The notes under the pieces: generated by a model | Databases searched by the model: none | What the model saw: only the letters and a program-made list of their open reading frames with translations | Told to the model about the DNA's origin: nothing | Source of the DNA: a virus | Reading direction: 5' to 3' (one strand) | Virus record (IMG/VR): IMGVR_UViG_3300023082_000002 | Span: 1-64,000 of that record | DNA length: 64,000 nucleotides | Shown here: one piece after another, positions 1-64,000 of the stretch | Layout of the letters: the number at the start of each line of letters is the position of its first letter | Position numbering within the stretch: position 1 is the first letter of the stretch | Program-made: the position numbers and the translations under genes

Positions 1-2
1 AG

Positions 3-563
3 CAGCCCCCCGCCGAGCAGCCCCCCGCCGAGCAGCCGGTCCAGCAGGCCGCAGCCGTTCCCCCGGTCCAGCCCGTCGTGCCCGCCGAGACCGATCACAG
101 TGCAGCCGGTGGCGTACAGCTGTTCACTCTCGGCGACGGTCGCCGCGTCGACTTCGCCACGGCACAGGCGCACATCACGACACTCGAGACGGCCAACGAC
201 GAGCGCGAGAAGACTGTTCGCGCCGGCTTCGTCAATCAGCTCGCTTCGGACAACAAGATTCCGGCGACGCAGATCGAAGCACTCACGAACCACGCACAGG
301 GCCTCACGCCCGAGCAGTACGCCTCGTGGTCGGCTTCGTATGATGCCGTCCCCGCGTCGGGACTCTTCGGATCGTACGGTGCGAGCGGTGGAGACGGCAA
401 CACCCCGGCGACGGGTGGACAGCAGTCCGCTCAGGCAGGGGAGATCGCAACGCTCGAGGGAGTCGTCGCACTGCATGCGCGCACGATGACCAGGGAGCAG
501 CTCGAAGAGACCGACTCGTTCAAGCGTCTGACGGCCCTCCGCGCCGCACAGACCAACCAGTAG
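3..563 (+). CDS. capsid scaffolding protein / maturation protease C-terminal part (5'-truncated)
   Basis: Frame is open from position 3 (QPPAEQPPAEQPV...), has low-complexity and helical segments, and sits directly upstream of the decoration and capsid genes. Confidence 0.7.
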   Translation, partial: QPPAEQPPAEQPVQQAAAVPPVQPVVPAETDHSAAGGVQLFTLGDGRRVDFATAQAHITTLETANDEREKTVRAGFVNQLASDNKIPATQIEALTNHAQGLTPEQYASWSASYDAVPASGLFGSYGASGGDGNTPATGGQQSAQAGEIATLEGVVALHARTMTREQLEETDSFKRLTALRAAQTNQ

Positions 564-577
564 AAGAGAGAGAACCG

Positions 578-1030
578 ATGCCCAGCTACGCAGGCGGCGG
601 CGCAGCTCGTACCCCCCTCGGGAACAACGAGTACCTCCGCTCCACCAAGGCCGTGAAGAAGGAGTCGTACACCGTTGCGGCATCTTCTGTCCCGGCTGTG
701 ACCATCGACGGAGTTCCGGGTCAGAAGCTTCTTTACCCCGGAACAGTCATGGCGAAGATCACTTCTGGCGCCGATGCCGGAAAGATCGGACCCTTCCAGG
801 CAGGTGTGTCCGATGGTCGTCAGACCCTCGCGAACATCGTCGGCCTCGAGGATACGTTCCTCCCCTGGCAGCTCATGGAGCACGACAACGAGGTCGCTGT
901 CACGTACGACTGCATGGCGAACCAGGGTTGGTGCTTCGAGCTCGATGCAGCCGGCCTCCGGATCGCACTGACCAACACCACCGCCGACGCGATGAGGTCC
1001 GTCAAGGGCCTCGACGTCCTGTTCAAGTAA
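578..1030 (+). CDS. capsid decoration protein (lambda gpD-like)
   Basis: 150 aa with GTVMAKIT..G.KIGPF...SDG motif; immediately upstream of the major capsid gene. Confidence 0.75.
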   Translation: MPSYAGGGAARTPLGNNEYLRSTKAVKKESYTVAASSVPAVTIDGVPGQKLLYPGTVMAKITSGADAGKIGPFQAGVSDGRQTLANIVGLEDTFLPWQLMEHDNEVAVTYDCMANQGWCFELDAAGLRIALTNTTADAMRSVKGLDVLFK

Positions 1031-1046
1031 GAAGGGAAGAGCCAGA

Positions 1047-2276
1047 ATGACCATCAGCCTGTTCAGCAAGGCCAACTCGGTGGCAAGCTTCGCTTCGCCC
1101 ATCGGACAGGACCGCATCATCCGCAAGGAGGTGTCCCTTGGCTTCGTTCGAGAGATCGCCCCTCCGCAGGATCACATCGGTCTCCAGTTCGCCCCGTTCC
1201 TAGAGGTCGCAGCGGACGACGTGATCTTCCAGTACCTGACACTCGACACCGATGGACTCGCCCCGGCTCGTGCCGAGGACGCCGAGTCGGAACTCGCGCA
1301 GAAGGATGATCGAGTTCTCGGCGAGGGCCGGGCGTCGATCATCGACTGGGCCCTCAAGGATCACTACGATGCCAGCGACGTCAACCGCTACCGGGAGCTC
1401 CTTCGCATCTGGGAGAGCATCCAGAACGGCAGTGTTCCGCTGGTCATCACGACGGCGATGGAAGACTTCGCTGCCAAGGTGACCCGTGACACGGCTCGTC
1501 GTCGTCGGAAGCTCGACAACCGGCACGAGTGGATGGTCATGAGTGCGCTCGCGACCAACCAGATCGCGTACAACGACGGCAAGATCAAGTGGACCGTTCC
1601 GTTCGGTCGCCCTGTCGCCCAGGAGGCTGGCAACGCTGCCAACGACCTCGGAGCGCACGTCGTGGACGGTGTCTACAACGCGAGCTCGTACACCCACGAT
1701 CCGATCGGGTTCTACAACCTCGTGAAGGACATGATGTACGAGAAGTACGGTGTTGTCATCGACCGGGTGCTCTGCAGCCGTCGGTACACGCGTACGATCA
1801 TCAACTCCGACAAGTTCTCGCAGCGAGCCGGCCTCGGTGCAGCGTACAACGGAGCGAATGCACCTGTCGCTCCGGACCTGCGCTACCTGATGGACGGCTG
1901 GGGACCGGACGCCGCTGTCCAGGTTCTCGAGAACGCGACCGACATCACGCACATCGTGTATGATTCGGTCTACCGGACTCGTCCGCCCGGCTCGAACACG
2001 GTCACCAACAACCGGTTCTTCCCGGTCAACGAGCTCGTGTTCCTCGCCTCGGATGCGTCGATCGGAGACCTCGACGACACGGAGATCGGCTTCGCCAAGA
2101 CGCTGACCTCCCCGCACCCCGAGGGCGACTGGACTCCCGGCTACTACGAGTGGGAGCAGTCGACCAAGGACCCGTGGGGTCAGGACGTGGGGACGGGAAT
2201 CAAGATGTTCCCGGTCTTCCCGCACCTTGACCTGACCTACGCGGTCAACGTCAACCTTCCCGCCGTCAGCTTCTAA
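1047..2276 (+). CDS. major capsid protein (lambda gpE-like)
   Basis: 409 aa, strong codon bias, R.EWM...AL..G and C-terminal DPWG..V...MFPV segments typical of the cap_E family; synteny. Confidence 0.9.
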   Translation: MTISLFSKANSVASFASPIGQDRIIRKEVSLGFVREIAPPQDHIGLQFAPFLEVAADDVIFQYLTLDTDGLAPARAEDAESELAQKDDRVLGEGRASIIDWALKDHYDASDVNRYRELLRIWESIQNGSVPLVITTAMEDFAAKVTRDTARRRRKLDNRHEWMVMSALATNQIAYNDGKIKWTVPFGRPVAQEAGNAANDLGAHVVDGVYNASSYTHDPIGFYNLVKDMMYEKYGVVIDRVLCSRRYTRTIINSDKFSQRAGLGAAYNGANAPVAPDLRYLMDGWGPDAAVQVLENATDITHIVYDSVYRTRPPGSNTVTNNRFFPVNELVFLASDASIGDLDDTEIGFAKTLTSPHPEGDWTPGYYEWEQSTKDPWGQDVGTGIKMFPVFPHLDLTYAVNVNLPAVSF

Positions 2277-2288
2277 GGAGAACTGATC

Positions 2289-2678
2289 ATGGCAAAGACC
2301 GAGACCACGAAGCCCGCTGACCTGCTCTGGCAGGAGGAGCAGCTCAAGGACGACACCTCGCCCAAGGTTCTGTCGACCTTCGGAGAGGACCCGAACGAGG
2401 GTCTGCAGCGTCCCGATGATGTCGATGGGTACCTCGGTACCGATCCCATCTACCAGAGCGCTGCGAACTTGACGGAGCGTCCGTTCCGTTCGGAGAAGGG
2501 TGCCGAGTCCAAGTTCGAAGAGCGTGCATACGGAGAGAAGTTCTCCGAGCAGCCCTTCAGCGAGGCCGACTACGAGGCTGACGACTCTGCCACAGGCGAG
2601 TCCGACGCCGAGTCGTCCACCACCCCCACCCCTCCCTCGGGTCTGCAGAGCGGCATCACGCCGCCCAGCGGCTCGTAG
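2289..2678 (+). CDS. hypothetical acidic virion-module protein
   Basis: AAGGAG RBS, biased codons, follows the capsid gene. Confidence 0.7.
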   Translation: MAKTETTKPADLLWQEEQLKDDTSPKVLSTFGEDPNEGLQRPDDVDGYLGTDPIYQSAANLTERPFRSEKGAESKFEERAYGEKFSEQPFSEADYEADDSATGESDAESSTTPTPPSGLQSGITPPSGS

Positions 2679-2705
2679 CACCAACCTTCGGAAAGCAGAA
2701 GACGA

Positions 2706-3212
2706 GTGGCGAATGTAGATGGAGCCTACTCCGGGGTTGCCGACTTGCTAAAGGGAGACATTCCTTTGCAAGCGCAGCACGGAGATGGGACGCAGATGAT
2801 TCGGTCGCAGGCCGATGACATCGACGCCCAGCTGGGTCACATCTACGTCACCCCGATTGTGGTTCCTTCAGAGCCACAGTATCGACCCACTCGTCTTCTG
2901 CTGAAGAAGATCAACAACCTTCTCGCCAGCGGGCGACTCATGCTTGACATGAGCGCCGCTGGCGAGGACGATGCACCCAACGCTTACGGCTTGCAGATGC
3001 TGCGCGAAGGACTCGCGCTCCTGGGCCAAGTTCAGAATGGTTCGATCGTTCTCGCTGGAGCACCTCGCCTTGATGAGGGTACCGGCTCGCCGGGACTTCT
3101 GATTCACAACGAGGACGCAGTCTCACTAGTCGAGCAGTTCTACAACCCCACACTTCGCCGTCAGATGTCGCTGTTCGGCGTTGACGGCAACGCGTACTCG
3201 GGTAACAACTGA
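2706..3212 (+). CDS. head-to-tail adaptor (Mu gp36-like)
   Basis: AYS.V.DL...IDAQLG..Y.TP...L..L.QV.NG pattern; synteny. Confidence 0.7.
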   Translation: MANVDGAYSGVADLLKGDIPLQAQHGDGTQMIRSQADDIDAQLGHIYVTPIVVPSEPQYRPTRLLLKKINNLLASGRLMLDMSAAGEDDAPNAYGLQMLREGLALLGQVQNGSIVLAGAPRLDEGTGSPGLLIHNEDAVSLVEQFYNPTLRRQMSLFGVDGNAYSGNN

Positions 3213-3757
3213 TGCCTCGCATGAACGGGACCAGCCCGTCCGCAAGTACAGCCGGTCCGACGATGACCGTAGACTTCGGCGTCCAGGCAGATGATGCCGA
3301 GAAGCTGTTTTTGAAGCTTGAGAACTTGCTGTCGCCTGAGATGTTGGCCGTGTTCATGGCCGGTCCCGTTGTTCAGCACTTTCAGCAACGCTTCAACGAG
3401 TTCTTCGAGGATCAGGGTACGCCGTCTGGTGCATGGCAGCCGTTGTCGGAAGTCACCATTGCAGATCGCGTAGAGCAGGGGTTTGGTCCTGGACCGATCA
3501 ACGAGCGCACTGGACAGCTTCGAGACTTTATCACTGACAGTCCCGGCGAGGTTCGAGTCCTAGCAACCCTCGCGGTCCTGACTTACCCTGGTCCGTTGCC
3601 TTCGGGAGAATTGGGTCGCAAGGTGAAGACGGCACAGCAGGGCGGCACATTTTCTGGTCACTCTGTCCCGGCGCGTCCAGTCATGGAAATTGATGAGACT
3701 GACATGCTGTTCACGATGAGTGCATTGAACTTTTATATCGAGCGGGGTATGGAATGA
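3212..3757 (+). CDS. virion morphogenesis / tail completion protein (Mu gpG-like)
   Basis: F..QG.P.G.WQPLS..T, TGQLR, Q.GG...VPARP motifs. Confidence 0.75.
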   Translation: MPRMNGTSPSASTAGPTMTVDFGVQADDAEKLFLKLENLLSPEMLAVFMAGPVVQHFQQRFNEFFEDQGTPSGAWQPLSEVTIADRVEQGFGPGPINERTGQLRDFITDSPGEVRVLATLAVLTYPGPLPSGELGRKVKTAQQGGTFSGHSVPARPVMEIDETDMLFTMSALNFYIERGME

Positions 3758-4251
3758 CGCTCGAAGTACAAGAGACAGTCCTGAGCAAGTTCTGCGATTT
3801 GCTTCTGTCGCGCATCGCAGCTGCCGATGTCGACCTCAAAATCTTTGATCGCATGCTCTCGACCAGTGATCCTAACTTGTCGGTTGGAGTGTTTCCGTCA
3901 GTCTGGATGCCAAACACTGAATCGTATGAAATGGTTGGTTCTGGCGCTTCACCCTCCGAGCCCACGCTACAGCAGTATCAGGTAGGCGTGCATATGCTCA
4001 CTAAGGATTCGGATCGTACTCGCGGACTCGCTATACACACCGCCTATGCAAGGCTCGTGCGTATGGTCCTTTACCGCGACCCCACCCTCCGCGTATTGTT
4101 GGGCTCGCTTACGGTTACGGACAGCTTTGGCACCGAGTCCTACAAGCGAGGCTGGGCCAACAGCCACCGATACTTGAGCAAAGAGTTGGGTCAGAACAAC
4201 CTTGCCTACCTCAGCGTTCTTGACTACACACTGGAAACGGAGATGCGGTAA
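3754..4251 (+). CDS. putative tail terminator
   Basis: Size and position before the major tail gene; ATGA coupling. Confidence 0.5.
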   Translation: MTLEVQETVLSKFCDLLLSRIAAADVDLKIFDRMLSTSDPNLSVGVFPSVWMPNTESYEMVGSGASPSEPTLQQYQVGVHMLTKDSDRTRGLAIHTAYARLVRMVLYRDPTLRVLLGSLTVTDSFGTESYKRGWANSHRYLSKELGQNNLAYLSVLDYTLETEMR

Positions 4252-4574
4252 TGACCACAGCCAAGACCGATCTCGAGAAGGCAACCGACGAGCAGAACAA
4301 GCTGGTTGCTGACATCGAGAAGTTGCGCCAGGATGCCGAGGAGGCCGAGCGCGCACTCGTGGAGAAGCAGCAGTTCGACAGCGTCAAGCAGCAGACGGAG
4401 GCGCTGGAGCAGGAGAAGGCCCGTCTCCAGGCTCGCCTCGAGGCTGCCAAGGAGTCCGCCAAGCAGTACGCGGAAACCCTGACCCCCCTGGAGCAGGCCG
4501 CAGCTGCCGAAGCCGCAGCCTTGCAGGCACAGCAGGGCCCCACCGATCCCGTCGAGAAGAAGAGGGAGGCGTAA
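4251..4574 (+). CDS. hypothetical coiled-coil protein
   Basis: E/K/A/Q heptads; TAATG coupling. Confidence 0.7.
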   Translation: MTTAKTDLEKATDEQNKLVADIEKLRQDAEEAERALVEKQQFDSVKQQTEALEQEKARLQARLEAAKESAKQYAETLTPLEQAAAAEAAALQAQQGPTDPVEKKREA

Positions 4575-4577
4575 CCC

Positions 4578-5588
4578 ATGGGTTACAGTTCTCAGGCAGG
4601 CGCAGTCCTGTTCGCATCGCAGCCCACCGCCGACACGTTCCCGGCAGGCTTCGGTACGGCCCACACGGCAATGAAGATGCGTTCGGGCAATCTCAGTCCG
4701 AACCGTGATCTTCTCGTCACCGATCCCGAGATCGGAGGCTCGCGTGACACGGCCGACGCGTACCTTGGTGGCGTCTCCTGGTCGGGTGACTACGAGTTCT
4801 ACGTTCGTCTCGAGTCTGTCACTTCGCTTCTGCGAGCTGTCCTTGGTTCGGCGGCATCGGTCACGACAACTGGTGTCACCACCCACACGATCACGCCTTC
4901 GGATTCTTCGACGCTGCCTTTCCTGGCGGTCGAGGAGAAGATCGGTTCTGGCTTGGAGGTGTATCGCTACACCGACGTCGTGGCGAACACCTTCCACCTG
5001 GAGTCCGATGCCAACGGCTACCTCATGGGCAGCTCGGGACTCATCGCCCGCAAGCAGACCGCAGGTATCACGCCGACCGCCTCGCCGATGTGGGACAACT
5101 CGCCCCTCATCGTCGGTACGAACGTCGCGATCACCTACAACTCGGTCAGTCTGCCGGCGAAGTCGTTCAGCCTCGACATCAACAACAACTTCGAGGATGA
5201 CGACTTCCGACTCGGCTCGTTCTACATCGGAGACCTGACGGCCAAGAGTCGCGAGGTCAACGGGTCGTTCTCGATCCGTCCCAACGATTCGCTCCTGTGG
5301 CGCCAGGCTGTCTATGGCGGCTCGGCCCTCACGGCTCCCGGTGGCGTCACCGTCAAGTCCCCGCTGGTCATCACTTGCCAGACGTACGAGGACATCATCG
5401 CTGGCACCCCGGCGACCAAGGGCTCGATCGTCATCACGATCCCGAACGTCGCACTCGAGCCCTACGGACTCGAGCCGAGTGGTGATGACATCATCGAGAA
5501 CGACGTCAGCTTCCGTGCCCTGCGTCCTGCAGTCGGTACGGCAATTGCCTCTGTGGTCGTCAAGTCCGCGCAGGCAACCATCCGCTAA
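4578..5588 (+). CDS. major tail tube protein
   Basis: 336 aa beta-rich, highly biased codons, SFSLDINNN motif, followed by chaperone and tape measure genes. Confidence 0.85.
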   Translation: MGYSSQAGAVLFASQPTADTFPAGFGTAHTAMKMRSGNLSPNRDLLVTDPEIGGSRDTADAYLGGVSWSGDYEFYVRLESVTSLLRAVLGSAASVTTTGVTTHTITPSDSSTLPFLAVEEKIGSGLEVYRYTDVVANTFHLESDANGYLMGSSGLIARKQTAGITPTASPMWDNSPLIVGTNVAITYNSVSLPAKSFSLDINNNFEDDDFRLGSFYIGDLTAKSREVNGSFSIRPNDSLLWRQAVYGGSALTAPGGVTVKSPLVITCQTYEDIIAGTPATKGSIVITIPNVALEPYGLEPSGDDIIENDVSFRALRPAVGTAIASVVVKSAQATIR

Positions 5589-5650
5589 GTCCTCGGGGAC
5601 CAAAGCGGCATAACTTAATAGCGGTCAGTAAGCACAAGTTTATTGGTCGA

Positions 5651-5685
5651 GCGGGAGGCTGGGATTAGACACCCTGGTCTCCCGC
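5651..5685 (+). terminator. GC-rich hairpin after the major tail gene
   Basis: GCGGGAGGCTGGG-8 nt-CCCTGGTCTCCCGC; weak U tract. Confidence 0.55.
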
Positions 5686-5732
5686 GAAGCACTTTCATTA
5701 ACACTAAAGTCCACACGAGAGGGACAACCGCA

Positions 5733-6269
5733 ATGACGGAGACAACGTACACTGAGCCCATCGACCCCGGCCAGCCGATCGCCCCGGTGACGGGCGTCGA
5801 GCAGGACTTCACCACCGGCTTCGACGACTACTGGGGGACGGATGAGACCAAGCGTATCGTTCTTCCCGACGGCAAGCAGTCCGTCATCATCCAGCTCATG
5901 ACCGAGGGTCAGCGGGCACAGTTCGAGCGTACACAGAACCAGGACCTGCGCGTCGATCGCGAGCAGACGACGACCATCAAGATCGACCCCGGTCGTACTC
6001 GCAAGGCGCTTCTCAAGGCTGCGATCGTCAACTGGGAGGTCAAGCGTCGCACTGCGTCCGGCGAGTGGCAGGATGTCAAGTTCAGTGATGCGAACCTGAA
6101 TGCCTTCATCGACGGCGCGAACCCGCGCATCATCGACAAGATCGAGAAGGAGATTCGCGAGTACAACATCTGGCTCAAGAACGACCTCACGGTCGAGGAG
6201 ATCGAGAAGGAGATCGCAAGCTTGGAGCGCGAGCTTGAGGCTGCAAAGGTGCGCGCAGCGGGGGAATGA
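5733..6269 (+). CDS. tail assembly chaperone (G)
   Basis: Between tube and tape measure; ATG 5733 after GAGAGGG; ends at a slippery site. Confidence 0.85.
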   Translation: MTETTYTEPIDPGQPIAPVTGVEQDFTTGFDDYWGTDETKRIVLPDGKQSVIIQLMTEGQRAQFERTQNQDLRVDREQTTTIKIDPGRTRKALLKAAIVNWEVKRRTASGEWQDVKFSDANLNAFIDGANPRIIDKIEKEIREYNIWLKNDLTVEEIEKEIASLERELEAAKVRAAGE

Positions 6270-6529
6270 CCTTCCGTTCACAAGTAGATTCATTTGTGAA
6301 CGGTCGCCCCATCGAGGGCCGGGTTCACTCGGCTATCTCGATGTTCGTATTCCTTGAGGGGATCAAGTGGTCGACACTCCCCGTAGCGGGCGGCTTGTAT
6401 GATCAGCATCCTGACTTTGTGAAGAAGATGCATTACATGAAGCAGGAAGTTTACAAGCACGAAGCACACGAAGCTGCAGAGCGAAAGCGTAAGGAAGACA
6501 GCAAGAAGCCGAGAGCCAGGAACGCTTGA
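6260..6529 (+). CDS. tail assembly chaperone T segment reached by programmed -1 frameshift
   Basis: G GGG GAA at 6260-6266 immediately before the TGA; downstream ORF is in the -1 frame and carries LP.AGGLYDQ. Confidence 0.85.
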   Translation, partial: GGMTFRSQVDSFVNGRPIEGRVHSAISMFVFLEGIKWSTLPVAGGLYDQHPDFVKKMHYMKQEVYKHEAHEAAERKRKEDSKKPRARNA

Positions 6530-6532
6530 TTG

Positions 6533-6581
6533 GCATACAACGGGGGATGGTCCTTGATAGGGATCGTCCCCCGTTGTATGC
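6533..6581. terminator. long (~22 bp) hairpin upstream of the tape measure gene
   Basis: GCATACAACGGGGGATGGTCCT / GGGATCGTCCCCCGTTGTATGC. Confidence 0.55.
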
Positions 6582-6638
6582 TTGGCATCAGATGGACACT
6601 TTGAGGTCCGACCGAAACTCCAGCTAGACGGATAAGAG

Positions 6639-9600
6639 GTGGACATGGGTCCAGGCATCATGAACATTCAGGTGAGAGTCCTCGCCGCGAATGCTCGTCG
6701 CACCCTTCGTAGTGTCCGAGCGGAAATGGCTGCTGTGCAAGCGCAGTCGCAAGCTACTTCGGCTGTTTCCCCGGTAGGTAAGCGGTCCTTCGCTGACATG
6801 ACGAAGGCCGGAAACCAGATGCAGTGGGTTGGTCGTCAGCTTCAGTACAACTTTACGTTGCCACTTGTTCTAGCAGGTGCCGCTGCGACAAAGTTCGCGC
6901 TAGACCAGCAAGCCGCGATGGTGCACGTCGCCAAGGTCTATGGTGACAGCGATGCCGCTGTCAAGTCTTTTCAGGCAACCCTAGACGCCGGTGGCGAGCA
7001 GGCTAAGAACCTCCGCTCTGAGTATTCTCAGGTCATGGGTAAGGACCTCACTGGTAACATCGAGGCTGCCAAGAAGGAAATGGCGGCTTACAACCAGGAG
7101 ATTGAGAAGCAGGAGCTCGCAGCACTGGAGCGCAACTTCGACGCACTGTCGGTGAAGTTTGCAATTCAGAAGAAGGAGGTCATGGAGGTTGCGGGCGCTT
7201 GGGCCGCAGCTGGAGTCTCGGGCAAGGAGCTTGCCAAGTCAGTCGAGAACACTCTGATCGCCACGAACATCGGTGACATGCCTGCTGCTAAGGCGACCGA
7301 AGCACTCATCTCGATTCAGGCTCAGTACAACATGAGCGCCAGCAAGCTGAAGCGTACGCTTGCTGACTTGAACGCAATTGAAAACGCCACCGCCGTTGAC
7401 ATGGGTGGACTTATTCAGTCCATGGCAAAGTCCGGTTCGGCGGCTGCAGCATCAGGCACTTCGGCTAAGTACTTGGCTGCAATGACAGCTTCGATTACTC
7501 CTGCGGCTGGTTCGGCCTCGCAGGCCGGTAACGCACTTAAGACCATTCTTTCTCGCATCAGCAAGCCCACCGAAGAGGGCGCGGCTGCGATGGAGCGGCT
7601 CGGAGTCAATGTCGACTCTGTGGCATGGAAGTCCCTGGGTGGAGCCGAGAAGCTTGAGGTTCTTCAGAAGGGCTTCAACAACCTGAGCGAGAGCGAGCAG
7701 CTGGCAAACGCATCTGCCACTGTCGGTATCTACCAGTACAACCGCTACATCCAGCTTCTCAAGGACATGGGTCGCGAGCACGGCAACTACAACAAGTCGC
7801 TCGACGCGACGATCAGCCGTGACAAGGTCTTCAATACCATGAACAAGGAGCTCGGCACCATCCTGGAGTCGAACCCCAAGCGACTCCAGCGAATGGGCAT
7901 CGCGCTCCAGAACAGCCTCGCTGACATCATTACCCCGCTGATCCCGCAGTTGATCTACCTTGCGGGCGAGGTTGCGAATCTCGCTAAGGCGTTCAACAAC
8001 CTGCCTGCTGGCGTCCAGAAGGTTGCGCTCGGGATCGCGGTTCTCCTGGTCGTCATGCCGCTTCTGCTTCGGTACCTCGGCTCGCTGAAGACTCTGTTTG
8101 TCGTCACTAAGATCGGTGTCGGTGGACTCGCTCGCGCTATCGGCATCCTGTCCACTGCCACTGCAGTCAACACGGTCATAGACGGCGAGTCGGTAGTCGT
8201 CACCGAGATGAAGCGCAAGGGCCTTATTGGTCTGTTCTTGACGATGCTGCGAGCTCCGTTTAAGTGGTTCGCCGCCGCAGCCTGGGCATCGGCAACGCTT
8301 ACCTCGAAGGCATTTACGTTCATCGCGTGGTCTGGTGTAACTAGCATCCGAATGCTGATTGCTAGGACTGCCGCACCGTTCGCTGCATGGGTCGCATTCC
8401 TCACCCAAACTGTCTTGATGGGCGGTTTCGCCGCCGCCTTTAAGTGGGTGTGGGCATCTATCGTCGGATTGTTCGCTCGGGGAAGCGCGACCACCCTGGC
8501 GATCACACGAGGCACGAACGCCGCCCTCGTCGCGGGCAATGTGACCACCCAGCGCGCCCTTGCAGCGGGGACCGCCACAGGCGCCGCTGCTCAGATAAGT
8601 ATCTGGAGTAGGTTCGGCGGAATCATTAGCGGAATCATGGCCGCGACGCGACTTCGCCTAGCAGCTATCTGGCTTTCGTTCATCGGCTTCCTCGCTAATC
8701 CGGCTGCGATCATGGCTGCACTCAAGGCAGTGTCTTTGGTGATCGGTCAGTTTGCCGTGCGGCTTATTCCGATCTTGTTTGGGCCTTGGGGTATCGCTAT
8801 CGGTGCGATCATTGGCCTCTTGTATATTTTCCGCAGTCAGATCGCGCAGGTCTGGAATAACATTGTCAGCTACTTCCAGAGTAGTGGTGATCTCGGACGC
8901 GTCTTCAACTGGATGGTTGGCGGAGCACTGAGCGCGTTCAACGCACTTCCGCAGGGCGTTCAGAATGCGATGCTCGCTGTGGTCAAGGTTGTTCGTGACG
9001 CGGCCCTTGCGGTTTACGAGTGGTTCAGCTACATCAATCCTTTTGCCCACCACTCGCCGTCACTGGTGGAGAACGTCACCGCTGGTATGGGGGAGGTTGT
9101 CAAGCAGTTCAGTACACTTGGTCAGATCAAGCAGTACACCGATGCGGCATACAAGGAACTGAATCGCTTCGGCAAGGCAACTTCAAACATTACCGGCAAG
9201 TCTGCACGCATGGACGTTGCCGACGATCGTAAGACTTTGCAGAAGGGTGGAGCAAGTAAGGCTGCCCTTAAGTCTTATGATGATCTTCAGGGCAAGCTGC
9301 GATCCATGCGTTCCGAGTACGCGGGCCTAGGCGCCGAGATTGATCGCTTGAAGAATAAGGACATCGAGGCCCGTCGAGAGATGGACCACGCCATTTTCGA
9401 GAATGAGTTTGCTCAGAAGAAGCTCCGTCTCGAAATGCTTCGCATGGAGCAGGGCGGAATCTCTATCGACAAGGTGAAGGATCAGCTGTCTGGTCTTGAC
9501 GATGAGATTAAGAAGGTCGATGATCGTTTTGGTCAGTTGACTGAAGCGATTGACGGAATGAAGGAGATTACGACCGGACTTCGTGCTGCTGGAGCCGGTT

Positions 9601-12600
9601 CTGATATCACCGGATTTTATGACGAGCAGCTTAAAGCACTAGAGGGTCAGCGTGCTGGTCTTGATCAGCAGAAGGCTGGCCTCGAAGCACAGAAGAAGCC
9701 ACTCGAAGATTCACTCGCCGTTCTCGATAAGATGAGTGCGCAGATGGAGAACCTTCAGCGCCAGGGTGAGATTCTTGATCTCGAGAAGGCGATGAAGTTC
9801 GACGAGGTCGATCATCAGATTGATCGTATGCAGCAGAAGTACGATCTCATTGGCGAGACCATTTCCGACATTGAGGCTGGAATTAGCGCGGCTGTTACTG
9901 CTCAGGAGAACCTTAATCGGGCAGCCGAGGAGCGCAAGCAGGCCAAGGAGGCCGCGAAGAATCTTGCGAAGGAAAAGGGCAAGGGCGCGACTACACCCGA
10001 GACGGCGGGTGCCAACTTCCCCGACGTCACTGGCAAGGGCTTGAAGGGGCGCACGGACTTCTCTTCTGAGGTTGATGCGATTAACGCGCTTACTGACGAG
10101 ACGCTTGCATCCACGTCAGACTTGTTCGCACAGGTCAACCCATTTAAGTCGATGGGCAAGTGGTTTAAGAAGACTTGGGACAATGACGTACTTCCCACTC
10201 TTTCAGGTGCTGGTGACTGGGTTGGTAACTTCTTCAGCACAATCTTTGATGGGGTTAAGCTCCCTGATAGTGTCACCAATACTGGCAACTTTCTCGGGAA
10301 TGCTTTTGACCCCAAGGAGATCAAGGCTAAGGTGGATGCTGTTGTTGCAATTGTCACCGGCATCTTCGACTTGTTCTGGCCTGACCTGAAGCGAATCTTT
10401 ACAGCAGGCTGGAATGGCCTCGTTTCCATTTGGGATCAGATCGGTCCCGAGCTTGTAGAGTTCGCGACACTACTGGCACCCCTTAAGGATGCACTGATTG
10501 GGACGGCCAAGGTCGTCGGTGGGGTTCTCGTCATCGCGTTTGGCATCCTCCTGGCTGCCCTCAAGGTTGTCGGTAGCGTTATCGGTCACACGATCGGGCC
10601 AGTCTTTGAAGCCATGGGAGGAGTTATTGCCGGCTTCCTGAAGATTCTTCGTGGTGCTATTCGGATTGTTGCTGGCGCAGTAAAGGTTATCATGGGTTTA
10701 TTGACCCTTGATCCGAAGATGGTTCTTACCGGACTCGGTGACATCGGCAAGGGTATTTGGGAAGTATTTTCGGGGCTTCTCAACACCCTTGGCGCTGTCT
10801 TCAAGGGTGCCTGGCAGATTCTTGTCGGGATTGCACAGGGTATCGTCGGCGGCATCTTCGGATTCTTTAAGTGGCTTTACGATCTATTGCCGACACAGGT
10901 TCACGACACTGTCAATGCGGTTATCGGTGCGTTCCAGTTCCTTGCAGGGGTTCCGCAATGGATTTGGGAGAACGTACTCGATCCTGTGTTTAAATTCTTT
11001 GCAAACTTCTTCAAGGATTACATTCTTCCGGTTGTTGATGTTTGGTGGAATCTTCTTCTGGTGCCGTTCGCGGTTATCGCTCAGATGGGTATCTGGTTCT
11101 GGGACCACGTTCTCAAGCCTGTCATCGGTCGATTCAAGGACGCTTGGGACTGGGTTGTTGGACACCTCAAGGGCTGGTGGGGTGGCATCCAGAATGCGCT
11201 CTCCGCAGTCAAGGGAGCTGGCCAATGGTTCTGGAACAATGTTTTGTCACCGATCGTCTCCTGGGTTGGGCGCACATGGAGCGAGCACATCCAGCCAAAG
11301 CTTGCGAGCTGGTGGGGTGGAATCACTGGAGCGTTTGACAGCCTCAAGGGACTTGGTCAGTGGGTTTGGAACAACGTCCTCAAGCCGATCAAGGACAAGT
11401 TCGAGCAGCTGTTTAACGACATTAAGACTTGGATCGGCAATAACACGAGTAAGATCGTTAACCCGATGATCGGTATGGTTAACGGGATCATCGGCGCAAT
11501 TAACAAGATGATCGACGGCCTTATGATGCTGAACAAGCTGCCTGGTATCAACTTTAAGGTCGACCACATTCCGCCGATTAAGGCACTCGAAGAGGGTGGT
11601 GCGATCCCGAACCGTCGCGTAGGTAATGGCTGGGTGACGAACGGAGCTCGTGCAATCGTTGGCGAGGGTAAGCCGAATCACCCCGAGTTTGTCATTCCGA
11701 CCGATCCGACTTATCGTAACCGGGCAACCATGCTGTTCAACACCCTCGGCCAGAAGCTCGGACTTCTTGAGGGCAAGAAGCAGACCCCGCTCGATAACGT
11801 GCATGGCGCGATGAACGACAAGGGTGTCCCGATGTTCTTCGGAGGCGGCATTCTTGACGGAATCAAAAAGACTGCTGGTGGAATTAAGAACGTCGCAAAG
11901 GGTGTGACTGGCACAGTCATTAATGTTGGTGGGGAAGCGTTTGACTGGGCTAAGGGTGCGGCTGGAAATGTTGCATCGCGCATTTACACGCCTGTTGGAA
12001 AGATTGTTGATCGAATCATCGGCAAGCTGTGGAACGAGATTCAGCCTGGCGCTCGCACTGCCCACACACAGGTCAAGGACGTAGTCTTTGGCACTGACGA
12101 GTACATGGAGCAGCTTCGAAAGGAAATTGCCGATAAGTGGGTCAAGCCACTTATGAGTGGATACTCGATCGGCGGCGGCATCGGATCGTATGCTGGTCAC
12201 AACGGCAGAGACTTCCCTGTAGCGAAGGGTACGTCTGTTCACGCAATCAGTGGTGGTACTGTTACAGCGTCACGAGACATTGCAGCAAATGGTGGAAAGT
12301 ATAACGGCGGCGGCTATGGCTCGTACGGTCGTATGATCGAGATTGCCCACAAGAACGGCATCAAGTCGCTGTACGCACACAACAGTCAGCGTCTGGTTAG
12401 TGCTGGCGATACCGTTATGCCGAATGATGTCATTGCGAAGTCTGGCTCGACTGGTAACTCGTCTGGTCCTCACCTTCACCTGTCGATGTGGCAGAATGGC
12501 TCACTCACAGAGCCGCTGGACTTCCTGCGAACACATGGAGTTAAGCTGGCGAAGGGTGCGATAGTTCGGTCGCGTAGCGGCGGAGTGGATGCTACAATCG

Positions 12601-12779
12601 GCGAAGGCAATCGTGACGAGGCAGTCTTGCCTCTCCCGAGGGGCTGGCGTGGAGATGATCCGTTCAGGGGTGGAGACACTAACATTACGGTGACAGGTGA
12701 TCTCGTCTTCCCGAACGTCGAGAATGGCGATGACGCAGAAGACTTCATTAACAACCTCGTTTCAGTAGTGAAGGAATAA
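6639..12779 (+). CDS. tape measure protein with C-terminal M23 peptidase
   Basis: 2046 aa, TP901-type N-terminal region, Trp-periodic repeats, HNGRD...YAH...GNSSGPHLH M23 motifs; start may be ATG 6660. Confidence 0.95.
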   Translation: MDMGPGIMNIQVRVLAANARRTLRSVRAEMAAVQAQSQATSAVSPVGKRSFADMTKAGNQMQWVGRQLQYNFTLPLVLAGAAATKFALDQQAAMVHVAKVYGDSDAAVKSFQATLDAGGEQAKNLRSEYSQVMGKDLTGNIEAAKKEMAAYNQEIEKQELAALERNFDALSVKFAIQKKEVMEVAGAWAAAGVSGKELAKSVENTLIATNIGDMPAAKATEALISIQAQYNMSASKLKRTLADLNAIENATAVDMGGLIQSMAKSGSAAAASGTSAKYLAAMTASITPAAGSASQAGNALKTILSRISKPTEEGAAAMERLGVNVDSVAWKSLGGAEKLEVLQKGFNNLSESEQLANASATVGIYQYNRYIQLLKDMGREHGNYNKSLDATISRDKVFNTMNKELGTILESNPKRLQRMGIALQNSLADIITPLIPQLIYLAGEVANLAKAFNNLPAGVQKVALGIAVLLVVMPLLLRYLGSLKTLFVVTKIGVGGLARAIGILSTATAVNTVIDGESVVVTEMKRKGLIGLFLTMLRAPFKWFAAAAWASATLTSKAFTFIAWSGVTSIRMLIARTAAPFAAWVAFLTQTVLMGGFAAAFKWVWASIVGLFARGSATTLAITRGTNAALVAGNVTTQRALAAGTATGAAAQISIWSRFGGIISGIMAATRLRLAAIWLSFIGFLANPAAIMAALKAVSLVIGQFAVRLIPILFGPWGIAIGAIIGLLYIFRSQIAQVWNNIVSYFQSSGDLGRVFNWMVGGALSAFNALPQGVQNAMLAVVKVVRDAALAVYEWFSYINPFAHHSPSLVENVTAGMGEVVKQFSTLGQIKQYTDAAYKELNRFGKATSNITGKSARMDVADDRKTLQKGGASKAALKSYDDLQGKLRSMRSEYAGLGAEIDRLKNKDIEARREMDHAIFENEFAQKKLRLEMLRMEQGGISIDKVKDQLSGLDDEIKKVDDRFGQLTEAIDGMKEITTGLRAAGAGSDITGFYDEQLKALEGQRAGLDQQKAGLEAQKKPLEDSLAVLDKMSAQMENLQRQGEILDLEKAMKFDEVDHQIDRMQQKYDLIGETISDIEAGISAAVTAQENLNRAAEERKQAKEAAKNLAKEKGKGATTPETAGANFPDVTGKGLKGRTDFSSEVDAINALTDETLASTSDLFAQVNPFKSMGKWFKKTWDNDVLPTLSGAGDWVGNFFSTIFDGVKLPDSVTNTGNFLGNAFDPKEIKAKVDAVVAIVTGIFDLFWPDLKRIFTAGWNGLVSIWDQIGPELVEFATLLAPLKDALIGTAKVVGGVLVIAFGILLAALKVVGSVIGHTIGPVFEAMGGVIAGFLKILRGAIRIVAGAVKVIMGLLTLDPKMVLTGLGDIGKGIWEVFSGLLNTLGAVFKGAWQILVGIAQGIVGGIFGFFKWLYDLLPTQVHDTVNAVIGAFQFLAGVPQWIWENVLDPVFKFFANFFKDYILPVVDVWWNLLLVPFAVIAQMGIWFWDHVLKPVIGRFKDAWDWVVGHLKGWWGGIQNALSAVKGAGQWFWNNVLSPIVSWVGRTWSEHIQPKLASWWGGITGAFDSLKGLGQWVWNNVLKPIKDKFEQLFNDIKTWIGNNTSKIVNPMIGMVNGIIGAINKMIDGLMMLNKLPGINFKVDHIPPIKALEEGGAIPNRRVGNGWVTNGARAIVGEGKPNHPEFVIPTDPTYRNRATMLFNTLGQKLGLLEGKKQTPLDNVHGAMNDKGVPMFFGGGILDGIKKTAGGIKNVAKGVTGTVINVGGEAFDWAKGAAGNVASRIYTPVGKIVDRIIGKLWNEIQPGARTAHTQVKDVVFGTDEYMEQLRKEIADKWVKPLMSGYSIGGGIGSYAGHNGRDFPVAKGTSVHAISGGTVTASRDIAANGGKYNGGGYGSYGRMIEIAHKNGIKSLYAHNSQRLVSAGDTVMPNDVIAKSGSTGNSSGPHLHLSMWQNGSLTEPLDFLRTHGVKLAKGAIVRSRSGGVDATIGEGNRDEAVLPLPRGWRGDDPFRGGDTNITVTGDLVFPNVENGDDAEDFINNLVSVVKE

Positions 12780-12780
12780 C

Positions 12781-15700
12781 ATGAGCAGCCTTACGACCTC
12801 GCAGGCCAGTTTCACTTCACGGGGTGGCGGAACCAAGTACAACGGTGGCGTACTTGCTTCTGGAAAAGTTGTCAGAGTTGTTCCGACCAGTGCAACAACT
12901 TTTGTGGTTCTCGAGAACCCAGCTGACGGAAGCATGAGTGTCACTACGGTTGCCACGATCACGATCACGACCCTCAAGTTCACTCCTCGCTGGCAGGCTG
13001 TTGTTGGGCACGATGGAACCTACGTCGTTCTGGCTTACATTTGCTCTGATAATACTGTTCGCAGTAGGATCATTCGTTACACTGCTGGTACTGGAGTTTC
13101 GTACGTCAGTACGGATGCAGAGCAAACTGCGGCACCTGCAGTTTCAGGCGCTGAGCCCGATATCATGGACATCGACGTCAGCGTCGGTGGTGCGGTTGCT
13201 CTGACTTATCTTTTTTCTCAGTCCGTCAGTCCTTTCATCGGCTACGTGACTCGTATTCGTACGACTGCCGGAACCTGGGTTGCTGGAGAAACATTCTCAC
13301 TTGAGACCGCAGCGTACCCGTGGCGTGCTTGGAACACCGGTATTAATGTCTCGTGGTCTCAGGGCGGCGGCGCGGCGGCGCGGCGCTTTGACGTCATGGC
13401 AAGTTACGGAGGCAACTCTTCAGACAAGGGAACAGTCTGGAGGCACTGTTCGATTAACGAAACGACTGGCGCTTCGTTTAGCGCACAGAGTAAAGGACTG
13501 CTTCCGTACGGTAGTCTAAACTACTACTCGAACAGTTATGCATTCAGTAACAGGCCTCGTGTCGTCCGAGGTTACGCACTGCCTGATGGTCTCAACACAG
13601 TCATTGCCCTTGCAGCTATTGTAACTGTCATTCACCCAAACGACATCATAGGTGACAAGTCCACAGAGTTTGTTCCTCGTAAGTGGGTGGGAGTCTTGAA
13701 GACAACTACCCTCGGTGCAAACGCTGCTGCAGACGTCGTTGATGTGACAATGAAGTTTGTCGACACGGGAAGCTATTCCAACCGGAAGTATAATTACTCT
13801 GGAACAACGGCTATCGGGTTTAACACTCACCCTGACGGAAGCTTTATTGTCAACTTCATCGAGCCGCTATACAGGCCGGCTGCATACTCTACTGGAGATG
13901 TAGCTGGATACGATGGTGTACTGAATGTCGCTAAGATCATTGATCCTGCCGGGAGTTTTACTCTCAATGGAGCTGATGTAGCGTCAGGAAGAATGAATGG
14001 AACCATCGAGCCGCAGGTGCGTCCGGGTCGCGCTAGTGGTGATCAGCTAGGTGACTTCTGGACGACCACACAGTCGCCTGCTTCGGGTTACCCGTCAAGG
14101 CGCCAGGACTGGATGTCGGTAGAGCTTGCCAGTGGTAACAACAAGGTAGTTTTTGGTAACGCTCTTATTACAGTCACCTCGAGTGATCTACAGCCCCTTG
14201 CTTCTTCTGTAGTGACCACGTCGCTGCCGAAGGTCAACGTGTTTGCAAAGAACAGTACTCTTCAGTACAGCCCTCCCGTCGTGCGTCCGATTTATCGGAT
14301 TGCAGACAACGTAGACCTTACGCTAAATGCGATTGAATTTACTGACACGTTCTGGGAGCTGAGGTCGCTTAGTTTTCAGAGCTGGGAGCGCACTTGGAAG
14401 TCGGCCTGGGTGCCTGCTGGAGTCAGGTATATTGGCGTAAAGTTCGAGGACCCGTACGGCAACCAGTACACCCACCCCTCTGTCAATACTTTCACGGTCT
14501 CGCACCCGTCTGGTGTCTATGTTGTCGTGCCTGGATATTCTACTACTGATCCCGGTCCTGTTTTTTACTCAGACCCCAATGCTTTGGGTTACTCTGTACA
14601 CGACATAAGCTGGGCAATCAGTGATGCGTTCAGTGAGGACTATCAGACAGCGTATCGACTTTTGGTGACTGATCCACTTGGAAGCACTGTCTACGATACT
14701 GGCAAGGTTATTTCACAGGCAGTCAACTCGGGTACCGGCAAGATTCGTATTCCGTTCGCGAACCGCAACCAGAACCTGACTGTTACCGTTTACACTTGGG
14801 ACGTCTACGACACCAGTGCAACGCCAGGCAGTAATGCTCGTGGCTCGATTATTGCCTATGCTGGTCCGAATGTTACTGCCGTAACAGCAAGCCCACTGAA
14901 TGCTTCAGATTTGACTGCGGCAAACCCGACGATCACAGTTACTCATACACCAGGTTTCCGTCCGTCGACAGCTCTAGATGTAATCATCAGCAAGGCCGGA
15001 GTTACGCTAAAGACAATTCATGTCGACAACCCAACAAACACACAGGCCGTTACTTTCCCGTCGTTCCTCGATAACAATACGAATTACACTGTTACGGCTG
15101 TGGTCACTGACCAGGGTGGACTGTCTCATAGTCTTGCGACCAACATTCACACCCTATGGACGCCTCCGGGTGCTCCGATTGGCGTAACGGTTTCAGCTGC
15201 TAACTACAACACTCCCAATCAGAATTCAATTGACATCTCATGGAGTACTAACCTTTTGAGTGGGGGTGACCAGGAGGATGCTATTACGCCTGGTCCCTAC
15301 GGTGCTGGAACATTAACTTGGGATACGGTGGAGTCACATTCGCCTACACATTCCGCAAAGGTTGTTACGCATGGTGCTGTTGAGGGTGCAGTCTTCTATA
15401 CCCCAACCCTCCTGAGTGCAAATCAAAAGGTCGTTAGCTCTGTATGGATCAAGGGTCCTGCTGGAACAACTGTAGGTATTGCCGGTCGAGTCGGTAGCGT
15501 TTCTGGTGCTTATCTCGGTGAAGGTGCCGGTGCTAGAAACTTTGTTCTTACAGGAGCTTGGCAACGGATTTATACTGACCCTTGGACATATGCAACCAGT
15601 GAGTTTCAGCCTTGGTTCCAGGTGACAACTTCAGCTGCTGTAACATTTTGGCTTGACGATGCTCAGAGTGAGACTGGTACCGTCCTGACACCCTGGGCGC

Positions 15701-16350
15701 CTGGCAAGGATGCGAACTGGATCGAGTGGACAATCTATCGACAGATTAATCAGATCAATCCAGAAACTGGCGCGGTTCTCGCTTACGGCGATTTGACCTA
15801 CATCGGGTCATCGCAGAGTAACGCTCCTATCGTCAGCTATAGCGACAGGACAGCACCTTCGGGTGTGCAGGTCGGATATGTCATCCGGCAAAAAGTGAAT
15901 CGTTCAGGGTCGTTGATCGAGTCAGTTAACAACACGCCTGTAGTCGTAAACACCGTCTCGGAAGGCTATTGGCTGGTGGACCCAGACCCAATCGACCCGC
16001 TGTTTGGATCATTCCAGCTTTACAATGTCACTTCAGATAACTACTCACAGAAGTACGAGTCGGAGACGATGCATCTCATCGGACGTGGCAACCATGAAGA
16101 CCAGGGCGACTACCTCGGCGTCGAGGGTTCTCTGGTGGCAAAGTTCCGCAACAGTGGCGGAACAACTGCACGACAGAAGAAGCTTCGTATCGAGGCTATT
16201 CGCAGCGAGGCGCGTCCACTGATCATGCGTACTCCGTTTGGAGATATGTTCTACGTGTCAATTCGAGATATCGAAGTGGATCGAATTGCAGGCCAAGGTC
16301 TCAATGAGTTCTGTGATGTAACCATTCCGTACAGCGAGGTGTATCGCTGA
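12781..16350 (+). CDS. minor tail protein (large, Ig/Fn3-like and CBM-like modules)
   Basis: 1189 aa T/S/V-rich, directly after the tape measure; SVWIKG..G...LTGAWQRI...FWLDDAQ.E CBM-like segment. Confidence 0.8.
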   Translation: MSSLTTSQASFTSRGGGTKYNGGVLASGKVVRVVPTSATTFVVLENPADGSMSVTTVATITITTLKFTPRWQAVVGHDGTYVVLAYICSDNTVRSRIIRYTAGTGVSYVSTDAEQTAAPAVSGAEPDIMDIDVSVGGAVALTYLFSQSVSPFIGYVTRIRTTAGTWVAGETFSLETAAYPWRAWNTGINVSWSQGGGAAARRFDVMASYGGNSSDKGTVWRHCSINETTGASFSAQSKGLLPYGSLNYYSNSYAFSNRPRVVRGYALPDGLNTVIALAAIVTVIHPNDIIGDKSTEFVPRKWVGVLKTTTLGANAAADVVDVTMKFVDTGSYSNRKYNYSGTTAIGFNTHPDGSFIVNFIEPLYRPAAYSTGDVAGYDGVLNVAKIIDPAGSFTLNGADVASGRMNGTIEPQVRPGRASGDQLGDFWTTTQSPASGYPSRRQDWMSVELASGNNKVVFGNALITVTSSDLQPLASSVVTTSLPKVNVFAKNSTLQYSPPVVRPIYRIADNVDLTLNAIEFTDTFWELRSLSFQSWERTWKSAWVPAGVRYIGVKFEDPYGNQYTHPSVNTFTVSHPSGVYVVVPGYSTTDPGPVFYSDPNALGYSVHDISWAISDAFSEDYQTAYRLLVTDPLGSTVYDTGKVISQAVNSGTGKIRIPFANRNQNLTVTVYTWDVYDTSATPGSNARGSIIAYAGPNVTAVTASPLNASDLTAANPTITVTHTPGFRPSTALDVIISKAGVTLKTIHVDNPTNTQAVTFPSFLDNNTNYTVTAVVTDQGGLSHSLATNIHTLWTPPGAPIGVTVSAANYNTPNQNSIDISWSTNLLSGGDQEDAITPGPYGAGTLTWDTVESHSPTHSAKVVTHGAVEGAVFYTPTLLSANQKVVSSVWIKGPAGTTVGIAGRVGSVSGAYLGEGAGARNFVLTGAWQRIYTDPWTYATSEFQPWFQVTTSAAVTFWLDDAQSETGTVLTPWAPGKDANWIEWTIYRQINQINPETGAVLAYGDLTYIGSSQSNAPIVSYSDRTAPSGVQVGYVIRQKVNRSGSLIESVNNTPVVVNTVSEGYWLVDPDPIDPLFGSFQLYNVTSDNYSQKYESETMHLIGRGNHEDQGDYLGVEGSLVAKFRNSGGTTARQKKLRIEAIRSEARPLIMRTPFGDMFYVSIRDIEVDRIAGQGLNEFCDVTIPYSEVYR

Positions 16351-18086
16351 TGGTTATGCCAAGTCAGGATGTCGTCAATGCGATCGAGGCGGGCATTACT
16401 CGTGTCACTCGTCGCGTAGAGCTGTATGAAGCGGATGGAGTGACTCCATTCTACCCTAATGGATCAGTTGAAGACCAATTTCGACTGATTGGTGGAAACG
16501 TAAGCGTTGACTCTACACGCGATGAGCGGCGGGCGATTGATATAACGCTCGACAACAAAGACGGCAAGCTTAAGCCGAACGCAAACGGCGGTTTGTGGTA
16601 TGACAAGATCATTAAGCCTTATCGCGGGGTTCGGTTCCCAATGAGTCAAACCAAGCCGAAGATTCTCATCATTGAATCGCCGACTCAGCTTACTGCTACC
16701 ATTCTGCGCTCTGCTTTTGCAGCAATGGGATTCACTGACGTTACAATCGACCTTACCGTGACGACGCTTTCACAGCTCTCGGGATATACCATCATTGTAT
16801 CTGATGTCGCTGGAAATACGCCGACAGCAAAGGCCACCCTTCTTCAAGCCGCATTTAATGCCGGATACAAGATTTTCACGAAGGGTCCATATAACGGAGT
16901 GAACGAGCTTCCGTGGGTTATCGCTGAGACTGCGACGACAAACGCGGCAGGGTTCTTCATTACTCCGTACAACAAGGACACCCCGATTACGGGTGGCTGG
17001 TCGTCGGAACAAGAGGGGTCAATCTCCTCGATGGCTCATACGACGATCAGTCCAAAGGCTATCACCGTCGCATACAGCGTAAACAACTCAATTACGCATC
17101 CCACTGCGACCATTTACGAGGTGGGCGCGGGTCGATGGTTTGACTACAAGCCAATCACTTATGGCACCCAGGCGAAAGCGCTAATGGCTCGCGCACTTTA
17201 CTGGCTCTGGAATTACCAGCCGTATGTCGAGTGGGAAACGCCGCTCGGCGTGTTCATGATCGACAACTTCAAGACTTCAAACTTTCCTCACACTGTCCCT
17301 TTGTCCGGAAGAGACTTTACGAAAAAGGCTTTGCTTGCAAAGATTCGCAAGGCAATGGATTTCGATTCCGGCACTAAGATCGTAGACTTCATCACGGCAC
17401 TAGGTGCCAATGCAGGCATAACAAAGTTTCGCTTTGATCCGACCATGACGACAACGATCGGTAGTTCCTTCTCGGCGACAAGAGGTGATCCTCGTTGGTC
17501 ACTTATGAGCAAGGCAGCGAACATTGCAGACAACAATCTGTATTTTGATCTTGACGGGACACTTACTATGTCTCCGTACCCTGACCCAACACTGGGCTCT
17601 CCGCTTGCATCCTTTCGTACTGGAGCAGAAGGTGGCAACCTTGCTTCTTATGAAAAGTCTGCAAACGATTCGTTCATCTACAATATGATCGTAGTAACAG
17701 GCACGCCCTCGTCTGATACTTCTGATGTCGTGTCGCTAGGCTTTTACGGCGAGGCTTCGAATACGCGAGAGTCTTCGCCCACTCGCATCTCTCGTATCGG
17801 TGAGCGTACGATGTTTTATGAAAGTCCCTTCTTTACAAGTGACGCGCAGTGCGTGAATTACGCAAACAGTCTGCTTAAGATTCATGCCAACGAGCAGTAT
17901 GACTTGAACTTGAGTGGTATCGTTTACCCCTGGATCGAAGCCGGGATTGTTGTAGATTTCAAAGACCCCGAGGATAGTGAAGGTCTTGATCCTGTGCGAT
18001 TCGTCGGACAGTCTTTCGGTGTGCCTCTTGACCTTACTCCAATGACCGCCTCGGCGAAGCGCCTCGTCATTATTGCAGGGAGTTGA
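16350..18086 (+). CDS. minor tail protein (baseplate hub-like)
   Basis: GGNVSVD.T...RR, PLGVF, LYFD.DG.L, YN.IVVTG motifs. Confidence 0.8.
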   Translation: MVMPSQDVVNAIEAGITRVTRRVELYEADGVTPFYPNGSVEDQFRLIGGNVSVDSTRDERRAIDITLDNKDGKLKPNANGGLWYDKIIKPYRGVRFPMSQTKPKILIIESPTQLTATILRSAFAAMGFTDVTIDLTVTTLSQLSGYTIIVSDVAGNTPTAKATLLQAAFNAGYKIFTKGPYNGVNELPWVIAETATTNAAGFFITPYNKDTPITGGWSSEQEGSISSMAHTTISPKAITVAYSVNNSITHPTATIYEVGAGRWFDYKPITYGTQAKALMARALYWLWNYQPYVEWETPLGVFMIDNFKTSNFPHTVPLSGRDFTKKALLAKIRKAMDFDSGTKIVDFITALGANAGITKFRFDPTMTTTIGSSFSATRGDPRWSLMSKAANIADNNLYFDLDGTLTMSPYPDPTLGSPLASFRTGAEGGNLASYEKSANDSFIYNMIVVTGTPSSDTSDVVSLGFYGEASNTRESSPTRISRIGERTMFYESPFFTSDAQCVNYANSLLKIHANEQYDLNLSGIVYPWIEAGIVVDFKDPEDSEGLDPVRFVGQSFGVPLDLTPMTASAKRLVIIAGS

Positions 18087-18087
18087 C

Positions 18088-18915
18088 ATGTCTAAACTGT
18101 TTAAAGATATGGCAACGGCGCTTGCGTTCCGGGATGTCATGGAACGCGTTGCTACTGGTGTAGTGAATCGTCTTCGGCCAGCTTCGTTCGTCGGCGAAGT
18201 CACAACAGTCAATATACTGACTCGTACTGCTACGGTTCGCAGGGCGGGACAAGAAGAAGACGAGCCGGACACTAGGGTTAACTATCTGCCACACCTTGCC
18301 CCGAACCAAATCCTTGTCCAGGACGTCCAGAGGGGTAACATTGTAGAGGTCTCCGGTACCTCGGGTGATCTTTATATTACCAAGATATACTCTGGTCTTT
18401 ACACCGACGAGATTGCAACACCAGCAGGTATGCGTGCGGACTTCGATCTTCCAGCCCCACCGATCGGCTGGGCACTAGAGAACGGACAGGCACTAAGTCG
18501 CACCGTTGCGTTCCGATTGTTTGCAGCTATCGGAACTACTCATGGAGTCGGCAACGGCACAACAACCTTCAATGTCGATAACACCATGGGTCGAAGCTCG
18601 GTCGGCTGGGACCCGCTTCAGACAGAGTTTGACAATCTGACCGACAAGGGTGGCACGAAAACTAAGTCGCTGTCTTCGGACGAGGGTCCGGTTCACGCTC
18701 ACGACTTCGAAGGTCAGACGTTTTCCTGGGGAGCCAATAACGGAAACGTCTATGCAAACGTAGACGCAGTGGGAGGCGCTTCCCCCAGCGGCACGAACAG
18801 GCTGTTTACTTTTCAGAACGTGGGCGGATGGACTACTACTTATAACGCTGGTAGTGGCAATGCGTTCAGTCTACTTTCGCCTTACTATGTCTCACTGAAA
18901 TGCATTAAGTTGTGA
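18088..18915 (+). CDS. minor tail protein with tail-collar domain
   Basis: PPIGWALENGQALSRT...LFAAIGTTHG.GNGTTTFN collar motif; GGTKTKSL..E.PVHAH. Confidence 0.85.
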   Translation: MSKLFKDMATALAFRDVMERVATGVVNRLRPASFVGEVTTVNILTRTATVRRAGQEEDEPDTRVNYLPHLAPNQILVQDVQRGNIVEVSGTSGDLYITKIYSGLYTDEIATPAGMRADFDLPAPPIGWALENGQALSRTVAFRLFAAIGTTHGVGNGTTTFNVDNTMGRSSVGWDPLQTEFDNLTDKGGTKTKSLSSDEGPVHAHDFEGQTFSWGANNGNVYANVDAVGGASPSGTNRLFTFQNVGGWTTTYNAGSGNAFSLLSPYYVSLKCIKL

Positions 18916-19035
18916 CTACTCAAATAGGGACGTTTGACCCTAGACAGGATGGGGTATCCTTGACTACGAACGTCCTACGAATTACTCTGTGTCAAGATGC
19001 GACGAGGCATCCTGTCAATTTGGTAGGAGTAAAAG

Positions 19036-19245
19036 GTGCCTAGCAGCCAGAAGTTTTGGGAGAGGCTGGCCGTAGGCATTCTGGTTATCATTCTTATTGC
19101 CCTTGCGGTTGGTGTGTATCGAGACAAAGTCGATTACACACAGGTTATCGTTGCGGCAATTGGACTTATTGGTTTGCTTAGGGGAGCAGACTCTTTTAAG
19201 AAGATGACCGATAAGGATGACGACAGCGACAAGAGCTCGACATGA
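19036..19245 (+). CDS. small 2-TM membrane protein (lysis cassette)
   Basis: AGGAG RBS; two hydrophobic helices and a charged tail. Confidence 0.7.
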   Translation: MPSSQKFWERLAVGILVIILIALAVGVYRDKVDYTQVIVAAIGLIGLLRGADSFKKMTDKDDDSDKSST

Positions 19246-19370
19246 GTATGAGCACAGAAACCTTGGGTCTTGTGAGCAGCGTTGTTTACGCCGTTGGCAT
19301 GTTCTCGGGAGCTGCGCTCGAGCGATTCATTCTTGCACCACGCCGTAAACGACTCGATAAGGAATCCTGA
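19242..19370 (+). CDS. 42-aa single-TM protein (not in ORF track)
   Basis: MSMSTETLGLVSSVVYAVGMFSGAALERFILAPRRKRLDKES; ATGA and TGATG coupling on both sides. Confidence 0.65.
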   Translation: MSMSTETLGLVSSVVYAVGMFSGAALERFILAPRRKRLDKES

Positions 19371-19816
19371 TGGTCGTACAGTTTCTGCACAACCGCCTCC
19401 CTGAAAAGGTTAGGCAGAAGTGGCCGATCAATCGACTGATCAACGATGTCCTCATTCTCCTGATCGTTCTTCTCGGGTGGCTCGTTGTTGATCAGCGGAA
19501 GAACCTTGGCGATACTCAGGATTGCATTCGCGAGTATCTCGTTAGCCAGTCAGCAGCGCAGCAGCCGCGCAACCAGGCGAACATCGAGACCGATAATGCC
19601 TTAGCCGCGGCTATCAGTACCATCCCCCCACTCCTTCAAACGATCCTCTCAGCTGCCGCTGACTCGAACAACCTCCAGCTTCAGCAGCAGTCCCTGGACG
19701 CCGTTCGTAACACCAACAGAGCTTTCAGTGACTTCAATGTGAACTTTGCCGAGCTCAAAAAGGCTCGCGCAAACTTCCCCATCCCTCCGGCCCCTGAGAA
19801 CCTTTGCAAGGACTGA
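19370..19816 (+). CDS. membrane-anchored helical protein (lysis cassette)
   Basis: One N-terminal TM, then a helical ectodomain with 2 Cys. Confidence 0.7.
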   Translation: MVVQFLHNRLPEKVRQKWPINRLINDVLILLIVLLGWLVVDQRKNLGDTQDCIREYLVSQSAAQQPRNQANIETDNALAAAISTIPPLLQTILSAAADSNNLQLQQQSLDAVRNTNRAFSDFNVNFAELKKARANFPIPPAPENLCKD

Positions 19817-19817
19817 T

Positions 19818-20168
19818 ATGGAATTGGATTACGCGGAGTTCTTCCGCACGCTCGTTGGCACTGTGTTACTAGTAGCATGGTACGTCATTAGCCGACGCAC
19901 GCGAGGACGATGGGCACACATGACCCGAGTCGGAAAGCGTCTATGGATCGGCTACTACATTCTTTTGTTCGCCGTCATATGGGCGACAATTGATTCTCTC
20001 AACGCTGATTCACCAATCACCAGCAAGAATTACGTCCTCGCTTTTGCGGCGGCGTTCCTGGCGATTGGTGGGCTGTTGAGGCTAGAGGGTGACGAGAGCA
20101 CCGAACCCGTTTACTGGGTAAACCTGAAAGGAAGGCCGAGCACATGGCGAATTATCAAGCTGAGGTAG
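19818..20168 (+). CDS. 3-TM membrane protein (lysis cassette)
   Basis: ATG 19818 after AAGGA; three hydrophobic segments. Confidence 0.7.
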   Translation: MELDYAEFFRTLVGTVLLVAWYVISRRTRGRWAHMTRVGKRLWIGYYILLFAVIWATIDSLNADSPITSKNYVLAFAAAFLAIGGLLRLEGDESTEPVYWVNLKGRPSTWRIIKLR

Positions 20169-20171
20169 GGG

Positions 20172-21743
20172 GTGGCACCCATGGGAGCTAACACGCTGAT
20201 TCGTACCAGTAGCGGAGCTCGCATCCCCGACGAGTTGCTCGAGATGAATCGAGCAGTCGAGAAGATCATGAAGTGGGGCAAGGACTCCATGACAGTCACA
20301 CAGGGCTCACGCTCTGTGGCTGTTGGTGCTTCCGGGAACACACACGGAGGCGACGATGCGGAAGACCTCACTGCCAATGAGGCTGCTGCGAAGGAGAAGT
20401 ACTTTCGCCTCCAAGGTGGCATGTTCTACGAGCGTGCACCGATCAAGGGTGTCTGGTCTCGCCATGTTCACGGCGGGCGTGACTACTCGACTGTCGGCTC
20501 GAAGGCGTACGCGCAGCAGCTTGTGCAGTACCACAAGCGCAACAACGCGCTTGCGAACTTCGGCCCTGACACTGGCTACCGGATGCTTGTCTTCCCCAAG
20601 CACGTCTACAAGGGATACATCGGGTATGTGCAGGCACGAGGCGCCACGAACGCTTACGAGCAGCCGACCGGCAAGTCCAAGAAGATCACGCCGATCAAGC
20701 GCAAGCAGGTTACGTACGTCGTAGCCGAGATGGAAGTTGCCGGCTCGCGCTGGTATCTCACGCTGACCGGCAAGTGCATCAAGGCTTCTCGATTCAACAA
20801 GATCGCCAAGCCGAAGACTGTCGCTTCGACTCGTCCCGCTCCTGTGGTTGCCACACCTGCTCCGACTCCGAGTGCACCCGCATCGAAGCCGACGTCGACG
20901 ATTCTGAACATTGGTACTCGAAACGTCATCGTCAATCGTCTGACATCGTCGGGCAAGAACGGACGCTTTACCAATGTGAAGAAGGGTCTGTCGTGGCACG
21001 AGCGCAAGCCGCTTCTTGCCAAGGATGCGGCCCAGGCAAACCTGGACCTTCTCGGCACCCAAGAGGCTGGAGAGCGGTCAGACATGGCAGAGTTCGCGAC
21101 CAACCTTGAGCTCGCCACGAAGCACGACTGGGACTTTGTCTACGGTGGTGACAACTTCGACATCAGCCAAGCGAACCTGTGGGATCGTTCGACGCTCGGA
21201 GAGCTGGAGTCTGGTGTTGTTGATCTTGAAGGCAGCGATCACGACAAGCTCGTGTGGTCCCGTCACCGAGTGAAGGCTACTGGCGGTTCGCTGTTGATTG
21301 GCAACCTGCACTCCGAATGGCGCGAGGGAGGCAAGTCGGCGAAGGGCAACCAGTACGACAGGCTTCGCGAGCGTCAGTCCAAGAAGGCCATGGCATGGCT
21401 GATCGCAAAGGCCGAAGGTACTGACGACGTTGTCGTTCTTCTTGGCGATTTCAACTCCACCGCACAGAATCCGTACGATGGTCCCGGCAAGGCTGCCGCC
21501 GCTACAGGATTCCGTGACTGCGAGTCGGCAGCGAAGTCACAGGTTCGCACCGAGTGGAACAGTTACCACGGCTTTGAAAGCCCGAAGGCTGATAAGCAGT
21601 TTGATCGGTTCTTCGTTCTGCAGTCGCAGATCGACTCCGGTCAGCTGGAGGTCACGCACTTCGCGGTCGATCCGAACGCCGCAACCAAGGCTGGCAGTGA
21701 CCACTACCAGACCCGCATCCGTATCATCGTCCGAGTCAAGTAA
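20172..21743 (+). CDS. endolysin: M15-like Zn peptidase + SH3-like domain + EEP (endo/exonuclease/phosphatase) domain
   Basis: TQGS..SGNTHGGDDAED and RHVH motifs; P/T/S linker; GTRNV, GTQE, NLH, GDFN, FDRFFV, GSDH EEP motifs; flanked by membrane genes. Confidence 0.8.
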   Translation: MAPMGANTLIRTSSGARIPDELLEMNRAVEKIMKWGKDSMTVTQGSRSVAVGASGNTHGGDDAEDLTANEAAAKEKYFRLQGGMFYERAPIKGVWSRHVHGGRDYSTVGSKAYAQQLVQYHKRNNALANFGPDTGYRMLVFPKHVYKGYIGYVQARGATNAYEQPTGKSKKITPIKRKQVTYVVAEMEVAGSRWYLTLTGKCIKASRFNKIAKPKTVASTRPAPVVATPAPTPSAPASKPTSTILNIGTRNVIVNRLTSSGKNGRFTNVKKGLSWHERKPLLAKDAAQANLDLLGTQEAGERSDMAEFATNLELATKHDWDFVYGGDNFDISQANLWDRSTLGELESGVVDLEGSDHDKLVWSRHRVKATGGSLLIGNLHSEWREGGKSAKGNQYDRLRERQSKKAMAWLIAKAEGTDDVVVLLGDFNSTAQNPYDGPGKAAAATGFRDCESAAKSQVRTEWNSYHGFESPKADKQFDRFFVLQSQIDSGQLEVTHFAVDPNAATKAGSDHYQTRIRIIVRVK

Positions 21744-21751
21744 GGAAGACC

Positions 21752-22216
21752 ATGTTTATCATTGAACAGCTGGCGCTCGCCGAGCCCGGCGCACTCGACA
21801 CCAAGGGGATCGAGGTGTCGATCAGCACTGTCTGGTACACCTTCATCCTCGCCACTCTCGCCCCGCTCATCGTGGGTCTCATCACGAAGCGGTTCGTTGA
21901 GTCACGAACCAAGACACTCCTCCTGGTTGCCGTCACGGTGCTCATTCAGGTACTCACCGAGCTTGGCTCGACGTTCAATCTGTGGGAGTTTCTCACGAAG
22001 GCGTTCATGGCTTTTGTCCTCGCGGTCGGCATCCACTACCAGTTCCTGAAGAAGGCCGGCATCACTTCCCAGGATGGAGCTGTCAATAAGTTCTTGCCCG
22101 ACATCGGCATCGGCCACGACTACGGCGGCGATGACCTGCTGCCCGACCCGGAGCTGATTCGCAAGACCAACGAGGCGAACGGCATCACGGCGGAAGACTA
22201 CCCAAGCGAAAAGTAG
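21752..22216 (+). CDS. holin
   Basis: 3 TM, PLIVGLITK...TK.LLL pattern of actinophage holins; follows the endolysin. Confidence 0.75.
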   Translation: MFIIEQLALAEPGALDTKGIEVSISTVWYTFILATLAPLIVGLITKRFVESRTKTLLLVAVTVLIQVLTELGSTFNLWEFLTKAFMAFVLAVGIHYQFLKKAGITSQDGAVNKFLPDIGIGHDYGGDDLLPDPELIRKTNEANGITAEDYPSEK

Positions 22217-22227
22217 TCCCCACAAGC

Positions 22228-22270
22228 GCAAACCCCCCGCAGATACGCTCTGCGGGGGGTTTGCTTTCTT
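22228..22270. terminator. intrinsic terminator between the convergent arms
   Basis: Perfect 16-bp stem GCAAACCCCCCGCAGA/TCTGCGGGGGGTTTGC followed by TTTCTT. Confidence 0.9.
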
Positions 22271-22273
22271 CTA

Positions 22274-22405
22274 TTACTCCATGTACTCCGACGGGTCGGG
22301 CTCATCTTCAGGCCATGTGTTGTCACGCTCGAAGGCTGCAGCGCTTTGCTCGTCGCGGGACTCGAGGTCCTCGGCACCAGAATGAAAAGCGTTCGGCCCA
22401 CTCAC
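22274..22405 (-). CDS. 43-aa acidic hypothetical protein (not in ORF track)
   Basis: GTG start overlapping the upstream TGA; MSGPNAFHSG...SEYME. Confidence 0.45.
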   Translation of the reverse strand: MSGPNAFHSGAEDLESRDEQSAAAFERDNTWPEDEPDPSEYME

Positions 22406-22557
22406 AGGTCGATTCCGATCGACTCGTTCACGTTGTTGATGTCAGTCGCGCAGCAGGCGCACGTCTTGACCAGGGCGGGCCTGTGCATGTGTCCACACCG
22501 ATCACAAGCTGTCCTTGATTCGACGGGCGTCTTTACGCTAGATGATTCGTCCATCAT
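22402..22557 (-). CDS. 51-aa Cys-rich hypothetical protein (not in ORF track)
   Basis: AAGGGG RBS; CDRCGH...CACC. Confidence 0.55.
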   Translation of the reverse strand: MMDESSSVKTPVESRTACDRCGHMHRPALVKTCACCATDINNVNESIGIDL

Positions 22558-22563
22558 GTCCCC

Positions 22564-22770
22564 TTAAAAGGTTGTGGCGTTGTTGCGCGGATGACCCGGA
22601 GGGGTGGCGCTGCGGTGTGGCCGCACCCCGGCGCTGTGGTTCACGGTCGGGTCCGGCGACGCGGCGTCCGCGCAGTTCTGAGAACAGTAACCTGTCCCGA
22701 CCTGAGCCATGACTTTGATGTCACCCTTGCATGTCCTGCACTTTGTCAGTGCAGACTTAATCCTTGCCAT
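22564..22770 (-). CDS. small Zn-finger protein
   Basis: CRTC...YCSQNC. Confidence 0.65.
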   Translation of the reverse strand: MARIKSALTKCRTCKGDIKVMAQVGTGYCSQNCADAASPDPTVNHSAGVRPHRSATPPGHPRNNATTF

Positions 22771-23251
22771 TTTCTGAATTCCCTTCGATCGAACGGTCGA
22801 TACCGGACTCCATAAGCTTGTAAGCTTCTGATCCTCCGGCTGCTGCTGCCTTCATGATCTCGCCGACGACGCAGCCAGCAAACTCCCAGTCCATAATGAA
22901 GTTCGCTTCTACAGTCGACTCGGCCTTGTTGATCTTTCCACGCAGTCCCATGACGGCGAGTCCTCGATCATCACCGAGCATTGCGACTGTGTGAACGGAT
23001 GCTGTCAGGATCGCGTCGGTTGTGTCGACGATCGCGTCAGTGCGTCCTGGTGCCTCGCCAAGTTCGAAGCCACTGTCGATGAGGGTGCCGAACTGATAGT
23101 GGCTGGTCAGGGCTGCCACGGCTTCTAGTCCAGCACGGGTGCGATCACCTGACTCGCCCTGGTAGGGCGTGCCAAGGTCATCCAGCATCTCAGCATTCTT
23201 CGCCTCCCACGCCGACTTGAACGCGTCGACCTGCGCTTGTGTGACCTTCAT
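22757..23251 (-). CDS. hypothetical protein
   Basis: Coupled ORF with biased codons. Confidence 0.65.
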   Translation of the reverse strand: MKVTQAQVDAFKSAWEAKNAEMLDDLGTPYQGESGDRTRAGLEAVAALTSHYQFGTLIDSGFELGEAPGRTDAIVDTTDAILTASVHTVAMLGDDRGLAVMGLRGKINKAESTVEANFIMDWEFAGCVVGEIMKAAAAGGSEAYKLMESGIDRSIEGNSENGKD

Positions 23252-23481
23252 CCTTTAGTCGCCTCCGGGTCATTGCCGTAGGAGTTCTTCTCGACAATGA
23301 CTCCCTTGCGGTTCTTGATGATGAGTTCACAGCGCATAATCAGTGCCATGCCGATACCGACACTGATTGCCTGATGCTTCATGCGAGAACGACGCTGGAC
23401 CTTGGTTGCGCCTTGGAAGGCCGTGCTGAACCAGCCACCATCTCCGTCCGGCCCGACCTCGACCGAGTTTGTGTTTGCCAT
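23248..23481 (-). CDS. DUF2188-like protein
   Basis: V.PDGDGGW...QAI..G...ELIIKNRKG.I.EKNSYGNDP. Confidence 0.75.
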   Translation of the reverse strand: MANTNSVEVGPDGDGGWFSTAFQGATKVQRRSRMKHQAISVGIGMALIMRCELIIKNRKGVIVEKNSYGNDPEATKG

Positions 23482-23493
23482 ACCGTCCTCCTA

Positions 23494-24657
23494 CTAGATG
23501 ATAGGTTTGCTAGAGACCTTTGGCGAAGGGTCTCCGTACCCTTGGGTAATCATCGACTCGATCTGCAAAGCAAGTTCGTCGCTGATTTCGCCAGACTTGA
23601 GTAGCGCATCAATCTGTCCGAGAGTCAGATTTGCGTAACGGTCCTTGACTTCTTCGGGCAAGATGCGAAGGATGCCCTGAATGTCAGGGGTCCTCTTCTT
23701 GGATGCCGTGATCTTCACTTCGATGTCTCCGACGCGCCATTTGAAGGTGTCGTCGGCCTGGGACTTGGCGAGGATGATGCCGTCCAGTTCGTCGTTGAGA
23801 GAGCGCAGTGCCTTGAGTGCGGACTGAACCTTGTACTTCAGTTCGACCGCCTGGTCTGGAGTCTTTCCGAACACGCCGCCACCTGCAGCGTGCTTGATAA
23901 GTGTCTCACACTCAGATTTACGAACACAGTACATGCACTCATTGTTGAGAGTCTCGGGCAACCGGGCAGTCTCGTCAGCCGCGATTATCTTCTCGACCTC
24001 TTCGATAATGCGATACCAGGTCGCGGCGTTGTCTTCGCGAGTGAAGATAGTACTCGGGTTGCGAGTGTCATGACGAACCATGTCAAACTCGACGTGAATT
24101 TCTTGGGCATCAGGCTGCACGATTTGGACGGCCAGGGCATAGGCACGAGCCTGAATCTTCGACCGAAGGTCTTCGCTGCTAATGAAAGCTCGAATCGACT
24201 TGTAGTCGACTACTCGATAGATGCCAGGTCCGATGCGATCGAGCCGGTCGATAATGAAGGTGAACGGGATAGACCCGACCGAGGTAGCAACCTCGAACTC
24301 CTGGCGCAATTCCAAGCTGACGACCTCGACATGCGGCTCACGAACGTCGGTCCGGTTGAACCAGCGCCACGTCATCTCGCGAACGTCTTTCCACTGCTCG
24401 CTATCTAGGTCGGAGATGTCGAATGTCTCCTTGAAGGAGACCATGAGCATCGCTTCAAGAATCTCCCACTCCCAGTCCAGGGATTTTTCGACAACAGCCT
24501 TGCGGACAAAGACTTCCAATGCCCCGTGCACCGTGGACCCACGCAAGGCCGCGTCGCCGGATGGAGTGGGTGTGCGCTGGAACTTCTCGGCATGATAGCG
24601 GGCCATACAAGTCATAGCCGTGTCGAGCGCCGTGGCCGAGAGTGATTTCGGGATCAC
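23494..24657 (-). CDS. PD-(D/E)XK RecB/Cas4-like exonuclease
   Basis: LSAT...C..RY, GSTVH.ALE, IDRLD, VVDYKS, Q..AY, CMYC..K..C. Confidence 0.9.
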   Translation of the reverse strand: MIPKSLSATALDTAMTCMARYHAEKFQRTPTPSGDAALRGSTVHGALEVFVRKAVVEKSLDWEWEILEAMLMVSFKETFDISDLDSEQWKDVREMTWRWFNRTDVREPHVEVVSLELRQEFEVATSVGSIPFTFIIDRLDRIGPGIYRVVDYKSIRAFISSEDLRSKIQARAYALAVQIVQPDAQEIHVEFDMVRHDTRNPSTIFTREDNAATWYRIIEEVEKIIAADETARLPETLNNECMYCVRKSECETLIKHAAGGGVFGKTPDQAVELKYKVQSALKALRSLNDELDGIILAKSQADDTFKWRVGDIEVKITASKKRTPDIQGILRILPEEVKDRYANLTLGQIDALLKSGEISDELALQIESMITQGYGDPSPKVSSKPII

Positions 24658-24791
24658 CGCTTACCTCTGGAGTTTCGATTCGCAGTAGCGACAAGATCGC
24701 GACGCTGTTTTTCTTCTCGAATGTAGTCGATCGTGTCCTTCTTCTCGGGCCACACGGTCTCGACCAACCTGTACCAGGATTCATCTTGCAT
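24654..24791 (-). CDS. 45-aa hypothetical protein (not in ORF track)
   Basis: TAATG and GTGA coupling at both ends. Confidence 0.55.
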   Translation of the reverse strand: MQDESWYRLVETVWPEKKDTIDYIREEKQRRDLVATANRNSRGKR

Positions 24792-25033
24792 TACTTGTCA
24801 TCCTTCTTGAGAATTTCCCCGCCCCACATACCTTCACGGGAGCCTGTCTTGTCGCGGTACGCTTTGCATTCCTTGCGAACCGTGCATGAGATACAAATCC
24901 GCTTTGCCGGATCGGTTGGCTCACCCCTCTCGGGAAAAAAGATGTCGGGAGATAGATTCCCGTCTTCATCACGAGTTGGAGCAGACCCTCCGCAAGCGGC
25001 GTCCTTCATCCAGTGGTCGTCTTCACTGTACAA
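24791..25033 (-). CDS. whiB: WhiB family transcription factor
   Basis: W...AAC...PDIFFP...AKRICISCTVRKEC...GMWGG; start uncertain. Confidence 0.92.
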   Translation of the reverse strand: MYSEDDHWMKDAACGGSAPTRDEDGNLSPDIFFPERGEPTDPAKRICISCTVRKECKAYRDKTGSREGMWGGEILKKDDK

Positions 25034-25083
25034 AAACTTCGCTAGAAGGTTTCGTTCAGTTTTTTTCTCGCGTGTCCACTCGC

Positions 25084-25398
25084 CTAACTTGCAGGCAGCT
25101 GGACACCCGTCATTAACTTGGGCAGCCCGGTGTTCAGCGTCACGTCCGGCGACGACGCAGACGCCGGTACAGAGACGTCTCCATCTTTTCCCAGCTCATC
25201 CAGCACCTCCCCTACCGTTTGTACGTCGTCGGGAAGTTCGGGCTCGTCGGGATCACCCGCGATCGGCCTGAAGTCCAGATAGGTCGGAGCGTTGTCGAAT
25301 CGAACAGGAAAGATTTCTCGAACGCCGTCGTCAAACACCTCCGGAGTCGGCTCGATCTCATCACTGGTCTGGTTCGTCAAGTCTGGATCGGTGCTCAT
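25084..25398 (-). CDS. hypothetical acidic protein
   Basis: AAGGAG RBS. Confidence 0.65.
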   Translation of the reverse strand: MSTDPDLTNQTSDEIEPTPEVFDDGVREIFPVRFDNAPTYLDFRPIAGDPDEPELPDDVQTVGEVLDELGKDGDVSVPASASSPDVTLNTGLPKLMTGVQLPAS

Positions 25399-25483
25399 TT
25401 TGCTCCTTGTTCGTGGGTGGTCCTTGACATACTAGCCGATGCGGACGACCCGGCATAGCGCTTCGCCCCATCCCACCTATCGG

Positions 25484-25717
25484 CTACTTCTCATTGGGAA
25501 AGAGGTGAGGGTATCCCCACGGTTCTTGAGTGAGCACCAGGACTGCGCCCCCGCCGATGCGACGGAAGTCCTTGCTGTGCTCCATGTCGTACGGCCCGAT
25601 GACAGAGCGACGACCCCCCGGAGGTGTGATTCGGGGAACCGAGTCCGGCACCTCCCATTCTTCCTCCGTGTAGTACTTGCCGGACTCCTTGAACAGGATG
25701 ACCTGCGCCTTAGCCAT
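25484..25717 (-). CDS. hypothetical protein
   Basis: MAKAQVILFKESGKYY...; biased codons. Confidence 0.6.
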   Translation of the reverse strand: MAKAQVILFKESGKYYTEEEWEVPDSVPRITPPGGRRSVIGPYDMEHSKDFRRIGGGAVLVLTQEPWGYPHLFPNEK

Positions 25718-25876
25718 TGCGACCAACTTCCTTCCAGTACCACCGAACATCTTCAGTGGAGAATGACGGGATGAGTGCTAGAACTGCATGACAGTGTCGA
25801 CACACACGCAAAGTCCAGCGAAACCTGCGACGCGGCTGAGGCATTCCATTATGGAAGCAGTGGACCGGAGGTCTAG

Positions 25877-26596
25877 TCATCCGAAGAGTCCTTCCTCTCG
25901 TGAGTTGAAACGATCCGTTGCGAGCTTCCAGTTTGTCTCGTCGTACTCGATGCAGACTGCGGGACGATCAAGGGTCCGAGCCGCGATCGCTAGAGACCCC
26001 GACCCACCGAAGGGATCGACAACGGACTCACCCTCGTTGGTGCTGGTCTTGAGAAGCAGTTCCAGGAGCCATTGGGGTTTCTCGTGTGGATGGATAAGAT
26101 CAGAGGGTCGCACTTGCGGACCTCTGATAACAGCATTGCGACGCTTCGCAGACTTGGGTCGTCGACCCTTCTGGAAGAAGAGAATGAACTCGCTTCCCAT
26201 TCCCCACGGGCATTCAAGGTCGCCCATACCCGGACCGTCTTTTTCCCATACAAGTACAGCCTTGCGCTTGAAACCGTACCCAGCAAGAAATTCATCTGTC
26301 ATTACCATCCAGTCAGCCAGGACCTGATACGACGTGAAGATATAGAGGTCGCAGTCAGGCGTTGTCTTTGGTAGAAGGCTGTTCATAACATTCTTGAACA
26401 CCTCAATTGCAATTTCGGGAGACTCGTCGTTCGCAATCTTGCGTGCGTACTTCTTGCCGGCCTCGGTCTTCGCCATGTTCGACTGGTTGTCGACGCCGAA
26501 CGGTGGGTCAGTGATTATGCAGTTGACTGATGATTCGTTGAAGAGCTTTGTCATCTCCACCGAATCCCCAAGCCATATCTGCTGGGATGCCGTCAA
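25877..26596 (-). CDS. DNA N6-adenine/N4-cytosine methyltransferase (beta class)
   Basis: ITDPPF catalytic motif precedes HPHEKP and DPFGGSGS SAM-binding motif. Confidence 0.92.
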   Translation of the reverse strand: MTASQQIWLGDSVEMTKLFNESSVNCIITDPPFGVDNQSNMAKTEAGKKYARKIANDESPEIAIEVFKNVMNSLLPKTTPDCDLYIFTSYQVLADWMVMTDEFLAGYGFKRKAVLVWEKDGPGMGDLECPWGMGSEFILFFQKGRRPKSAKRRNAVIRGPQVRPSDLIHPHEKPQWLLELLLKTSTNEGESVVDPFGGSGSLAIAARTLDRPAVCIEYDETNWKLATDRFNSREEGLFG

Positions 26597-26849
26597 GGTC
26601 CATCTCCTCCTCTGTGAGTTGTTCTAGTACAAGCTTGAGTAGTGCTAGTGAGTTGTATTTCTTGCGCCGGAATCCACTGACTACTCGCAGATAACGAGCG
26701 ACCGAGTTACCATGATCTACTGCAATCTTGGCTGTGTAACTACCAACCTCGGGGTCGCCCTCCATCGTGTTCTCTATCCGCAAGACCGCCAAGGTCTTCT
26801 CGCGGAGTGGCCCGCTCGGAGGCTTGACCTTGATTGTTATCTCGATCAT
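26508..26849 (-). CDS. hypothetical protein
   Basis: TGATG-coupled ORF. Confidence 0.6.
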   Translation of the reverse strand: MIEITIKVKPPSGPLREKTLAVLRIENTMEGDPEVGSYTAKIAVDHGNSVARYLRVVSGFRRKKYNSLALLKLVLEQLTEEEMDLDGIPADMAWGFGGDDKALQRIISQLHNH

Positions 26850-27379
26850 CAGAAGCTAGGCGTGTTGTCGTCGTTCGGGCCGCGCCAGATTTGGAGCTGT
26901 GGCTCGGGTGCCTCAGTGCACTCATCGAGCTTGTCCCAGACAAATTGAGGCAGCTCATCAGGATTGAAGCCAACCCAAACAGAAGCACGAATAGCAATCC
27001 GGGGAGTGACATCTGCGTGTTGTTCCACAACGACAGTGCGAACGTCGCGTACGCTCCGATCATTGCCAAAAAGCACACCCTGAAGAGCATCTTCGAGCCC
27101 CTTCTGGATATTGGTTGCGTCGACCTGTGACTTCTTGACCTTCTTGCGGGTACCCTCATAGGTGTCGCGACTCCTCCAGATGTAGAAGGTGAGTGAATAC
27201 TCACCGGGTGGTAGTGGCTCGACGTCCAAAAGCGCTTCGCGTACGGCCTCCTGGAAGGCGACGAGCTGTAGGTTAGGGCCGATCCTTGGGAACACACCAC
27301 CGTTCTTGCGACCGATGTCAAGCGGACCAATTGCCCACTGCTCAGCATTGAGTCCAAGAGTAAACCAGCGATCAGTCAT
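26849..27379 (-). CDS. rusA: RusA-like Holliday junction resolvase
   Basis: DATNIQKGLEDALQGVLFGNDRSV motif; start reassigned to ATG 27379. Confidence 0.85.
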   Translation of the reverse strand: MTDRWFTLGLNAEQWAIGPLDIGRKNGGVFPRIGPNLQLVAFQEAVREALLDVEPLPPGEYSLTFYIWRSRDTYEGTRKKVKKSQVDATNIQKGLEDALQGVLFGNDRSVRDVRTVVVEQHADVTPRIAIRASVWVGFNPDELPQFVWDKLDECTEAPEPQLQIWRGPNDDNTPSF

Positions 27380-27765
27380 GACGGTTCCTTGATCTCGCCC
27401 ATGATGAGAACGGTAATGCCTGCCTTGCGTGCTCGCTTTATGCAGTCCCATGTTCCACTAGACTCGGCGTCAGGAAACGCGACACACAGGTCAGCCCCGG
27501 CATCCACCATCTCCTGATTGCGGATCGGACCAGCGCCCTTGCCGTAGGTCTTCCAGAGTGCTTCGTGCGGCTCGGTCGGAAGTCCTTTGGATTCCCAGAT
27601 GCGCTTAGCCTGAATGTCGATACCCGGCGCTGCGCCGTGAACTAGAGTGACCGGCTGCCCCGGGGTGCCAGGATTGAGTACAGAATATGCAGCGAACAGT
27701 CCGGCCTCGACCAGCTTCTCATCGGGCCAGCCGCGTCGAGTACCTGTGACAATAAGGCGCTTCAT
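27376..27765 (-). CDS. SLOG-superfamily (DUF2493/YspA-like) protein
   Basis: IVTGTR, VHGAAPGID, AGPIRNQEMV, SSGTWDC. Confidence 0.85.
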   Translation of the reverse strand: MKRLIVTGTRRGWPDEKLVEAGLFAAYSVLNPGTPGQPVTLVHGAAPGIDIQAKRIWESKGLPTEPHEALWKTYGKGAGPIRNQEMVDAGADLCVAFPDAESSGTWDCIKRARKAGITVLIMGEIKEPS

Positions 27766-28007
27766 TGCTTACGCTTCTCTCGCTCGATGTATTCGAGTGC
27801 GGCAGCCAAGGTTGCCGCAGCCTTCTCAAGGTTACGCTCTGTTGCACGGGCGTCGGGCGAGCGCACCCCCTTGTCGATATAGAACTTGCTCACCTCGGTC
27901 AGATGTGCAAGCCCTTGGGCGTCGTCGTGACTGACGGGGTATCGCTTCTCCTGCTCGTTACGCGCCTTCCAGATTCGGAGAATGACACCCGGCGTGTGGC
28001 GGCTCAT
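27762..28007 (-). CDS. hypothetical protein
   Basis: Coupled ORF. Confidence 0.6.
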   Translation of the reverse strand: MSRHTPGVILRIWKARNEQEKRYPVSHDDAQGLAHLTEVSKFYIDKGVRSPDARATERNLEKAAATLAAALEYIEREKRKQ

Positions 28008-28390
28008 GCGAGCCGTCCCTCATAGAACAGCTCGAAGTCATCAAGGGGCGCAAGCAGCCTGTTGCTTAGCATCTCTGGGGCGTATCGCAAGAGTCTGTAA
28101 CCGAGAGCGTTGGCAAGGTGAAGCTCTATAAGAGCACCTTTGCTTAGCGTCCAACCAGGAAGCATGACGATGACGTTGCACTCCATCTCCATCTTGATTG
28201 CGTGCTTCATATACCATTGCCAGCCCATATTGTCTTCGGGCTTAATGTCCTGCTCGAGATCAATCTCGTGAGGCGAACGAACCTTCATCCCAAGCTCTCG
28301 GAGCTGGTTTGTCACTCGTTCGAAGGTATCGTAGTTGAACTTGGGCAGCCCTGTCATCGGGCCAGACAAGTAGTAGATTGACTCTTCCAT
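28004..28390 (-). CDS. DUF4406 / nucleoside deoxyribosyltransferase-like protein
   Basis: YLSGPMTG.P.FN..F, MLPGW..SKGA..E..LA. Confidence 0.85.
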   Translation of the reverse strand: MEESIYYLSGPMTGLPKFNYDTFERVTNQLRELGMKVRSPHEIDLEQDIKPEDNMGWQWYMKHAIKMEMECNVIVMLPGWTLSKGALIELHLANALGYRLLRYAPEMLSNRLLAPLDDFELFYEGRLA

Positions 28391-29514
28391 TATCGTCCTT
28401 CGTCGGTAGCGGTTGGTGATTCCTTCTGCTCTGCATTCGATCGGGCAGCAATCCAGACTTCGTAACCCGATCCTCCATCGACGTGAAGAATTGTTCGAGG
28501 CTTAGTTGGATCGTACCCGATAGTCACATGTTCATTGGGGCTGTGGCGCAGCGCGCTCAAGATGTTTTGCGGAGTGAATTCAAGCATGGCGCGAGGATGA
28601 AGACAGGAACCCGGAACTTCCAGGACGTCACCAAGAGTGTTCTGGTCCTGGTCCTTCATGAAGACCGCAACCTCCTCTTCGCCGATGTAAAGTTCCAGAA
28701 GTGGGGTTCGATTGTCACCCGAGAACACCATCGCACGCTCGATGACTTCAATCATCTCGGTCTTTGTTACCTTGACATGTTCTGCATGGTCACGCTTCAT
28801 GATCTTCTGTACGGCAGGATATGCGCCACCGTACGTAATGACCTTGATTTGAGTCGTATCGTCGGGCATCAAGAGCATGTGACCACCCTCGACAGCGACG
28901 TTCGTCTCCTTGAGATGAGACGTAAGCGACGCAAAGGCAGACTTCGGAACCATGATCGGGTCGTCAATGTCAGGCGCAAGACAGGGTGCGACGGCCAGAC
29001 AGATGCGATTCGTTGCCATGACATGAGTGCCGTCGAGATAGATAGCATTCAGTGGAGGGTTCGGGTCGGTAGTGGCTGCCCATGAGACCATGTTGATTCG
29101 CTCACCGAGGTTGGTGATTGGAGACATGTCCTCTACATCGAACGGCTCCCATACCGGGTAGTATGTTGGATCGAGCATGCGGAACGATGCACGCGTGCGT
29201 CCCGACTTTGCCATGATCTTAGAGCCTTCATCTTCGAGTGTGATCTGCTTGCCTGAGCCAATGTTGAGCTTAGCCATGAACTCACCAAATAAGACAGAGG
29301 GGATGCGCCACTCGCCGTCACCCTCGATCTCCACCGCATCCACAATCTCGTGATAAAAGACCAGGTTGTCAGCTGCACGCAGATTCACCTGTCCATCTTC
29401 GACAGTTACAAGAAGGCCAGCAGCCTTGTCAAAGGCTTCGCCACGGGTGGGTGCCACCTTTGCGGCTTTGCTGACGGCGTCCTGGATGGTAGCGTTCTCG
29501 AACGTCAACTTCAC
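28390..29514 (-). CDS. dnaN: DNA polymerase III beta sliding clamp
   Basis: 374 aa three-domain pattern, MK.TFE, YYP, L.AIY...MATN..CLA, GAYP..KI. Confidence 0.85.
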   Translation of the reverse strand: MKLTFENATIQDAVSKAAKVAPTRGEAFDKAAGLLVTVEDGQVNLRAADNLVFYHEIVDAVEIEGDGEWRIPSVLFGEFMAKLNIGSGKQITLEDEGSKIMAKSGRTRASFRMLDPTYYPVWEPFDVEDMSPITNLGERINMVSWAATTDPNPPLNAIYLDGTHVMATNRICLAVAPCLAPDIDDPIMVPKSAFASLTSHLKETNVAVEGGHMLLMPDDTTQIKVITYGGAYPAVQKIMKRDHAEHVKVTKTEMIEVIERAMVFSGDNRTPLLELYIGEEEVAVFMKDQDQNTLGDVLEVPGSCLHPRAMLEFTPQNILSALRHSPNEHVTIGYDPTKPRTILHVDGGSGYEVWIAARSNAEQKESPTATDEGR

Positions 29515-29957
29515 TGCAGTTTCACCTTTACTTGGAATGGGTCTACATACCAGAACACTTCCATACTGCGCTCCTTGACCTCTGTGAACTCATAGGCATC
29601 CATGGTGACCTGACCGCCTTGCTGGAATACAATGACTCGCAGAAGCAGCTCGAGCTCATCGCGTCGCATCATGCCAAGAGTGGAGTTATTTACAGACGGT
29701 AGCTGGTTGGGCTCTTGTGGGGTCTTGAATCTGCCTGCAATGATCCTAGCATCCCCACCCTGTGCTGATACACTCACACCCTCCATTCGCATCTCTTCGT
29801 CGCCGAGTCCTTTGGGGACAACAGTGGACTTCGCTTCGATGTTCATGAACTCCCCAGTAGGAATCCACAGGTCTCCGCAGCGTGCGACTTCGACTGTCGT
29901 ACCGTCGATGACACCCCCCGAACGAGGGGTCGGGGTTTCTATGATGATCTGTCCCAT
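29511..29957 (-). CDS. hypothetical protein
   Basis: Start reassigned to MGQIIIE. Confidence 0.6.
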   Translation of the reverse strand: MGQIIIETPTPRSGGVIDGTTVEVARCGDLWIPTGEFMNIEAKSTVVPKGLGDEEMRMEGVSVSAQGGDARIIAGRFKTPQEPNQLPSVNNSTLGMMRRDELELLLRVIVFQQGGQVTMDAYEFTEVKERSMEVFWYVDPFQVKVKLQ

Positions 29958-29958
29958 A

Positions 29959-30126
29959 TCAGAGATGCTTCTGACGCTCGTACTCGGTAAGCTCTTCGAG
30001 GGACCGAGCGATCGAGACAAGTGTACGTGTCTGGATGCTGCGACTGATTTGATCACTCATCGTGCCCCGAGCGGGAAGTTGCGCCATGGCCTCTTCAAGC
30101 TCCTTGCTGTATGCGCCCTTTGCCAT
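29959..30126 (-). CDS. hypothetical protein
   Basis: TAATG coupling with orn. Confidence 0.55.
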   Translation of the reverse strand: MAKGAYSKELEEAMAQLPARGTMSDQISRSIQTRTLVSIARSLEELTEYERQKHL

Positions 30127-30743
30127 TACGCGATCATTCCTGTCGAGATGTAGAACTTGTACTCCTCGATGGACCACAAGATGTCCTCCATGGCACGGTG
30201 AGGCTTATCGCCCTTCGCGTCACAGATTTGATCCCAGGCCTTGGCGATGTCAGGATGACGGCGACGCACGAGCTCCTTCGTCGAGCTCATGTCGATCGTA
30301 CGATGACCGAACTGCGAGCGGAACTGCGGCAAGCGGTTGTCGCACATGCGCTGATCGAAGTTGACCGTGTTCCCGCACATAGGCGCTCGGCCTAGATCAT
30401 CAAGCGGAACTTCCGTGTAGGTGAGAAACGTCATGAGCTGCTCGTCAACCGACTCGTAGGAGTTTGTCGAGGCAAGCACCTCATCCCACAGGCCAGAGGC
30501 CTTGTGCATACGGTAGACGAGCTGGTGGCCCGGATCGTCTGAGATTGCATACCAGTCCATCAGGTCTCGAACGGCGCTATGAGTCGTCGGCATCATGACA
30601 CGCTCAAAGCTGTCGAGCAACTCGCCTTCGAGGTCGGTAATGCCGATTGCGATCTCCAGGAGATTGTCACGAGTTGTGTTGAGACCAGTCGTCTCCGTGT
30701 CAATCCAGATCAAAGCTTCAGCTGCCGGCTTGTGTGTGCTCAC
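30126..30743 (-). CDS. orn: oligoribonuclease (DEDDh)
   Basis: LIWIDTETTGL, MH.ASGL, PMCGNTV.FD, HRTIDMSS.KEL.RR, HRA.EDI..SI.E..FY. Confidence 0.92.
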   Translation of the reverse strand: MSTHKPAAEALIWIDTETTGLNTTRDNLLEIAIGITDLEGELLDSFERVMMPTTHSAVRDLMDWYAISDDPGHQLVYRMHKASGLWDEVLASTNSYESVDEQLMTFLTYTEVPLDDLGRAPMCGNTVNFDQRMCDNRLPQFRSQFGHRTIDMSSTKELVRRRHPDIAKAWDQICDAKGDKPHRAMEDILWSIEEYKFYISTGMIA

Positions 30744-31429
30744 AAGTTCTTCCCATCGTGTCGGTAACTACGGGTCTGGTTGTACTTCATCTTTGCTTCG
30801 TACTCCTCGACAATGTTGATATCGAAGTGGTGGCAGACCGAGATGATCTCGTTCATGATATCCCAGTAGGCTTCACTGAGAATCGAGGTCCATGCATTAC
30901 TTTCGTAGAGGTAAGCATACTGCTTACGCAGTGCCCATACGCGGGCGATCTTGTGATGCAGTGCCGACGCTGCATCACCCCAGTTTTCATAGGGATTGGA
31001 GCCGGTCCGATCAGGCTCAATTTCAGGTGCGCCAAGACCGTATTGAGCGTAGTTGTCCAGCAAGCGAATCAGTGTGTCGATGACTTCCGACGCGACACCC
31101 TCTGGCTTGTTGTCACCGTAATCAAAGGACTCCGAATCGAGAATTGTAATTACGCGTTCTGATCCGTCACCCGGATAAGTGACGATCCAGCGATCTAGCA
31201 TGTGCAGACGATACGCCTCGGTCGCCTCGGCCACCTCGGTATGCAGGAGAGCAACCTCCTCGCCCATGGTCCGCTCGTCTACACCATTCTCACGCCACCC
31301 CTTCTCGACGGTCCAGGCACGAACTTCCTTCTGCCGATCGACCATCGTCTTGTTCTCTGGCAAGATTGGTTCAGGCTCTTCGGTCGGGGGGTCAGCGGGG
31401 AAGATTGGCTCTTCTGGAAATGATGTCAT
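30740..31429 (-). CDS. MazG-like nucleotide pyrophosphohydrolase
   Basis: ALLHTEVAEATEA.R...KPEGVASE..D..IR.LD; KMKYN.TR.YRH. Confidence 0.8.
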   Translation of the reverse strand: MTSFPEEPIFPADPPTEEPEPILPENKTMVDRQKEVRAWTVEKGWRENGVDERTMGEEVALLHTEVAEATEAYRLHMLDRWIVTYPGDGSERVITILDSESFDYGDNKPEGVASEVIDTLIRLLDNYAQYGLGAPEIEPDRTGSNPYENWGDAASALHHKIARVWALRKQYAYLYESNAWTSILSEAYWDIMNEIISVCHHFDINIVEEYEAKMKYNQTRSYRHDGKNL

Positions 31430-31626
31430 CCGATTCTCTCCTGTAGTATGCGGTTTAGTTCTGACTGTGTGACGCGCCAGTGCTTGCCTTCGCCGATCTT
31501 AACCCCGTTAATCGTCTCGTCTCGTAGCCAGCGGCGAACGGTGTAGATATGCACTCCAAGGATTTCTGACACTTCCTTCGGGGAGTATGTCTTGTCCCGG
31601 GGTGGGGTGGGCTGCGAGGTAGTCAT
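31426..31626 (-). CDS. helix-turn-helix (excisionase/HTH_17-like) DNA-binding protein
   Basis: YSPKEVSEILGVH..TVRRWLRD..I.GVKIG...WRV. Confidence 0.85.
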   Translation of the reverse strand: MTTSQPTPPRDKTYSPKEVSEILGVHIYTVRRWLRDETINGVKIGEGKHWRVTQSELNRILQERIG

Positions 31627-31876
31627 CGGTCGCCTCCTGGTGGGCGATATCGGCCTGGATTGATGCCGTCCATGCATCCCTTGACATGCGGTCGTGAACG
31701 CCGCACATGTGGATAAAGACCGTGGCTCCCGATCTTCCGTGCAGCTCGGAGCGGTAGTATTCCCACATGGGATAGCGAGCGATTTGACCAGTGCGCGGAT
31801 CGCTGTCGACGCGACGCCGTGGCCAGTTGTAAAGTAATTCGGGCACCCAGGAGCAGTTCGTGTCGATTGAACACAC
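31508..31876 (-). CDS. hypothetical protein (overlaps the HTH gene; alternative frame 31623-31880)
   Basis: GC3-biased codons favour this frame over the alternative. Confidence 0.4.
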   Translation of the reverse strand: MCSIDTNCSWVPELLYNWPRRRVDSDPRTGQIARYPMWEYYRSELHGRSGATVFIHMCGVHDRMSRDAWTASIQADIAHQEATDDYLAAHPTPGQDILPEGSVRNPWSAYLHRSPLATRRDD

Positions 31877-32041
31877 TCATTCCTCCAGCTGCAGGGCGCG
31901 ATCAATCTTGGCACGGGCCTCGTCAAGCAGCTCTATGAGCTTCGCTCGGTTGTCCTCGAGATTCCAGATCTCCATGGACTTCTCCTCGACGTCGATGTCT
32001 CCGAGTGTCGAGCTGTTAACCGTGATCTTGACTTCAATCAT
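31877..32041 (-). CDS. 54-aa hypothetical protein (not in ORF track)
   Basis: AGGAG RBS; MIEVKITVNS...LQLEE. Confidence 0.6.
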   Translation of the reverse strand: MIEVKITVNSSTLGDIDVEEKSMEIWNLEDNRAKLIELLDEARAKIDRALQLEE

Positions 32042-32115
32042 CGTCGTTACTCCTAGGCCAGAACAGGTGATCGTTCTCGCGGCAGTTGGGGTTTCCGCAT
32101 GGGCAGATGTCGGGG

Positions 32116-33693
32116 TCAGTCATCAATCTCATCCTCTGCTTCTTCGGCCAGCAATGCAGCGATGAGTCGCTTCTTGAACGACCCGTCGTCGTTGATGATC
32201 GAGTTAAAGGTCTTGGTCTTGGTAGCCAGAATCTGCTCGACGCGGTTCTCGATGGTCTTGCGTACAATGTACTCGAAGACCTGGACGGGCTGTGACTCTG
32301 AGGCGCCGATGCGGTGGAGTCGGTCAATTGCCTGCTGATTAAGACCAGGCACGAACAACTTGTCGATGAAGAATGCGTGACGAGATGCGGTCATGTTGAG
32401 TCCAACACCTGCGACCTGCAGCATGCAAACGATCGCGCCAGCCTTAGGCTGACCCTTCTCGTTTACATTGTTACTCCACTGGTGTACGATGGGCTGGCGC
32501 GTTTCAGACTTGATGTCACCGTGCAGTTCCCAGATATCAAAGTCCTCGTCCTTGTGCTTCTTGCCGTGCGCTTCGAGTCGCTGACAGAAGGCTTCTAGGA
32601 CTGGCCTGAACTGAGTGAACACGACGATCTTGTGTCCCTCCTTCATGACAGCGATAGCGTCCTCGATCGCAAGGTCGAGTTTCGTGGAGATATCCTCGCC
32701 AGTGAAGGGAAGGGTAGTGCCACAGATTTGCTTGAGACGCAGGAACTTCGTGAGAGCGTTCTCGATCTCCGTCTCGTTATCATCACCGTGCATGGTGATC
32801 TTGAGGTTGTCCTTAGCCTCGTCGTAAAGCTTCTTCTGTTCAGGCGACAGGTCAACCTTGCGCTGGACAATCTGAACGTCGGGAAGATCGAGGACCTCGG
32901 ACTTGAGACGACGAATCATGTAGTTCTGGAGTCTTGACATCAACTCCTTTTCGTTCTTGACGCCGACGATAGCCTTGTCCTTGAAGCCACCGAAGACGCA
33001 GTAGCGGTTGATGAAACGCCAGTAATCAGGGAACGCGACCGGGTCCATCTTGTTCAGCAGTGACCACAGCTCGTTAACCTGGTTAAGGAGTGGGGTGCCA
33101 GTCAGCAGCATGGTGCGCTTGGTCTTGAGCATGTGCGCCGCGTGAGCCCTGGCTGCCCCCTTGGGCTTACCCTTGGCATCCACGCCCTGGTAGTTCTTGA
33201 TGTAATGCGCCTCGTCGAAGATCGCTACATCAAAGCCAATGCGGTTCATTTCTTTGACATGCGGAATGAGTTGCTCGTAGTTGCAGACAAGCATTTTTGG
33301 CCCGGTCCACTCCTTGAACTCGGCCAGTTGAGCCTCGCGAGCTTTTGGACCAAGCTTCTTCTTGCTTCCGTCGTCCTTGATCTCTTCACCAAACATCATG
33401 AAGCGAATCGGTTCTGCTGTGACAGTGCTTCCGCCCGTGAACTTCTCGATCTCGTCAGCCCAGTTGCCGCGCAGTGTAACTGGGGCAACGATGATGACCT
33501 TGCTGATCCAGTTGCGGTAGAAGTCGATCGCACAGACGGTGAGTGCCTGCAAGGACTTACCAAGACCCATGTCGTCAGCGCAAAGGAAGTTCGTCATGTA
33601 AGCCATTTGACGAACGCCAGTAATCTGGTGCTCGTAGTATTTGACTGAGTCCTTAATGAACGGCTCAAGGCTGCCGCGTGGCTCAGTGGTCAA
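32116..33693 (-). CDS. SNF2-family helicase
   Basis: ADDMGLGKS, DEAH, LTGTP, VFTQF, GVGLNM, QAIDRLHRIG. Confidence 0.95.
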   Translation of the reverse strand: MTTEPRGSLEPFIKDSVKYYEHQITGVRQMAYMTNFLCADDMGLGKSLQALTVCAIDFYRNWISKVIIVAPVTLRGNWADEIEKFTGGSTVTAEPIRFMMFGEEIKDDGSKKKLGPKAREAQLAEFKEWTGPKMLVCNYEQLIPHVKEMNRIGFDVAIFDEAHYIKNYQGVDAKGKPKGAARAHAAHMLKTKRTMLLTGTPLLNQVNELWSLLNKMDPVAFPDYWRFINRYCVFGGFKDKAIVGVKNEKELMSRLQNYMIRRLKSEVLDLPDVQIVQRKVDLSPEQKKLYDEAKDNLKITMHGDDNETEIENALTKFLRLKQICGTTLPFTGEDISTKLDLAIEDAIAVMKEGHKIVVFTQFRPVLEAFCQRLEAHGKKHKDEDFDIWELHGDIKSETRQPIVHQWSNNVNEKGQPKAGAIVCMLQVAGVGLNMTASRHAFFIDKLFVPGLNQQAIDRLHRIGASESQPVQVFEYIVRKTIENRVEQILATKTKTFNSIINDDGSFKKRLIAALLAEEAEDEIDD

Positions 33694-33943
33694 GACTCTT
33701 CACCTCCTTGCCGTCAAACTCGAACTGCATGAAGTGGTACTTGGTTTCGCCGGCTTCGCGCTTCTCGATGAAGACTACTCTTTCATCCTTCATCCAATCC
33801 TGGACGAGGTTGAAGTAGTGTAGCGCCTGGGTGTCGTTACTAGGCGCAGACGTCGTGTGAAGAACTTCAAGGTCTGCGTTCCGATACCTGTACGCCGGTC
33901 CGGGCTCGGTAACGATAGGGGCTGGGCCAAGGTCGAGTGTCAT
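33683..33943 (-). CDS. hypothetical protein
   Basis: TAATG coupling. Confidence 0.55.
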   Translation of the reverse strand: MTLDLGPAPIVTEPGPAYRYRNADLEVLHTTSAPSNDTQALHYFNLVQDWMKDERVVFIEKREAGETKYHFMQFEFDGKEVKSLDH

Positions 33944-34137
33944 TAGAAGAGCTTCTCCTGATCGGGTGCCTGACCATCCTTGAGTAGAACGATGCAGGCT
34001 TGATGTGCAACTTTGCCAGTACGAGATCGCGCCGTAGCGCCGTCTTGCTTGGGACCATGGACCCACACTCTGACTTCGTAGTAGTTGGTCGGATCATCCG
34101 AGACTACAGAATCTCCACAAAGTTCACACGTTGCCAT
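33943..34137 (-). CDS. small Zn-binding hypothetical protein
   Basis: CELC...HQAC; GGGGAG RBS. Confidence 0.6.
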   Translation of the reverse strand: MATCELCGDSVVSDDPTNYYEVRVWVHGPKQDGATARSRTGKVAHQACIVLLKDGQAPDQEKLF

Positions 34138-34285
34138 GATGCTCCCCCTTTGTGCAGCGACAGAGTGTCGGTCCATTGATACCAAGCCGCGCACGCACAG
34201 CGTCCATGCAGTCCTTGCATTCGTGTTCTTTGCACCTGGTGCAGACGAATCGGTTGACTTGAGGACGCTGTGCGTGGCGAGCCAT
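34124..34285 (-). CDS. small Cys-rich hypothetical protein
   Basis: CTRC..H.C..C...CRC; AGGAG RBS. Confidence 0.6.
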   Translation of the reverse strand: MARHAQRPQVNRFVCTRCKEHECKDCMDAVRARLGINGPTLCRCTKGEHHGNV

Positions 34286-34292
34286 GGTACTC

Positions 34293-34637
34293 CTACTTCT
34301 TGCCGATGTTGCCGAGCTGTGCGGCCTGTGCGGCATTCGGGATGACGAGCTTCGGCTTACTGGCAGCCGCAGCCTGCTCGTCGTAATCCTTCCTCATCGC
34401 AATGAGCTGGTCCTGGATCGTCTCCGCAAACTTGATCTCGAAGTCAAGCTTCTGATCTTCTGTGATGATACCCCACTCGACCAGGTGGATGATGAATGTA
34501 TTGAGCCGCAGCTCAACAGTATTCATCGCCGTGCCGGGTGGGAGCGCTGCTTTCAGAAAGTTCCAGCGCTCGTCGCAATCCTTGAATAGCGACTGAAGGT
34601 ACTCGATCTTCTCTTCTGGTGTCTTGTTCTTGGTCAT
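34293..34637 (-). CDS. hypothetical protein
   Basis: ATGA coupling; biased codons. Confidence 0.65.
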   Translation of the reverse strand: MTKNKTPEEKIEYLQSLFKDCDERWNFLKAALPPGTAMNTVELRLNTFIIHLVEWGIITEDQKLDFEIKFAETIQDQLIAMRKDYDEQAAAASKPKLVIPNAAQAAQLGNIGKK

Positions 34638-35203
34638 CCGAACATCGCCTTCTGCTGGCAGCCGTCGCAACCCTTGACGCCGGGCTCCTTGACCATTCTG
34701 TCCTTGAGTGAAACGTATGGCTTCGTGCAGTTCGAGCACCTCACAGAAGGGTACTGATACTCGATAAAATCGAGACCATACTCATCCATGAGCTGCTGCT
34801 CTTCAGCAGGAACATTGGCAAGAAGCTCTTCGCCAGACATCTTCTCGAAGGACGGCTGGTAGTCAGTCCCCATCGGCGTTCCCGAGCCGGGGTTGTCGTA
34901 CACCAGACCCTCGTGCGAACTCTCCTTGCCGAGTAGAACGCTCGGATCAAGCTCGGCGTGATCCTTGCCGCACGCAGGACAGATGTTGAACTTGTGGTAC
35001 AGCATCGCTGCTGCAATCCCTGACAGATAGGACGCCGAGGGGTGCTCGTCATAGTTGAACAGCAAGGCGCGAAGCATTCGAAGCCCCTGCGCGTCCATGC
35101 TTTCAACCCACTCATGCATGTCGTGACGATGCGCCTCAGCATTGAGACGATGCTCCTCCATGTGAGCTTCGTACTCTTCGGGGGTCATACCAAAAGCAAA
35201 CAT
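34634..35203 (-). CDS. Zn-ribbon hypothetical protein
   Basis: CPAC..H, CSNC, CDGC. Confidence 0.65.
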   Translation of the reverse strand: MFAFGMTPEEYEAHMEEHRLNAEAHRHDMHEWVESMDAQGLRMLRALLFNYDEHPSASYLSGIAAAMLYHKFNICPACGKDHAELDPSVLLGKESSHEGLVYDNPGSGTPMGTDYQPSFEKMSGEELLANVPAEEQQLMDEYGLDFIEYQYPSVRCSNCTKPYVSLKDRMVKEPGVKGCDGCQQKAMFG

Positions 35204-35221
35204 AATTCTCATTTCGTAGTA

Positions 35222-35260
35222 GATAAAGAGAAGCCCCGGCACTCTCCACTATGCCGGGGC
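35222..35260 (-). terminator. intrinsic terminator
   Basis: GCCCCGGCA/TGCCGGGGC stem followed by TTCTCTTTAT on the minus strand. Confidence 0.7.
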
Positions 35261-35268
35261 GTCTCAGA

Positions 35269-36681
35269 TCAGAACGGCAGCGGCTTGCCTGCGCCAGGTG
35301 CGGACTGCTGGACGGGCTGCTGCTGAGCGACAGGCTGCTCAACAGCGGGCTGCTCGACCGGGGCGGGGGTCGGTTCGGGCTCAGCGGGTGCCGCATCCTC
35401 CGGGGCCGCTCCGACCTGCGCGGACCATCCGCCGACGAATGCCGGAGCGTCCGTCACGGGGGCAGCAGCGGCCTCCTGTGCTACCGGCTCGGGGGTCGGG
35501 TTGACCTCGAACGGCGGCGCGGCGGGCTGCTGCTGTGCCACGGGCTGCTGAGGCAGCTGCTCCTGTGGTGCAGCCTGCACGACGGGCGCCTGCTGAACCG
35601 GCTGCTGAGCAGGCGGCTGGTACTGCTGCTCAGCGGGGGTGCCCACGCTCGGTGCGGGTGCCTGCTGCTGGATCGGCTGAACCGGGGGCTGCTGAACCGG
35701 AGGCTGTTGGAACTGTGGCTGCTGCTGAACCGGCTGCTGCACGGGAGCGGGCGGCTGCTGCGCCACGGGCTGCTGATTGACCTGACCCTGGATCGGCTGC
35801 TGATCCCACTGGGGCTGTCCCGGCGCCTGCTGTCCACCCCACGGGTTGTCCTGGGTAGGAGCCTGCTGTCCGCCCCACTGGTTGTTCGAGGGCTGCGGTG
35901 CGACAGCCTTCTCCTCTTCCTTGCGCGGCGGGACGATCAGGAAGTTGGACATCGAACGCCAGTGATCAGCGTACGAACGCCACTCGTTCGGATCGGACTG
36001 CGGACCCATCGAGAAGAGCGGCACGCTGTACGGCGACTGCGTGTTGGCGTTCTCGATCTTGAGCGACACCTGCGTGACGACCTGGAACGGCGGCGTGCCC
36101 TGACGCTGGAACGACGACAGGTAGGAGCGCAGCGGCTTGAGCTGTGTCTTCTGGAAGGAGATGAGGGCGGGCACATACTCGCCCGTGCTCATCGGGTCAT
36201 ACATCACGGGCAGCGTGAACATCTCCGCACAGAAGGGCTTGTTGCCGTCGGGGTGGCTGCCCCACTCCTTGAGCTCGCACGAATCGCACGGCAGGGTCAG
36301 GCGTCCATCCGGGTCGAGCGTCAGCGTGCTCGGGTCGAAGTTGCTCTTGCCCCACGGGAACTGCTTGTCGGCGGGCTTGTCGCGGAGAGCGAGGTTGACG
36401 AAGCCGGTCTTGTGGTCGTTGCTCTTGCAGATCGGCATGTCGCCCGTGGTCTGACGCTCGGGCCACAGGATGCGCTGCTTGACCAGACCGAGCACGATGA
36501 GGTTCAGGCTCTGGTAGGTCTGGTTGGTGAGGCTGTCCTGAAACAGACCTTCGCGGTGAAGAATCTTCAGGCGAGGCGTGACAAGGTCGGACGAATCGAA
36601 CGACGCGAGGCCGTCGTATCCGTCGTAGTTGTCAGACGGGTTCATCGGAACCTGCGTGGGCTCTTGGGGGCTGATTGTCAT
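35269..36681 (-). CDS. putative ssDNA-binding protein with long Q/P-rich disordered tail
   Basis: Highly biased codons, Cys-containing N domain (ICKS.D, CDSC, PFC), ~200-aa Q/P/A tail ending in LPF. Confidence 0.55.
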   Translation of the reverse strand: MTISPQEPTQVPMNPSDNYDGYDGLASFDSSDLVTPRLKILHREGLFQDSLTNQTYQSLNLIVLGLVKQRILWPERQTTGDMPICKSNDHKTGFVNLALRDKPADKQFPWGKSNFDPSTLTLDPDGRLTLPCDSCELKEWGSHPDGNKPFCAEMFTLPVMYDPMSTGEYVPALISFQKTQLKPLRSYLSSFQRQGTPPFQVVTQVSLKIENANTQSPYSVPLFSMGPQSDPNEWRSYADHWRSMSNFLIVPPRKEEEKAVAPQPSNNQWGGQQAPTQDNPWGGQQAPGQPQWDQQPIQGQVNQQPVAQQPPAPVQQPVQQQPQFQQPPVQQPPVQPIQQQAPAPSVGTPAEQQYQPPAQQPVQQAPVVQAAPQEQLPQQPVAQQQPAAPPFEVNPTPEPVAQEAAAAPVTDAPAFVGGWSAQVGAAPEDAAPAEPEPTPAPVEQPAVEQPVAQQQPVQQSAPGAGKPLPF

Positions 36682-36699
36682 GCTTCTCCTGGCTTCGTG

Positions 36700-37143
36700 T
36701 TAGCGAGTTGGCGTTGTGTTGGCGTTGTTTTCTGCATTCTTGCATGCAGCCAGGAAGGTTAGATACCCACCCAGCTGGTTCATCCTCGCGGTATATGCGT
36801 TGAGCAGGAATTCCTGCACCTTCGCATCTGCCTCGAGCCCTGCGATCTCCCCATTGAGGGAATTGAGCTCACGCTTAACACGCATGATCTCAGGGTCGTT
36901 GTGGCGTGCTTCCTTCTGGTAGTCGTTGACCGCAGTCTTCGACCAGTCAGGATGCATCTGCCGAGTAGCGACAAGCTTGGCAACCTCGCGGGTCTCCAAC
37001 TCGAGGTCCAGGTTGCGACGCTTGTCCGTGCACCTGTCGAGGTCGGAGATAATCGCGTCGTACTCTTTATGCGCGGCTAGAGCATCTTCGTACACCTTGT
37101 GCACACCGAGGTTCTGCTCGGCGTAATCTACTGGTGACGGCAT
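36700..37143 (-). CDS. coiled-coil protein, possibly UvsY-like recombination mediator
   Basis: All-helical 147 aa; SKTAVNDY...DPEI...L.AD pattern; upstream of the SSB-like gene. Confidence 0.4.
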   Translation of the reverse strand: MPSPVDYAEQNLGVHKVYEDALAAHKEYDAIISDLDRCTDKRRNLDLELETREVAKLVATRQMHPDWSKTAVNDYQKEARHNDPEIMRVKRELNSLNGEIAGLEADAKVQEFLLNAYTARMNQLGGYLTFLAACKNAENNANTTPTR

Positions 37144-37247
37144 GAGTCTGATCCTCGGTTCGGCGTGAATCGGTCGGCGTGGTCCATCGTAACCTATCGT
37201 GACCGTATTAGGGTAGGCTAATTAGTGGGCTGCGCTATCGGTCTGAC

Positions 37248-37652
37248 TTACCGATAGCCTGGAGTGTGGAAGCGAATACCCTTGAAGCGTAGGTACTGAA
37301 TGAAGTGTCGATCCAGTACTCGCCACTCGGGCGTCTGTCCTTCAGGGGCAAGATTGGTAGCAACCAGCTTACCCTTTGATGCTACACCAGTTGATCGGCC
37401 CATGTAAAACAGCATCCGCGAAAGTCCGGTCTCGGATATCTGAAGCATGGTTGCCACCTGCTCGATGGTAAAGAAGAAGGGTGTAGGAGGCAGGCCGACC
37501 TTCTCGGCGTCGCGATGTGACATAGAGTCTTGACCTTCCTTGAATCCAGCAGCGAAAGCTTCGCTCCAGACCGTACGCTTTCCGTCACCCATTACTGAGT
37601 GCTTGGCCGCTTCGGATGCACGCCAGTGTCGATCTTCGAGCGAAGCACTCAC
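37248..37652 (-). CDS. helix-turn-helix DNA-binding protein
   Basis: FTIEQVATMLQISE...WRV. Confidence 0.65.
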   Translation of the reverse strand: MSASLEDRHWRASEAAKHSVMGDGKRTVWSEAFAAGFKEGQDSMSHRDAEKVGLPPTPFFFTIEQVATMLQISETGLSRMLFYMGRSTGVASKGKLVATNLAPEGQTPEWRVLDRHFIQYLRFKGIRFHTPGYR

Positions 37653-38038
37653 GACTTTGCCTCAATGTCGCGCACGTGCTCAAGCTTGATGAAACCACGC
37701 TCCCGCTCGCTGACATAACGCGGCACAGCGTCCATCGTCTGTTCGTCGCGAGTCTGGGTGTGGGTCGTAGTGTGAGTACGCCAGTGCTGAATCCACGGCA
37801 CGACATCGGCCTCGAGCTCGACCTTATCGAGGGCTGTAGCGACTTCAACTGCCGAACTTGTCGACACCTTCCACGCCTCCTCCTCGGTGCGACAATACTC
37901 CTTGACCATTACGGGAGTCTTCTGGTCGACCTGATATCCGGCCCTCCAGTACTCTTCCCACGATGTCGAACGCTCACGCTCTGCGGCGTTCGGCTTGTCC
38001 CAGTACTTCGGATCATACGGCTTGCGTTCGCGAACCAT
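37649..38038 (-). CDS. hypothetical protein
   Basis: Coupled ORF. Confidence 0.6.
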   Translation of the reverse strand: MVRERKPYDPKYWDKPNAAERERSTSWEEYWRAGYQVDQKTPVMVKEYCRTEEEAWKVSTSSAVEVATALDKVELEADVVPWIQHWRTHTTTHTQTRDEQTMDAVPRYVSERERGFIKLEHVRDIEAKS

Positions 38039-38244
38039 TACATCTCCTCGATCATGAGCCAGAACGTCGGGCCGGTCGAGGTTGCATTACCCTCGCCGTC
38101 GTCCGATGTCGGCTCGTACTCCAGAGGAGCGAGCAGGGTATACATCTTTCCTGTCGCTATATCTTTGGCGATGACCGGCGTGTCGGTCTGGTTGGTCGAC
38201 TGCATCTGGTGCTTGACCTGACGGTGTAATCCGAAGATGTCCAT
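38038..38244 (-). CDS. hypothetical protein
   Basis: TAATG coupling at both ends. Confidence 0.6.
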   Translation of the reverse strand: MDIFGLHRQVKHQMQSTNQTDTPVIAKDIATGKMYTLLAPLEYEPTSDDGEGNATSTGPTFWLMIEEM

Positions 38245-39020
38245 TACTTCCTCCTGATTGCTCGGCGCGCTTCACCCTGTGCGGAGCGAGTGCTGTTCTT
38301 GAACTTACGCTTAGCCTCTTCGAGGTCAGCGATAGTCTGGTTTTTCTTGGCCGTATAGTCGACGAATCGCACGGGCTTAGTAGCAGTCTCTGCGAACCCC
38401 ATCTGCACCCAGCGCTTCCAGACAGCGTCAATCGCGCCGGTCGAGGGCTCCTGGCCGCCCTGCTTTCCGCCGATATACTTAGCGATCTCCTTGGGAGTGA
38501 CCAGCACCTCGTCGGGCCAGATATCCATAGCCTTGTTGCACGCCTCAAGTACTTGATACTCGAGCTGCCCCTTGGTTCGTCGACCAGAGTCGGTCTCATG
38601 GAAGACGTGACCCTTAAGAATGCTGTCGGGAGTTAGTTCCTCACCAACGATAGCCTTCTTGTCGATCGGACCCTGACGCTTGGACGGTCCACCGAAGTCA
38701 GTATGCGCGGTCGGGTCGGGGCGCAAGTAGCTTCCCATGTCGGGGCGATACTCGGGATTTTCTACAAGCCTGCGCTCCTCGCCAAGCATTGCAAAGATTT
38801 CATCTTGCTCGATGTGGCAGACACATGTGCACGTAGTCCAGAAGGCACAGGTCTTGAGTGACTTGCCTTCGAAGTTGCGAGGACGGGTACCTTCGCAGTG
38901 GCCGTTTCCGCAGAACCCTGTGAAGTGAGTCCGATCGGGGTGGTCTTTCTGCTTCTTCTTGATGCGGGTCTTGAGCCATGCCCCGCGATCGAAGGTCTTA
39001 GTCTTTGTCTTCGTTGGCAC
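38244..39020 (-). CDS. Cys/His-rich protein with winged-helix-like domain
   Basis: C..GHC...C.CVCH; TPKEIA...EPSTGAIDAVW; GTG after GGAGGAG. Confidence 0.6.
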   Translation of the reverse strand: MPTKTKTKTFDRGAWLKTRIKKKQKDHPDRTHFTGFCGNGHCEGTRPRNFEGKSLKTCAFWTTCTCVCHIEQDEIFAMLGEERRLVENPEYRPDMGSYLRPDPTAHTDFGGPSKRQGPIDKKAIVGEELTPDSILKGHVFHETDSGRRTKGQLEYQVLEACNKAMDIWPDEVLVTPKEIAKYIGGKQGGQEPSTGAIDAVWKRWVQMGFAETATKPVRFVDYTAKKNQTIADLEEAKRKFKNSTRSAQGEARRAIRRK

Positions 39021-39237
39021 GACGAGTCTCCTCCATGTAAAGATCAATCTCGGCTACGTGAAGCTCGGCATGACCCGTGACGAATGCGTAGTGCTGCTCT
39101 GGCTTCTCGTCGGTAGTCAGAACCATCTGCTCTACGACAACGTACCCAGCGCGTGACAGATTTGCAATCACTGATCGCACGGCGTCTAGAGTGTCGTCGT
39201 GGTCCGTGTCCATCTCGATGATAACTTTTCGAGTCAT
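38998..39237 (-). CDS. hypothetical protein
   Basis: ATGA coupling. Confidence 0.55.
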   Translation of the reverse strand: MTRKVIIEMDTDHDDTLDAVRSVIANLSRAGYVVVEQMVLTTDEKPEQHYAFVTGHAELHVAEIDLYMEETRRANEDKD

Positions 39238-39443
39238 TCTTTCTGTGCCCACTTTCCAAGCGCAAAGACTCCGTAGCCGAGCAGTCCGACCGGCCATGCG
39301 ATGACCGTGGCAAGAACCAAAAAAGCTGCCTCTATCTCGCTTACGCTACCGGAGTAGAAGGTGCTATTCTCTCGCAGCCCGAAAACTATGAACACACCAG
39401 CGATCACCCACAGGATAGCGGCTGGCACAAATAGCCAGATCAT
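39234..39443 (-). CDS. small 2-TM membrane protein
   Basis: Two hydrophobic helices. Confidence 0.65.
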   Translation of the reverse strand: MIWLFVPAAILWVIAGVFIVFGLRENSTFYSGSVSEIEAAFLVLATVIAWPVGLLGYGVFALGKWAQKE

Positions 39444-39655
39444 CGCAGCGGCCTCGGCTTCCTGGTGATCTCATCGACATTGAGACCCAGGTTTGTGCGC
39501 CGACACTTGGGGCACCAAGGCGGACGGGCATCGCGATGCTGGCGAACCTCGTGCGGACCGACGCACGACTCGGCCACCGCCTTTGCCAACTCGTCCTGCG
39601 CCTTGAGGTACTTCTTTCTCAGACGATCGACCTCGGTCTGCTGTTCGACAGTCAT
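39440..39655 (-). CDS. small hypothetical protein
   Basis: C..PH...HRD.RPPWCPKC. Confidence 0.6.
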   Translation of the reverse strand: MTVEQQTEVDRLRKKYLKAQDELAKAVAESCVGPHEVRQHRDARPPWCPKCRRTNLGLNVDEITRKPRPLR

Positions 39656-39813
39656 GCGTCCACCGCCATTGCCAGAGCATCAAGGTCGACACGTCCGTCT
39701 ATGACTGCATGACACTTGTCGTCATCGAATGCCAGCCAACCAAGGCCCAGGCCCCGATGATTCTCGTCATACTGACGTTCAAGTTCTGCGACGATCTTCT
39801 CGAGGGTTTTCAT
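39652..39813 (-). CDS. 53-aa hypothetical protein (not in ORF track)
   Basis: ATGA coupling on both sides. Confidence 0.55.
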   Translation of the reverse strand: MKTLEKIVAELERQYDENHRGLGLGWLAFDDDKCHAVIDGRVDLDALAMAVDA

Positions 39814-39971
39814 GAGAATGTCACGTAATCTGACGTGTCGATCCCGATGACATTCGACCCCTTGCGGCCTGCAAACTCCTTGTCGAACTCGGCCTTGTCG
39901 GTCGTGTCCGTCATGAGAATCCAGCTCCCGTCATCGGGATTCTGAACAAGCATCAGGTAGTGGGTTTCCAT
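39810..39971 (-). CDS. 53-aa hypothetical protein (not in ORF track)
   Basis: TAATG coupling with the recombinase stop. Confidence 0.55.
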   Translation of the reverse strand: METHYLMLVQNPDDGSWILMTDTTDKAEFDKEFAGRKGSNVIGIDTSDYVTFS

Positions 39972-40807
39972 TAGAACTGAACCGCCTCTCGCAGCGCCGC
40001 TTCATTGACGCCTGTGTAGATTTCTGTCGTGGTGACGTTGCCGTGACCCAGGAGCTCCTGGACCAGTCGAATGTTGCGCGTTCTCTCAAACACCAGGGTG
40101 GCGAATGTGTGACGCATGTCGTGTGATGCGATCGGTCGTGACAGCTTTGCACGCTCGCCCAGTGCTGTGATGACCCGACGGGCTGGTCGATCAGAGTAGG
40201 TAATGAGACAGGAGTCATTACCTCTAAGGATCGCCTCGGCGTAGCACTCCGAGATAGCGGCCCATGCTTCATCGGACACAGGTACGATGCGGGTCTTGTC
40301 ACCCTTGCCGCGAATCGAAACGGTCATATCGTGCAGATTGAACCACGAAGGACGAGTGTCACGTGCCTCACTGATGCGGCATCCGATAAGTCCGGTCAGG
40401 CTAACAAGGGCCTTTTGCTCGGGGTTGGACGCCGCATCAATCATACGAAGCAAACCATCCTTGCCCTCGCTGATCGGGTGTGCGATGCCACGAGCGGTGT
40501 GCGGCGGCATGTAGTCATCGAGGATCAGCGGGTCACCCGCCCACTTCGCCCACACCTTGACCGAAGTGAGGCGGCGTCCAGTTGTCTTGGGCGAGAGGAG
40601 GGGTCGACTCAGGTTCAGCCACTTCTGTGCTGCTTCCTCCAGGGACTCCATCGGAATCGCCGTCTTCCCCGACTCCGCTAGAAGAATCAGAAGGTCCGAC
40701 CGATACGCCTTGCATGTATGCTTCGACAGCCCCCTTCCTAAACACCACGCGTGGAACTGCTCGATAGACTCTGTCGAAAGAGTCGTCGCCCGCTGCAAAC
40801 GCTTCAT
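39971..40807 (-). CDS. tyrosine recombinase (XerC/D-like, no arm-binding domain)
   Basis: GCRISE, GKGDKTR, HDMRH, LLGH, TTEIY catalytic residues. Confidence 0.92.
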   Translation of the reverse strand: MKRLQRATTLSTESIEQFHAWCLGRGLSKHTCKAYRSDLLILLAESGKTAIPMESLEEAAQKWLNLSRPLLSPKTTGRRLTSVKVWAKWAGDPLILDDYMPPHTARGIAHPISEGKDGLLRMIDAASNPEQKALVSLTGLIGCRISEARDTRPSWFNLHDMTVSIRGKGDKTRIVPVSDEAWAAISECYAEAILRGNDSCLITYSDRPARRVITALGERAKLSRPIASHDMRHTFATLVFERTRNIRLVQELLGHGNVTTTEIYTGVNEAALREAVQF

Positions 40808-41102
40808 CTGCTATCTCGTCTCTCCGTCGTGCGACGGGTAAGGCCAACTCGAATGCGTGGTCGATAACCTGCTTGATTGCAAGCAGCTCTGCTTCAGTCA
40901 TTGTCGTAAGGTTGAGCATCGACCCACCAACCCTGCCCATTTGACCTGTTCCGAGGATCAGGTCATCGTTCACTTCCTTGGTGCTCGCCTGGGCAATAAT
41001 CGTAACCTTGCCAGACTCAACCGTACACCATGCGATATTGTCTGCGGGCGTGCGGTCAGCGTTTGCTCCGTACTTTCGTCCACCGACGCGAGGCTTAGCC
41101 AT
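40533..41102 (-). CDS. hypothetical protein overlapping the recombinase 5' end
   Basis: ATG one base after the upstream stop; globular N-part, acidic disordered tail in the overlap. Confidence 0.65.
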   Translation of the reverse strand: MAKPRVGGRKYGANADRTPADNIAWCTVESGKVTIIAQASTKEVNDDLILGTGQMGRVGGSMLNLTTMTEAELLAIKQVIDHAFELALPVARRRDEIADEAFAAGDDSFDRVYRAVPRVVFRKGAVEAYMQGVSVGPSDSSSGVGEDGDSDGVPGGSSTEVAEPESTPPLAQDNWTPPHFGQGVGEVGG

Positions 41103-41103
41103 G

Positions 41104-41928
41104 TCAGCGCTCCCACGGAGGAGGGGCCGGAGTGTTACCGGCTGGTGATTTTCCAGGTCCAGCCGCCGGGGATGCAGCGGGCGCAGTCGCAGGTCGCTGG
41201 GTGGCCGGACGCGTGGAAGGTAGTGTTGATGGAAACAGTGGCTGCTGAGGTGGTGGTCCAGACCGGCGCGGCCTGCTGCCCTGCGCTACCCCAGCCATTC
41301 CGAAATTTCCGCTCGTCACGTCCTGGCCCATTGTCTGCTTGTAGCAGATAGTGCAGCACCCTTCGAGAACCACGCACGCAATCTCTGCGTTTAGAGTCTC
41401 TCGTTCAGAGCAGTGACTGACAAATAGAACCTTGTCAGCCTGATCCAACCTTTCATGAATTCTGTTGGGGCATCGAAAGCCGCCACTGTCTGCGGTAGGT
41501 TGACGCTTGAGAAGCTCGACTGTCAACCAATCCCATACCATCCCACGAATTACTTCTCGTCTATCTTCTGGCATGATAGTTCCGATGACAGCTTTCGTGT
41601 TCGAGTAAAAGTCGGACTCGTAAGCCAACTGTACCTCCATCATGTCGCCAAGATCGGCCTGGTGGGTGCCAAGATTTACCTCGATCCACAGCGACCAGGG
41701 GTCGAGGCAAAGAAATGAACCGACCGGCGAGAGATTGAACTTGTAAACCTGACCGCCGTTGAGTGACGGATCACTGTAGTCCATGATCTCGGTCTCGATG
41801 TGATAGCAGGACTTGTTCCAGCTCATCGCAAACAGACGTTCGACAGGGGCCGAATAGTTCGGCTTGTCCGGGCACTCATCACAGACAAGAACGCGTGCAC
41901 CCTCAAGGATTTTTTCAGTCACTGCCAT
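41104..41928 (-). CDS. Cys-containing hypothetical protein with Pro-rich tail
   Basis: TAATG coupling. Confidence 0.6.
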   Translation of the reverse strand: MAVTEKILEGARVLVCDECPDKPNYSAPVERLFAMSWNKSCYHIETEIMDYSDPSLNGGQVYKFNLSPVGSFLCLDPWSLWIEVNLGTHQADLGDMMEVQLAYESDFYSNTKAVIGTIMPEDRREVIRGMVWDWLTVELLKRQPTADSGGFRCPNRIHERLDQADKVLFVSHCSERETLNAEIACVVLEGCCTICYKQTMGQDVTSGNFGMAGVAQGSRPRRSGPPPQQPLFPSTLPSTRPATQRPATAPAASPAAGPGKSPAGNTPAPPPWER

Positions 41929-42215
41929 TACACAAGCCACCTAGCATCTTCCGGGGATAGGCCGTGTTTCACGGCTTGCTTCTCGAGCCACTTCATGTCA
42001 CGCCTCAACCTAGCATATCGACGTGGGTCACTGGCGCTGATTGCGGAAATGATCGCGCCCCTAGTCTTGGGGGGTTGGCGACGAGTCGCTCCACGATTCC
42101 ACTCTTCACGATCTTCGTGTGATAGGTCTCGTGGCGGTGCGCCGAACGCTCTCGCATCTCGAACCTGATCGTTGAACCTGCCGAGCTTGCGTTCGACATC
42201 ATCAAGCCAGCCCAT
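41928..42215 (-). CDS. basic hypothetical protein
   Basis: GGAAGG RBS; MGWLDDVERK. Confidence 0.6.
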   Translation of the reverse strand: MGWLDDVERKLGRFNDQVRDARAFGAPPRDLSHEDREEWNRGATRRQPPKTRGAIISAISASDPRRYARLRRDMKWLEKQAVKHGLSPEDARWLV

Positions 42216-42498
42216 TGCGAACCTTCCATGCCTGCATTTCCGACTGGGCATCGGCGTCCAGTCCAGGGCGGATGATGTGCAGGTTCTCCTGATAGTCTTC
42301 GGGTCGCAGCATGCCAGCGTTACCGAGGTTGCGGATCGCGAACTCGATACCGAAGTCGCGCTGGCCAGCGCGTGCCTGGAATGTCGGGCGACTGGGCTGT
42401 ACTGCTTGTGCGGCGACCGGCGCACTCGCTGCGCGGCGACGTGGCTTGTGCTTCTTTACTTGCGGCACCTCGTCCGCGTCCCACAATGACTCGCTCAC
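42202..42498 (-). CDS. hypothetical protein
   Basis: First gene after the promoter at 42547. Confidence 0.6.
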   Translation of the reverse strand: MSESLWDADEVPQVKKHKPRRRAASAPVAAQAVQPSRPTFQARAGQRDFGIEFAIRNLGNAGMLRPEDYQENLHIIRPGLDADAQSEMQAWKVRNGLA

Positions 42499-42546
42499 GA
42501 TGTCCCCAATTCTCGTACGGTCTGCACGGTGACTGTCCCTATAACC

Positions 42547-42575
42547 ATAGTACGCTATCTCGCATCTAGAGTCAA
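42547..42575 (-). promoter_or_regulatory. SigA-type promoter
   Basis: TTGACT-17 bp-TACTAT at a gene boundary. Confidence 0.8.
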
Positions 42576-43321
42576 GACTTATCTGCGAGGGCTTTTACGT
42601 ACGCAACGTCAACCTTGAACGAGACAGCAATATCTTCGGGTTCAAAGAATCCAGTCGCCAAGGCGTTGATGATCTTCTGGTCAACCTCAACTCCGAGTGA
42701 GACCATAGAAGCGACAGGAGTTTTTGCGACACGCTGCTTCGGAGCCCTAGTGGTCTTCTCGGGATCGAAGTTCGACGACCCCTGCTTGTTGGCCTTCTCG
42801 TACTCCCTGGAGCCAGGCAGGGGTGGGTTGTACTTGTACCCTGGCGTAGGCTCGAACTCGCGCTCACCCTTGCGAATCGCGGCACGCTTCATCTCCTCAA
42901 CAACAACCTCGTCGGCTGTAATGAAGTAATGAGACGACATCATCTGAATGCTTTCAGCGATGCCTCGCATGCGACCCTTGTAGTACTCGAGCTCCATCTG
43001 ATCGCGCTTTGTTTGGAACTCATCGAACGAGGAATCAAGACTGTCCCACAGCTTTTCAAGTAGCGACTTGCCGACACGCAGCATGGTGTACCTCTGTCCT
43101 CGTTCGTCTCGTTCTTCCATGAATTCATTTGACTTACCCTCGTCAGGGCAGCGCGTGAGATGCTCGTCCCATGCGTACTGCGCCATAGTCACAGAGGCGT
43201 GCGCGGTGCTGTAGAAGCAGTCGAAGCGGGGGCACTTGAGACTGAACGGATGGGTGCCGCGAGTCATTGTGAGGTTGGGCTCGATCGGCGCCTCTGTCGG
43301 TGCGTGTGCCACGTAACTCAT
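42572..43321 (-). CDS. hypothetical protein (N-terminal C2H2-like, C-terminal HTH-like)
   Basis: CPRFDC...H...C; PEDIAVSFKVDVAYV. Confidence 0.6.
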   Translation of the reverse strand: MSYVAHAPTEAPIEPNLTMTRGTHPFSLKCPRFDCFYSTAHASVTMAQYAWDEHLTRCPDEGKSNEFMEERDERGQRYTMLRVGKSLLEKLWDSLDSSFDEFQTKRDQMELEYYKGRMRGIAESIQMMSSHYFITADEVVVEEMKRAAIRKGEREFEPTPGYKYNPPLPGSREYEKANKQGSSNFDPEKTTRAPKQRVAKTPVASMVSLGVEVDQKIINALATGFFEPEDIAVSFKVDVAYVKALADKS

Positions 43322-43575
43322 TCCTTCACTTCCGATTCAAACACAAGGAATGATTCGTGCTCTGAGTACTTGCGTGTCCATGTCTTTTTCTTTTCGACAG
43401 AAAGATTGTAGCCAGCATCTTCTACCCACGGTTCGCCTTCGAGCTTTTTTTCAGACGGCGTACGCTTGAGGCACTCTTTGTCGAGCTCGGTCTTTGCTAC
43501 CTCCAGGGTTACATAGACCTCATAGAAGTGTCGACCATCCCAGCCCATATCTACGACTGCAACATAGACCTTCAT
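43318..43575 (-). CDS. hypothetical protein
   Basis: MKVYVAVV; start reassigned from the ORF track. Confidence 0.6.
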   Translation of the reverse strand: MKVYVAVVDMGWDGRHFYEVYVTLEVAKTELDKECLKRTPSEKKLEGEPWVEDAGYNLSVEKKKTWTRKYSEHESFLVFESEVKE

Positions 43576-43610
43576 GCTGGCGCTTCCCTTCTTGTCATTG
43601 TCTAGGTAGA

Positions 43611-43972
43611 GCTTCACCCCCGGCCAAGGACTAGCCGGGGGTGAAGCGGTGAGGGGTTTGGAGTACAGGTTGTCTTGCTGCCAGCTCCTGGTTAGCCTTA
43701 CCCGCACGCCGGTGATCAGGACACCGGGGGTCACATGCAGAGCAATCGCTGGCCCCTCTGTTAACGAGGCAGGGACTCGGGCCTCGAACGGTTACCTAGT
43801 TAAGCGGGTACGAGTCGCCCCTAGTTCTCGTACCCTGTTGGCACGCACCCGATGATGAGCACGTATTGACTGACTGCGCAAGCTCTTCCCAAGCACAGGC
43901 AGTCAAGCGAGACACACTTTCAGTGGGTCATGACTCCACTGGTTACCACGGCAGTGTCTCGCTCGCTTGGGA
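43611..43972 (-). ncRNA. candidate structured non-coding RNA (~360 nt)
   Basis: Intergenic gap fully tiled by stems (see findings), ending in a perfect 14-bp hairpin 43611-43647. Confidence 0.55.
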
Positions 43973-44461
43973 TCAGTACTCGGCGGGCTCGGGAGCGTCG
44001 CCGCCGAAGCCGTCCTCGTCCGCACCAGGCTGGGGTGCCTCGCCGGCGGCCTCACCCACGGGCTCGGCGTCTTCCTTGAGGTGGTTGTGACCGAGGTCCG
44101 AGTGGTCGATCTTGCCGTGCAGCTCCGCGGCCTGGTCGGGCGACATCGCGTTGACCTGCGAGAGGGGCGCACCGTGCCGGTCGATCAGGTGCTTCTTCAC
44201 GCGGGTTGCGTCGACCGGCTTCATCTTGACCTGCTTGAGCTTGACGTCCGGGACCGGAGCCTCCTCCAGCTCGAGGACATCATCGAGCTCCAGGAGGTCC
44301 ATCTCGCGACGACCTCGCGGCTTGAAGCCGACGCCCGCAGTGGACGCGACCTCGATCTTGCCCTGGACCTGCTCGGTCGAACCGTCCTCGCGCTTGACGG
44401 TGAGGAGAACGACGTCCCCGGACTTGGCCTTCTCCTGCAGTGTTTCGATTGCGACGGTCAT
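43973..44461 (-). CDS. highly expressed protein with Sm/SH3-like N domain and His-rich C domain
   Basis: Extreme codon bias, AGGAG RBS; helix-then-beta pattern VLLTV...DG...VQGKI...LELDDVLELE; HLIDRH...H...H..LGH.H. Confidence 0.6.
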   Translation of the reverse strand: MTVAIETLQEKAKSGDVVLLTVKREDGSTEQVQGKIEVASTAGVGFKPRGRREMDLLELDDVLELEEAPVPDVKLKQVKMKPVDATRVKKHLIDRHGAPLSQVNAMSPDQAAELHGKIDHSDLGHNHLKEDAEPVGEAAGEAPQPGADEDGFGGDAPEPAEY

Positions 44462-44554
44462 TTGATGCTCCTGGTTGATGTGTACCTGTTGGCGGGTCGG
44501 GTCGACCGTATCACGGATGGACGTCCCCTGTACAGCCCTTGTTCAACGATTCCG

Positions 44555-47473
44555 TTATCGGTCCGTCAATTTTTTCTCAAGGTGATGAATGACCTTGACC
44601 AGGTCTTCGTCTCCGTCGACTCGAACGGTATCCATCCCGAACTCTTCAGGCGAACTGGTTCGGATACCGACGCCCATGAGGGTGATGTTCTGCTGCCTAC
44701 ACTTGGCGATCTGAGTCTGAAGAACTTCGAGCTCCTCGTCATAGTTTGCCGCAGGCATTGCGCCGTCAGTGTAGTACAGAATGATCTTGTCGGTTGCCGG
44801 AGTCCGCTCAACAGCCTTGCGATAGTACTCTAGCGTATGACCGTCGACGTTCGCCTGAAGTGGTCCAATGTTCTTCAGAGATTCGCGAGCACGGTCATCC
44901 CATTGATCCTGAAATGACTTGATCTCATATATTTCCATGCTGAGATTCTCGTACGTACCATCTCCACTGTCGAGTGCACTATGTGCATACACAGCGAAGT
45001 CAATACCAACTCGTGAACACAGTTCGGCCTGAGCCGTGACCGCCCGTTTCGCGAGCTTCATATTGCGAGCACCAGTGAATGACATGCTGGCCGAGATATC
45101 AACCCCGATGACGACGGCGTACGACTTCTTGCCGGGCAAGATAGTCTTCTTGAACATGCGTGGATCGTTGAATGGAGCGCGCTTGGCGAGCGACCCACCC
45201 CGAATCTTTCCCGACTTCAAGTTCTTCTGATGACGAGCACGCTTGTTATCATCGAAGACACGACGCGTAACCTGCAATGCTTCACCTAGCAAAGACTCAT
45301 CAGGCTCAAAGTCACCACGCAAGCCGATGTTGCGAAGGGACTTTTCGCTGTAAAGAACCTTGTCCCCATTAGTGCCACGCCATGCGTTGTCAGAGTCAGG
45401 GACATCGGTGTATCGGTGAACATTGACACCGACAATGTTCACAGGAGCTGTATCAAAGTACAGGCCTTGCTCGATCGCAACTTCCATTGCGGCCTCTGCG
45501 GTACCATCGTCCACTGATTCGCCAAGCGAATACTCCGCAGACTCCTCGGCGTGATGGTCGCCGTGATGACCAGTCACTGCCTCCACGTACTGCGGAACAG
45601 AATCAGCGGAGCCATAATCTATTTCCGCTTCCAATTCCTGGCCCCAAGGATCGCTGCCTGTGTCGGATGAGCTATCCTCCATGTCATTCGGCTTGTCGGT
45701 GCCGAGCTCATTACTTCGTGTCTCAGATGCTGGGTCAGCATCGTCAGACCGATCCGCCTCCAGGGAATCCTCGCCGCCGACTGCTCCCTGATCTTCGGGC
45801 GCCTCGTCAGTGGCGAGTCCACTATCTGTGTCAGTGTCACCCCCAGACCCGTCGGGCTCTCGTGGATCACCGTAACCACTTTCAGTCTGGAACTCTTGTG
45901 AATCATCCCCACTGCTACGACTGTCTTCGTCATCTAGTCCTCCTTCTTCCTCCGAGCTGTCTGTCTCGCCAGTTCCTGATCCGCCGGACTCATCTTCGAT
46001 ACCTTCTGGATCGACCTCCGCTGCTGACTCTTCGGTCGACGAATCTTCCTCAGTCGCGTCACTGGTTACTCCCCTGTTAGCTTCCGCTGTGTCTCCAGGT
46101 ACGCTCTCGCCTGCTCCCTCTGGATTCGGTGACGATCCTCCGTTGTCAGGTTGATCGTCACCGGACTCGCTGTCGTCTTCGGGTACTCCTGTGCTGTCGC
46201 CGGAGCCAGAGGGAGAACCGTCATCATCTGTGTCAGGCTGTTCGTCCGTCTCGCCTGCGCCGCTGTCAACATTCGACGCATCGCTCGGAGTGTCGTTCTC
46301 TGGAAAGGCCTCCTCAGTCTCAGGGGAATCCTCGGCATCATCAGACTGAGCATCCGATAAATCTGAATGGTCAGACGATCCAGAATCGCCTGCCACCTCC
46401 CCTGTATCCTCGCCCTTGCCAGCGCCTTGGTCATCGTCAGCTTCATCCTCGGTATCTCCTTGTTCTTGGTCGGAAGATTCTTCCGATGATTCGTCATTGT
46501 CCTGACTATCGGACTCTTTGTCCGGTTCAGTTCTATCCTGCTTATCTTCGGACTCCTGGTCCTGCGGCTCAGGCTGCGGCTCGTCATCCTCTGTAATGTC
46601 GTCGGCCTCAGCAAAGAAGCCGAGCTCTTTGCCGCGCATCAAGGCATCGAAGGACAGGTTGAACACGTCACTCACCGAGCGTGCAGTCTTGGCACCTTCG
46701 GCAGTAGCAGTAAGCTCCGAGTCATAGCATGCCGCGACCACCTCGGGTGCAAAGAAGTCGTTGACCTCCCAGCGGGACGCTACTGCATACAGAGCAACAA
46801 TCAGTTGAGCATTGAGGGGCGCGTCGATCCATCGCGCAACCGAGCCGTCTGCCTGCTCGACACCCTCGGTAAAAGCTCGGCGTGCTCTGACCTCTCGCAT
46901 CTTGCGTGTACCCTTGCGAGCCAAGAACATGCGCTCGTCGATGCGAACGTCCTCAAGAATGTTCATGATCTGACCCAGGTACTCTGAAATAGAGTTAGCC
47001 AGTAGTATGAACGAATCGCCACCCTGCTTCCCCTGGTACTTCTCCATGCGCCTGTTCATCTTAGCAACAAAGTCGTCACCCTTGAATGCGACAGCAGCGG
47101 AGAGGGCCTTTGCTCGATCCTTGTCTGTGAAGGGAGCGAACGAGTGGTAAGCAATGTGTGCGATCTCGTGATAGATGCCAGAGAGAATATCTTCACGCAC
47201 TCTACACGCAGGGCATAGCTGCTGAAGGGTGACGTCATCTCTCTTGTCACACACGCTGCGGTCATGCTTTGTGTCGTCGGCTAGTGACAACGGGGGACGG
47301 TAGAAGATCGTCGTGCCGTCCGTGTGGGGAAACCCTGCGGTCACCTGGATGCGGACGGCGGGCTCCCCCGTAACGGCGCGAGCGTAGGAGGTGAGGCCGG
47401 GCTGCATCGTGCGAAAAGCTGCCAGAGCTTTTTGGGCTCTAGCAACATGGTCGCGGTCAACTGTCTGACTCAT
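44555..47473 (-). CDS. CobT-like vWA protein (HExxH N domain, long acidic linker, C-terminal vWA)
   Basis: HEIAH; NILEDVRID; several hundred D/E/S/G-rich residues; MIDAS DISAS and YTDG.P. Confidence 0.88.
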   Translation of the reverse strand: MSQTVDRDHVARAQKALAAFRTMQPGLTSYARAVTGEPAVRIQVTAGFPHTDGTTIFYRPPLSLADDTKHDRSVCDKRDDVTLQQLCPACRVREDILSGIYHEIAHIAYHSFAPFTDKDRAKALSAAVAFKGDDFVAKMNRRMEKYQGKQGGDSFILLANSISEYLGQIMNILEDVRIDERMFLARKGTRKMREVRARRAFTEGVEQADGSVARWIDAPLNAQLIVALYAVASRWEVNDFFAPEVVAACYDSELTATAEGAKTARSVSDVFNLSFDALMRGKELGFFAEADDITEDDEPQPEPQDQESEDKQDRTEPDKESDSQDNDESSEESSDQEQGDTEDEADDDQGAGKGEDTGEVAGDSGSSDHSDLSDAQSDDAEDSPETEEAFPENDTPSDASNVDSGAGETDEQPDTDDDGSPSGSGDSTGVPEDDSESGDDQPDNGGSSPNPEGAGESVPGDTAEANRGVTSDATEEDSSTEESAAEVDPEGIEDESGGSGTGETDSSEEEGGLDDEDSRSSGDDSQEFQTESGYGDPREPDGSGGDTDTDSGLATDEAPEDQGAVGGEDSLEADRSDDADPASETRSNELGTDKPNDMEDSSSDTGSDPWGQELEAEIDYGSADSVPQYVEAVTGHHGDHHAEESAEYSLGESVDDGTAEAAMEVAIEQGLYFDTAPVNIVGVNVHRYTDVPDSDNAWRGTNGDKVLYSEKSLRNIGLRGDFEPDESLLGEALQVTRRVFDDNKRARHQKNLKSGKIRGGSLAKRAPFNDPRMFKKTILPGKKSYAVVIGVDISASMSFTGARNMKLAKRAVTAQAELCSRVGIDFAVYAHSALDSGDGTYENLSMEIYEIKSFQDQWDDRARESLKNIGPLQANVDGHTLEYYRKAVERTPATDKIILYYTDGAMPAANYDEELEVLQTQIAKCRQQNITLMGVGIRTSSPEEFGMDTVRVDGDEDLVKVIHHLEKKLTDR

Positions 47474-47666
47474 CCGACCTCACTCCTCTCAGCAGCATCT
47501 CTAGTCCGGGCATGTATCTCTGTCGACTCATTGCCAACTGGTAGCAGGTCGGATCATCGTCAGTGTCGTGACAATACCACTTCTCACCTGACGAATCTGT
47601 GATCGAAGCAAACCCAGCAGCCGGGTCACGATCACAGTCAGCACAGGGCTCTGGTGCGACGGACAC
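47457..47666 (-). CDS. small Cys-containing hypothetical protein
   Basis: CADC...WYCH...TCY. Confidence 0.55.
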   Translation of the reverse strand: MSVAPEPCADCDRDPAAGFASITDSSGEKWYCHDTDDDPTCYQLAMSRQRYMPGLEMLLRGVRSDESDS

Positions 47667-48673
47667 TAGTCGTTCTTCCAGAACGGATTCGGGATGGTCT
47701 CAGTTGGCTGCTCGTCCAGCGGTGCGACAGCCTCGTCGAGGGCGGTCTTCTCAATCTCGGTCTCTTCGGCTTCTTCCTGCTGGGCCGCACTCATGCGACG
47801 ATGCAGCTCTTTACGACTGATTCCTTCGACACGCATGATCTCCTGCTCGTTGAGCTCGATGACCTCCTCCCAGTCCTTGAAATTCGAGTGGACGCCGAAC
47901 ATCGGAGCGTCGGGATTACCCTCCTCGTCGGCAGCAACCTCGACCTGAATCACGCCGGTCTCAACGCCGACCTGGATCGCCTCACTGATGTCCACGAGTG
48001 AAGGCTGCGGCTCCTCGTCGGCATCTTGCATGCTGTACGAAGGGACGTGGTACATCTTGATGGGGGACGCCTCGTACATATCACGAGCTTTGTCGAGAAC
48101 GATCTGCGGCGTGAGCTCGGACTGACTGTAGTTCTCCACGTCCTTGAGGTCTTCGATCGCCTGAGACATGAGGTCCTTGAGCTGAAACTCGTTAAGCTCG
48201 TCGAAGGTTTTCACCCTGGGCGCGTCGCCGAAGATTACGTCCATGACAGTGTCGAGTGCCTTGTTGCTCTTCGGGGCAGCCATGAGGGCCATTGCCTTGG
48301 CGATCGTCTGACGCTCGGGCTCGGTGTGACGACCCTCGTACCACTCGTCGGGCTGGTCCTCGGGAAGGATGACCATGCTGCGGTTGCGGAGCGCATCGAG
48401 TACACCCTCGATCGCGGTGGTCTTGAGGCTCTCGCTGTGACCCAGCCACGGTGCCAGCTGCTCAGCACCGACGTCTGCGGAGCGGTGGTAAATCATCCAC
48501 TCCTTCATGAACGACGTGTCGAAGTCGTTGAACTCGGGGAGCGGCTCACCCGTGAAGTCGTGACCGTCATCGTTCATCCAGACGACGGTGAACAGGTCGA
48601 AGCCTTCACGCTCCTTGAACTCGCGTGCGACCGTGTCGAAGATGGGTGTGGCTGTAGGTCCGTACATTGTCAT
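47666..48673 (-). CDS. acidic hypothetical protein
   Basis: AAGGAG RBS; strong codon bias. Confidence 0.7.
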   Translation of the reverse strand: MTMYGPTATPIFDTVAREFKEREGFDLFTVVWMNDDGHDFTGEPLPEFNDFDTSFMKEWMIYHRSADVGAEQLAPWLGHSESLKTTAIEGVLDALRNRSMVILPEDQPDEWYEGRHTEPERQTIAKAMALMAAPKSNKALDTVMDVIFGDAPRVKTFDELNEFQLKDLMSQAIEDLKDVENYSQSELTPQIVLDKARDMYEASPIKMYHVPSYSMQDADEEPQPSLVDISEAIQVGVETGVIQVEVAADEEGNPDAPMFGVHSNFKDWEEVIELNEQEIMRVEGISRKELHRRMSAAQQEEAEETEIEKTALDEAVAPLDEQPTETIPNPFWKND

Positions 48674-48685
48674 TGTCTCCTTGGT

Positions 48686-49009
48686 TTAAGGGTGTACCCA
48701 TGACTCGCCGATGAGCCATGCTGCGAGAAATCTGATCTTGCTTGGCGGGTCGCCCGCTTCTTCTTCCTCGACCTGATAGAAGATGTCAATCGACTCAACC
48801 ATCTTAGATACGAGGGTGTCATAATCAGGATACACCGCCTGTGTCGAGACTGCAAGGGCTTGGGCAAGGCAATTATTGCCACAGTAATGAGTCGTTACGC
48901 CGGACCTTGTAAGGGTAAGCCATGGTACGATACTCGTGCTTGGTGTAAGCGCCGAAAGCATGAGCTGATTCTCACAGCCCGGACCATCGCATCGCAAGTG
49001 CTGACTCAT
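48686..49009 (-). CDS. Zn-finger-like hypothetical protein
   Basis: CDGPGC...HYCG..CL. Confidence 0.6.
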   Translation of the reverse strand: MSQHLRCDGPGCENQLMLSALTPSTSIVPWLTLTRSGVTTHYCGNNCLAQALAVSTQAVYPDYDTLVSKMVESIDIFYQVEEEEAGDPPSKIRFLAAWLIGESWVHP

Positions 49010-49323
49010 CGGACTACCTTGACCCCCTGCTTCGGCACGCACGTGTCAACCATGCCGTAGTACCCGACCTCGCGAAGCAGCTCAAACAGCCACTGAGGCA
49101 CGGGTCGATACTGCTCATAGCCGTACAGCTTGAACGTAGCCGAAGTCGAACCGGGCACTAGTCTGCCGTAGTTGCGACCGAACAACTGAACCTTGCCTCG
49201 ATTCCCGAAGTCCGTAATCTCAGCCTTGTATGGCTCGAATTCTGGGCCGAGCGACGATATCACCCTGGGTGCCCCTTTGATTGAGAATACGGTTACAGTC
49301 TTGCGTGCTGATACCTCAATCAT
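49006..49323 (-). CDS. hypothetical protein
   Basis: GGAGG RBS; ATGA coupling. Confidence 0.6.
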   Translation of the reverse strand: MIEVSARKTVTVFSIKGAPRVISSLGPEFEPYKAEITDFGNRGKVQLFGRNYGRLVPGSTSATFKLYGYEQYRPVPQWLFELLREVGYYGMVDTCVPKQGVKVVR

Positions 49324-49613
49324 ACCTGCACCTCCACTACTAGAGTCCCAGCTACTGTCATGGTCGCATGGACGAATGCAAAGGCGGCAACGTCGTACGG
49401 AACTGGTCCCCATCTGCGCTCGTACTCCTTAATCAGAGCCATCTCCAGCATGCGATGTGCCTGCTGGCGCTCGATACGCATGCGGCGCTCGAAGGTCTTG
49501 ACTCGACCGTGATTGGCCGGACGCAACGCTGCTGACATGGTGACCGCACGCTCGCGCTTGAGTCCACTGCTGTACGTGTAGTCCTCGTGTCCCGGCTTGT
49601 CTAGGATTGGCAT
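49320..49613 (-). CDS. hypothetical protein
   Basis: GGAGG RBS. Confidence 0.6.
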   Translation of the reverse strand: MPILDKPGHEDYTYSSGLKRERAVTMSAALRPANHGRVKTFERRMRIERQQAHRMLEMALIKEYERRWGPVPYDVAAFAFVHATMTVAGTLVVEVQV

Positions 49614-49615
49614 GG

Positions 49616-49804
49616 TTAATCCTCCGGCTTCGGAAAGGGTGTCTTCTTCTTCCACTCTTCATACCAGTCAGGTATGTGTTCGGGACACCACGAATCACCA
49701 TTCTTTTGAAAGAACCAGCCAGACTTGATGTGTGAAAACTTGTTAGAGGGGATAGTCTCCTCGCAGTCAGGATTGCTGCAACGAGTATCTACTCCGTACG
49801 ACAT
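49616..49804 (-). CDS. small Zn-binding hypothetical protein
   Basis: CSNPDC...GWF...WCPEH. Confidence 0.6.
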   Translation of the reverse strand: MSYGVDTRCSNPDCEETIPSNKFSHIKSGWFFQKNGDSWCPEHIPDWYEEWKKKTPFPKPED

Positions 49805-49805
49805 G

Positions 49806-49964
49806 TCACTCAGCCCTCTTTGTCACTGTGACCGGACCCGCCAGCTCTTCGGCACGTCGATCAAGCGCCTCGGCCTCAGCCTTCTTGCGCTTGCGATACT
49901 CGGGATCACGGTAACGATTTGCCTGGGTGTCCTTGTTGCGACCTGAGTCAGGGTTGCCAGCCAT
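49806..49964 (-). CDS. 52-aa basic hypothetical protein
   Basis: ATG one base after the ATPase stop. Confidence 0.5.
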   Translation of the reverse strand: MAGNPDSGRNKDTQANRYRDPEYRKRKKAEAEALDRRAEELAGPVTVTKRAE

Positions 49965-49965
49965 G

Positions 49966-51501
49966 TCACAGCTCCACGTTCGATCGAACGATGTCAAGGA
50001 CCTGGTCAGCCTGCTTCGGCTCGAGGTAGTCAGCGGCAGCCATGCGATACGCGGTGAGGAAGTCGAACCATCGCAACGCTCTTGCGACCTTGATCTGCGG
50101 GCGGATAGCCCAACTGATCTGCAGACTGCCTGACTGAATGTTGGTTCTGATGTCATCAGCAATCGCCATGAGTGCATCCATCTTGTCACGCGGAATATCC
50201 CAGCCGTCGTGCTTGCAGCGGGTCTCGATGATCTCACGCTCCAGCTTATCGTCGGGCAGTCCGACACTGAAGTGCATGAGACGGTTGGCATCGGCGTCAC
50301 CGATCATCTGAGTACCGATGTTGTTCATATCCCAGGCAGGGTTCATCGCGAGACCTAGGTACGCGTCACTGTGGCGTGTGATCCGCTGACCCTTTGCCAT
50401 GTCGAGAACCAGCTGCTTGCTGTTATCGGTGAGCGGGCGGATGAACTGCCACACGTCAGCGGGTGCAGTGTTGGGCTCGTCGAGGATGATGACACACGGC
50501 TTACCCCAGGCACGAGGGAGGCGACCGAACTCGAACACGGTCTCGCCATTCTCATACAGCCACTTGCCAGCGATGTCATCGAGCTCGGTCGATCCGGTGA
50601 ACGACAGACGCTCGAATGGCAGGCACATCAGCCATGCCATGAACCTGAAGAACTCGGTCTTGCCCGTACCGGCCTGACCCCAAAACGCTGGGGTCTCGTC
50701 GAGCTCTGTCCATAGCACGACCACCTTGTAGAGATAGAAGGCGTGATCGACATAGTCCTCGGGGTGCTCGTCGTCGCCGGTCCGTGGAATCTTGGCCTGC
50801 TCCTCGGGCGAGAAGTGATTCAGGTCATAGATGGGAAGCCAGACCGAGTTGTCGGACATCGGGTCTTTGATCTCCCGCCATGCCCTGATGCCGTGAGCGG
50901 CGTCCTCGGCAGACACTTCCTTATCCGTCTCGTACTCGGTCGGATCAACAAAGTTAGCCTTGGCCTTGGCGTGAGCTGCGACCGGATCACCAGCAACGGT
51001 GAAGTTCTCAGCGTACTCGGGAATGAAAGTCATGCCCGCCATGTCGGGGCGAGGCGTACCGAACGAACGGTAATCGCAGTTACGAGCCTCGAGTGTGGTG
51101 CGATTACCGAGGATCAACTTACCCTGCGCAGCACACATGCCTGCACCCCAGCCCGGACCCTTAACAACAACTTCGAGGTCGATGTAGTTACTGCAGTTGA
51201 GGCAGGTACGAACAGCCTCGGGCATGTTACCAGCACCGGGCAGTGTAGACTGGGGGTCGGGCAGCATCACCTGAAAGTCTGCGGTCTTCCAGTCGGGCGT
51301 GATAGGAGCAGGCTTGCCATACGAATCACAGTTCTTCGCGAACGTCTTCGATATCTCGGTAACCTCCGGAAGAGAAGACTTGATGCGACCGAGGGGCTTA
51401 CCGAACCGAGCACAGACTGGAACACCGATGCTCTTGTTAAAGAACTTTGTTGCCTGCTGGGTCGTGAGCATCGAGGGGCAGTCTAGGCATGACTGAGACA
51501 T
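49966..51501 (-). CDS. MoxR/CbbQ/CobS-type AAA+ ATPase with tandem Cys-rich N domains
   Basis: GQAGTGKT, ILDEPN, AMNP, A.ANR; two CxxC...C...C repeats at the N terminus. Confidence 0.9.
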   Translation of the reverse strand: MSQSCLDCPSMLTTQQATKFFNKSIGVPVCARFGKPLGRIKSSLPEVTEISKTFAKNCDSYGKPAPITPDWKTADFQVMLPDPQSTLPGAGNMPEAVRTCLNCSNYIDLEVVVKGPGWGAGMCAAQGKLILGNRTTLEARNCDYRSFGTPRPDMAGMTFIPEYAENFTVAGDPVAAHAKAKANFVDPTEYETDKEVSAEDAAHGIRAWREIKDPMSDNSVWLPIYDLNHFSPEEQAKIPRTGDDEHPEDYVDHAFYLYKVVVLWTELDETPAFWGQAGTGKTEFFRFMAWLMCLPFERLSFTGSTELDDIAGKWLYENGETVFEFGRLPRAWGKPCVIILDEPNTAPADVWQFIRPLTDNSKQLVLDMAKGQRITRHSDAYLGLAMNPAWDMNNIGTQMIGDADANRLMHFSVGLPDDKLEREIIETRCKHDGWDIPRDKMDALMAIADDIRTNIQSGSLQISWAIRPQIKVARALRWFDFLTAYRMAAADYLEPKQADQVLDIVRSNVEL

Positions 51502-51519
51502 ATCTCTCCTGTCGGGAGG

Positions 51520-52131
51520 TTAGTTGGTGCGGGTACGTCGGCTGTAAGATGACGCGTTAAACGCCTTGAAATGTACTGGGCAGAACCAGTAGTCGATCCC
51601 GCTGAGTGTGGTGTGCTCGATCGCCTGCTCGGTGCAGGTGTACGGAGTGTCCGAGAAGGATGCAGCACATGTGTGCTTGTTCTCGAGTGGCACCCATGCC
51701 GTCCGCCCGTGGGTGCCCTCGTAATCACTCATCGACAGACGCCACGACAGGTCATGCTTCTTCATGAGGTTGCGAGCGCGACGAAGCTGCATTCCCCAGT
51801 AACCCTCTAGGGTTTCGAGGTCGTCGCCCTGCCAGAGGATGACACGCACGTCTACTAGTGGTGCAAAGCCGTCAGCAAAGACGGTGTTGAAGTGTGCTGC
51901 AGGCGATAGCTCGCCGTAGAGCCAGTCGTCTCCGGTCAGCATGCTCTCGGCAGTGAACTCGATGAGCGGACCATACTTGGCCGTTGTCCACCGCAGTTCG
52001 TCGACGTCGCGCTTGACGACGGGCTCGCTACTGACGGGCACAGCGTCGACGTAGACGGACAGGATAGGCCGCTGTGGCGGGTCCAGTAGCCGAAGGTCGG
52101 AAACCTTCGCGTCGACAATGTTGACATTCAC
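51520..52131 (-). CDS. hypothetical protein
   Basis: C-terminal C...C...FCPVH. Confidence 0.6.
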   Translation of the reverse strand: MNVNIVDAKVSDLRLLDPPQRPILSVYVDAVPVSSEPVVKRDVDELRWTTAKYGPLIEFTAESMLTGDDWLYGELSPAAHFNTVFADGFAPLVDVRVILWQGDDLETLEGYWGMQLRRARNLMKKHDLSWRLSMSDYEGTHGRTAWVPLENKHTCAASFSDTPYTCTEQAIEHTTLSGIDYWFCPVHFKAFNASSYSRRTRTN

Positions 52132-52156
52132 GGGTGCGTGCTCGATTCTTGAGTAG

Positions 52157-52633
52157 TTACTTGAGGTCAGAGTTGCACTGCATAGCAGCCTTATCGAGGT
52201 TGCGCTCGACAGTAAGGATGGTGTCTACTGTCTCGTCATAAGCCTCAGAGATGTCGTTGAGTTTGTTAGACCCAGCGATCATACCATTGTTGTCGTCGCG
52301 GGCGTCGGCCTTGCGAATGTCTGAGACGATCACCTGCACATCGTCGGGAGCGGATGCGAGGTCACGCGCAAGGTTAGACAGTACCTCTGTAAGCTGCGTC
52401 ATCTGCACGCACGAATCAGGGTAATCAACCTTGGTCTTTGTGACCACCTTTGTCTCGACCTTGGGTGCCGAGGTAGTAGGTCCCTGGTTAATCGGCTTAA
52501 CCTTCTCCTCTTCGGGAGAATTGAGCGAGCCAAGGATATAGAGAGCGACCATGACTCCGACTACCCACGCGATGATCTTGTGGGACCGCTTAGCGTTGTA
52601 CCACTTCTTGAAGTTAGCTCGGTGCTTGCTCAT
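52157..52633 (-). CDS. membrane-anchored extracellular protein
   Basis: Basic N terminus, single TM, T/K/V linker, helical domain with 2 Cys. Confidence 0.7.
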   Translation of the reverse strand: MSKHRANFKKWYNAKRSHKIIAWVVGVMVALYILGSLNSPEEEKVKPINQGPTTSAPKVETKVVTKTKVDYPDSCVQMTQLTEVLSNLARDLASAPDDVQVIVSDIRKADARDDNNGMIAGSNKLNDISEAYDETVDTILTVERNLDKAAMQCNSDLK

Positions 52634-53079
52634 CCTTCGTACGGCCCCTCGGTCTCGTCGATCGTGGCAACGTACTCGTCGTCCTTCTTCTCGCACTCCG
52701 GGCCGATGCCGTAATAGCGCGAACGAGGATCGGTCAGCTCCTTGCCGCACGAGCAGCAACGACCGATGACGTTGGCGTACTCCCGCTGATACTTCACGGG
52801 GTTCAGGGCAGCCATGAGGAGGGCGGGCTCGGCGAGGAGGTTGAACCAGTACATCTGCCCGTCAGGGTAGACGATGAACGCGATACGGTACTCTTCACCG
52901 TGCTGGGTCTGCACCTTGAGGCAGTCCTTGAACCGTCCGTAGGTGGGTCGCGTCACCCGAATGAAGACATAGTCCTCGTCATCACTGTCCCGGCAGGCGA
53001 AGCGTGCGCTCGGGATGGTGTCGAGAATCATGGCTGGAATCATGGTCCGCGTACGGTTGGCAGGCAGTTCAGTATTCAT
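52630..53079 (-). CDS. DUF6011-like protein
   Basis: GRCCSCGKELTDPRSRYYGIGPEC. Confidence 0.75.
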   Translation of the reverse strand: MNTELPANRTRTMIPAMILDTIPSARFACRDSDDEDYVFIRVTRPTYGRFKDCLKVQTQHGEEYRIAFIVYPDGQMYWFNLLAEPALLMAALNPVKYQREYANVIGRCCSCGKELTDPRSRYYGIGPECEKKDDEYVATIDETEGPYEG

Positions 53080-53109
53080 ATTCTTCTCCTCGGTGTAGAG
53101 GGTTAGGGT

Positions 53110-53345
53110 GTCGGCTCGTGTACTTCCCATACACGAGCCGACGCAACGGCGTTCAGTCCATTGCACAGAGCAGCCTATGTCTGCTGCTCATGACTCGGCA
53201 CACAGGTTCTCGGAGCCATGATTCTGGCGAGGGACAATGACGAACCTCGCTACATGACCAGCGCGCCAGCGCTCCCGTGTGCCGAGACATGAGCCCCGGT
53301 CCAGCTGAAACGTAGACAGCTGGACCGGGGTGACATGCGACCTAG
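53110..53345 (-). ncRNA. candidate structured RNA / hairpin array
   Basis: Five consecutive stems filling the intergenic gap. Confidence 0.45.
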
Positions 53346-53356
53346 CTGAGACTAGA

Positions 53357-54253
53357 TCAGGCCTTGCGAGCGCCTCGCGACTTGCCGTCCGGGTGCTCCT
53401 CCGCCTTGACGGCGACGATGCCCTCGATTGCCGTCGGGCTGTTGAAGAGGCGGGCGCTGATCGCACCAGAGCTCGGCTTGTCGTCGCCGTACTCCTCGCT
53501 CTTCTTGTTCGCGATCTCGTTGACGGTGAGGAAGTCACCGGACTGCAGGTCCGCGAACGCGCTCAGGATGTGCTTCTCGGTGGACCGACGCGGGCCGCTG
53601 TACGAGGGGCCACCCGAGCTTGCGACCGTGCGACCGGCGGCGAGCTTGGCGACCTTCTTCGCGTCAGCGGTGATCGACTCGGGCACGTCGACGCCGTCCT
53701 CGAGGGCGATGAGCTGGTTGGCCTGCTCGACCAGCTGGGGGACCAGGTCGTTGACCTGCTCGACCCAGTTCTCACCGACACCCTCGGGGACCTTGGCCGA
53801 CGCGACCGACTGCGCCGCGACGAGCGTCGCGATCTTGCTGACGAACGCCTCGGTCGGGTCGGTCGGCTTGGCCGGAGCCTTGGTCGTGCCAGCCGACAGC
53901 GACTTGCGGATGAGGACGTACGACTTGCCGAGCGGGCCGTTGTCGTTCATCAGAGCCTCGCGCATGGCGGTCTCGATGCTGTCACGAGCTGCGTTCTTGT
54001 TCTTCTGACCGTCGAGCGCACGGTACGCCTCGGTGGTCTTGGCGAGCGCCTCGACGCTCAGATCGCCGGTCGTGGTGTCGGCCTCGGGAAGGATCGAGTC
54101 GACCACAGCGGTGAAGGACGAGATGTCGACCGGAACCTCCGGCTTGGCCTCGGCAGCAGGTGCCTCGGTCGAGGGCGTGTCGGTCGGAACAGCCTCGTTC
54201 GACTCGACGGGAGCGGACTCGGAGGCCGTGGCCTCGGGATTGCGACGTGCCAT
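53357..54253 (-). CDS. highly expressed protein with C-terminal winged-helix-like domain
   Basis: Extreme codon bias; LTVNEIA...PSSGAISARL. Confidence 0.7.
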   Translation of the reverse strand: MARRNPEATASESAPVESNEAVPTDTPSTEAPAAEAKPEVPVDISSFTAVVDSILPEADTTTGDLSVEALAKTTEAYRALDGQKNKNAARDSIETAMREALMNDNGPLGKSYVLIRKSLSAGTTKAPAKPTDPTEAFVSKIATLVAAQSVASAKVPEGVGENWVEQVNDLVPQLVEQANQLIALEDGVDVPESITADAKKVAKLAAGRTVASSGGPSYSGPRRSTEKHILSAFADLQSGDFLTVNEIANKKSEEYGDDKPSSGAISARLFNSPTAIEGIVAVKAEEHPDGKSRGARKA

Positions 54254-54324
54254 GATGATTCTCCTGTGTGTGAAGGGTGGCGCACTAGGCAAGGTGCCTC
54301 GTGATCGGGTGGGTTGGCGTTCCC

Positions 54325-54363
54325 ACCTAGAACCACAGTAGCGGTGCTGGTTCTAGGTTGCAA
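54325..54363 (-). promoter_or_regulatory. SigA-type promoter with embedded 11-bp inverted repeat
   Basis: TTGCAA-17-TACTGT; ACCTAGAACCA (54325-35) / TGGTTCTAGGT (54348-58); A-rich UP-like tract upstream. Confidence 0.8.
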
Positions 54364-54438
54364 GGGGATTGGGAAGCTTTTTTCTTAGGTCGTTATCGGT
54401 CCCAAAAATTTGACTGAAAACAACCTGACATCCCATCA

Positions 54439-54472
54439 CCGCACCCAGGCATTCTTCAATACCAGGGTGCGG
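54439..54472 (-). terminator. hairpin after the LPXTG gene
   Basis: CCGCACCC...GGGTGCGG stem. Confidence 0.55.
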
Positions 54473-54480
54473 CAAAAGAA

Positions 54481-55782
54481 CTACAGGTTGCGCTTCGCGT
54501 TGACCTTGCTCGTAGCAGCTCCGATCAAAGCCAGACCAACCAAAAGCAGTAGACTGCCGATGATGATGATAGCGATGCTCGGACCACCCGTTGCAGGAAG
54601 AACAGCAGATTGGTCTGTGTACGACCTTTCTGTTTCCTCGCTGATCGGCGTAGCGATCTCACCCTTGTCCTTGGGCGCGTCCACCTTCGGAGGCGTGACA
54701 ACGACTGGAGGCGTGACAACCGGAGGAACTGGAGGAGTGACGACTGGAGGCGTAACGACCGGAGGAACCGGGGGCGTAACGACCTCTTCACACTCGGCAT
54801 CGGCCAACTCTTCTGGAGTAGCAGGCCGCGTGCCGGTAGGTGCCGTAGTCAGAACCTCTTCACCTTCCACCCACTGGTTGCCAATCGGCTCGTAGACAAA
54901 AGGCGTAGTCCAGGTGTACGTGTAGTACTCGACCAGCTTCGTGTCGCAGACGAGGTCTTCGTCAACTTCTGTACGCACAAGCGCCGGGGGCTGGGGCGGA
55001 ACTACGGGCGGAGGGCAGGTCTTGAGCTCTGCGTCTGTCGCCCATCGGTCCGACTTGACTTCGCGTGTCGAGGTGCTCTCGATCCACTCGTTCTTGTCCT
55101 TGTCGAGAGTGTAGTCGTACGTCGTGTACGTAGTGACGATGTTGACCTTTTCGGTATCACAGACCAGAGTCTCCTTGACCTCTGTTGTCTGATCCTTGTG
55201 AGGCTTCGGCGGCACAACAACCGGCTTCTTGCAATCATCGTACTGCAGCAGGGATGTATCACCCTTCGCGGCGACGGTCTGGGTGTCACCCTTCTTGGTG
55301 TACGTGAAGCCTTCGTAGATGTCGCCTGAGTGGTCGACATGTCCCGAGTTGAAGAACGCTGCAACACTCACAGTGATCTTGGTGAAGGGGTTCGACTCGC
55401 TACCAGTCGCGTGACAGAGAGTGACCTTCTTGCTCTCTGTGTCATCAGCCGGCTCGCCACAGGGCCCGACCGAACCGGACTTTGACTGCTTGAAGCCACC
55501 GTCCTCGGCTTGGATCGTAGCGGACCAGCTGGTTGTCTTCCCGTTTTGCGGAACGGGAATGACCTTGTTCAGCGAACTGCCAAACGTACCGGAGTCGGTC
55601 TTGCCGTCGACCGTGACGGTCCACTTGTTTGACTTGTTGCCTTCATACGAGTCCGCCTTGAGAACGACACCCTGGCACGAAGCGCTGATGTCTGGCGTAT
55701 GCGCCGGTGCAGGGCTGGCGAGAACCGTGGCTGGCGCCAGAATTCCAATCAGCATCGCGACGGCGATGAGTGTGCGTTTCAT
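54481..55782 (-). CDS. sortase-anchored (LPATG) cell-surface protein
   Basis: Sec signal peptide (MKRTLIAVAML...APA), Pro/Val/Thr stalk, LPATG + TM + basic tail. Confidence 0.88.
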   Translation of the reverse strand: MKRTLIAVAMLIGILAPATVLASPAPAHTPDISASCQGVVLKADSYEGNKSNKWTVTVDGKTDSGTFGSSLNKVIPVPQNGKTTSWSATIQAEDGGFKQSKSGSVGPCGEPADDTESKKVTLCHATGSESNPFTKITVSVAAFFNSGHVDHSGDIYEGFTYTKKGDTQTVAAKGDTSLLQYDDCKKPVVVPPKPHKDQTTEVKETLVCDTEKVNIVTTYTTYDYTLDKDKNEWIESTSTREVKSDRWATDAELKTCPPPVVPPQPPALVRTEVDEDLVCDTKLVEYYTYTWTTPFVYEPIGNQWVEGEEVLTTAPTGTRPATPEELADAECEEVVTPPVPPVVTPPVVTPPVPPVVTPPVVVTPPKVDAPKDKGEIATPISEETERSYTDQSAVLPATGGPSIAIIIIGSLLLLVGLALIGAATSKVNAKRNL

Positions 55783-55838
55783 GAACTGTCTCCTGTTTTG
55801 CGGTTGACTGGCCGGTTGACTAGTCAAGAATGTGAGTG

Positions 55839-56033
55839 TTACAACTCTCGAAGCTGCAACTTGGTATCGCCCTCAAGCTTTCCAGCGAGGGTAATACGAT
55901 GACTGTCCTTCACGGCCATGACCAGGTAGTTACCTGCGATCCGTGGATCGCCGTCACGAGCTTTCTTGATTGCTGACACGAGCGCATCGAGTGCTTCGAC
56001 CGGCCCGTCGATCGTGAGTGTGACTCTAGCCAT
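55839..56033 (-). CDS. hypothetical protein
   Basis: AGGAGG RBS. Confidence 0.6.
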   Translation of the reverse strand: MARVTLTIDGPVEALDALVSAIKKARDGDPRIAGNYLVMAVKDSHRITLAGKLEGDTKLQLREL

Positions 56034-56117
56034 GCTTCCTCCTGCAATCGACGCACACTAACACACATGACGTCTCGCCTGTGTGAATGATCTTGACGTG
56101 ACCTCCGCAGTCGCATG

Positions 56118-56432
56118 TCATCCGTCGACCTCGCGATCACTCATGTGCGGGTCGTCCGAGCGAGTCCCGACAATGACAGCCTGCGCGAAGGCGCGAGCCT
56201 GAGCCAGCTTGTCGGCGTCAGCCTTCTTGCGGGCCTGACGCTCACGCTTCTCCTTGGCCTTGGCCTTGTACTCTTCGCTGTTCCTGCGCTTCTCTTCGAG
56301 GGCCTCGTGCTCCTTCTCGGCGGCACGCTTGATGCGAGACTGCTCGAGTAGTCGAGCGTTACGCTCGGCCTCGGCTGCTTCAAACTCAGCACGCTTCGCT
56401 GCTGCCTGCTCGCGCTTCTGCTTCTTGTTCAC
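56118..56432 (-). CDS. basic coiled-coil protein
   Basis: K/R/E/A-rich; AGGAG RBS. Confidence 0.65.
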   Translation of the reverse strand: MNKKQKREQAAAKRAEFEAAEAERNARLLEQSRIKRAAEKEHEALEEKRRNSEEYKAKAKEKRERQARKKADADKLAQARAFAQAVIVGTRSDDPHMSDREVDG

Positions 56433-56668
56433 TTGACACTCCTGAGATGACGTTTCGGTTTGACTGGTCGATAGACCTCTCGAAGGTGAGAGGAAAGCAT
56501 GGCGTCTAGGGCTCGGTCGCGGGATTCGAGCACTACTGGGATCAAGGCACTGTTCTCTAGGAATGCGGCCCTGTCGCCGTCCAGGAGCGCCTGTGCCTGG
56601 CGCGCAACCAGGTCACGGTACTGGGTGCGGGTCTCGTCGTGCGCGGGCCGCATATCGCGATTAAGCAT
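56429..56668 (-). CDS. hypothetical protein
   Basis: Start reassigned to MLNRD. Confidence 0.5.
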   Translation of the reverse strand: MLNRDMRPAHDETRTQYRDLVARQAQALLDGDRAAFLENSALIPVVLESRDRALDAMLSSHLREVYRPVKPKRHLRSVK

Positions 56669-57200
56669 CGTGACCAGACCAGACACACTCGGTGGTGTCG
56701 GGAGTGCAGTGACACTTCGCCTCACACGCAGGGCAGTCGATGAGGTGGCCAGGGTGATGCGGGTAGTCGACGTGCTCGAACTGATCGTGCCCGGGAGCTC
56801 CCTTGTCCGCTTGACCACACGAACATCCCTCGACCTGGCGATCGTTCTCCCACGACTCGTAAGCCTTCTCGAATCGAGCGTAAGCAGCACGCGCTGCTTC
56901 CTCGGCAAGGGTGCCCGTGCCGTAGTAGGTGAACACGAACACGAAGCCAGCCGAGTCGCGCACGTCGATGTACCAACCAGCATCAGGCTTGTTGATCGCT
57001 TCCGTGCGATCCTCGGCGAGGAAGTCATCACTCACGAAGCGGAGGTAGGCGTAGCCGTGCGTGAAGTCGTTCTGGTCGCCGGTCGAATCGACCTCGGTCT
57101 GCTCGCTGTCGTGCCACCTGAACCAGTGATCGTACTTCTGGTTCATCAGGTCGACCTTCTCGCCCTGGGGCAGGCCCATGATGTCGATAAGCGAAGTCAT
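56661..57200 (-). CDS. hypothetical protein with Cys/His-rich C terminus
   Basis: CSCG...H...HH...CPAC..CHC...C; AGGAG RBS. Confidence 0.7.
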   Translation of the reverse strand: MTSLIDIMGLPQGEKVDLMNQKYDHWFRWHDSEQTEVDSTGDQNDFTHGYAYLRFVSDDFLAEDRTEAINKPDAGWYIDVRDSAGFVFVFTYYGTGTLAEEAARAAYARFEKAYESWENDRQVEGCSCGQADKGAPGHDQFEHVDYPHHPGHLIDCPACEAKCHCTPDTTECVWSGHDA

Positions 57201-57258
57201 CTCATTCTCCTAAGTGTGTAGGGTGTTAGTCGAGTCTAGCGTGACTGGGAACGTCTGT

Positions 57259-57438
57259 CTATGGTTTGCGTGAGGGAATGTCGTCGTCACTCCACATGAG
57301 GCAGATGACTAGACACCACACCGAGCCGATCGCGAAGATAGCTCCGACAACTACTGGTGTCCACTCGTATGTGACTGCCAGTATCCAGAACACAAACGAC
57401 ACCGCGAAGATGATGCGCAGGAGAATAATGGTTCTCAT
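57259..57438 (-). CDS. small 2-TM membrane protein
   Basis: Two hydrophobic helices; ATGA coupling. Confidence 0.6.
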   Translation of the reverse strand: MRTIILLRIIFAVSFVFWILAVTYEWTPVVVGAIFAIGSVWCLVICLMWSDDDIPSRKP

Positions 57439-57584
57439 CGGAACTTCATCTCCGAAATGCGCTTGTTGGAAGCGTCGATCTCGCGCTGCATGCGCCTGAT
57501 CTCGGCAATTTTCTCTGCCGTTGTCATCTCGGATGCAGACTTGACTGGGGTAGGCAGTTCTTGGTGGCAGGTGTGACACTTCAT
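57435..57584 (-). CDS. 49-aa hypothetical protein (not in ORF track)
   Basis: MKCHTCHQ...; coupled on both sides. Confidence 0.55.
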   Translation of the reverse strand: MKCHTCHQELPTPVKSASEMTTAEKIAEIRRMQREIDASNKRISEMKFR

Positions 57585-58126
57585 GACTGGTACTCCCAGG
57601 TCTCGTAGAAGTTGGCTGGCATTGCGTTGCGCGTGGACTTGAGGTGACTGTTCACGTACTCGTCGGCGTTAAACTCCTGGTCACGCCACTCGATGCGCTC
57701 GCTAGGGAGGAGGCGCGATGTCGTCCGGTCAAACGAGAGCAGGCGGACTGTGGCACGACGCTGCTCTAGGCGGCGAACAAAGTCCGTTCCACGCTCTACC
57801 TCGGTAATGACTCGCATCACGACATAGACTCGCGTGGCTGTTACGTCTACACGGATCATCTCGTGGCATGCAGCGATTGCGAACGGACGGCCTAGGGACA
57901 CGCGCAGCGACCTACGGAGGGCCAGCTGGGGGTCGAGGTCATCGTCGGCCACCGTGGCGTCCGCGTGGCCGTAGACGTCGCTGAAACGTGCCATGCCACC
58001 CTCGTAGTGCGTCTCGATCATGGCAGCGAGTTGGTCAGTACGCATGGCGTCAATGATCGAGGCGATGTCGGGCATGATGCGGTTGAGCCACCAGCGCATG
58101 TCGGCACGCAGACTCAGTGTACTCAT
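57581..58126 (-). CDS. hypothetical protein
   Basis: ATGA coupling. Confidence 0.6.
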   Translation of the reverse strand: MSTLSLRADMRWWLNRIMPDIASIIDAMRTDQLAAMIETHYEGGMARFSDVYGHADATVADDDLDPQLALRRSLRVSLGRPFAIAACHEMIRVDVTATRVYVVMRVITEVERGTDFVRRLEQRRATVRLLSFDRTTSRLLPSERIEWRDQEFNADEYVNSHLKSTRNAMPANFYETWEYQS

Positions 58127-58320
58127 TCTCCCACCAACGTCTCGAACAGGACCTCGTCGCCGTCAATGAGTTGGATAGTTACGCCCCCGTCGACTGAATC
58201 GGACTGACGATACTTCGCGACAGTCGAGGTGAAGTGCGCCTCGGCGATGTTCCTATAGTCGGCGTGATCAGTTACCTCAAGAATCTCGCTCTCCCAGAAA
58301 ACTCGCACACTCAAACTCAT
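58123..58320 (-). CDS. hypothetical protein
   Basis: ATGA coupling. Confidence 0.55.
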   Translation of the reverse strand: MSLSVRVFWESEILEVTDHADYRNIAEAHFTSTVAKYRQSDSVDGGVTIQLIDGDEVLFETLVGE

Positions 58321-58631
58321 GACGTCCACCCCCAATCAGCGACGTATCCTGGAACGCTGTTGATCGAGATGTGACCGACATCGGTAACTACCCTGATCCA
58401 GTAGTCGAGCGCCCACTCGCCGATACACTCGTCACACATGGTGAACCCGTGCGGCTCCAGGTCGGCTCCCGGTGCCTCGTCGCATGTTCGGACCATCTGC
58501 CAGTCGGTGGTTGAACCGAGATACATCATCTGATCTAGTGTGTACGAGCCGTCCTTGATCAGGACCTCGATGTGCTGGACGGTCGGCTCGTTGACTAGCC
58601 GGGTCACGGCGTCGGACGGAAACTCAGGCAT
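58317..58631 (-). CDS. hypothetical protein
   Basis: GAGAGG RBS; C..H...CDEC. Confidence 0.6.
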   Translation of the reverse strand: MPEFPSDAVTRLVNEPTVQHIEVLIKDGSYTLDQMMYLGSTTDWQMVRTCDEAPGADLEPHGFTMCDECIGEWALDYWIRVVTDVGHISINSVPGYVADWGWTS

Positions 58632-58632
58632 G

Positions 58633-59025
58633 TCAGATCCTCTCGATCGTGACACGGGCGTACGGCTCGCCACCGAGCTCGAACGTCACGGCACCGTCGG
58701 ACTCGGGGGTGACGTGCCACGATCCCGAGTTGTCCTGGATGCGACGCGCAATATCCAGGGCCAGATCGGCTGTGTACTGGGGGACTAGTTGGTGTGCATG
58801 AGCCAGACTCATGGGCTCGGACTGTTCGATAATCTCGCCGTCGATAAACCAGCGCTGGATTGTGTACTGGTCATCGTCGTTGGTCTCGATGATGATGTCA
58901 TCTCGATTGACGCCTCCGAGGGTGCGGATGACTCGACGCACGACGTCCTCGGTCACGACAAACTCGGTGCGGGGTCCGGCGAACCCATCGCGCTCGATGG
59001 TAATTCGATTGTCAGTCATTGTCAT
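58633..59025 (-). CDS. hypothetical protein
   Basis: Biased codons. Confidence 0.65.
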   Translation of the reverse strand: MTMTDNRITIERDGFAGPRTEFVVTEDVVRRVIRTLGGVNRDDIIIETNDDDQYTIQRWFIDGEIIEQSEPMSLAHAHQLVPQYTADLALDIARRIQDNSGSWHVTPESDGAVTFELGGEPYARVTIERI

Positions 59026-59443
59026 GTGTCCAATCTAGTAACCAGGCCGAGATGCCTGGCTGGGTCCGTGTGACCCGATATAGATAGTCAATCACGGCTC
59101 GTGCGGGGCTGTCTATAGGTTTCCCTAGCCAATTTTAGAAATGTTGTGATGCGCGTTAGACGAACGAGAACGCGCCCTAACGGACGCACGTAGCGCGATG
59201 GAACTAGGGTGCCGATCAGTCATGTGCGGCCCGTAGCGGGCAACGTGGCGCGGCTGGGGGTGATGGGGGGTCGTGGCGTGGTGCTAGATGGTAGCTGATC
59301 GGGCCACGGTGGGGCGTCGCTGGGATTAGGCGCGTGTGGGCCGTCCGATTGCCCGGACGACATAGAGCGGGGTCGTGCGGGGCGAGGCGACTGGTTGTTG
59401 TTTGTATCACGCAACTAATACAATGGCTGGTACAAACTAGGAG

Positions 59444-59491
59444 CCCAACCAGCCTAGGCTACCCTAACTAGGGCAGCCTAGGCTGGTTGGG
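59444..59491 (-). terminator. perfect 17-bp hairpin after the early wHTH gene
   Basis: CCCAACCAGCCTAGGCT / AGCCTAGGCTGGTTGGG. Confidence 0.7.
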
Positions 59492-59504
59492 TCGTGCGGG
59501 ACTA

Positions 59505-60122
59505 TCAGGCGATGCGGAACGCCGCCGTGCCCTTTCCGCCCTCGCCGTTGCGACCGGCCTCGACGCCGTCGACGACGAATCCCTTCGAGACCATCTTCGC
59601 GTAGACGGCACCGATTGCGCCGGTCGACGGGGCGTCGACCTCACCACGGGCCAGGTCGGACGCGGTGTGCCACCCGGACCCGAGGGCCGCGACACGCTCG
59701 GAGATGAACGTCGGGACGTCGCGCTGTCCGGCGATGCGGACCGACGCCAGGCGGATCGACTCGTCGCGGGTACGGTCGTCCGGCTCGGGCAGGTCGGTCA
59801 GGTCGACATCGGCGGGCGTCCCGGACGGGCGGACGTCGCCGGACTCGAGGGCGTCGGCGGCGCGGCGCAGGGCGTCGATCCGGTTGGACACCAGCTGGCG
59901 CCAGTCGATGACGACCGTCGATCCCGTGGACTTGGTGGACTTGGCCGCGTCGACGGCCTGGGCGTAGACCTTCGCGGTGTCGATGTCGCCGGACATGGCG
60001 GCATCCATTCCGGCCTTCATCCACGAGTCGCGGAGGGTGCGACGCTTCGCGCCCGGCGTCGCCTCGTGCTCGGCGATCAGGTCGGCGATGGTCAGGACGG
60101 GGGTTGCGGTGTTCTTCGACAT
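59505..60122 (-). CDS. early protein, paralog of 53357-54253 (winged-helix-like C domain)
   Basis: HTASDLA...PSTGAIGAVY; same GAGAATCATCATG start context. Confidence 0.7.
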   Translation of the reverse strand: MSKNTATPVLTIADLIAEHEATPGAKRRTLRDSWMKAGMDAAMSGDIDTAKVYAQAVDAAKSTKSTGSTVVIDWRQLVSNRIDALRRAADALESGDVRPSGTPADVDLTDLPEPDDRTRDESIRLASVRIAGQRDVPTFISERVAALGSGWHTASDLARGEVDAPSTGAIGAVYAKMVSKGFVVDGVEAGRNGEGGKGTAAFRIA

Positions 60123-60254
60123 GATGATTCTCGATTCTGCCCGGTGTAGGGCGTAGGTTGCAACTATCCGAGTCGGATGTGTTGCGGTCGGTCCGACTAT
60201 CGGGCCGTGACACGAGCCTAGCAGACTAGGCTCGATCATGGTGCGATAGGTGGG

Positions 60255-60270
60255 TGTGATCTAGGTCACA
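60255..60270. promoter_or_regulatory. CRP/GlxR-type box
   Basis: TGTGA-TCTAGG-TCACA, perfect consensus, intergenic. Confidence 0.65.
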
Positions 60271-60492
60271 CTAATCAATGACGGGACTGAACGTCACATC
60301 GCCGTCCGGGGTCGTGATGACATATGTCACATCACTCAGGTCTGCGTGTGACGTGATGACCCGGACGGGCGTTTCGCACATTTCGCCGTCATCGAACTGA
60401 GCCGCCACGCGCAATTCGTGGATGAATTCAGCATGGTCAACTATCGTGGGCAGGTGCTCGAAAGATGCCGAACGAACGTATTTGGTGAACAC
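60271..60492 (-). CDS. early hypothetical protein
   Basis: AGGAG RBS. Confidence 0.6.
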   Translation of the reverse strand: MFTKYVRSASFEHLPTIVDHAEFIHELRVAAQFDDGEMCETPVRVITSHADLSDVTYVITTPDGDVTFSPVID

Positions 60493-60596
60493 GACGTCTC
60501 CTAGGTGTGTAGGGATGGGACTAACTATGGACTAGGTAGCCTAGGCGAGACTCTACTGGGTAGAGTCCACCTGGGTCAACTAGGCGGGTTGTGGGA

Positions 60597-60770
60597 CTAG
60601 TTACCGAGTCGGTGCCCGTTGGTTGCCCGGTAGTCGTGCATAAATGCGGCCCGGTTGACTTCGGCCATGACTTCATCCGGCGTCATATCCGACGTGTCCG
60701 TCATGGTAGCACGAATCGAGTCGTTATCGGCGTTGAATGCGGCCCATGCGCGATCGTAATCTAGTGCCAT
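60597..60770 (-). CDS. 57-aa early hypothetical protein (not in ORF track)
   Basis: MALDYDRAWAAFNADND...; downstream of a promoter-like element. Confidence 0.55.
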   Translation of the reverse strand: MALDYDRAWAAFNADNDSIRATMTDTSDMTPDEVMAEVNRAAFMHDYRATNGHRLGN

Positions 60771-60819
60771 GATATTGAGTCCGTTCTAGTTTTCTAGGTC
60801 CGTTTGACCCGATGTAGAA

Positions 60820-60847
60820 ACAATAGCACGGTTCTAGTCGTTTGCAC
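60820..60847 (-). promoter_or_regulatory. putative early promoter
   Basis: GTGCAA-16-TATTGT with CTAGAACC in the spacer. Confidence 0.5.
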
Positions 60848-60871
60848 CCATCGAACACCCGATTATTTCGA

Positions 60872-60887
60872 TGTGATCCACGTCACA
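60872..60887. promoter_or_regulatory. CRP/GlxR-type box
   Basis: TGTGA-TCCACG-TCACA, perfect consensus. Confidence 0.65.
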
Positions 60888-61154
60888 TCGGATCGAGTCG
60901 TCGCGTGATTAGACACCCATCGGTCGGCATGTGTCAACCGGTATGGGCAAACCAGTTCTAGATATCTCACGTATCACGATCACACGATGTGATGTCTAGT
61001 CAAATTCAGTAGTCCAGTATGTGGGATTCGCGTCTAACGGACGAACGGCACCGAGTCGATAGGGATAGTCCGTCGTGGTGCTAGTAGGCCGTTAGATCGC
61101 AATTTCGGGCATCCAGGTGTGGGGGTTGTTGTCAATACGTTTGATGGATTGATG

Positions 61155-61198
61155 TTGTCCACAGCTTTATACACAGCTGTGCATAGACATGTGGATAG
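61155..61198. promoter_or_regulatory. cluster of four DnaA-box-like 9-mers
   Basis: TTGTCCACA, TTATACACA (+); CTATGCACA, CTATCCACA (-); 2-3 bp spacing. Confidence 0.65.
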
Positions 61199-61275
61199 AG
61201 ATGGTACATACGTTGGTACATAGCAGTCATAGTGAGACATTGTGTATGTGACATCGTGAGTGTCACATGGATGTA

Positions 61276-61332
61276 GACATGTCGATATGTCGACAAATGG
61301 ATTTAACGACATGTCGATTTGTCGACAATTGG
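61276..61332. repeat. 25-bp direct repeat x2
   Basis: GACATGTCGATATGTCGACAAATGG / GACATGTCGATTTGTCGACAATTGG. Confidence 0.8.
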
Positions 61333-61759
61333 CCTATGTTACACCATCAATGGCTCATACGAGATGTTACATCGTTGATGACACATGCATGGTGTCACAT
61401 GGTCGTTTCTGGTTGTACCAAGCATTGTAGTGCTCGAGACAAATCGCCCAAACCTAGTTGGATGAAAACTCGTTTTGTCAATCGGAATCGCGAATTAGAA
61501 ATTTTTCTATATCACACGTCAAAACCGACTCGTTTGACTGGATATGTGGTATAGGTCCGATAGGTGCCATTATCGGACCGGCATGTCTAGCCGTAATCGA
61601 ACACGTGTTCGATACCCCTACCCCCGAAAAAAATCCGAGCCCCCCCGTCAGTTCGCAGCTACTTCCATCTCCGAGTGCACAGAACTTTTTTACCAGTCTC
61701 ATATGATATTCGGGTCAGATAGTACTGACATGGCACCCATCGGGCGAAAATGTCATCTA

Positions 61760-62305
61760 TGGCAGAAATACACAATAAATAACCATATATTTGACAGTAA
61801 TTAATTCATTGGAATCGTAGGCTTTTCTTACCGTTCTAGCATTTTCAGCCTTTTTTGCCATGACCTTCTGGCCTTCGGCGGAATGGATGCCCTGGACTCT
61901 GCGCTACGCTGGCCGGGTGTGTGTAGCTGACAAGATTCCATCAGATTTTCTGCCATAACATTTCATGTATCCCTGAGCCAGGGTCGATGAACACCCTGTA
62001 GACCCCCCTCTGCCCCCTCTCCCCATGGCAAAAAAGGCAGAAATACAGAAAATACGATTTTCGTTGGAATCACGGCGTTTTAATATTGCCTGAATATTTG
62101 CCTGGCCATGGCGGAAAATAGGCGAACGGTGTGTTTTTCACCAGAGTTGGGTCCACTTCAGATTTTCTGTCAAACATTTGGCAATAATTCCTGACCGTCC
62201 CAAATCGGTGTCGATTTGTCATGGCAGAAAATCTGAAGCGGTACTTGCGGGGTGAATATTGCGTATGTCACAGGGGTTTGGCAGAAAATCTGACAAAAAA
62301 TCTGA
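61760..62305. repeat. iteron-like dispersed repeats TGRCAGAAAATCTGA (candidate origin)
   Basis: Copies at 61941(-), 62158(-), 62222, 62279, 62291 plus partial copies at 61760, 62036, 62109; AT-rich. Confidence 0.75.
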
Positions 62306-62329
62306 TAGAGGTAGAAGTAGTACGGTTTT

Positions 62330-62372
62330 ACACAAAGAAACACCCCGCTCGGCCAAAGAACAGGGTGTTTCT
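62330..62372 (-). terminator. intrinsic terminator
   Basis: AGAAACACCC/GGGTGTTTCT stem with T-rich tail, just downstream of the stop at 62392. Confidence 0.6.
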
Positions 62373-62391
62373 ACCTAGAAGTTGAGCACTT

Positions 62392-62787
62392 TTAAGGGCT
62401 TGTATAGAGCGGCAAACGCTCTGCTGCGGCCACTTCTGCGCGACCAGCTTCGAGCATTTTGGCCCAATTCTCGGCCTCTAGGCGGCGTAGCGCCGCCGCC
62501 CTCTGTTCGAGGATGGTACCGAACCAGACAAGAACTGGCTCACAGCGCGCCCAGTATTCGCTGGCCTGGGCGCCCGTTCTCTCTCGCGCCTTGATGCGAT
62601 GTGCCGCCATGCACAGGGGTCCGCGGCATCCGTCCATGTAAGTCGCCTCGCTACCGTGCTTGCGGCGACCGAAGTCCTCATGCTCGTACTCGGCAATACA
62701 GGCGTTGATCTTCAGCAAGCAATCGTCTACGAATGCGACTTTGTCGTCGTAGAACTCGAACTCGGGTATGAGGTGTAAGGGGATCAT
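62392..62787 (-). CDS. hypothetical protein (HG..ATY..GCR..LC motif)
   Basis: ATGA coupling; Zn-binding-like motif common in actinophages. Confidence 0.65.
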   Translation of the reverse strand: MIPLHLIPEFEFYDDKVAFVDDCLLKINACIAEYEHEDFGRRKHGSEATYMDGCRGPLCMAAHRIKARERTGAQASEYWARCEPVLVWFGTILEQRAAALRRLEAENWAKMLEAGRAEVAAAERLPLYTSP

Positions 62788-64000
62788 GATGCCACCTTTC
62801 GGAAGCGTTTTGCCGGTCGACCGCGTCCCGGCTGCGGGTCTTCAACCTCAAGCATATCCAATGCTACGAGGAAGTCGATCGTCTGCTTCAGCGCTCCCGG
62901 TGCTGGATTCTTGCCCCGCAGGTAGCGGCTCAACTCTGACGATGTGGCTCCGCGTCCGGTCTTTGCAAGGTGCTTTTCGGCGTAGTGCATAACGTCATCT
63001 GCAAGCTCGTGCTGTGCAGTGACCCCGATACTGGCGGAAACAAGGCCGTAGCAGTAAACAAGATAGTCCACGATCGGCATAGCACGCTCATGGACTTCCA
63101 AGTCGATCTTCGTTTTCTTCTGATTGATCGCAATGAGCAGCATAACTTTCTTGTAGATAAGGTTGAGACGTTGCAACATCTCAGTGTCATCCTTGTCCAT
63201 CATGGGCTCGATCTTGGTCTTGAAGAAGCTGTAGATCGTCGGCATAGCGGCGTCGTCAATCATGAGAAGACGCTTGGTGTTGCCACCCCAGCCTTTGATC
63301 TTCAGCAGCTCGTCCTTGGCTCGAGCCATGTCGACCTTGACCTCGCTGTGGTCTCCGCCGAAGACTTCACGCTCCTTGCGCGGTCCGCCCGCGAAGACCC
63401 AGCGATTCAGGAAGCCGTTGACCTGATCGTTCTTGCTCAGGATCGCACGAAGTGCTCGCGGCTGCGTAGATGCCGTGATAGAGCAGAAGGGTTCGAAGGC
63501 GAGTTGATCGCCGTTGGTCTTCGAGCCCGTCGTGATCTCTGGATGACAGTCAGCAAACTTCATGATTGTCTGCTGAAGTGTTGATCCGATGTTCTTCGAC
63601 TTCGAGATCATACCCGAGAACTCGTCCCAGTCCACTATTCCGTTGACCGGAGCAAACTGTCCATTCGGCTTTCCGGTGATCGGATCGCGCTGATGGTACT
63701 CGAACTGCCCGATCAGGTGCTCGCCAGAACCTGGAATCGTGAGCGCTTTAACTCCCACGGTGCGATCCGGCTCGGCTTTAAAAGGGACTACCTCACGCAG
63801 AAGCGTGTCCAGATAACGACGTGACTTCGACTTGCCGAATCCCGTACCACCCAGCAAGCACAGCATGAGGTTGGCGTTCACGGGAGGTCCGTCGTTAATC
63901 TGTACGTTCTTGCCGACCGTGTGTCCCAGTGCCAGCATAGCATGCCAGAAGTGGTATTCTTCCGGGCTGTCATCGCGCGATGTCGCTACCATGTACTCGT
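62784..64000 (-). CDS. primase/helicase C-terminal part (DUF3987-like P-loop + wHTH), 5'-truncated
   Basis: GGTGFGKS, SGEHLI, WDEF, GFLNRW; frame runs off the window. Confidence 0.8.
   Translation of the reverse strand, partial: EYMVATSRDDSPEEYHFWHAMLALGHTVGKNVQINDGPPVNANLMLCLLGGTGFGKSKSRRYLDTLLREVVPFKAEPDRTVGVKALTIPGSGEHLIGQFEYHQRDPITGKPNGQFAPVNGIVDWDEFSGMISKSKNIGSTLQQTIMKFADCHPEITTGSKTNGDQLAFEPFCSITASTQPRALRAILSKNDQVNGFLNRWVFAGGPRKEREVFGGDHSEVKVDMARAKDELLKIKGWGGNTKRLLMIDDAAMPTIYSFFKTKIEPMMDKDDTEMLQRLNLIYKKVMLLIAINQKKTKIDLEVHERAMPIVDYLVYCYGLVSASIGVTAQHELADDVMHYAEKHLAKTGRGATSSELSRYLRGKNPAPGALKQTIDFLVALDMLEVEDPQPGRGRPAKRFRKVAS

Follow-up and report, generated by a model that had tools for sequence, protein, structure and literature searches.

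The gene under study occupies positions 20172..21743 (+ strand) of the window, i.e. the whole 64,000-nucleotide stretch of viral DNA that was analysed; this is exactly the span that had been claimed for it. Initiation at the GTG gives a protein of 523 residues, and an alternative in-frame ATG at 20181 (codon 4 of the open reading frame) gives the 520-residue form that is present in the protein collection. The product was confirmed as a four-part protein. A LAS/M15-like zinc peptidase core (residues 1-140; 20172..20591) is followed by an SH3b-type cell-wall-binding domain (residues 141-213; 20592..20810), a linker rich in Pro, Thr, Ala, and Ser (residues 214-243; 20811..20900), and an endonuclease/exonuclease/phosphatase (EEP) phosphoesterase domain (residues 244-523; 20901..21740), all on the + strand. 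The same layout had been put forward in the preliminary description; every motif cited there was located and its position verified, and the arrangement was borne out by these motifs together with structure predictions, which support all three folds (LAS core, SH3b, and EEP). The linker was read from the sequence; its length varies between relatives, some of which carry an extra insert of ca. 80 residues at this place. A hydropathy scan revealed neither a signal peptide nor a transmembrane (TM) segment in the protein.

TM segments in the neighboring open reading frames were counted using a simple hydropathy scan, supplemented by visual inspection of the sequences. Immediately upstream lies a holin-like membrane protein (19818..20168, + strand; about 116 residues from the ATG at 19818, the start being uncertain). 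One TM segment was called by the scan and two further hydrophobic stretches were noted by eye; thus, three TM segments are likely. A second holin-like membrane protein lies immediately downstream (21752..22216, + strand; 154 residues, 3-4 TM segments, and an acidic C-terminal tail), in the position taken by annotated holin/membrane proteins in Rhodococcus phage Mbo2 and Gordonia phage BigShaq. The stretch from the tail fibre to the lysis genes contains three small membrane-protein reading frames that the scan detected on the + strand (19036-19245, 19242-19370, and 19370-19816), the last of which has an N-terminal TM anchor. The endolysin gene lies between the tail genes and a reverse-strand PD-(D/E)XK nuclease, as lysin A does in related phages, and the locus is syntenic with the lysin A slot of Mbo2 and BigShaq.

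In the complete 76-kb genome, this protein is the sole candidate for an endolysin or peptidoglycan hydrolase outside the tape measure. Searches of that genome with PF01510, PF00877, PF01464, PF01083, and PF13472 gave no match anywhere, and PF01551 matched the tape measure only. A lysin B had been reported as missing from the window, and the statement holds for the full 76 kb, in which no LysB-type esterase was found. The identification as an endolysin is supported by the lysin A slot, the holin-like neighbors, and the absent signal peptide; a place in the lysis cassette beside holin-like proteins, combined with the lack of a secretion signal, is that of a holin-dependent endolysin. A tail-associated entry lysin was considered and rejected on the basis of the lysin A synteny, the holin neighbors, and the M23 domain already present in the tape measure.

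Peptidase core and SH3b domain

The zinc-ligand signature of LAS enzymes is H-x(3-6)-D ... H-x-H. In the endolysin, residues 54-65 (SGNTHGGDDAED) contain H58-x6-D65, and residues 97-100 (RHVH) contain H98-x-H100. The putative Zn ligands are thus H58 (20343-20345), D65 (20364-20366), and H100 (20469-20471), and H98 (20463-20465) is the putative catalytic residue, all encoded on the + strand. The four residues are invariant across 62 relatives of the N-terminal domain that share 21-38% identity.

The model of the N-terminal half had a pLDDT of 94.7. Its LAS core was superposed on the Streptomyces albus DD-peptidase 1lbu (Z 6.3, rmsd 3.5, 102 residues, 21% identity), on VanXYg (Z 6.3), and on hedgehog N-domains (ShhN/Hh; Z 5.4-5.6), and, among the top 50 structural matches, every one confined to the core was to a LAS protein. 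The model thus gives moderate support to a hedgehog/DD-peptidase fold. The Z scores for the core are only middling because the model also includes the SH3b domain; the LAS assignment, which draws on the Z score of 6.3 and on the motifs, is accordingly held at moderate strength. It had been noted at the outset that the proposal would fall if this domain were not a peptidoglycan hydrolase; its motifs and LAS fold look like those of one.

Curated models do not recognize this domain. No match at E 10 or better was obtained when the N-domain family profile was compared to PDB sequences, and a lenient Pfam scan of the 62 relatives returned zero M15 matches (VanY, Peptidase_M15_2/3/4), even at E 5. 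The domain was therefore filed as an uncurated LAS-like family outside the existing M15 Pfam families, which the N-terminal half of the endolysin defines. The family comprises 131 representative clusters among the best 150 matches, and homologues occur in 55 actinobacterial reference genomes. No model in Pfam, PHROG, or NCBIfam detected the N-terminal half, and current annotation pipelines overlook the family. For the whole protein, PHROGs returned no family and tblastn against 50,697 annotated phage records returned no match; single-sequence phmmer against the PDB gave chance-level matches only, and a pattern scan of viral contigs with the single-protein query found none.

Residues 141-213 adopt a bacterial SH3 fold adjoining the lysin catalytic domain. 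They were best matched to 9kz1 (Z 9.5, rmsd 1.8, 68 residues), and the SH3b domains of PlySb, lysostaphin, Ly7917, PlyGRCS, and the phiSM101 endolysin matched them at Z 9.5-8.5. Pfam SH3_3 was detected weakly in two of the 62 N-domain relatives.

Fold, conservation, and recurrence of the EEP domain

The C-terminal domain was assigned using Foldseek, Z scores, a family profile, and residue conservation. Its motifs are N251 (TRNV), E298 (TQE), H380 (NLHS), G425-D426-F427-N428, D478 (FDR), and S509-D510-H511, and the catalytic set comprises N251, E298, H380, D426, N428, D478, D510, and H511. These residues map onto residues of DNase I and APE1, and they align with the corresponding motifs of BT3783, a glycan phosphatase discussed below. 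A further residue, D436 (in a YDGPGKA motif), is specific to the family. Among 38 relatives of the C-terminal domain, no substitution occurs at H380, D426, N428, D436, D478, D510, or H511, and N251 and E298 are at least 90% conserved, at a mean column identity of 22%. Judged from the alignments, the invariance of H58, D65, H98, and H100 and that of the EEP catalytic residues are far beyond chance.

The EEP model had a pLDDT of 94.9, and the Foldseek search with it gave E 2.8e-19, a probability of 1.00, and a TM score of 0.72. Superposition on 3mpr yielded a VIA Z of 30.0 (rmsd 2.1, 248 residues), that on 4c1r a Z of 29.2, and 289 chains matched at Z of at least 8. The domain therefore combines the four-layer alpha/beta-sandwich EEP fold with the canonical residues N, E, H/Y, D-x-N, D, and D-H. 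Its score against Pfam PF03372 (Exo_endo_phos) was 19.3-20.5 bits (20.5 bits at the endolysin locus in a six-frame search), below the 24.5-bit gathering threshold. Relatives P0027, P0062, and P0021 and the fn3-EEP proteins score above this threshold, and the family profile matches EEP entries of the PDB (E 1e-27); the domain is thus a divergent member of the superfamily, not a non-member.

The fusion is recurrent. The search for peptidase-EEP architectures that had been recommended found LAS joined to EEP in no fewer than 22 clusters of proteins (50% identity), each of which comes from metagenome assemblies; L064 provided an independent context for the fusion. An assembly chimera, which had been named as a possible undoing of the proposal, was rejected in view of these many independent fusions. 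EEP domains of the same clade were also found attached to Amidase_2, to PG_binding_1 on its own, and to M23, the last either accompanied by PG_binding_1 or not. In the phylogenetic tree, all 33 lysin-associated EEP rows were split from five cellular EEPs with fn3 or signal-peptide sequences (support 98/93), and EEPs with other partners were nested at three places among the LAS-linked ones. The tree and the architectures mark the EEP domain, at the level of sequence, as a module dedicated to lysins that has been shuffled among peptidoglycan hydrolases. Its closest cellular relatives are actinobacterial fn3-EEP proteins, the N-termini of which resemble signal peptides by eye; these proteins probably act extracellularly. 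In an even sample of 400 Actinomycetota genomes, the single-protein EEP query had no match and the N-domain profile matched only the Kribbella control, which shows that both are rare across this sample.

In other relatives, the slot behind LAS and SH3b is occupied instead by Alginate_lyase2, a polysaccharide-lyase fold. This fits a slot for enzymes that act on secondary wall polymers, although the argument is soft because domains of this fold can be lectin-like binders. In a related 72-kb viral contig, LAS and SH3b stand alone as a 222-residue protein.

The stand-alone LAS-SH3b proteins of related viral contigs, which are seemingly sufficient as lysins, lend something to the idea that the EEP domain has no lytic role and is silent, a substrate-binding module that targets the wall, or a dispensable phosphate-scavenging accessory. 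The sub-threshold Pfam score of the domain's own sequence points the same way. However, the strict conservation of all catalytic residues at ca. 22% column identity speaks for catalysis, and the protein already has a binding domain in its SH3b. That the EEP domain has been joined repeatedly to lysin catalytic domains of different kinds also suggests that selection has favored an activity in lysis. A non-lytic domain is accordingly considered very unlikely. Because each canonical residue is conserved to at least 90%, and most are invariant, at so low a mean identity, the EEP domain is probably an active enzyme and not a degenerate binding domain; the earlier proviso that it might be inactive and dispensable fails on this conserved set.

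The EEP superfamily had been described as foreign to the standard endolysin modules. In agreement with this, a search of open-access papers and preprints for endolysins with EEP or PF03372 yielded nothing relevant, nor did any annotated phage record match. The design of peptidase, SH3b, and EEP is therefore recurrent, yet without earlier description in the searchable literature.

Substrate class, proposed role, and host

Substrate kinship was gauged by comparing the EEP family profile to PDB sequences. The best match was BT3783 (E 1.4e-27); 3g6s scored 1.8e-24, 3l1w 1.2e-15, Nocturnin 9e-14, and TDP2 4.5e-7, and nucleic-acid enzymes scored 1e-8 or worse. Human neutral sphingomyelinase reached only E 0.17, and DNase I and the sphingomyelinases of Bacillus, Staphylococcus, and Streptomyces were all unmatched. 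Fold comparison ranked BT3783 (Z 30.0) and 3g6s (28.9) above 3l1w (27.0), with one TDP2 chain (27.5) above the last; taken alone, it separates substrates poorly, as TDP2 lies only ca. 2.5 Z units below BT3783. A YD motif after GDFN is common to the endolysin and BT3783 in the profile alignment. In sequence and structure, the domain is thus nearest to the BT3783-like sugar-phosphate phosphatase subgroup of EEP (BT3783, 3g6s, and 3l1w) and more remote from nucleases and sphingomyelinases, and the profile clearly favors sugar-phosphate chemistry over lipids or DNA. BT3783 has been shown experimentally to be a Mg-dependent phosphatase on phosphorylated mannan glycans of the yeast wall (PMC4978465). 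Of the three substrates that had been offered for the domain (wall polymers, membrane lipids, and released DNA), the first fits the BT3783-led profile best.

The preferred reading, which is held with moderate confidence, is that the protein is a bifunctional, holin-dependent endolysin, the EEP domain of which would hydrolyze the sugar-phosphate bonds of wall glycopolymers or of the unit that links them to peptidoglycan. The flanking holin-like proteins would open the membrane, and the SH3b domain would then dock the endolysin on peptidoglycan. The LAS-type zinc peptidase at the N-terminus would cut peptide stems or cross-links, while the C-terminal EEP domain, a predicted divalent-metal-dependent phosphoesterase, would act on sugar-phosphate esters of the wall glycopolymers. 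Candidate targets are polymers of the teichoic-acid-like or sugar-1-phosphate type, or else the MurNAc-6-phosphate linkage unit by which they are joined to peptidoglycan. By this action, the peptidoglycan would be stripped of its shield of anionic polymers, a layer that also holds the wall together. We infer the enzymatic activity of the domain, its substrate, and its mode (diesterase versus monoesterase); since BT3783 is a monoesterase, a polymer-cleaving diesterase activity would be an extrapolation by analogy. An endolysin presumably builds up in the cytoplasm before the holin acts, where an esterase for wall polymers would be harmless and a DNase or phospholipase would not.

A nuclease that degrades released host or extracellular DNA at lysis, with the wall-targeting half merely delivering it, would lower viscosity and free virions from the lysate, biofilm, or soil matrix. 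DNase I, ExoIII/APE1, and secreted bacterial nucleases belong to the EEP superfamily, the model superposes well on TDP2 and on nucleases of the CCR4 type (Z 24-27.5), and NCBIfam gave a weak, chance-level match to the ExeM/NucH extracellular endonuclease (E 0.061). In the family profile, however, nucleases score 20 or more orders of magnitude worse than BT3783, and the EEP domain invariably occurs attached to a peptidoglycan hydrolase or a binding module. A non-specific cytoplasmic DNase beside replicating phage DNA would also be self-destructive. The near-neutral pI of the domain (6.8, with a range of 4.6-10.2 across the family) was also weighed against a nuclease; as a clue to DNA binding it is uninformative. 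On balance, a nuclease appears quite unlikely.

The bacterial and human sphingomyelinases are likewise EEP enzymes (Z 22-25 to the model). An activity like theirs or like phospholipase C would be aimed at membrane phospholipids, at the anchors of lipoteichoic acid (LTA) or of lipoglycans (the phosphatidylinositol anchors of LAM/LM), or at an outer lipid layer, and would make the domain a functional analogue of LysB or of spanins. This would fit a phage that lacks LysB though its nearest cultured relatives infect mycolata and Mbo2 has the enzyme. Against it stand the poor or absent profile matches of the sphingomyelinases and the premature lysis that such an activity in the cytoplasm would be expected to cause before the holin acts. 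A lipid substrate is therefore judged improbable.

The host appears to be a member of the Actinomycetota, the virus being an uncultured soil phage. Its DNA was found in a single public sequencing run, a leaf-litter metagenome that is probably the source of the record. A non-mycolate envelope had been proposed for it, and this does not follow from the missing LysB. The cultured phages nearest to it are all phages of mycolate-containing Mycobacteriales, and the backbone is syntenic with that of phages of Gordonia, Rhodococcus, Tsukamurella, and Nocardia (identity 35-51%). LysB is carried by Mbo2, and none is annotated in the 26-kb stretch inspected of BigShaq, so its absence does not define the host. 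The non-mycolate claim may still be right, as relatives of both lysin domains occur in non-mycolate Actinomycetota. Those of the LAS core are found mostly in Kribbella, Nocardioides, and Micromonospora, and also in the Pseudonocardiaceae genera Saccharomonospora, Actinophytocola, Prauserella, Actinokineospora, and Thermocrispum, while those of the EEP domain are found in Aeromicrobium and Cellulomonas. The Pseudonocardiaceae genera have arabinogalactan walls without mycolates; Kribbella, Nocardioides, Micromonospora, Aeromicrobium, and Cellulomonas have no arabinogalactan.

These distributions bear on a special case of the preferred reading, in which the EEP domain would cut the single phosphodiester that joins arabinogalactan (or another LCP-attached polymer) to MurNAc-6 of peptidoglycan. 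The outer wall layer would be detached by one cut that replaces LysB, and the host would belong to the Mycobacteriales sensu lato. The backbone synteny, the absence of LysB from the phage genome, the LAS-core relatives in Pseudonocardiaceae, and the closeness of the EEP domain to a sugar-phosphate enzyme are consistent with such a cut. Nevertheless, most LAS-core and EEP relatives sit in the genera without arabinogalactan, identity to the mycolata phages is only 35-51%, and the BigShaq stretch implies that no replacement for LysB is required. The arabinogalactan case is thus considered distinctly unlikely. In a broader and tentative version, which is still doubtful, the whole lysin-linked EEP clade would be a glycopolymer-linkage phosphodiesterase that cuts the MurNAc-6-phosphate linkage unit and undoes the work of LCP ligases. 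If true, whole wall teichoic acid, or arabinogalactan where present, would be freed in one reaction; the clade would be a new endolysin catalytic class and a counterpart of LysB that acts on a phosphate ester, and no enzyme dedicated to this bond would have been known before it.

The endolysin catalogue consists of a few peptidoglycan-cleaving domains in combination, plus the LysB esterases of mycolata phages. A phosphoesterase module that is conserved, shuffled, and catalytically intact would extend it to phosphate-ester cleavage and would mark phosphate-linked wall glycopolymers as an exit barrier for phages of some Actinomycetota of the soil. Should its activity be confirmed, the domain could be used in engineered lysins and, in the analysis of cell walls, as a reagent to strip teichoic-acid-like polymers or to cut the linkage unit.

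Comparison with known systems

The best non-SH3 structural matches of the N-terminal half are 1lbu (the zinc D-Ala-D-Ala carboxypeptidase of Streptomyces albus G, MEROPS M15A) and VanXYg. The H-x6-D and H-x-H motifs are shared with 1lbu and the VanXY-type M15 dipeptidases, and 1lbu is actinobacterial, as the phage host appears to be; sequence models detect no similarity between these enzymes and the phage core. Lysostaphin, the best whole-model Foldseek match of the N-terminal half, has the same layout of a LAS peptidase and an SH3b domain, and the two SH3b domains superpose at Z 9.3-9.4. However, lysostaphin is a secreted bacteriocin rather than a phage endolysin, has no third domain, and carries an M23 catalytic domain (H-x3-D), in contrast to the M15-like H-x6-D core of the phage protein.

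BT3783 (3mpr/4c1r), the mannosyl-6-phosphatase of a yeast-mannan utilization locus in Bacteroides thetaiotaomicron, shares the EEP fold and catalytic residues and is both the best structural and the best sequence-profile match, at an identity of only ca. 18%. It is Mg2+-dependent and acts on a phosphorylated cell-wall glycan, as a monoesterase on mannose-6-phosphate. BT3783 is a single-domain protein of Gram-negative glycan foraging, whereas the phage EEP domain is fused to a peptidoglycan hydrolase.

Virion-associated phosphodiesterases have been proposed or shown to act against teichoic acids in other phages, namely GDPD-type enzymes in the tails or baseplates of phages of staphylococci and enterococci and the metallophosphatase tail protein of Thermobifida phage P1312, for which this role is the speculation of the authors (PMC4569894). 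A phage phosphoesterase aimed at anionic Gram-positive wall polymers is common to these systems and the present proposal, but those enzymes have GDPD or metallophosphatase folds and serve entry via the tail or baseplate, while the EEP domain is part of an endolysin and would serve exit.

With the modular lysin A of actinobacteriophages, the endolysin shares its slot, its holin neighbors, and an N-terminal peptidase with a wall-binding domain. The catalogued lysin A domains are Ami-2, M15, M23, GH19/25/43, and transglycosylase; EEP is not among them (PMC9671378). The pairing of lysin A with LysB embodies the same idea of a second enzyme for a non-peptidoglycan wall layer. LysB, however, is a protein of its own, a serine esterase of the cutinase or SGNH type, and the bond that it cleaves is a carboxyl ester, whereas the EEP domain of this endolysin is predicted to act on a phosphate ester.

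The lysin gene and its surroundings

The target reading frame (20172-21743, + strand) starts at a GTG codon, with the Shine-Dalgarno-like GAGGTAGGGGG a short distance before it, and encodes 523 residues. The positions of all motifs listed in the preliminary description were checked and found to be correct. The sole Pfam match was a sub-threshold one to Exo_endo_phos (residues 280-433, 19.3 bits vs. a threshold of 24.5). PHROGs yielded no match and NCBIfam a chance-level match only; tblastn against 50,697 annotated phage genomes also returned none. The window is part of a complete IMG/VR virus record of 76,093 bp with direct terminal repeats.

Upstream of the lysin lie the genes for the major tail protein (4578-5588) and a 2046-aa tape measure (6639-12779), then three genes for minor tail or fibre proteins, of which the last encodes a Collar domain, and small membrane-protein ORFs. 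The lysis cassette includes a 148-aa ORF (19370-19816) with an N-terminal transmembrane anchor and a Gln/Ala-rich extracytoplasmic part; it matches no family and could have a regulatory role in lysis or act like a spanin in a Gram-positive envelope. The lysin itself is directly preceded by a holin-like ORF (about 19818-20168) and followed by an ORF with three to four transmembrane segments (21752-22216), after which the strand switches at a PD-(D/E)XK nuclease. The same order (tails, membrane protein, lysin A, holin/membrane proteins, reverse-strand nuclease) was found in the Rhodococcus phage Mbo2 and the Gordonia phage BigShaq, so that the target gene occupies the lysin A position. When the entire genome was searched in six frames for protein families, no Cutinase, GDSL_2, Amidase_2, NlpC/P60 or SLT was detected; this leaves the target as the sole endolysin candidate in the genome, and LysB, a separate phage esterase, is absent, as had been described for the window. 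Mbo2 additionally has an SGNH LysB, and none is annotated in the 26-kb stretch of BigShaq that was inspected.

A Peptidase_M23 domain was located in the C-terminal part of the tape measure (12195-12512, 86.8 bits) and presumably provides an entry (ectolysin) activity. Together with the N-terminal domain of the lysin, the phage would thus carry two different peptidases of the LAS type, one for entry and one for exit.

The N-terminal module and its pairings

An alignment of 62 relatives of the N-terminal half, in which Q44, G45, S54, H58, D65, R88, H98, H100 and Q116 are invariant, was used for AlphaFold2 modeling (pLDDT 94.7, pTM 0.90). Residues 141-213 of the model matched the wall-binding domains of PlySb, lysostaphin, Ly7917, PlyGRCS and the phiSM101 endolysin (Z 9.5-8.5), identifying the SH3-like segment noted earlier as an SH3b domain. 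Residues 10-137 matched the Streptomyces albus G zinc DD-peptidase (1lbu; Z 6.3, rmsd 3.5 over 102 residues, 21% identity), VanXYg (Z 6.3) and hedgehog N-domains (Z 5.4-5.6). Scores at this level are middling, which reflects their dilution in the two-domain model; among the top 50 structural matches, each one confined to the core was a LAS protein. With the independent H-x6-D and H-x-H signature, the core is clearly read as a putative LAS-type zinc peptidase, in keeping with the M15-like N terminus proposed at the outset. None of the curated M15 models matched the N-domain family, even weakly, and the core thus belongs to an uncurated LAS-like family. A LAS-core homologue of roughly 253 aa, without a signal peptide and about 33% identical to the phage protein, is encoded chromosomally in most Kribbella species with sequenced genomes (5941-6702 of locus L002 and some 25 other Kribbella loci within L004-L049). 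It may be either a prophage lysin or an autolysin conserved in the host.

Searched exhaustively with phmmer, a set of 1.84 billion representative proteins yielded 230 relatives at E ≤ 1e-3. The best 150 of these, plus two relatives found earlier, were classified using residues 1-215 and 241-523 as separate queries. Both halves were present in the same order in 22 other clusters; 108 had the N half without the C half, and 21 the reverse. Close fusion relatives came solely from metagenome assemblies, and several were encoded on phage-sized contigs (72 and 55 kb); on one fetched contig, L064, a 537-aa fusion adjoins Collar-type tail fibres. The architecture search suggested in the preliminary description therefore revealed a recurrent natural fusion of peptidase and EEP (endonuclease/exonuclease/phosphatase) domain, and these same observations rule out an assembly chimera as its origin.

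Among the relatives, the N module occurs as a stand-alone protein of about 220 aa, paired with PG_binding_1 or PG_binding_3, or behind an N-terminal GH25 muramidase (P0031 and P0042, ca. 700 aa). The last two have the layout of classical multi-catalytic lysins, which confirms that the LAS-like family belongs in a peptidoglycan context. In four proteins (P0005, P0006, P0015 and P0022), LAS and SH3b are fused to a C-terminal Alginate_lyase2 domain (PF08787, a polysaccharide-lyase fold) instead of EEP. This is another unusual lysin architecture, whose added domain may either act on wall polymers containing uronic acids (teichuronic acids) or bind in a lectin-like manner. In a related virus (L057, a 72,317-bp IMG/VR contig), LAS+SH3b forms a stand-alone 222-aa protein (7941-8609) after large tail-like genes, which suggests that these two domains are a sufficient endolysin and that the EEP domain is an add-on.

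The EEP domain

The C-terminal domain was modeled from 38 relatives (mean column identity 22%; pLDDT 94.9, pTM 0.93); H380, D426, N428, D436, D478, D510 and H511 are invariant among them, and N251 and E298 are at least 90% conserved. The model is assigned the EEP fold, as first described, by Foldseek (E 2.8e-19 to EEP structures) and VIA (Z 30.0 to 3mpr, 29.2 to 4c1r). Fold scores separated substrates poorly (TDP2, Z 27.5; human neutral sphingomyelinase, 25.2; bacterial sphingomyelinases, 22-23); separation was achieved by searching the family profile against PDB sequences. BT3783 (3mpr/4c1r) ranked first (E 1.4e-27), followed by 3g6s (1.8e-24), 3l1w (1.2e-15), Nocturnin (9e-14), CCR4 (1.7e-8), PDE12 (3e-7), TDP2 (4.5e-7) and Exonuclease III (about 6e-3). 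A nuclease role is unlikely; DNase I had no match to the profile. A phospholipase or anchor-cleaving enzyme, for which the sphingomyelinase fold matches could be cited, is similarly improbable; the human neutral enzyme reached only E 0.17 with the profile, and the bacterial ones were not matched. In experiments, BT3783 proved to be a Mg-dependent phosphatase with phosphorylated mannan glycans of the yeast wall as substrates (PMC4978465). It also has the family-specific YD after GDFN.

The C domain was also found behind Amidase_2 (P0032), Peptidase_M23 with or without PG_binding_1 (P0050, P0121) and PG_binding_1 alone (P0053). In a maximum-likelihood tree of 38 EEP domains, a branch with support of 98/93 separated all 33 lysin-associated rows (including two stand-alone or fragment proteins) from four fn3-EEP proteins and a fifth EEP protein whose only addition is a signal-peptide-like leader. 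Named members of clusters of the latter kind are from Aeromicrobium, Cellulomonas and one Actinomycetales MAG; the tree left out further fn3/SP EEP clusters, which derive from actinobacterial soil-metagenome proteins. By eye, the N-termini of these proteins resemble signal peptides. The Amidase_2-, M23- and PG_binding_1-linked EEPs branched from within the LAS-linked ones at three different points, and the domain is thus a mobile module, dedicated to lysins, that has changed partners among different peptidoglycan hydrolases.

We give about even chances to a bifunctional, holin-dependent endolysin in which SH3b would dock the enzyme to the wall, the LAS peptidase would cut peptidoglycan peptides, and the EEP domain would hydrolyze sugar-phosphate esters in wall glycopolymers or their linkage unit. 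This reading is based on the relatedness of the EEP domain to BT3783, its pairing with wall-directed modules only, and the polysaccharide-lyase fold that alternatively fills the same C-terminal slot; the probably extracellular nature of the nearest cellular EEP relatives fits as well. It can also be argued that an enzyme which waits in the cytoplasm for the holin to be triggered should act on a substrate present only outside the membrane. Specificity for the linkage unit, a special case of the bifunctional endolysin, has a small probability. A non-lytic or binding-only role, with which the apparent sufficiency of LAS+SH3b might be reconciled, is quite improbable; the conservation of the EEP catalytic residues speaks against it.

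Host and known counterparts

All 55 reference-genome loci with LAS-core relatives are from Actinomycetota, mostly Kribbella, with others including Nocardioides, Micromonospora, Phycicoccus and several Pseudonocardiaceae genera; none is from a mycolate genus, and none has the EEP fusion. By contrast, the phage backbone resembles that of mycolata phages. The major tail protein shares 48-51% identity with proteins from Gordonia, Rhodococcus, Tsukamurella and Nocardia phages (72-83 kb). A 972-aa protein (44555-47473, - strand), a conserved marker of this phage group, has relatives at about 35% identity in the same phages and resembles the "CobT-like cobalamin biosynthesis / von Willebrand factor" proteins of Gordonia phages (Woes, GMA3 and others). 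An actinobacterial host is thus well supported, and the non-mycolate host originally proposed is plausible. Pseudonocardiaceae have an arabinogalactan wall without mycolates, and we speculate that such a host would therefore fit both signals. The only sequencing run with this phage DNA was a leaf-litter metagenome.

No description of an EEP domain in an endolysin was found in open-access papers and preprints. A domain census of Gordonia lysin A proteins lists only Ami-2A, M15, M23, GH43 and GH25 (PMC9671378). BFVD contains EEP folds from giant viruses and from a small number of phage proteins (e.g., a Citrobacter phage "tail fibre" and a protein of Streptomyces phage Yosif), none of them annotated as a lysin. 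Known teichoic-acid-directed phage phosphodiesterases are tail-associated GDPD or metallophosphatase proteins, whereas here an EEP domain is part of an endolysin. Judged against that open-access literature, the target is a modular endolysin, a known design, with a new class of catalytic domain.

Follow-up and report, generated by a model that had tools for sequence, protein, structure and literature searches.

Stabilising hairpins of highly expressed messages are familiar from the RNase III sites of phage T7 and the intercistronic stem-loops of polycistronic operons. Much longer non-coding RNA regions have been described in actinophages. In Alma and LadyBird, regions of 400–500 nt are required for replication, and the RNA-based origins of cluster A mycobacteriophages are needed for prophage maintenance and adjoin parABS (PMC7157519). 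On the protein side, Actinobacteria have no recognised Hfq and are enriched in WYL domains, which bind nucleic-acid ligands (PMC6789036).

We analysed a stretch of 64,000 nt (the window). It covers the first 64 kb of an IMG/VR virus record of 76,093 bp that has direct terminal repeats and comes from a leaf-litter metagenome assembly. A search of sequencing runs found the DNA only in the source leaf-litter run, as a single contig without variants, and no RNA sequencing run containing the sequence was listed. The preliminary description had singled out an Sm- or SH3-like protein gene followed directly by a densely structured RNA, together forming a candidate ribonucleoprotein. The genes concerned are the following.

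44555–47473, minus strand: neighbouring gene for a CobT/VWA-like protein
43973–44461, minus strand: gene for the 162-aa predicted Sm/Hfq-fold protein, a match to PHROG 6646
43318–43575, minus strand: next gene, 85 aa, with its ATG start at 43575 following AAGGGA (43590–43585)
42572–43321, minus strand: 249-aa gene, for which synteny with relatives was confirmed

The gap of about 400 nt reported behind the 162-aa gene is real: 397 nt separate the stop codon (43973) from ATG 43575, the first credible start after it. The gap is non-coding, as all internal open reading frames have negative codon scores and lack a Shine-Dalgarno sequence. A GTG extension of the next open reading frame scored −0.045 per codon against 0.211 for its core, and thus the 85-aa gene starts at ATG 43575. 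We also considered a decayed gene in the gap, and rejected it because tblastn with the relatives' neighbouring proteins gave no remnant. No promoter was predicted inside the gap or between its terminal hairpin and the 85-aa gene. The genome had been called tightly packed elsewhere, which was overstated: a crude gene call leaves 26 gaps of at least 120 nt, ten of them longer than 300 nt, although some of these may contain small genes. Our leading reading, at about even chances, is that the gap RNA acts in cis for a highly expressed gene, as a structured 3′ UTR peculiar to this lineage or as an intercistronic spacer or stabiliser.

The 162-aa gene is a highly expressed unit with its own leader. 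Its strong codon bias was borne out (codon-usage score second among 82 called genes; GC3 of 0.87 compared with a median of 0.68), as was an intergenic leader of roughly 90 nt, which spans 93 nt (44462–44554, minus strand). The leader contains AGGAG at 44472–44468 and, judging from its letters, a candidate promoter.

44534–44505, minus strand: candidate extended −10 promoter, with TGTACA at 44534–44529, an 18-nt spacer and TGA-TACGGT, the hexamer lying at 44510–44505

The candidate −10 hexamer is set within a small palindrome, CCGTGATACGG. A strict sigma-70 scan did not call this putative promoter; the 90–165-nt leaders of the relatives contain a TGnTAnnnT element at the matching place.

To characterize the encoded protein, we searched sequence and profile databases. 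It matches PHROG 6646 (E 2.9e-25), a family listed as of unknown function. In Pfam, the 162-aa protein had no match at E ≤0.1, with Hfq (PF17209), LSM (PF01423) and WYL all absent, and 80 family members had none at E ≤0.01. A profile search against PDB sequences returned the RimP C-domain alone (E 0.79), and the family itself comprised 264 clusters at 50% identity in a profile search. We then predicted the structure with AlphaFold2 from an 80-sequence alignment (mean pLDDT 88.9, with residues 1–70 at 92–98). The model contains a helix at residues 5–14 followed by strands at 17–23, 29–39, 44–48, 55–57 and 62–67. Foldseek and VIA placed Hfq chains as the top PDB matches of this predicted domain, in agreement with the Sm/Hfq-like N domain proposed earlier. 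Residues 4–68 superimposed on Hfq 1kq1 and 3hfo with VIA Z of 8.8 and an RMSD of 1.4–1.5 Å over 58–60 residues, and the Foldseek comparison with 3hfo gave a TM of 0.78 (normalised to the target) and an RMSD of 1.9 Å. WYL domains, the RimP C-domain, YaeO, GerQ and designed SH3 barrels lay within 1–2 Z units of the Hfq matches. We thus assign the N-domain to the Sm/Hfq fold as a high-confidence prediction.

The C-domain (about residues 75–128) consists in the model of three short, His-lined helices, with pLDDT 90 when modelled alone, and is followed by an acidic, disordered C-terminal tail. The His cluster noted there is conserved: H91, H96, H115, H125 and H127 are invariant and H120 is nearly so. 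Searches for structural neighbours of this domain gave no Foldseek match at E ≤0.001, a best VIA Z of 3.8 and generic helices in the Atlas. Neither this phage nor Monty, TIN3 or Perlina yielded a canonical SSB, and the annotation of Monty lists a clamp, DnaQ and a helicase with no SSB. A non-canonical ssDNA-binding role is a candidate on an equal footing with an RNA-binding role for the predicted Sm-fold protein.

Using tblastn, we found the protein family in 97 phage records, all of them phages of Gordonia, Tsukamurella or Rhodococcus. They include phages of the Monty, Woes, Kvothe/ASerpRocky, GTE7, TIN3, Perlina and ReqiDocB7 types, at 31–43% identity, and closer relatives (P0002–P0007) show 46–75% protein identity. 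Queries with the protein, its alignments and the neighbouring 249-aa protein recovered no true kin in IMG/VR, JGI metagenomes or GTDB genomes. Among the candidates discarded from these searches, L004–L006 were low-complexity matches to the acidic tail, and L007 was a GlnE gene with a chance occurrence of the 9-mer HLIDRHGAP. Behind the homologous genes the 3′ gaps have the following lengths.

ReqiDocB7: 65 nt
Perlina: 79 nt
ASerpRocky and Kvothe: 95 nt
Monty and Woes: 149 nt
GTE7: 173 nt
TIN3: 406 nt

All eight of these sampled gaps close with a strong hairpin, most with a U-rich tail, and between lineages only this terminator hairpin and a short motif after it can be aligned. One to three small genes occupy the position of the gap in the relatives. 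The layout common to them is a leader, the gene, an optional small hairpin and a strong terminator hairpin. This shared layout indicates that the gene is a self-contained and probably monocistronic unit, whereas the sequence from its stop codon to the terminator is free to vary. The gap of the window aligns with none of the eight lineages, and conserved structure downstream of the homologs, which the preliminary description had named as a check on its proposal, was absent at this distance (31–43% protein identity).

We next examined the folding of the gap RNA. All ten stems that had been listed are fully complementary on the minus strand, among them the 14-bp terminal hairpin (43611–43624/43634–43647) and a mutually exclusive pairing (43866–43872/43900–43906). 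Three G-U pairs occur in the stem ACGUGCUC/GGGUGCGU, which can consequently form only as minus-strand RNA, as had been pointed out. The predicted fold divides the RNA into the following parts.

43802–43968, minus strand: RNA domain 1, a four-way junction with closing stem 43965–43968/43802–43805, beginning 4 nt after the stop codon
43905–43964, minus strand: H1 of domain 1, an 11-bp stem with an inner hairpin at 43921–43941
43868–43904, minus strand: H2, a hairpin of domain 1
43842–43865, minus strand: H3, a stem that depends on its three G-U pairs
43806–43835, minus strand: H4, a hairpin of domain 1
43648–43801, minus strand: middle stretch ("domain 2"), with predicted stems no more stable than chance
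43611–43647, minus strand: terminal GC-rich hairpin of 14 perfect pairs, or 16 as folded (43611–43626/43632–43647)

The 386-nt stretch at 43590–43975 reached −167 kcal/mol on the minus strand (z −5.2), a value equalled by none of 100 shuffles, and z −2.65 on the plus strand. It therefore beats its shuffles, and most of the z comes from the terminal hairpin: with the hairpin removed (43650–43972), z was −2.0 on the minus strand and 3 of 100 shuffles were as good. The first 173 nt (43800–43972) had a minimum free energy of −73 kcal/mol on the minus strand (z −3.3; 0/200 shuffles as good) and z −2.0 on the plus strand, the transcribed strand being better by 10 kcal/mol. The pairs of the minimum-free-energy structure of domain 1 have a mean probability of 0.91; in an alternative to its closing, 43965–43972 pairs with 43887–43894. 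The middle 155 nt (43648–43802, minus strand) gave z −0.66, a level reached by 45 of 200 shuffles. Thus, the dense structure claimed for about 360 nt is present in the 5′ domain and the terminal hairpin but not in the middle, and some 40% of it folds no better than shuffled sequence. Against the genome background, the region has a GC-adjusted z of −2.6 among 393 same-size windows, three of which are as low or lower, placing it in the top 1%. On the transcribed strand the structure of the region does exceed the genome average, and the stems do not tile it evenly.

Part of this evidence fits an evolutionary leftover, in which the gap marks a junction left by recombination or mosaicism, or what is left of a lost gene, the terminal hairpin alone is functional, and the other stems result from 59% G+C and chance. 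The middle 155 nt at chance and a z of only −2.0 once the hairpin is taken away agree with such an origin, as do gaps that range freely from 65 to 406 nt with unrelated content, the one to three small genes found at this position in relatives, and the orphan status of the sequence in 50,697 phage records. Domain 1 is difficult to reconcile with it, given its z of −3.3, unmatched in 200 shuffles, its well-defined ensemble and its 10 kcal/mol advantage on the transcribed strand. The relatives' neighbouring proteins revealed no gene remnant by tblastn, and phage genomes seldom keep 360 useless bases. We consider a leftover unlikely.

The terminal hairpin (−34.7 kcal/mol), also found as an inverted repeat (I7), is followed by the tail CUCUACCUAG, which has no U tract. 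It consequently lacks the immediate U tract that accompanies a GC-rich hairpin in a canonical intrinsic terminator, and a terminator scan made no call. Actinobacterial RNA polymerase may fail to stop at a hairpin that has no U tract, so the 3′ end may arise by processing or not at all. The hairpin is likely to be 3′-end-forming, exonuclease-blocking or a weak terminator. Several other genes of this phage end in strong, perfect hairpins that also lack a tract, and the structured gap is not unique in this genome: the strongest competing window is 53076–53461, whose intergenic part (53090–53360) has a z of −8.0 and lies behind a codon-biased gene. This second gap and the tract-less hairpins at gene ends indicate that structured tails are a habit of this phage and not special to the 162-aa gene.

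The same stretch might instead serve the genes after it, as a 5′ leader of the 85-aa and 249-aa genes containing an attenuator, a riboswitch-like or a processing element. No promoter is predicted for these two genes before 42575–42547, and they probably depend on read-through. In addition, the minimum-free-energy structure pairs CUAGGUA (about 43794–43800) with UACCUAG (43602–43608), a pairing that encloses domain 2 together with the hairpin and lies near the next ribosome-binding site. However, Rfam yielded no riboswitch or leader match, domain 2, which is nearest to the downstream gene, is not significantly structured, and the relatives show a conserved short motif and not a long leader. This role is very unlikely.

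We searched for relatives of the RNA itself. Rfam 15 gave no match at gathering thresholds over the whole window, in line with the earlier impression that the RNA belongs to no recognised family; in E-value mode, the matches were miRNA-like, confined to the terminal hairpin and far below threshold. ARAGORN detected no tRNA or tmRNA in the window. The RNA, searched by blastn whole or in halves against 50,697 phage records, returned nothing even at E ≤5, and no repeat of the region was found elsewhere in the genome. The exact H1 pattern had no match in IMG/VR, and the terminal-hairpin pattern hit eight contigs, all unrelated. Signatures of Hfq- or Sm-bound RNAs are absent from the 397 nt: U never occurs three or more times in succession, AU(3-6)G Sm sites are missing, and ARN triplets never run to three or more.

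These results bear on the proposal that the gene and the gap form a protein and cognate RNA unit, in which the upstream-encoded Sm-fold protein binds a non-coding RNA that acts in trans, possibly after excision from the 3′ UTR, and the complex serves as chaperone, sponge or decoy. The predicted Sm/Hfq fold, the strongly expressed gene, an RNA that immediately adjoins it on the same strand, the well-defined domain 1 and the likely actinobacterial hosts without a known Hfq (PMC6789036) all speak for it. The distribution of the protein does not: the family is widespread (97 phage records, 264 clusters), and all eight inspected lineages keep the protein without the RNA of the window. The RNA lacks U runs of three or more, an AU(n)G Sm site and ARN repeats, and the protein matches neither Hfq nor LSM in Pfam. 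WYL domains use an Sm fold for ssDNA sensing, and the fold has other roles as well. Lastly, the other long gap, that of TIN3, has a different motif, which is present in four phages without the protein and absent from five with it. The unit as proposed finds no support in the eight lineages sampled (31–43% protein identity), and a trans-acting RNA bound by this protein seems quite unlikely.

The TIN3 motif was found in passing. It is an element of roughly 105 nt within the additional 320 nt of the TIN3 gap, immediately before the terminator. Unannotated gaps of unrelated phages also contain it, so that five lineages carry it in gaps of 300–465 nt (TIN3/TIN4, Brandonk123, Pupper/SCentae/CherryTomatoes, Skog and NTR1). 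In Pupper/SCentae/CherryTomatoes and Skog it lies behind the major head protein gene, in Brandonk123 between a hydrolase and a head-tail adaptor, and in the Nocardia phage NTR1 in a 300-nt gap. The consensus of 20 pairs, derived from five distinct sequences (alignment A6), is paired in 99% of cells, and 12 pairs show compensatory changes; none of 500 shuffles reached the observed values, and slid controls paired at 28–48%. Rfam 15 contains no such motif. By eye, the middle stretch of the window shares GCCAGC...GCUGGCAGCAAG with it. With the covariance model R1, constructed from the five motif sequences, we rejected the idea that domain 2 is a diverged version of the motif: the best local score was 4.9 bits, nothing in 43600–43980 exceeded this value, and no match at E ≤10 fell in the right place. 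Of the five motif-bearing phage records that were searched, four are without the protein family; conversely, five phages have the protein without the motif. This distribution indicates that such RNA modules are not partners of the Sm-fold protein. The gaps that contain the motif resemble that of the window in being long, unannotated and behind strongly expressed genes, the one in TIN3 lying behind a homolog of the 162-aa gene. Thus, long gaps behind highly expressed actinophage genes can contain selected RNA modules.

The position of the gap within the early and replication gene block raises a further alternative, a replication element whose transcript primes DNA synthesis or whose inverted repeats act at the DNA level. 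The cluster A elements adjoin parABS in temperate phages, and none was seen here; the strand asymmetry and the G-U pairs argue for folding as RNA and give no link to priming. We regard such an element as extremely unlikely.

The structured 3′ tail is the simplest account of the gap. The untranslated 3′ part would have grown in this phage to about 360 nt, comprising the 170-nt four-hairpin domain, about 155 nt without special stability and a closing hairpin of −35 kcal/mol that lacks a U tract. Domain 1 and the terminal hairpin would set the 3′ end of the upstream message and shield it from 3′ exonucleases. Such protection would keep the mRNA of the Sm-fold protein abundant relative to the downstream genes, and might leave behind a stable 3′-derived RNA fragment. 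If the gap is instead an intercistronic spacer, RNA polymerase would read through into the 85-aa and 249-aa genes. In favor of a 3′ tail, the sampled relatives keep the layout of leader, gene and strong hairpin, the gap is free of coding potential, gene remnants and predicted promoters, the transcribed strand folds more stably, with H3 relying on G-U pairs, a second structured gap follows a codon-biased gene of the same genome, and the TIN3 gap and other actinophages, with a covarying module behind expressed genes, offer a possible parallel. Against it, no homologous RNA was found and about 40% of the tail is not significantly structured. Furthermore, a cis-stabiliser rarely needs 360 nt, and the relatives manage with 65–406 nt, mostly 173 nt or less.

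With regard to RNA chaperones in Actinobacteria, a predicted Sm-fold family that is strongly expressed and conserved in about a hundred phages supplies a candidate binder of RNA or ssDNA. A bolder idea is that the PHROG 6646 family is a phage analogue of Hfq for hosts without Hfq. The protein would form an Sm ring with a metal-binding His domain, be abundant early and bind structured 3′-UTR-derived RNAs, including the 170-nt domain, and so reprogram RNA stability or pairing in Actinobacteria. We consider this a long shot. The gap RNA is less compelling: it is an orphan of which only part is structured, and a long 3′ tail is the best reading of it. More widely, several actinophages carry long non-coding stretches with RNA structure immediately after their most expressed genes, one of them with covariation support, and these stretches point to an under-studied layer of post-transcriptional control in actinophages.

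Compared with the known systems, the predicted N-domain shares with Hfq and Sm-like proteins an N-terminal helix and five bent strands, which superimpose over nearly their full length. A G-x-I-E-x-A segment, as read by eye, loosely recalls the Sm1 motif. The 162-aa protein differs from Hfq in having no evident YKH-type Sm2 motif and no Pfam Hfq or LSM profile match, and in adding a His-lined helical domain of 60 residues and an acidic tail. The Sm-like barrel also matches the WYL domains of PafBC, BrxR, CapW and DriD (Z 7.0–8.4 over 70 residues). Unlike these, the protein has no HTH, no WCX domain and no Pfam WYL match, and is small, stand-alone and highly expressed, and not a transcription factor. 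The origins of extrachromosomal cluster A mycobacteriophages are, like the gap, transcribed non-coding regions of a few hundred nucleotides in actinophages; the gap differs from them in its context, which has no parABS. Relative to stabilising 3′ or intercistronic hairpins, the tail of the window is far longer, at 360 nt, and a stabilising role is what we propose for it by analogy. Like them, it is stable and non-coding and directly follows a highly expressed cistron on the strand that is transcribed.

An RNA motif of about 105 nt was found in five actinophage lineages, with a copy in each of the following phages, all outside the window:

L013:2058-2168, TIN3
L023:1198-1308, Brandonk123
L024:1187-1296, Pupper
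L025:1009-1119, Skog
L026:993-1100, NTR1

The motif is built of two stems and an inner hairpin, and its loop CGAAUGUCGGAAUAG and tail AGCAGCAAG are conserved. Compensatory changes were seen in 12 of the 20 pairs across the five lineages, and the observed values were reached by none of 500 shuffles. The copies sit within unannotated gaps of 300-465 nt, twice immediately 3' of the gene for the major head protein and in one case, that of TIN3, 3' of the homolog of the 162-aa gene. The motif has no counterpart in Rfam, and a scan of IMG/VR with its loop returned only these isolates.

Within the window, structure far exceeding that of the RNA at 43611-43968 is found in another gap:

53090-53360, minus strand, intergenic stretch 3' of a codon-biased 311-aa gene (53357-54292)

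The minus-strand fold of this stretch (-144 kcal/mol, z -8.0) consists of a long interrupted rod and two perfect hairpins of 13-14 bp. A blastn search against phages retrieved no relative. At five positions, among others, a very strong perfect hairpin lies past the end of a gene:

6533-6581, perfect hairpin
22228-22264, perfect hairpin
53110-53142, perfect hairpin
59444-59491, perfect hairpin of 23 bp
62336-62372, perfect hairpin

The majority of these hairpins lack a U tract. The 23-bp hairpin is directly followed by CTCCTAGTTTGTACCAG, similar to a (C)TAGTAGTACCAG motif that is conserved in Monty, Woes, TIN3, GTE7 and ReqiDocB7, where it lies just 3' of the terminator. This motif may be a promoter or processing signal common to the phage group.

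Upstream of the 162-aa gene, the leader carries an extended -10-like element, TGnTAnnnT (within 44505-44534), also present in the leaders of homologs at four other loci (L001, L008, L010 and L011). The element is embedded in a small palindrome (CCGTGATACGG in the window), and the arrangement suggests a putative regulated promoter, conserved group-wide. Beyond the leader lies a large neighboring gene:

44555-47473, minus strand, gene for a CobT/VWA-like protein of 972 aa

Its relatives are roughly 635-675 aa long, and the surplus comes from one extended low-complexity insert, acidic and rich in Ser, Asp and Glu, that covers approximately residues 290-640.

The C-domain of the 162-aa protein shares an exact 9-mer, HLIDRHGAP, with a metagenomic glutamine synthetase adenylyltransferase (GlnE, L007:973-3870), the only occurrence seen outside the phage protein family. 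This is probably chance.

The Pfam SSB family (PF00436) was matched in none of four records, namely the whole genome of this phage and the records of Monty, TIN3 and Perlina, despite the presence of a clamp, DnaQ and a helicase in these phages. The abundant, acidic-tailed protein with its predicted Sm fold is a candidate for a non-canonical single-strand-binding protein.

What the first reader, a model, noticed from the sequence alone, without database searches (positions are those of the whole stretch)
54481..55782. Phage-encoded sortase (LPATG) substrate among early genes
Seen: complete cell-wall sorting architecture with signal peptide, a Cys-bracketed beta domain, a KVTLCHATGSESNPF...GHVDHSGDI His/Cys module, two tandem ~60-aa repeats (TEVKETLVCDT...W...R.AT.AEL..C / TEVDEDLVCDT...W...R.ATPEEL...C), a VVTPP stalk, then LPATG-TM-basic tail. 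No sortase is encoded in the window, so the host enzyme would be needed. Inference: the phage covalently decorates the infected cell wall, possibly for receptor masking/superinfection exclusion, adhesion to new hosts, or competition for host sortase or lipid II. The nearby anchored protein 52157-52633 may be a partner.
Basis: partly seen in the sequence, partly recalled or inferred. Interest (0 to 1): 0.7.

Follow-up and report, generated by a model that had tools for sequence, protein, structure and literature searches.

The report
Phage-carried sortase-anchored surface protein
An uncultured soil phage of actinobacteria carries an intact gene for a four-domain surface protein that the infected cell's own sortase would probably weld to its wall; unnoticed relatives sit in many cultured Microbacterium and Arthrobacter phages, so it is one more case of a little-studied kind, not a one-off.

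Summary
ORF 54481-55782(-) encodes 433 aa. It has a Sec-type signal peptide and four domains, each bracketed by a Cys pair: an N-terminal Ig-like domain, the His/Cys 'HC' module, and two diverged repeats. A VVTPP stalk follows, then LPATG, a 26-residue hydrophobic segment and a basic tail.

The gene lies inside a complete 76 kb phage genome that encodes no sortase. It is absent from the same slot in Gordonia phage Woes and in eight related uncultured phages. Its base composition matches the phage's.

All modules belong to a large shuffled pool of actinobacterial surface proteins (708 representatives). About half of the 187 examined end in LPxTG or LAxTG.

It is not unique. Five sampled Microbacterium phage proteins have a signal peptide and an LAQTG signal; two of these phages are recorded as lytic. 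Three of the five carry the N domain. Arthrobacter phages Qui and Racecar carry the HC module. This scan has also noted phage sortase substrates on other DNA many times.

Wall anchoring is probable but unproven: the host is unknown, and TIGR01167 scores 11.8 bits against a 15.9 cut-off. The function (exclusion or adhesion) is inferred only. The proposed partner gene is not supported.

Verdict: new member of a known kind, moderate interest.

The parts
54481..55782 (-). Whole gene (433 aa plus stop): secreted, C-terminally sorted modular surface protein (P0001)
   Evidence: ORF list and translation. It is the only ORF with a sorting-signal tail in the phage. GC 57.9%, GC3 68.4% and a codon index of 0.749 all fall within the range of the other phage genes.
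55790..55794 (-). Ribosome-binding site AGGAG, 7 nt before the ATG
   Evidence: Sequence read.
55702..55782 (-). Signal peptide, residues 1-27 (MKR, hydrophobic core, APA|HTP)
   Evidence: Hydropathy and motif. In 17 homologues the cleavage motif A-x-A|HTP aligns in the same column. SignalP was not available.
55447..55701 (-). N domain, residues 28-112, beta sandwich bracketed by C36 and C108
   Evidence: The AlphaFold model has pLDDT of about 97 here. The best fold matches are generic Ig/FN3-like, with VIA Z 7.0 at best. It is a large sequence family, with members in Nocardioides and other Actinomycetota.
55213..55446 (-). HC module, residues 113-190: CHATGS..NP..GHxDHxGDI..C..P
   Evidence: C123, H124, H148, H151, D154 and C184 are 98-100% conserved in 61 module copies. 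It is 80% identical to P0002. pLDDT is above 90. No solved structure matches.
54997..55197 (-). Repeat R1, residues 196-262, long three-stranded beta sheet, C208/C256
   Evidence: Model. It matches R2 at 41% identity over 37 aa. The same repeat occurs in many homologues.
54778..54981 (-). Repeat R2, residues 268-335, C279/C331
   Evidence: Same evidence as for R1.
54601..54777 (-). Pro-rich VVTPP stalk and spacer, residues 336-394 (disordered in the model)
   Evidence: pLDDT is 41-54. A 39-nt DNA tandem repeat lies at 54700-54783. The spacer 'GEIATPISEE' is shared with P0002 and P0028.
54484..54600 (-). Cell-wall sorting signal: LPATG (54586-54600), hydrophobic segment (54508-54585), basic tail KVNAKRNL (54484-54507)
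   Evidence: Pattern and hydropathy. TIGR01167 gives 11.8 bits, below the 15.9 cut-off. Comparators reach or pass it: P0002 17.2, P0041 20.9, Kozie gp78 15.9.
54421..54490 (-). Strong hairpin directly after the stop codon (core stem 54436-54475): probable end of the transcription unit
   Evidence: RNA fold of 54290-54490(-): -78.2 kcal/mol, z = -5.15. It has no canonical U tract, so the simple terminator scan did not list it.

Best explanation
The gene is an accessory ('moron-like') gene of a roughly 76 kb actinobacteriophage. It encodes a modular surface protein built from the host phylum's own pool of wall-protein modules.

**Likely course**
1. It is transcribed with the leftward non-structural genes that start near the genome-end control region.
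2. The protein is exported through Sec and cut after APA27.
3. It is folded outside the membrane with one disulfide per domain.
4. It is held in the membrane by its C-terminal helix.
5. The host's sortase cuts it between T398 and G399 and joins it to the peptidoglycan precursor.
6. The VVTPP stalk spans the wall and displays the N, HC, R1 and R2 head on the infected cell.

**Shown:** the gene is intact, phage-linked and complete in every sequence signal; its modules are conserved; the phage has no sortase.

**Inferred:** export, wall anchoring and timing.

**Most likely purpose (inferred, about 0.3):** it changes what can bind to the infected cell. It would mask a wall receptor or hinder adsorption or injection by other phages or by its own progeny. 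This resembles the surface-tethered exclusion proteins Ltp and Llp, but with a covalent wall anchor. The HC module's invariant Cys/His/Asp set suggests a bound metal or a small active site.
For: **Phage context**
- The record is complete with direct terminal repeats.
- PHROG hits to head, tail, helicase, clamp and ATPase families.
- A second assembler gives the same contig.

**Accessory status**
- Woes and 8 uncultured relatives keep the order phrog_6708 homologue, DUF6011 protein, AAA-ATPase. None has this gene.

**Intact and adapted**
- RBS present.
- Composition typical of the phage.
- All six conserved HC residues and all four Cys pairs present.
- Confident domain models, pLDDT above 90.

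**Sorting signal**
- LPATG plus hydrophobic stretch plus basic tail, unique in the genome.
- 92 of 187 homologues end in L[PA]xTG-type signals.
- JGI names three of them LPXTG-anchored.
- No phage sortase.

**The same kind in other phages**
- Kozie gp78, Cressida gp81, ClearAsMud gp84, Dewdrop gp123 and Hyperion gp70 all have a signal peptide plus LAQTG, a hydrophobic segment and an RRR tail.
- Cressida, ClearAsMud and Dewdrop carry the N domain (HMM E about 1e-8).
- Qui gp82 and Racecar gp190 carry the HC module (E 5e-14 and 2e-15; hhalign 88-93%).
- Foldseek against viral models puts FuzzBuster, Cressida and Qui proteins at the top.
- Cressida and Hyperion are listed as lytic (PMC7302621). 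This argues for a role during lytic infection.

**Surface-tethered exclusion proteins exist**
- Ltp (PMC3952083).
Against: - No expression or protein data exist. The only run holding the sequence is DNA.
- The host is unknown, so a sortase that accepts LPATG is not shown.
- The phage's cultured relatives infect Gordonia, Rhodococcus and Tsukamurella. Their outer mycolate layer would bury a short-stalked wall protein. No cutinase-type LysB was found with PF01083, which is only weak evidence for a host without mycolic acids.
- The curated LPXTG models do not pass: TIGR01167 gives 11.8 bits against 15.9, and PF00746 gives no hit.
- Named-genome relatives of the N domain in Nocardioides end in a different C-terminal signal.
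- Nothing in the sequence points to exclusion rather than adhesion or another role.
- The gene is found in one phage genome only, so conservation under selection cannot be measured.
Confidence: 0.6

Rival explanations
1. It is an adhesin or aggregation factor. The displayed N, HC and R head binds neighbouring cells or plant-litter polymers. The infected cell then stays in a dense patch of hosts, and the burst reaches new hosts quickly.
For: - The architecture (Ig-like head, flat beta-sheet repeats, Pro-rich stalk, wall anchor) is that of Gram-positive adhesins.
- Weak fold rows to SasG/Aap G5-E stalk repeats recur (VIA Z 3.4-3.9; Foldseek E 0.14-0.46).
- The prophage-borne LPXTG protein SasX promotes colonisation (PMC7047976).
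- The sample is leaf litter.
Against: - No ligand-binding family was recognised: no Pfam hit and no specific PDB match.
- The fold rows are below the level that means more than a common arrangement.
- The benefit to a lytic phage is indirect.
Confidence: 0.2
2. It is a membrane-tethered protein that is not processed by sortase. The C-terminal helix alone holds it at the outer face of the membrane, either because the host has no matching sortase or because the signal is off-consensus.
For: - TIGR01167 is below its cut-off and PF00746 gives no hit.
- The hydrophobic segment is long (26 residues) and the tail is only moderately basic.
- Arthrobacter phage relatives carry non-canonical LPEMG and MPDTG motifs.
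- Nocardioides relatives use another C-terminal signal.
- The host is unknown.
Against: - The pentapeptide is a perfect LPXTG at the canonical distance from the end.
- Close module relatives pass the curated model.
- Half of the family has such signals.
- A Pro-rich wall-spanning stalk makes little sense for a protein that stays at the membrane.
Confidence: 0.15
3. It is a passenger gene. A host surface-protein gene was captured by illegitimate recombination, confers no benefit on the phage, and is on its way to being lost.
For: - It is absent from all close relatives examined.
- There is no close homologue in IMG/VR or among cultured phages by sequence.
- A related phage has a different sortase-signal gene beside an HNH endonuclease, which suggests mobile cargo.
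Against: - The frame is open, the RBS is good and every conserved residue is intact.
- Composition and codon use are typical of the phage, so it is not a fresh import.
- Analogous genes are kept across 59 Microbacterium and 7 Arthrobacter phage records. That is not what neutral cargo would show.
Confidence: 0.1
4. It is an assembly artefact or a host flank. The gene would belong to bacterial DNA joined to a phage contig or to a prophage border.
For: None beyond the bacterial affinities of the modules.
Against: - The record is complete with terminal repeats.
- The gene is flanked on both sides by genes syntenic with Woes-like phages.
- An independent assembler gives one 76,078 bp contig at even depth with no joints or differences.
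Confidence: 0.02

Closest known systems
'Membrane protein' or 'hypothetical protein' genes of cultured Microbacterium phages: Cressida gp81, ClearAsMud gp84, Dewdrop gp123, Kozie gp78, Hyperion gp70
   Same: - Phage-encoded.
- Signal peptide, modular Cys-bracketed domains and an acidic or Pro-rich stalk.
- Sortase-type signal followed by a hydrophobic segment and a basic tail.
- Located among non-structural genes.
- No sortase gene among the annotated genes within about 2-3 kb on either side (whole genomes not checked).
- Cressida, ClearAsMud and Dewdrop share the N domain.
   Different: - They use LAQTG (the class E type) rather than LPATG.
- Their N domain is split by an insertion of about 125-165 aa.
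- They lack the HC module and the R repeats.
- tblastn does not link them to this protein. Only profile and fold comparison do.
Arthrobacter phage Qui gp82 and Racecar gp190 (also Mimi, Atuin, Paella, Talia1610)
   Same: They have a signal peptide, one HC module with the same conserved C, H, H, H, D and C residues, and a C-terminal hydrophobic anchor with a basic tail.
   Different: - They are short (239-263 aa).
- They have no N domain or R repeats.
- Their pentapeptide is non-canonical (LPEMG, MPDTG), so sortase dependence is doubtful.
SasX, the LPXTG surface protein carried by a phiSPbeta-like prophage of Staphylococcus (PMC7047976)
   Same: It is a phage-borne gene whose product depends on the host sortase for wall anchoring and changes the cell surface.
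   Different: - It is from Firmicutes and a temperate prophage, and acts in the lysogen as a colonisation factor.
- No sequence relation was found.
- The present phage group looks lytic or of unknown lifestyle.
Ltp of Streptococcus thermophilus phage TP-J34 (PMC3952083) and Llp of coliphage T5 (from my own knowledge)
   Same: These are phage-encoded proteins with an export signal, tethered on the outer face of the envelope, that block infection by other phages. This is the mechanism I consider most likely here.
   Different: - They are lipoproteins. This signal peptide has no Cys and therefore no lipobox.
- There is no sequence or fold relation.
- The anchor here would be covalent to the wall, not to a lipid.
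Chromosomal sortase substrates of Actinomycetota built from the same N, HC and R modules (P0002, P0003, P0038, P0041, P0069 and 700 more representatives)
   Same: They share the domains, the Cys pairs, VVTPP or PT stalks and LPxTG or LAxTG tails.
   Different: - The N-HC-R-R order is unique among the 187 examined.
- The best full-length relatives are 33-39% identical.
- None has a known function.

Membership tests
Sortase substrates with a C-terminal cell-wall sorting signal (TIGR01167 / PF00746 type) | N-terminal Sec signal peptide | tested here: met
   Rule-based only: MKR, a 19-residue hydrophobic core and APA|H at positions -3/-1. The cleavage motif aligns across 17 homologues. SignalP was not available.
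Sortase substrates with a C-terminal cell-wall sorting signal (TIGR01167 / PF00746 type) | LPXTG-type pentapeptide about 30-40 residues from the C terminus, followed by a hydrophobic segment and a positively charged tail | tested here: met
   LPATG at 395-399, hydrophobic 400-425, tail KVNAKRNL with three basic residues. It is the only such ORF of 642 in the phage.
Sortase substrates with a C-terminal cell-wall sorting signal (TIGR01167 / PF00746 type) | Score above the curated cut-off of the anchor models | tested here: inconclusive
   TIGR01167 matches model positions 1-27 of 34 at 11.8 bits (cut-off 15.9). PF00746 gives no hit at E <= 1. Comparators reach or pass the cut-off: P0002 17.2, P0041 20.9, Kozie gp78 15.9, L045 protein 16.4. 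This is a classifier threshold, not a biological feature.
Sortase substrates with a C-terminal cell-wall sorting signal (TIGR01167 / PF00746 type) | A sortase that accepts the motif is present in the same cell | not testable with these tools
   The phage has none (PF04203). The host is unknown. Named relatives of the modules are in Nocardioides, Microbacteriaceae and Arthrobacter.
Sortase substrates with a C-terminal cell-wall sorting signal (TIGR01167 / PF00746 type) | Covalent link of the Thr carboxyl to peptidoglycan | not testable with these tools
   Needs wall fractionation and mass spectrometry.
Unnamed modular N/HC/R surface-protein family of Actinomycetota | N domain (AHTPxISAxCxGV ... 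SGTFG ... VPQxGxTT.WSA ... GPCG) | tested here: met
   phmmer E down to 2e-52. Alignment with C36, G38, N52, G65, T66, F67 and P107 invariant. 50-55% identity to Nocardioides proteins.
Unnamed modular N/HC/R surface-protein family of Actinomycetota | HC module with conserved C, H, H, H, D and C | tested here: met
   All six residues are present in this protein and are 98-100% conserved across 61 copies.
Unnamed modular N/HC/R surface-protein family of Actinomycetota | Cys-bracketed R repeat of about 65 aa with a central Trp | tested here: met
   Two copies here. The repeat is found in 40 of 187 homologues.
Ltp-type phage superinfection-exclusion lipoproteins | Lipobox with the Cys that is lipidated | tested here: not met
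   There is no Cys in residues 1-35. The first Cys is C36, inside the folded domain. The comparison is therefore of mechanism only.
G5/E-repeat stalks of SasG/Aap | Fold match of the repeats to G5 or E domains | tested here: inconclusive
   VIA Z 3.4-3.9 (5dbl, 4fum, 8deo, 6oh1) and Foldseek E 0.14-0.46. These are below what separates kinship from a common arrangement.

The most novel reading that the evidence does not exclude
Actinobacteriophages, including strictly lytic ones, commonly carry sortase-signal surface proteins drawn from a shared module pool (N, HC, R and the Kozie-type domains). They use the host sortase to fix these proteins covalently to the wall of the infected cell. This would control adsorption or exclude competitors: a covalent, wall-anchored form of superinfection exclusion not yet described. 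The HC module would be a new small metal-binding or catalytic domain.
Probability: 0.22. Interest if true: 0.65.

Novelty: new member of a known kind. Interest (0 to 1): 0.4.

Why it matters
Phage genes whose products are anchored by the host sortase are known from staphylococcal prophages (SasX), where they act in the lysogen.

Here the same device appears in an uncultured actinophage. Once looked for, it also appears in dozens of cultured Microbacterium and Arthrobacter phages, where the genes are annotated only as 'membrane protein' or 'hypothetical protein'. Two of those phages are recorded as lytic. The main genomic survey of Microbacterium phages does not mention sortase or LPXTG (PMC7302621), and the library holds no paper on the subject.

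A lytic phage has only hours to profit from decorating a wall that it will destroy. A role in adsorption control or exclusion is therefore a concrete hypothesis. It can be tested in safe, tractable SEA-PHAGES hosts.

The N and HC modules are also common, uncharacterised parts of actinobacterial surface proteins. A function found through the phage genes would carry over to hundreds of bacterial proteins.

Tried and rejected
**Family and sequence searches**
- Pfam and PHROGs give no family for the protein.
- PDB by sequence gives none.
- tblastn against 50,697 phage records gives nothing at E 1e-3. At E 10 it gives only chance-level rows, plus Racecar, which was later confirmed by profile.
- IMG/VR scans with the protein, with an N-domain alignment and with the neighbouring phrog_6708 protein found no relative. 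The first alignment was too diverse to use.
- A search with the C-terminal 79 residues, aimed at proteins of the host lineage, found only the query.
- A text search for 'CHATGS' found nothing relevant.

**Genome and context searches**
- The genome scan with the single protein found nothing. With the alignment it found 7 loci.
- The genome search gives no relatives for a virus record.
- It gives no taxon names for genomes reached through loci, so the class-wide search gave only a frequency: 19 of 401.
- The host could not be identified.

**Fold searches**
- For the HC and R modules, no PDB match above noise.
- For the N domain, only a generic Ig/FN3 fold.
- The protein atlas gave only unnamed clusters.

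**Expression and regulation**
- No RNA holder is listed for the stretch.
- No sigma-70-like promoter lies directly upstream.

**Other**
- No cutinase-type LysB was found with PF01083. That is one family only, so it is not proof of absence.
Full report
**What is there**

The window is the first 64 kb of a 76,093 bp IMG/VR virus record with direct terminal repeats, rated complete. It is a tailed phage:
- The + strand from 1 to about 22 kb carries head, tail and lysis genes.
- The - strand carries helicase, sliding clamp, nuclease, an AAA-ATPase and a CobT-like protein.

The AAA-ATPase is 42-45% identical to those of Gordonia phages of the Woes type, Tsukamurella phages TIN3/TIN4 and Rhodococcus phage ReqiDocB7. 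It is 47-55% identical to those of seven uncultured IMG/VR phages. The only sequencing run that holds the stretch is a leaf-litter metagenome. An independent assembly of that run gives one 76,078 bp contig that covers 52000-58000 without a single difference.

**The gene**

ORF 54481-55782(-) encodes 433 residues and starts at an ATG 7 nt after AGGAG.
- A signal peptide ending APA|HTP.
- Eight cysteines that bracket four domains (36/108, 123/184, 208/256, 279/331).
- A His/Cys module.
- Two repeats, 41% identical over 37 residues.
- A VVTPP stalk, encoded by a 39-nt tandem DNA repeat.
- LPATG at 395-399, then 26 hydrophobic residues and KVNAKRNL.

A six-frame scan of the whole phage (642 ORFs of at least 60 aa) finds no other ORF with such a tail, even with a relaxed motif. 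PF04203 finds no sortase in the phage.

GC content, GC3 and a codon index computed against 23 other phage genes put the gene in the middle of the phage's range.

A 56-nt spacer without a recognisable promoter separates the gene from the upstream 64-codon gene. A very stable hairpin (z = -5.15) follows the stop. After that come the palindrome and promoter that another reader noted in front of the next gene; the GGTTCTAG half-sites are at 54327-54334 and 54349-54356. The gene therefore looks like the last gene of a leftward transcription unit that begins nearer the genome-end control region. That fits 'early', but by position only.

**What the domains are**

No Pfam, PHROG or PDB sequence match exists. 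An exhaustive phmmer search finds 708 cluster representatives at E <= 1e-3, 218 of them at E <= 1e-10.

I split the protein into modules N, HC, R1 and R2 and mapped these onto 187 retrieved proteins. The modules shuffle freely: N alone, N-R, N-HC, HC-HC, HC-R-R, R-R-R-R and so on. The order N-HC-R-R occurs only here. Ninety-two of the 187 proteins end in an LPxTG or LAxTG-type signal.

| Module | Model confidence | Fold-search result |
|---|---|---|
| N | pLDDT above 90 | Generic Ig/FN3 sandwich, best Z 7.0 |
| HC | pLDDT above 90 | Small alpha/beta module, no solved relative |
| R1, R2 | pLDDT above 90 | Long flat three-stranded sheets; faint resemblance to SasG/Aap stalk repeats, Z 3.4-3.9 |

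In 61 aligned HC copies, C123, H124, H148, H151, D154 and C184 are 98-100% conserved. This reads as one disulfide plus a His/His/His/Asp site, possibly for a metal. That is inference; I could not measure distances in the model.

Named genomes with N-domain relatives are Nocardioides (three), uncultured Actinomycetota and a Microbacteriaceae MAG. HC-HC proteins occur in Arthrobacter. In an even sample of 401 Actinomycetes genomes, 19 have a match. The host of the phage remains unknown.

**Is it really an add-on?**

The gene order is the same in Woes and in eight uncultured relatives: phrog_6708 homologue, DUF6011 protein, small membrane protein, AAA-ATPase, CobT-like protein. None of them has this gene or any large secreted protein in the slot upstream of the phrog_6708 homologue. 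None of the 25 related loci contains a homologue of any module. So the gene is accessory.

The small N-in membrane protein at 52157-52633, proposed as a partner, has positional counterparts in these relatives. It is therefore independent of the finding.

**Is it unique?**

No. The evidence from other phages is as follows.
- **A related phage with an unrelated sortase-signal gene.** L045 (80.9 kb) carries a 355-aa protein with a signal peptide and LANTG signal (TIGR01167 16.4 bits) next to an HNH endonuclease gene.
- **A phage-like contig with a homologue.** A 25 kb, 70% GC soil contig has phage-type replication genes (DnaB-like helicase, recombinase, exonucleases, HNH). It carries a protein with signal peptide, N domain, HC module and an LASTG signal.
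- **Fold search against viral models.** Foldseek against predicted viral structures puts 'membrane proteins' of Microbacterium phages FuzzBuster and Cressida and of Arthrobacter phage Qui at the top.
- **Microbacterium phage sequences confirm it.** Kozie gp78, Cressida gp81, ClearAsMud gp84, Dewdrop gp123 and Hyperion gp70 come from four genera. All have a signal peptide and end in LAQTG, a hydrophobic segment and an RRR tail. Three of them contain the N domain, split by an insertion (HMM E about 1e-8; hhalign 94%).
- **Arthrobacter phage sequences confirm it.** Qui gp82 and Racecar gp190 contain the HC module (E 5e-14 and 2e-15). Their pentapeptides are non-canonical: LPEMG and MPDTG.
- **Spread.** The Kozie-type domain occurs in 59 Microbacterium phage records and the Racecar type in 7 Arthrobacter phage records.
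- **Lifestyle and literature.** Cressida and Hyperion are tabulated as lytic in the survey of Microbacterium phages. That survey never mentions sortase or LPXTG. The paper library holds nothing on sortase signals in actinophages. It documents SasX as a prophage-borne LPXTG protein.
- **This scan.** Its own notes list 67 findings of phage sortases or sortase substrates on other DNA. These are unchecked leads. They agree that the phenomenon recurs.

**How it most likely works**

Steps 1 to 4 follow from established knowledge of Sec export and sortase sorting. Here they are inferred, not shown.
1. Sec export and cleavage after A27.
2. Oxidative folding of four disulfide-bracketed domains.
3. Retention by the C-terminal helix.
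4. Sortase cleavage after T398 and transfer to the wall precursor.
5. Display on a Pro-rich stalk.

The weak points are:
- The host is unknown.
- The LPXTG model score is below its cut-off.
- The cultured relatives of the phage infect mycolate-bearing hosts. No LysB was found with the one family tried.

For the purpose, I favour control of adsorption or exclusion, by analogy with the surface-tethered Ltp. The main reason is that lytic phages keep such genes. Adhesion is the main rival. The sequence cannot decide between them.

**Verdict**

The functional ideas are open, and the partner idea is unsupported. The case is a new member of a known kind. Its added value is that it exposes a widespread family of actinophage genes that the literature at hand does not describe, and that can be tested in safe laboratory hosts.

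Noticed in passing
L045:15293-16360 (+), IMG/VR UViG_3300020034_000007: A related phage (AAA-ATPase 44% identical) carries a different 355-aa secreted protein ending in LANTG, a hydrophobic segment and a basic tail (TIGR01167 16.4 bits). It sits directly after an HNH_3 endonuclease gene and has no sequence relation to the finding.
   Followed up: partly
L050:9317-11521 (+), soil metagenome contig Ga0164308_10000353 (25 kb, GC 70%): A protein with signal peptide, N domain, HC module, further Cys-bracketed domains, a PT stalk and an LASTG signal. It sits between a DnaB-like helicase gene and recombinase, exonuclease and DnaQ-like genes with PHROG hits. This is a second, unrelated phage-like element carrying the same family.
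   Followed up: partly
L054:2470-3732, L056:1788-3065, L058:1489-3195, L059:1597-3189, L060:1594-2919 (cultured Microbacterium phages): Five proteins annotated 'membrane protein' or 'hypothetical protein' all have a signal peptide and an LAQTG sortase-type sorting signal. The Kozie-type domain occurs in 59 Microbacterium phage records. These annotations could be improved.
   Followed up: partly
L055:2435-3154 (Qui gp82) and L053:1378-2169 (Racecar gp190): HC-module proteins of Arthrobacter phages end in LPEMG or MPDTG plus a hydrophobic segment and a basic tail. These may be variant sorting signals or plain membrane anchors. Arthrobacter chromosomal HC-HC proteins (P0006-P0023) also lack LPXTG and share 'NRGFNAQTAAG' before their last helix.
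   Followed up: no
L010, L011, L013, L017 (Nocardioides and uncultured Actinomycetota) and P0004: Chromosomal N-domain proteins end in 'VPTxxDAGL', then about 25 residues, then 'PALLLL...G..RVRRG' instead of LPXTG. This may be a different C-terminal sorting signal.
   Followed up: no
window 55801-55827 (-): The 56-nt spacer before the gene holds the palindrome TTGACTAGTCAA (55816-55827) and two direct copies of AGTCAACCG (55813-55821 and 55801-55809). This may be a binding site for a regulator. There is no -10 element at the right distance.
   Followed up: no
window 39971-40807 (-): A small tyrosine recombinase (PF00589, E 5e-24), so the lifestyle of the phage (lytic or temperate) is not settled. 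An earlier follow-up proposed that it acts on a lox-like site near the genome end.
   Followed up: no
window 52157-52633 (-): A 158-aa protein with a very basic N terminus, one transmembrane helix (residues 19-38) and an outside domain with two Cys. Positional counterparts with an N-terminal helix occur in Woes (gp84) and several uncultured relatives, though without detectable sequence similarity.
   Followed up: partly
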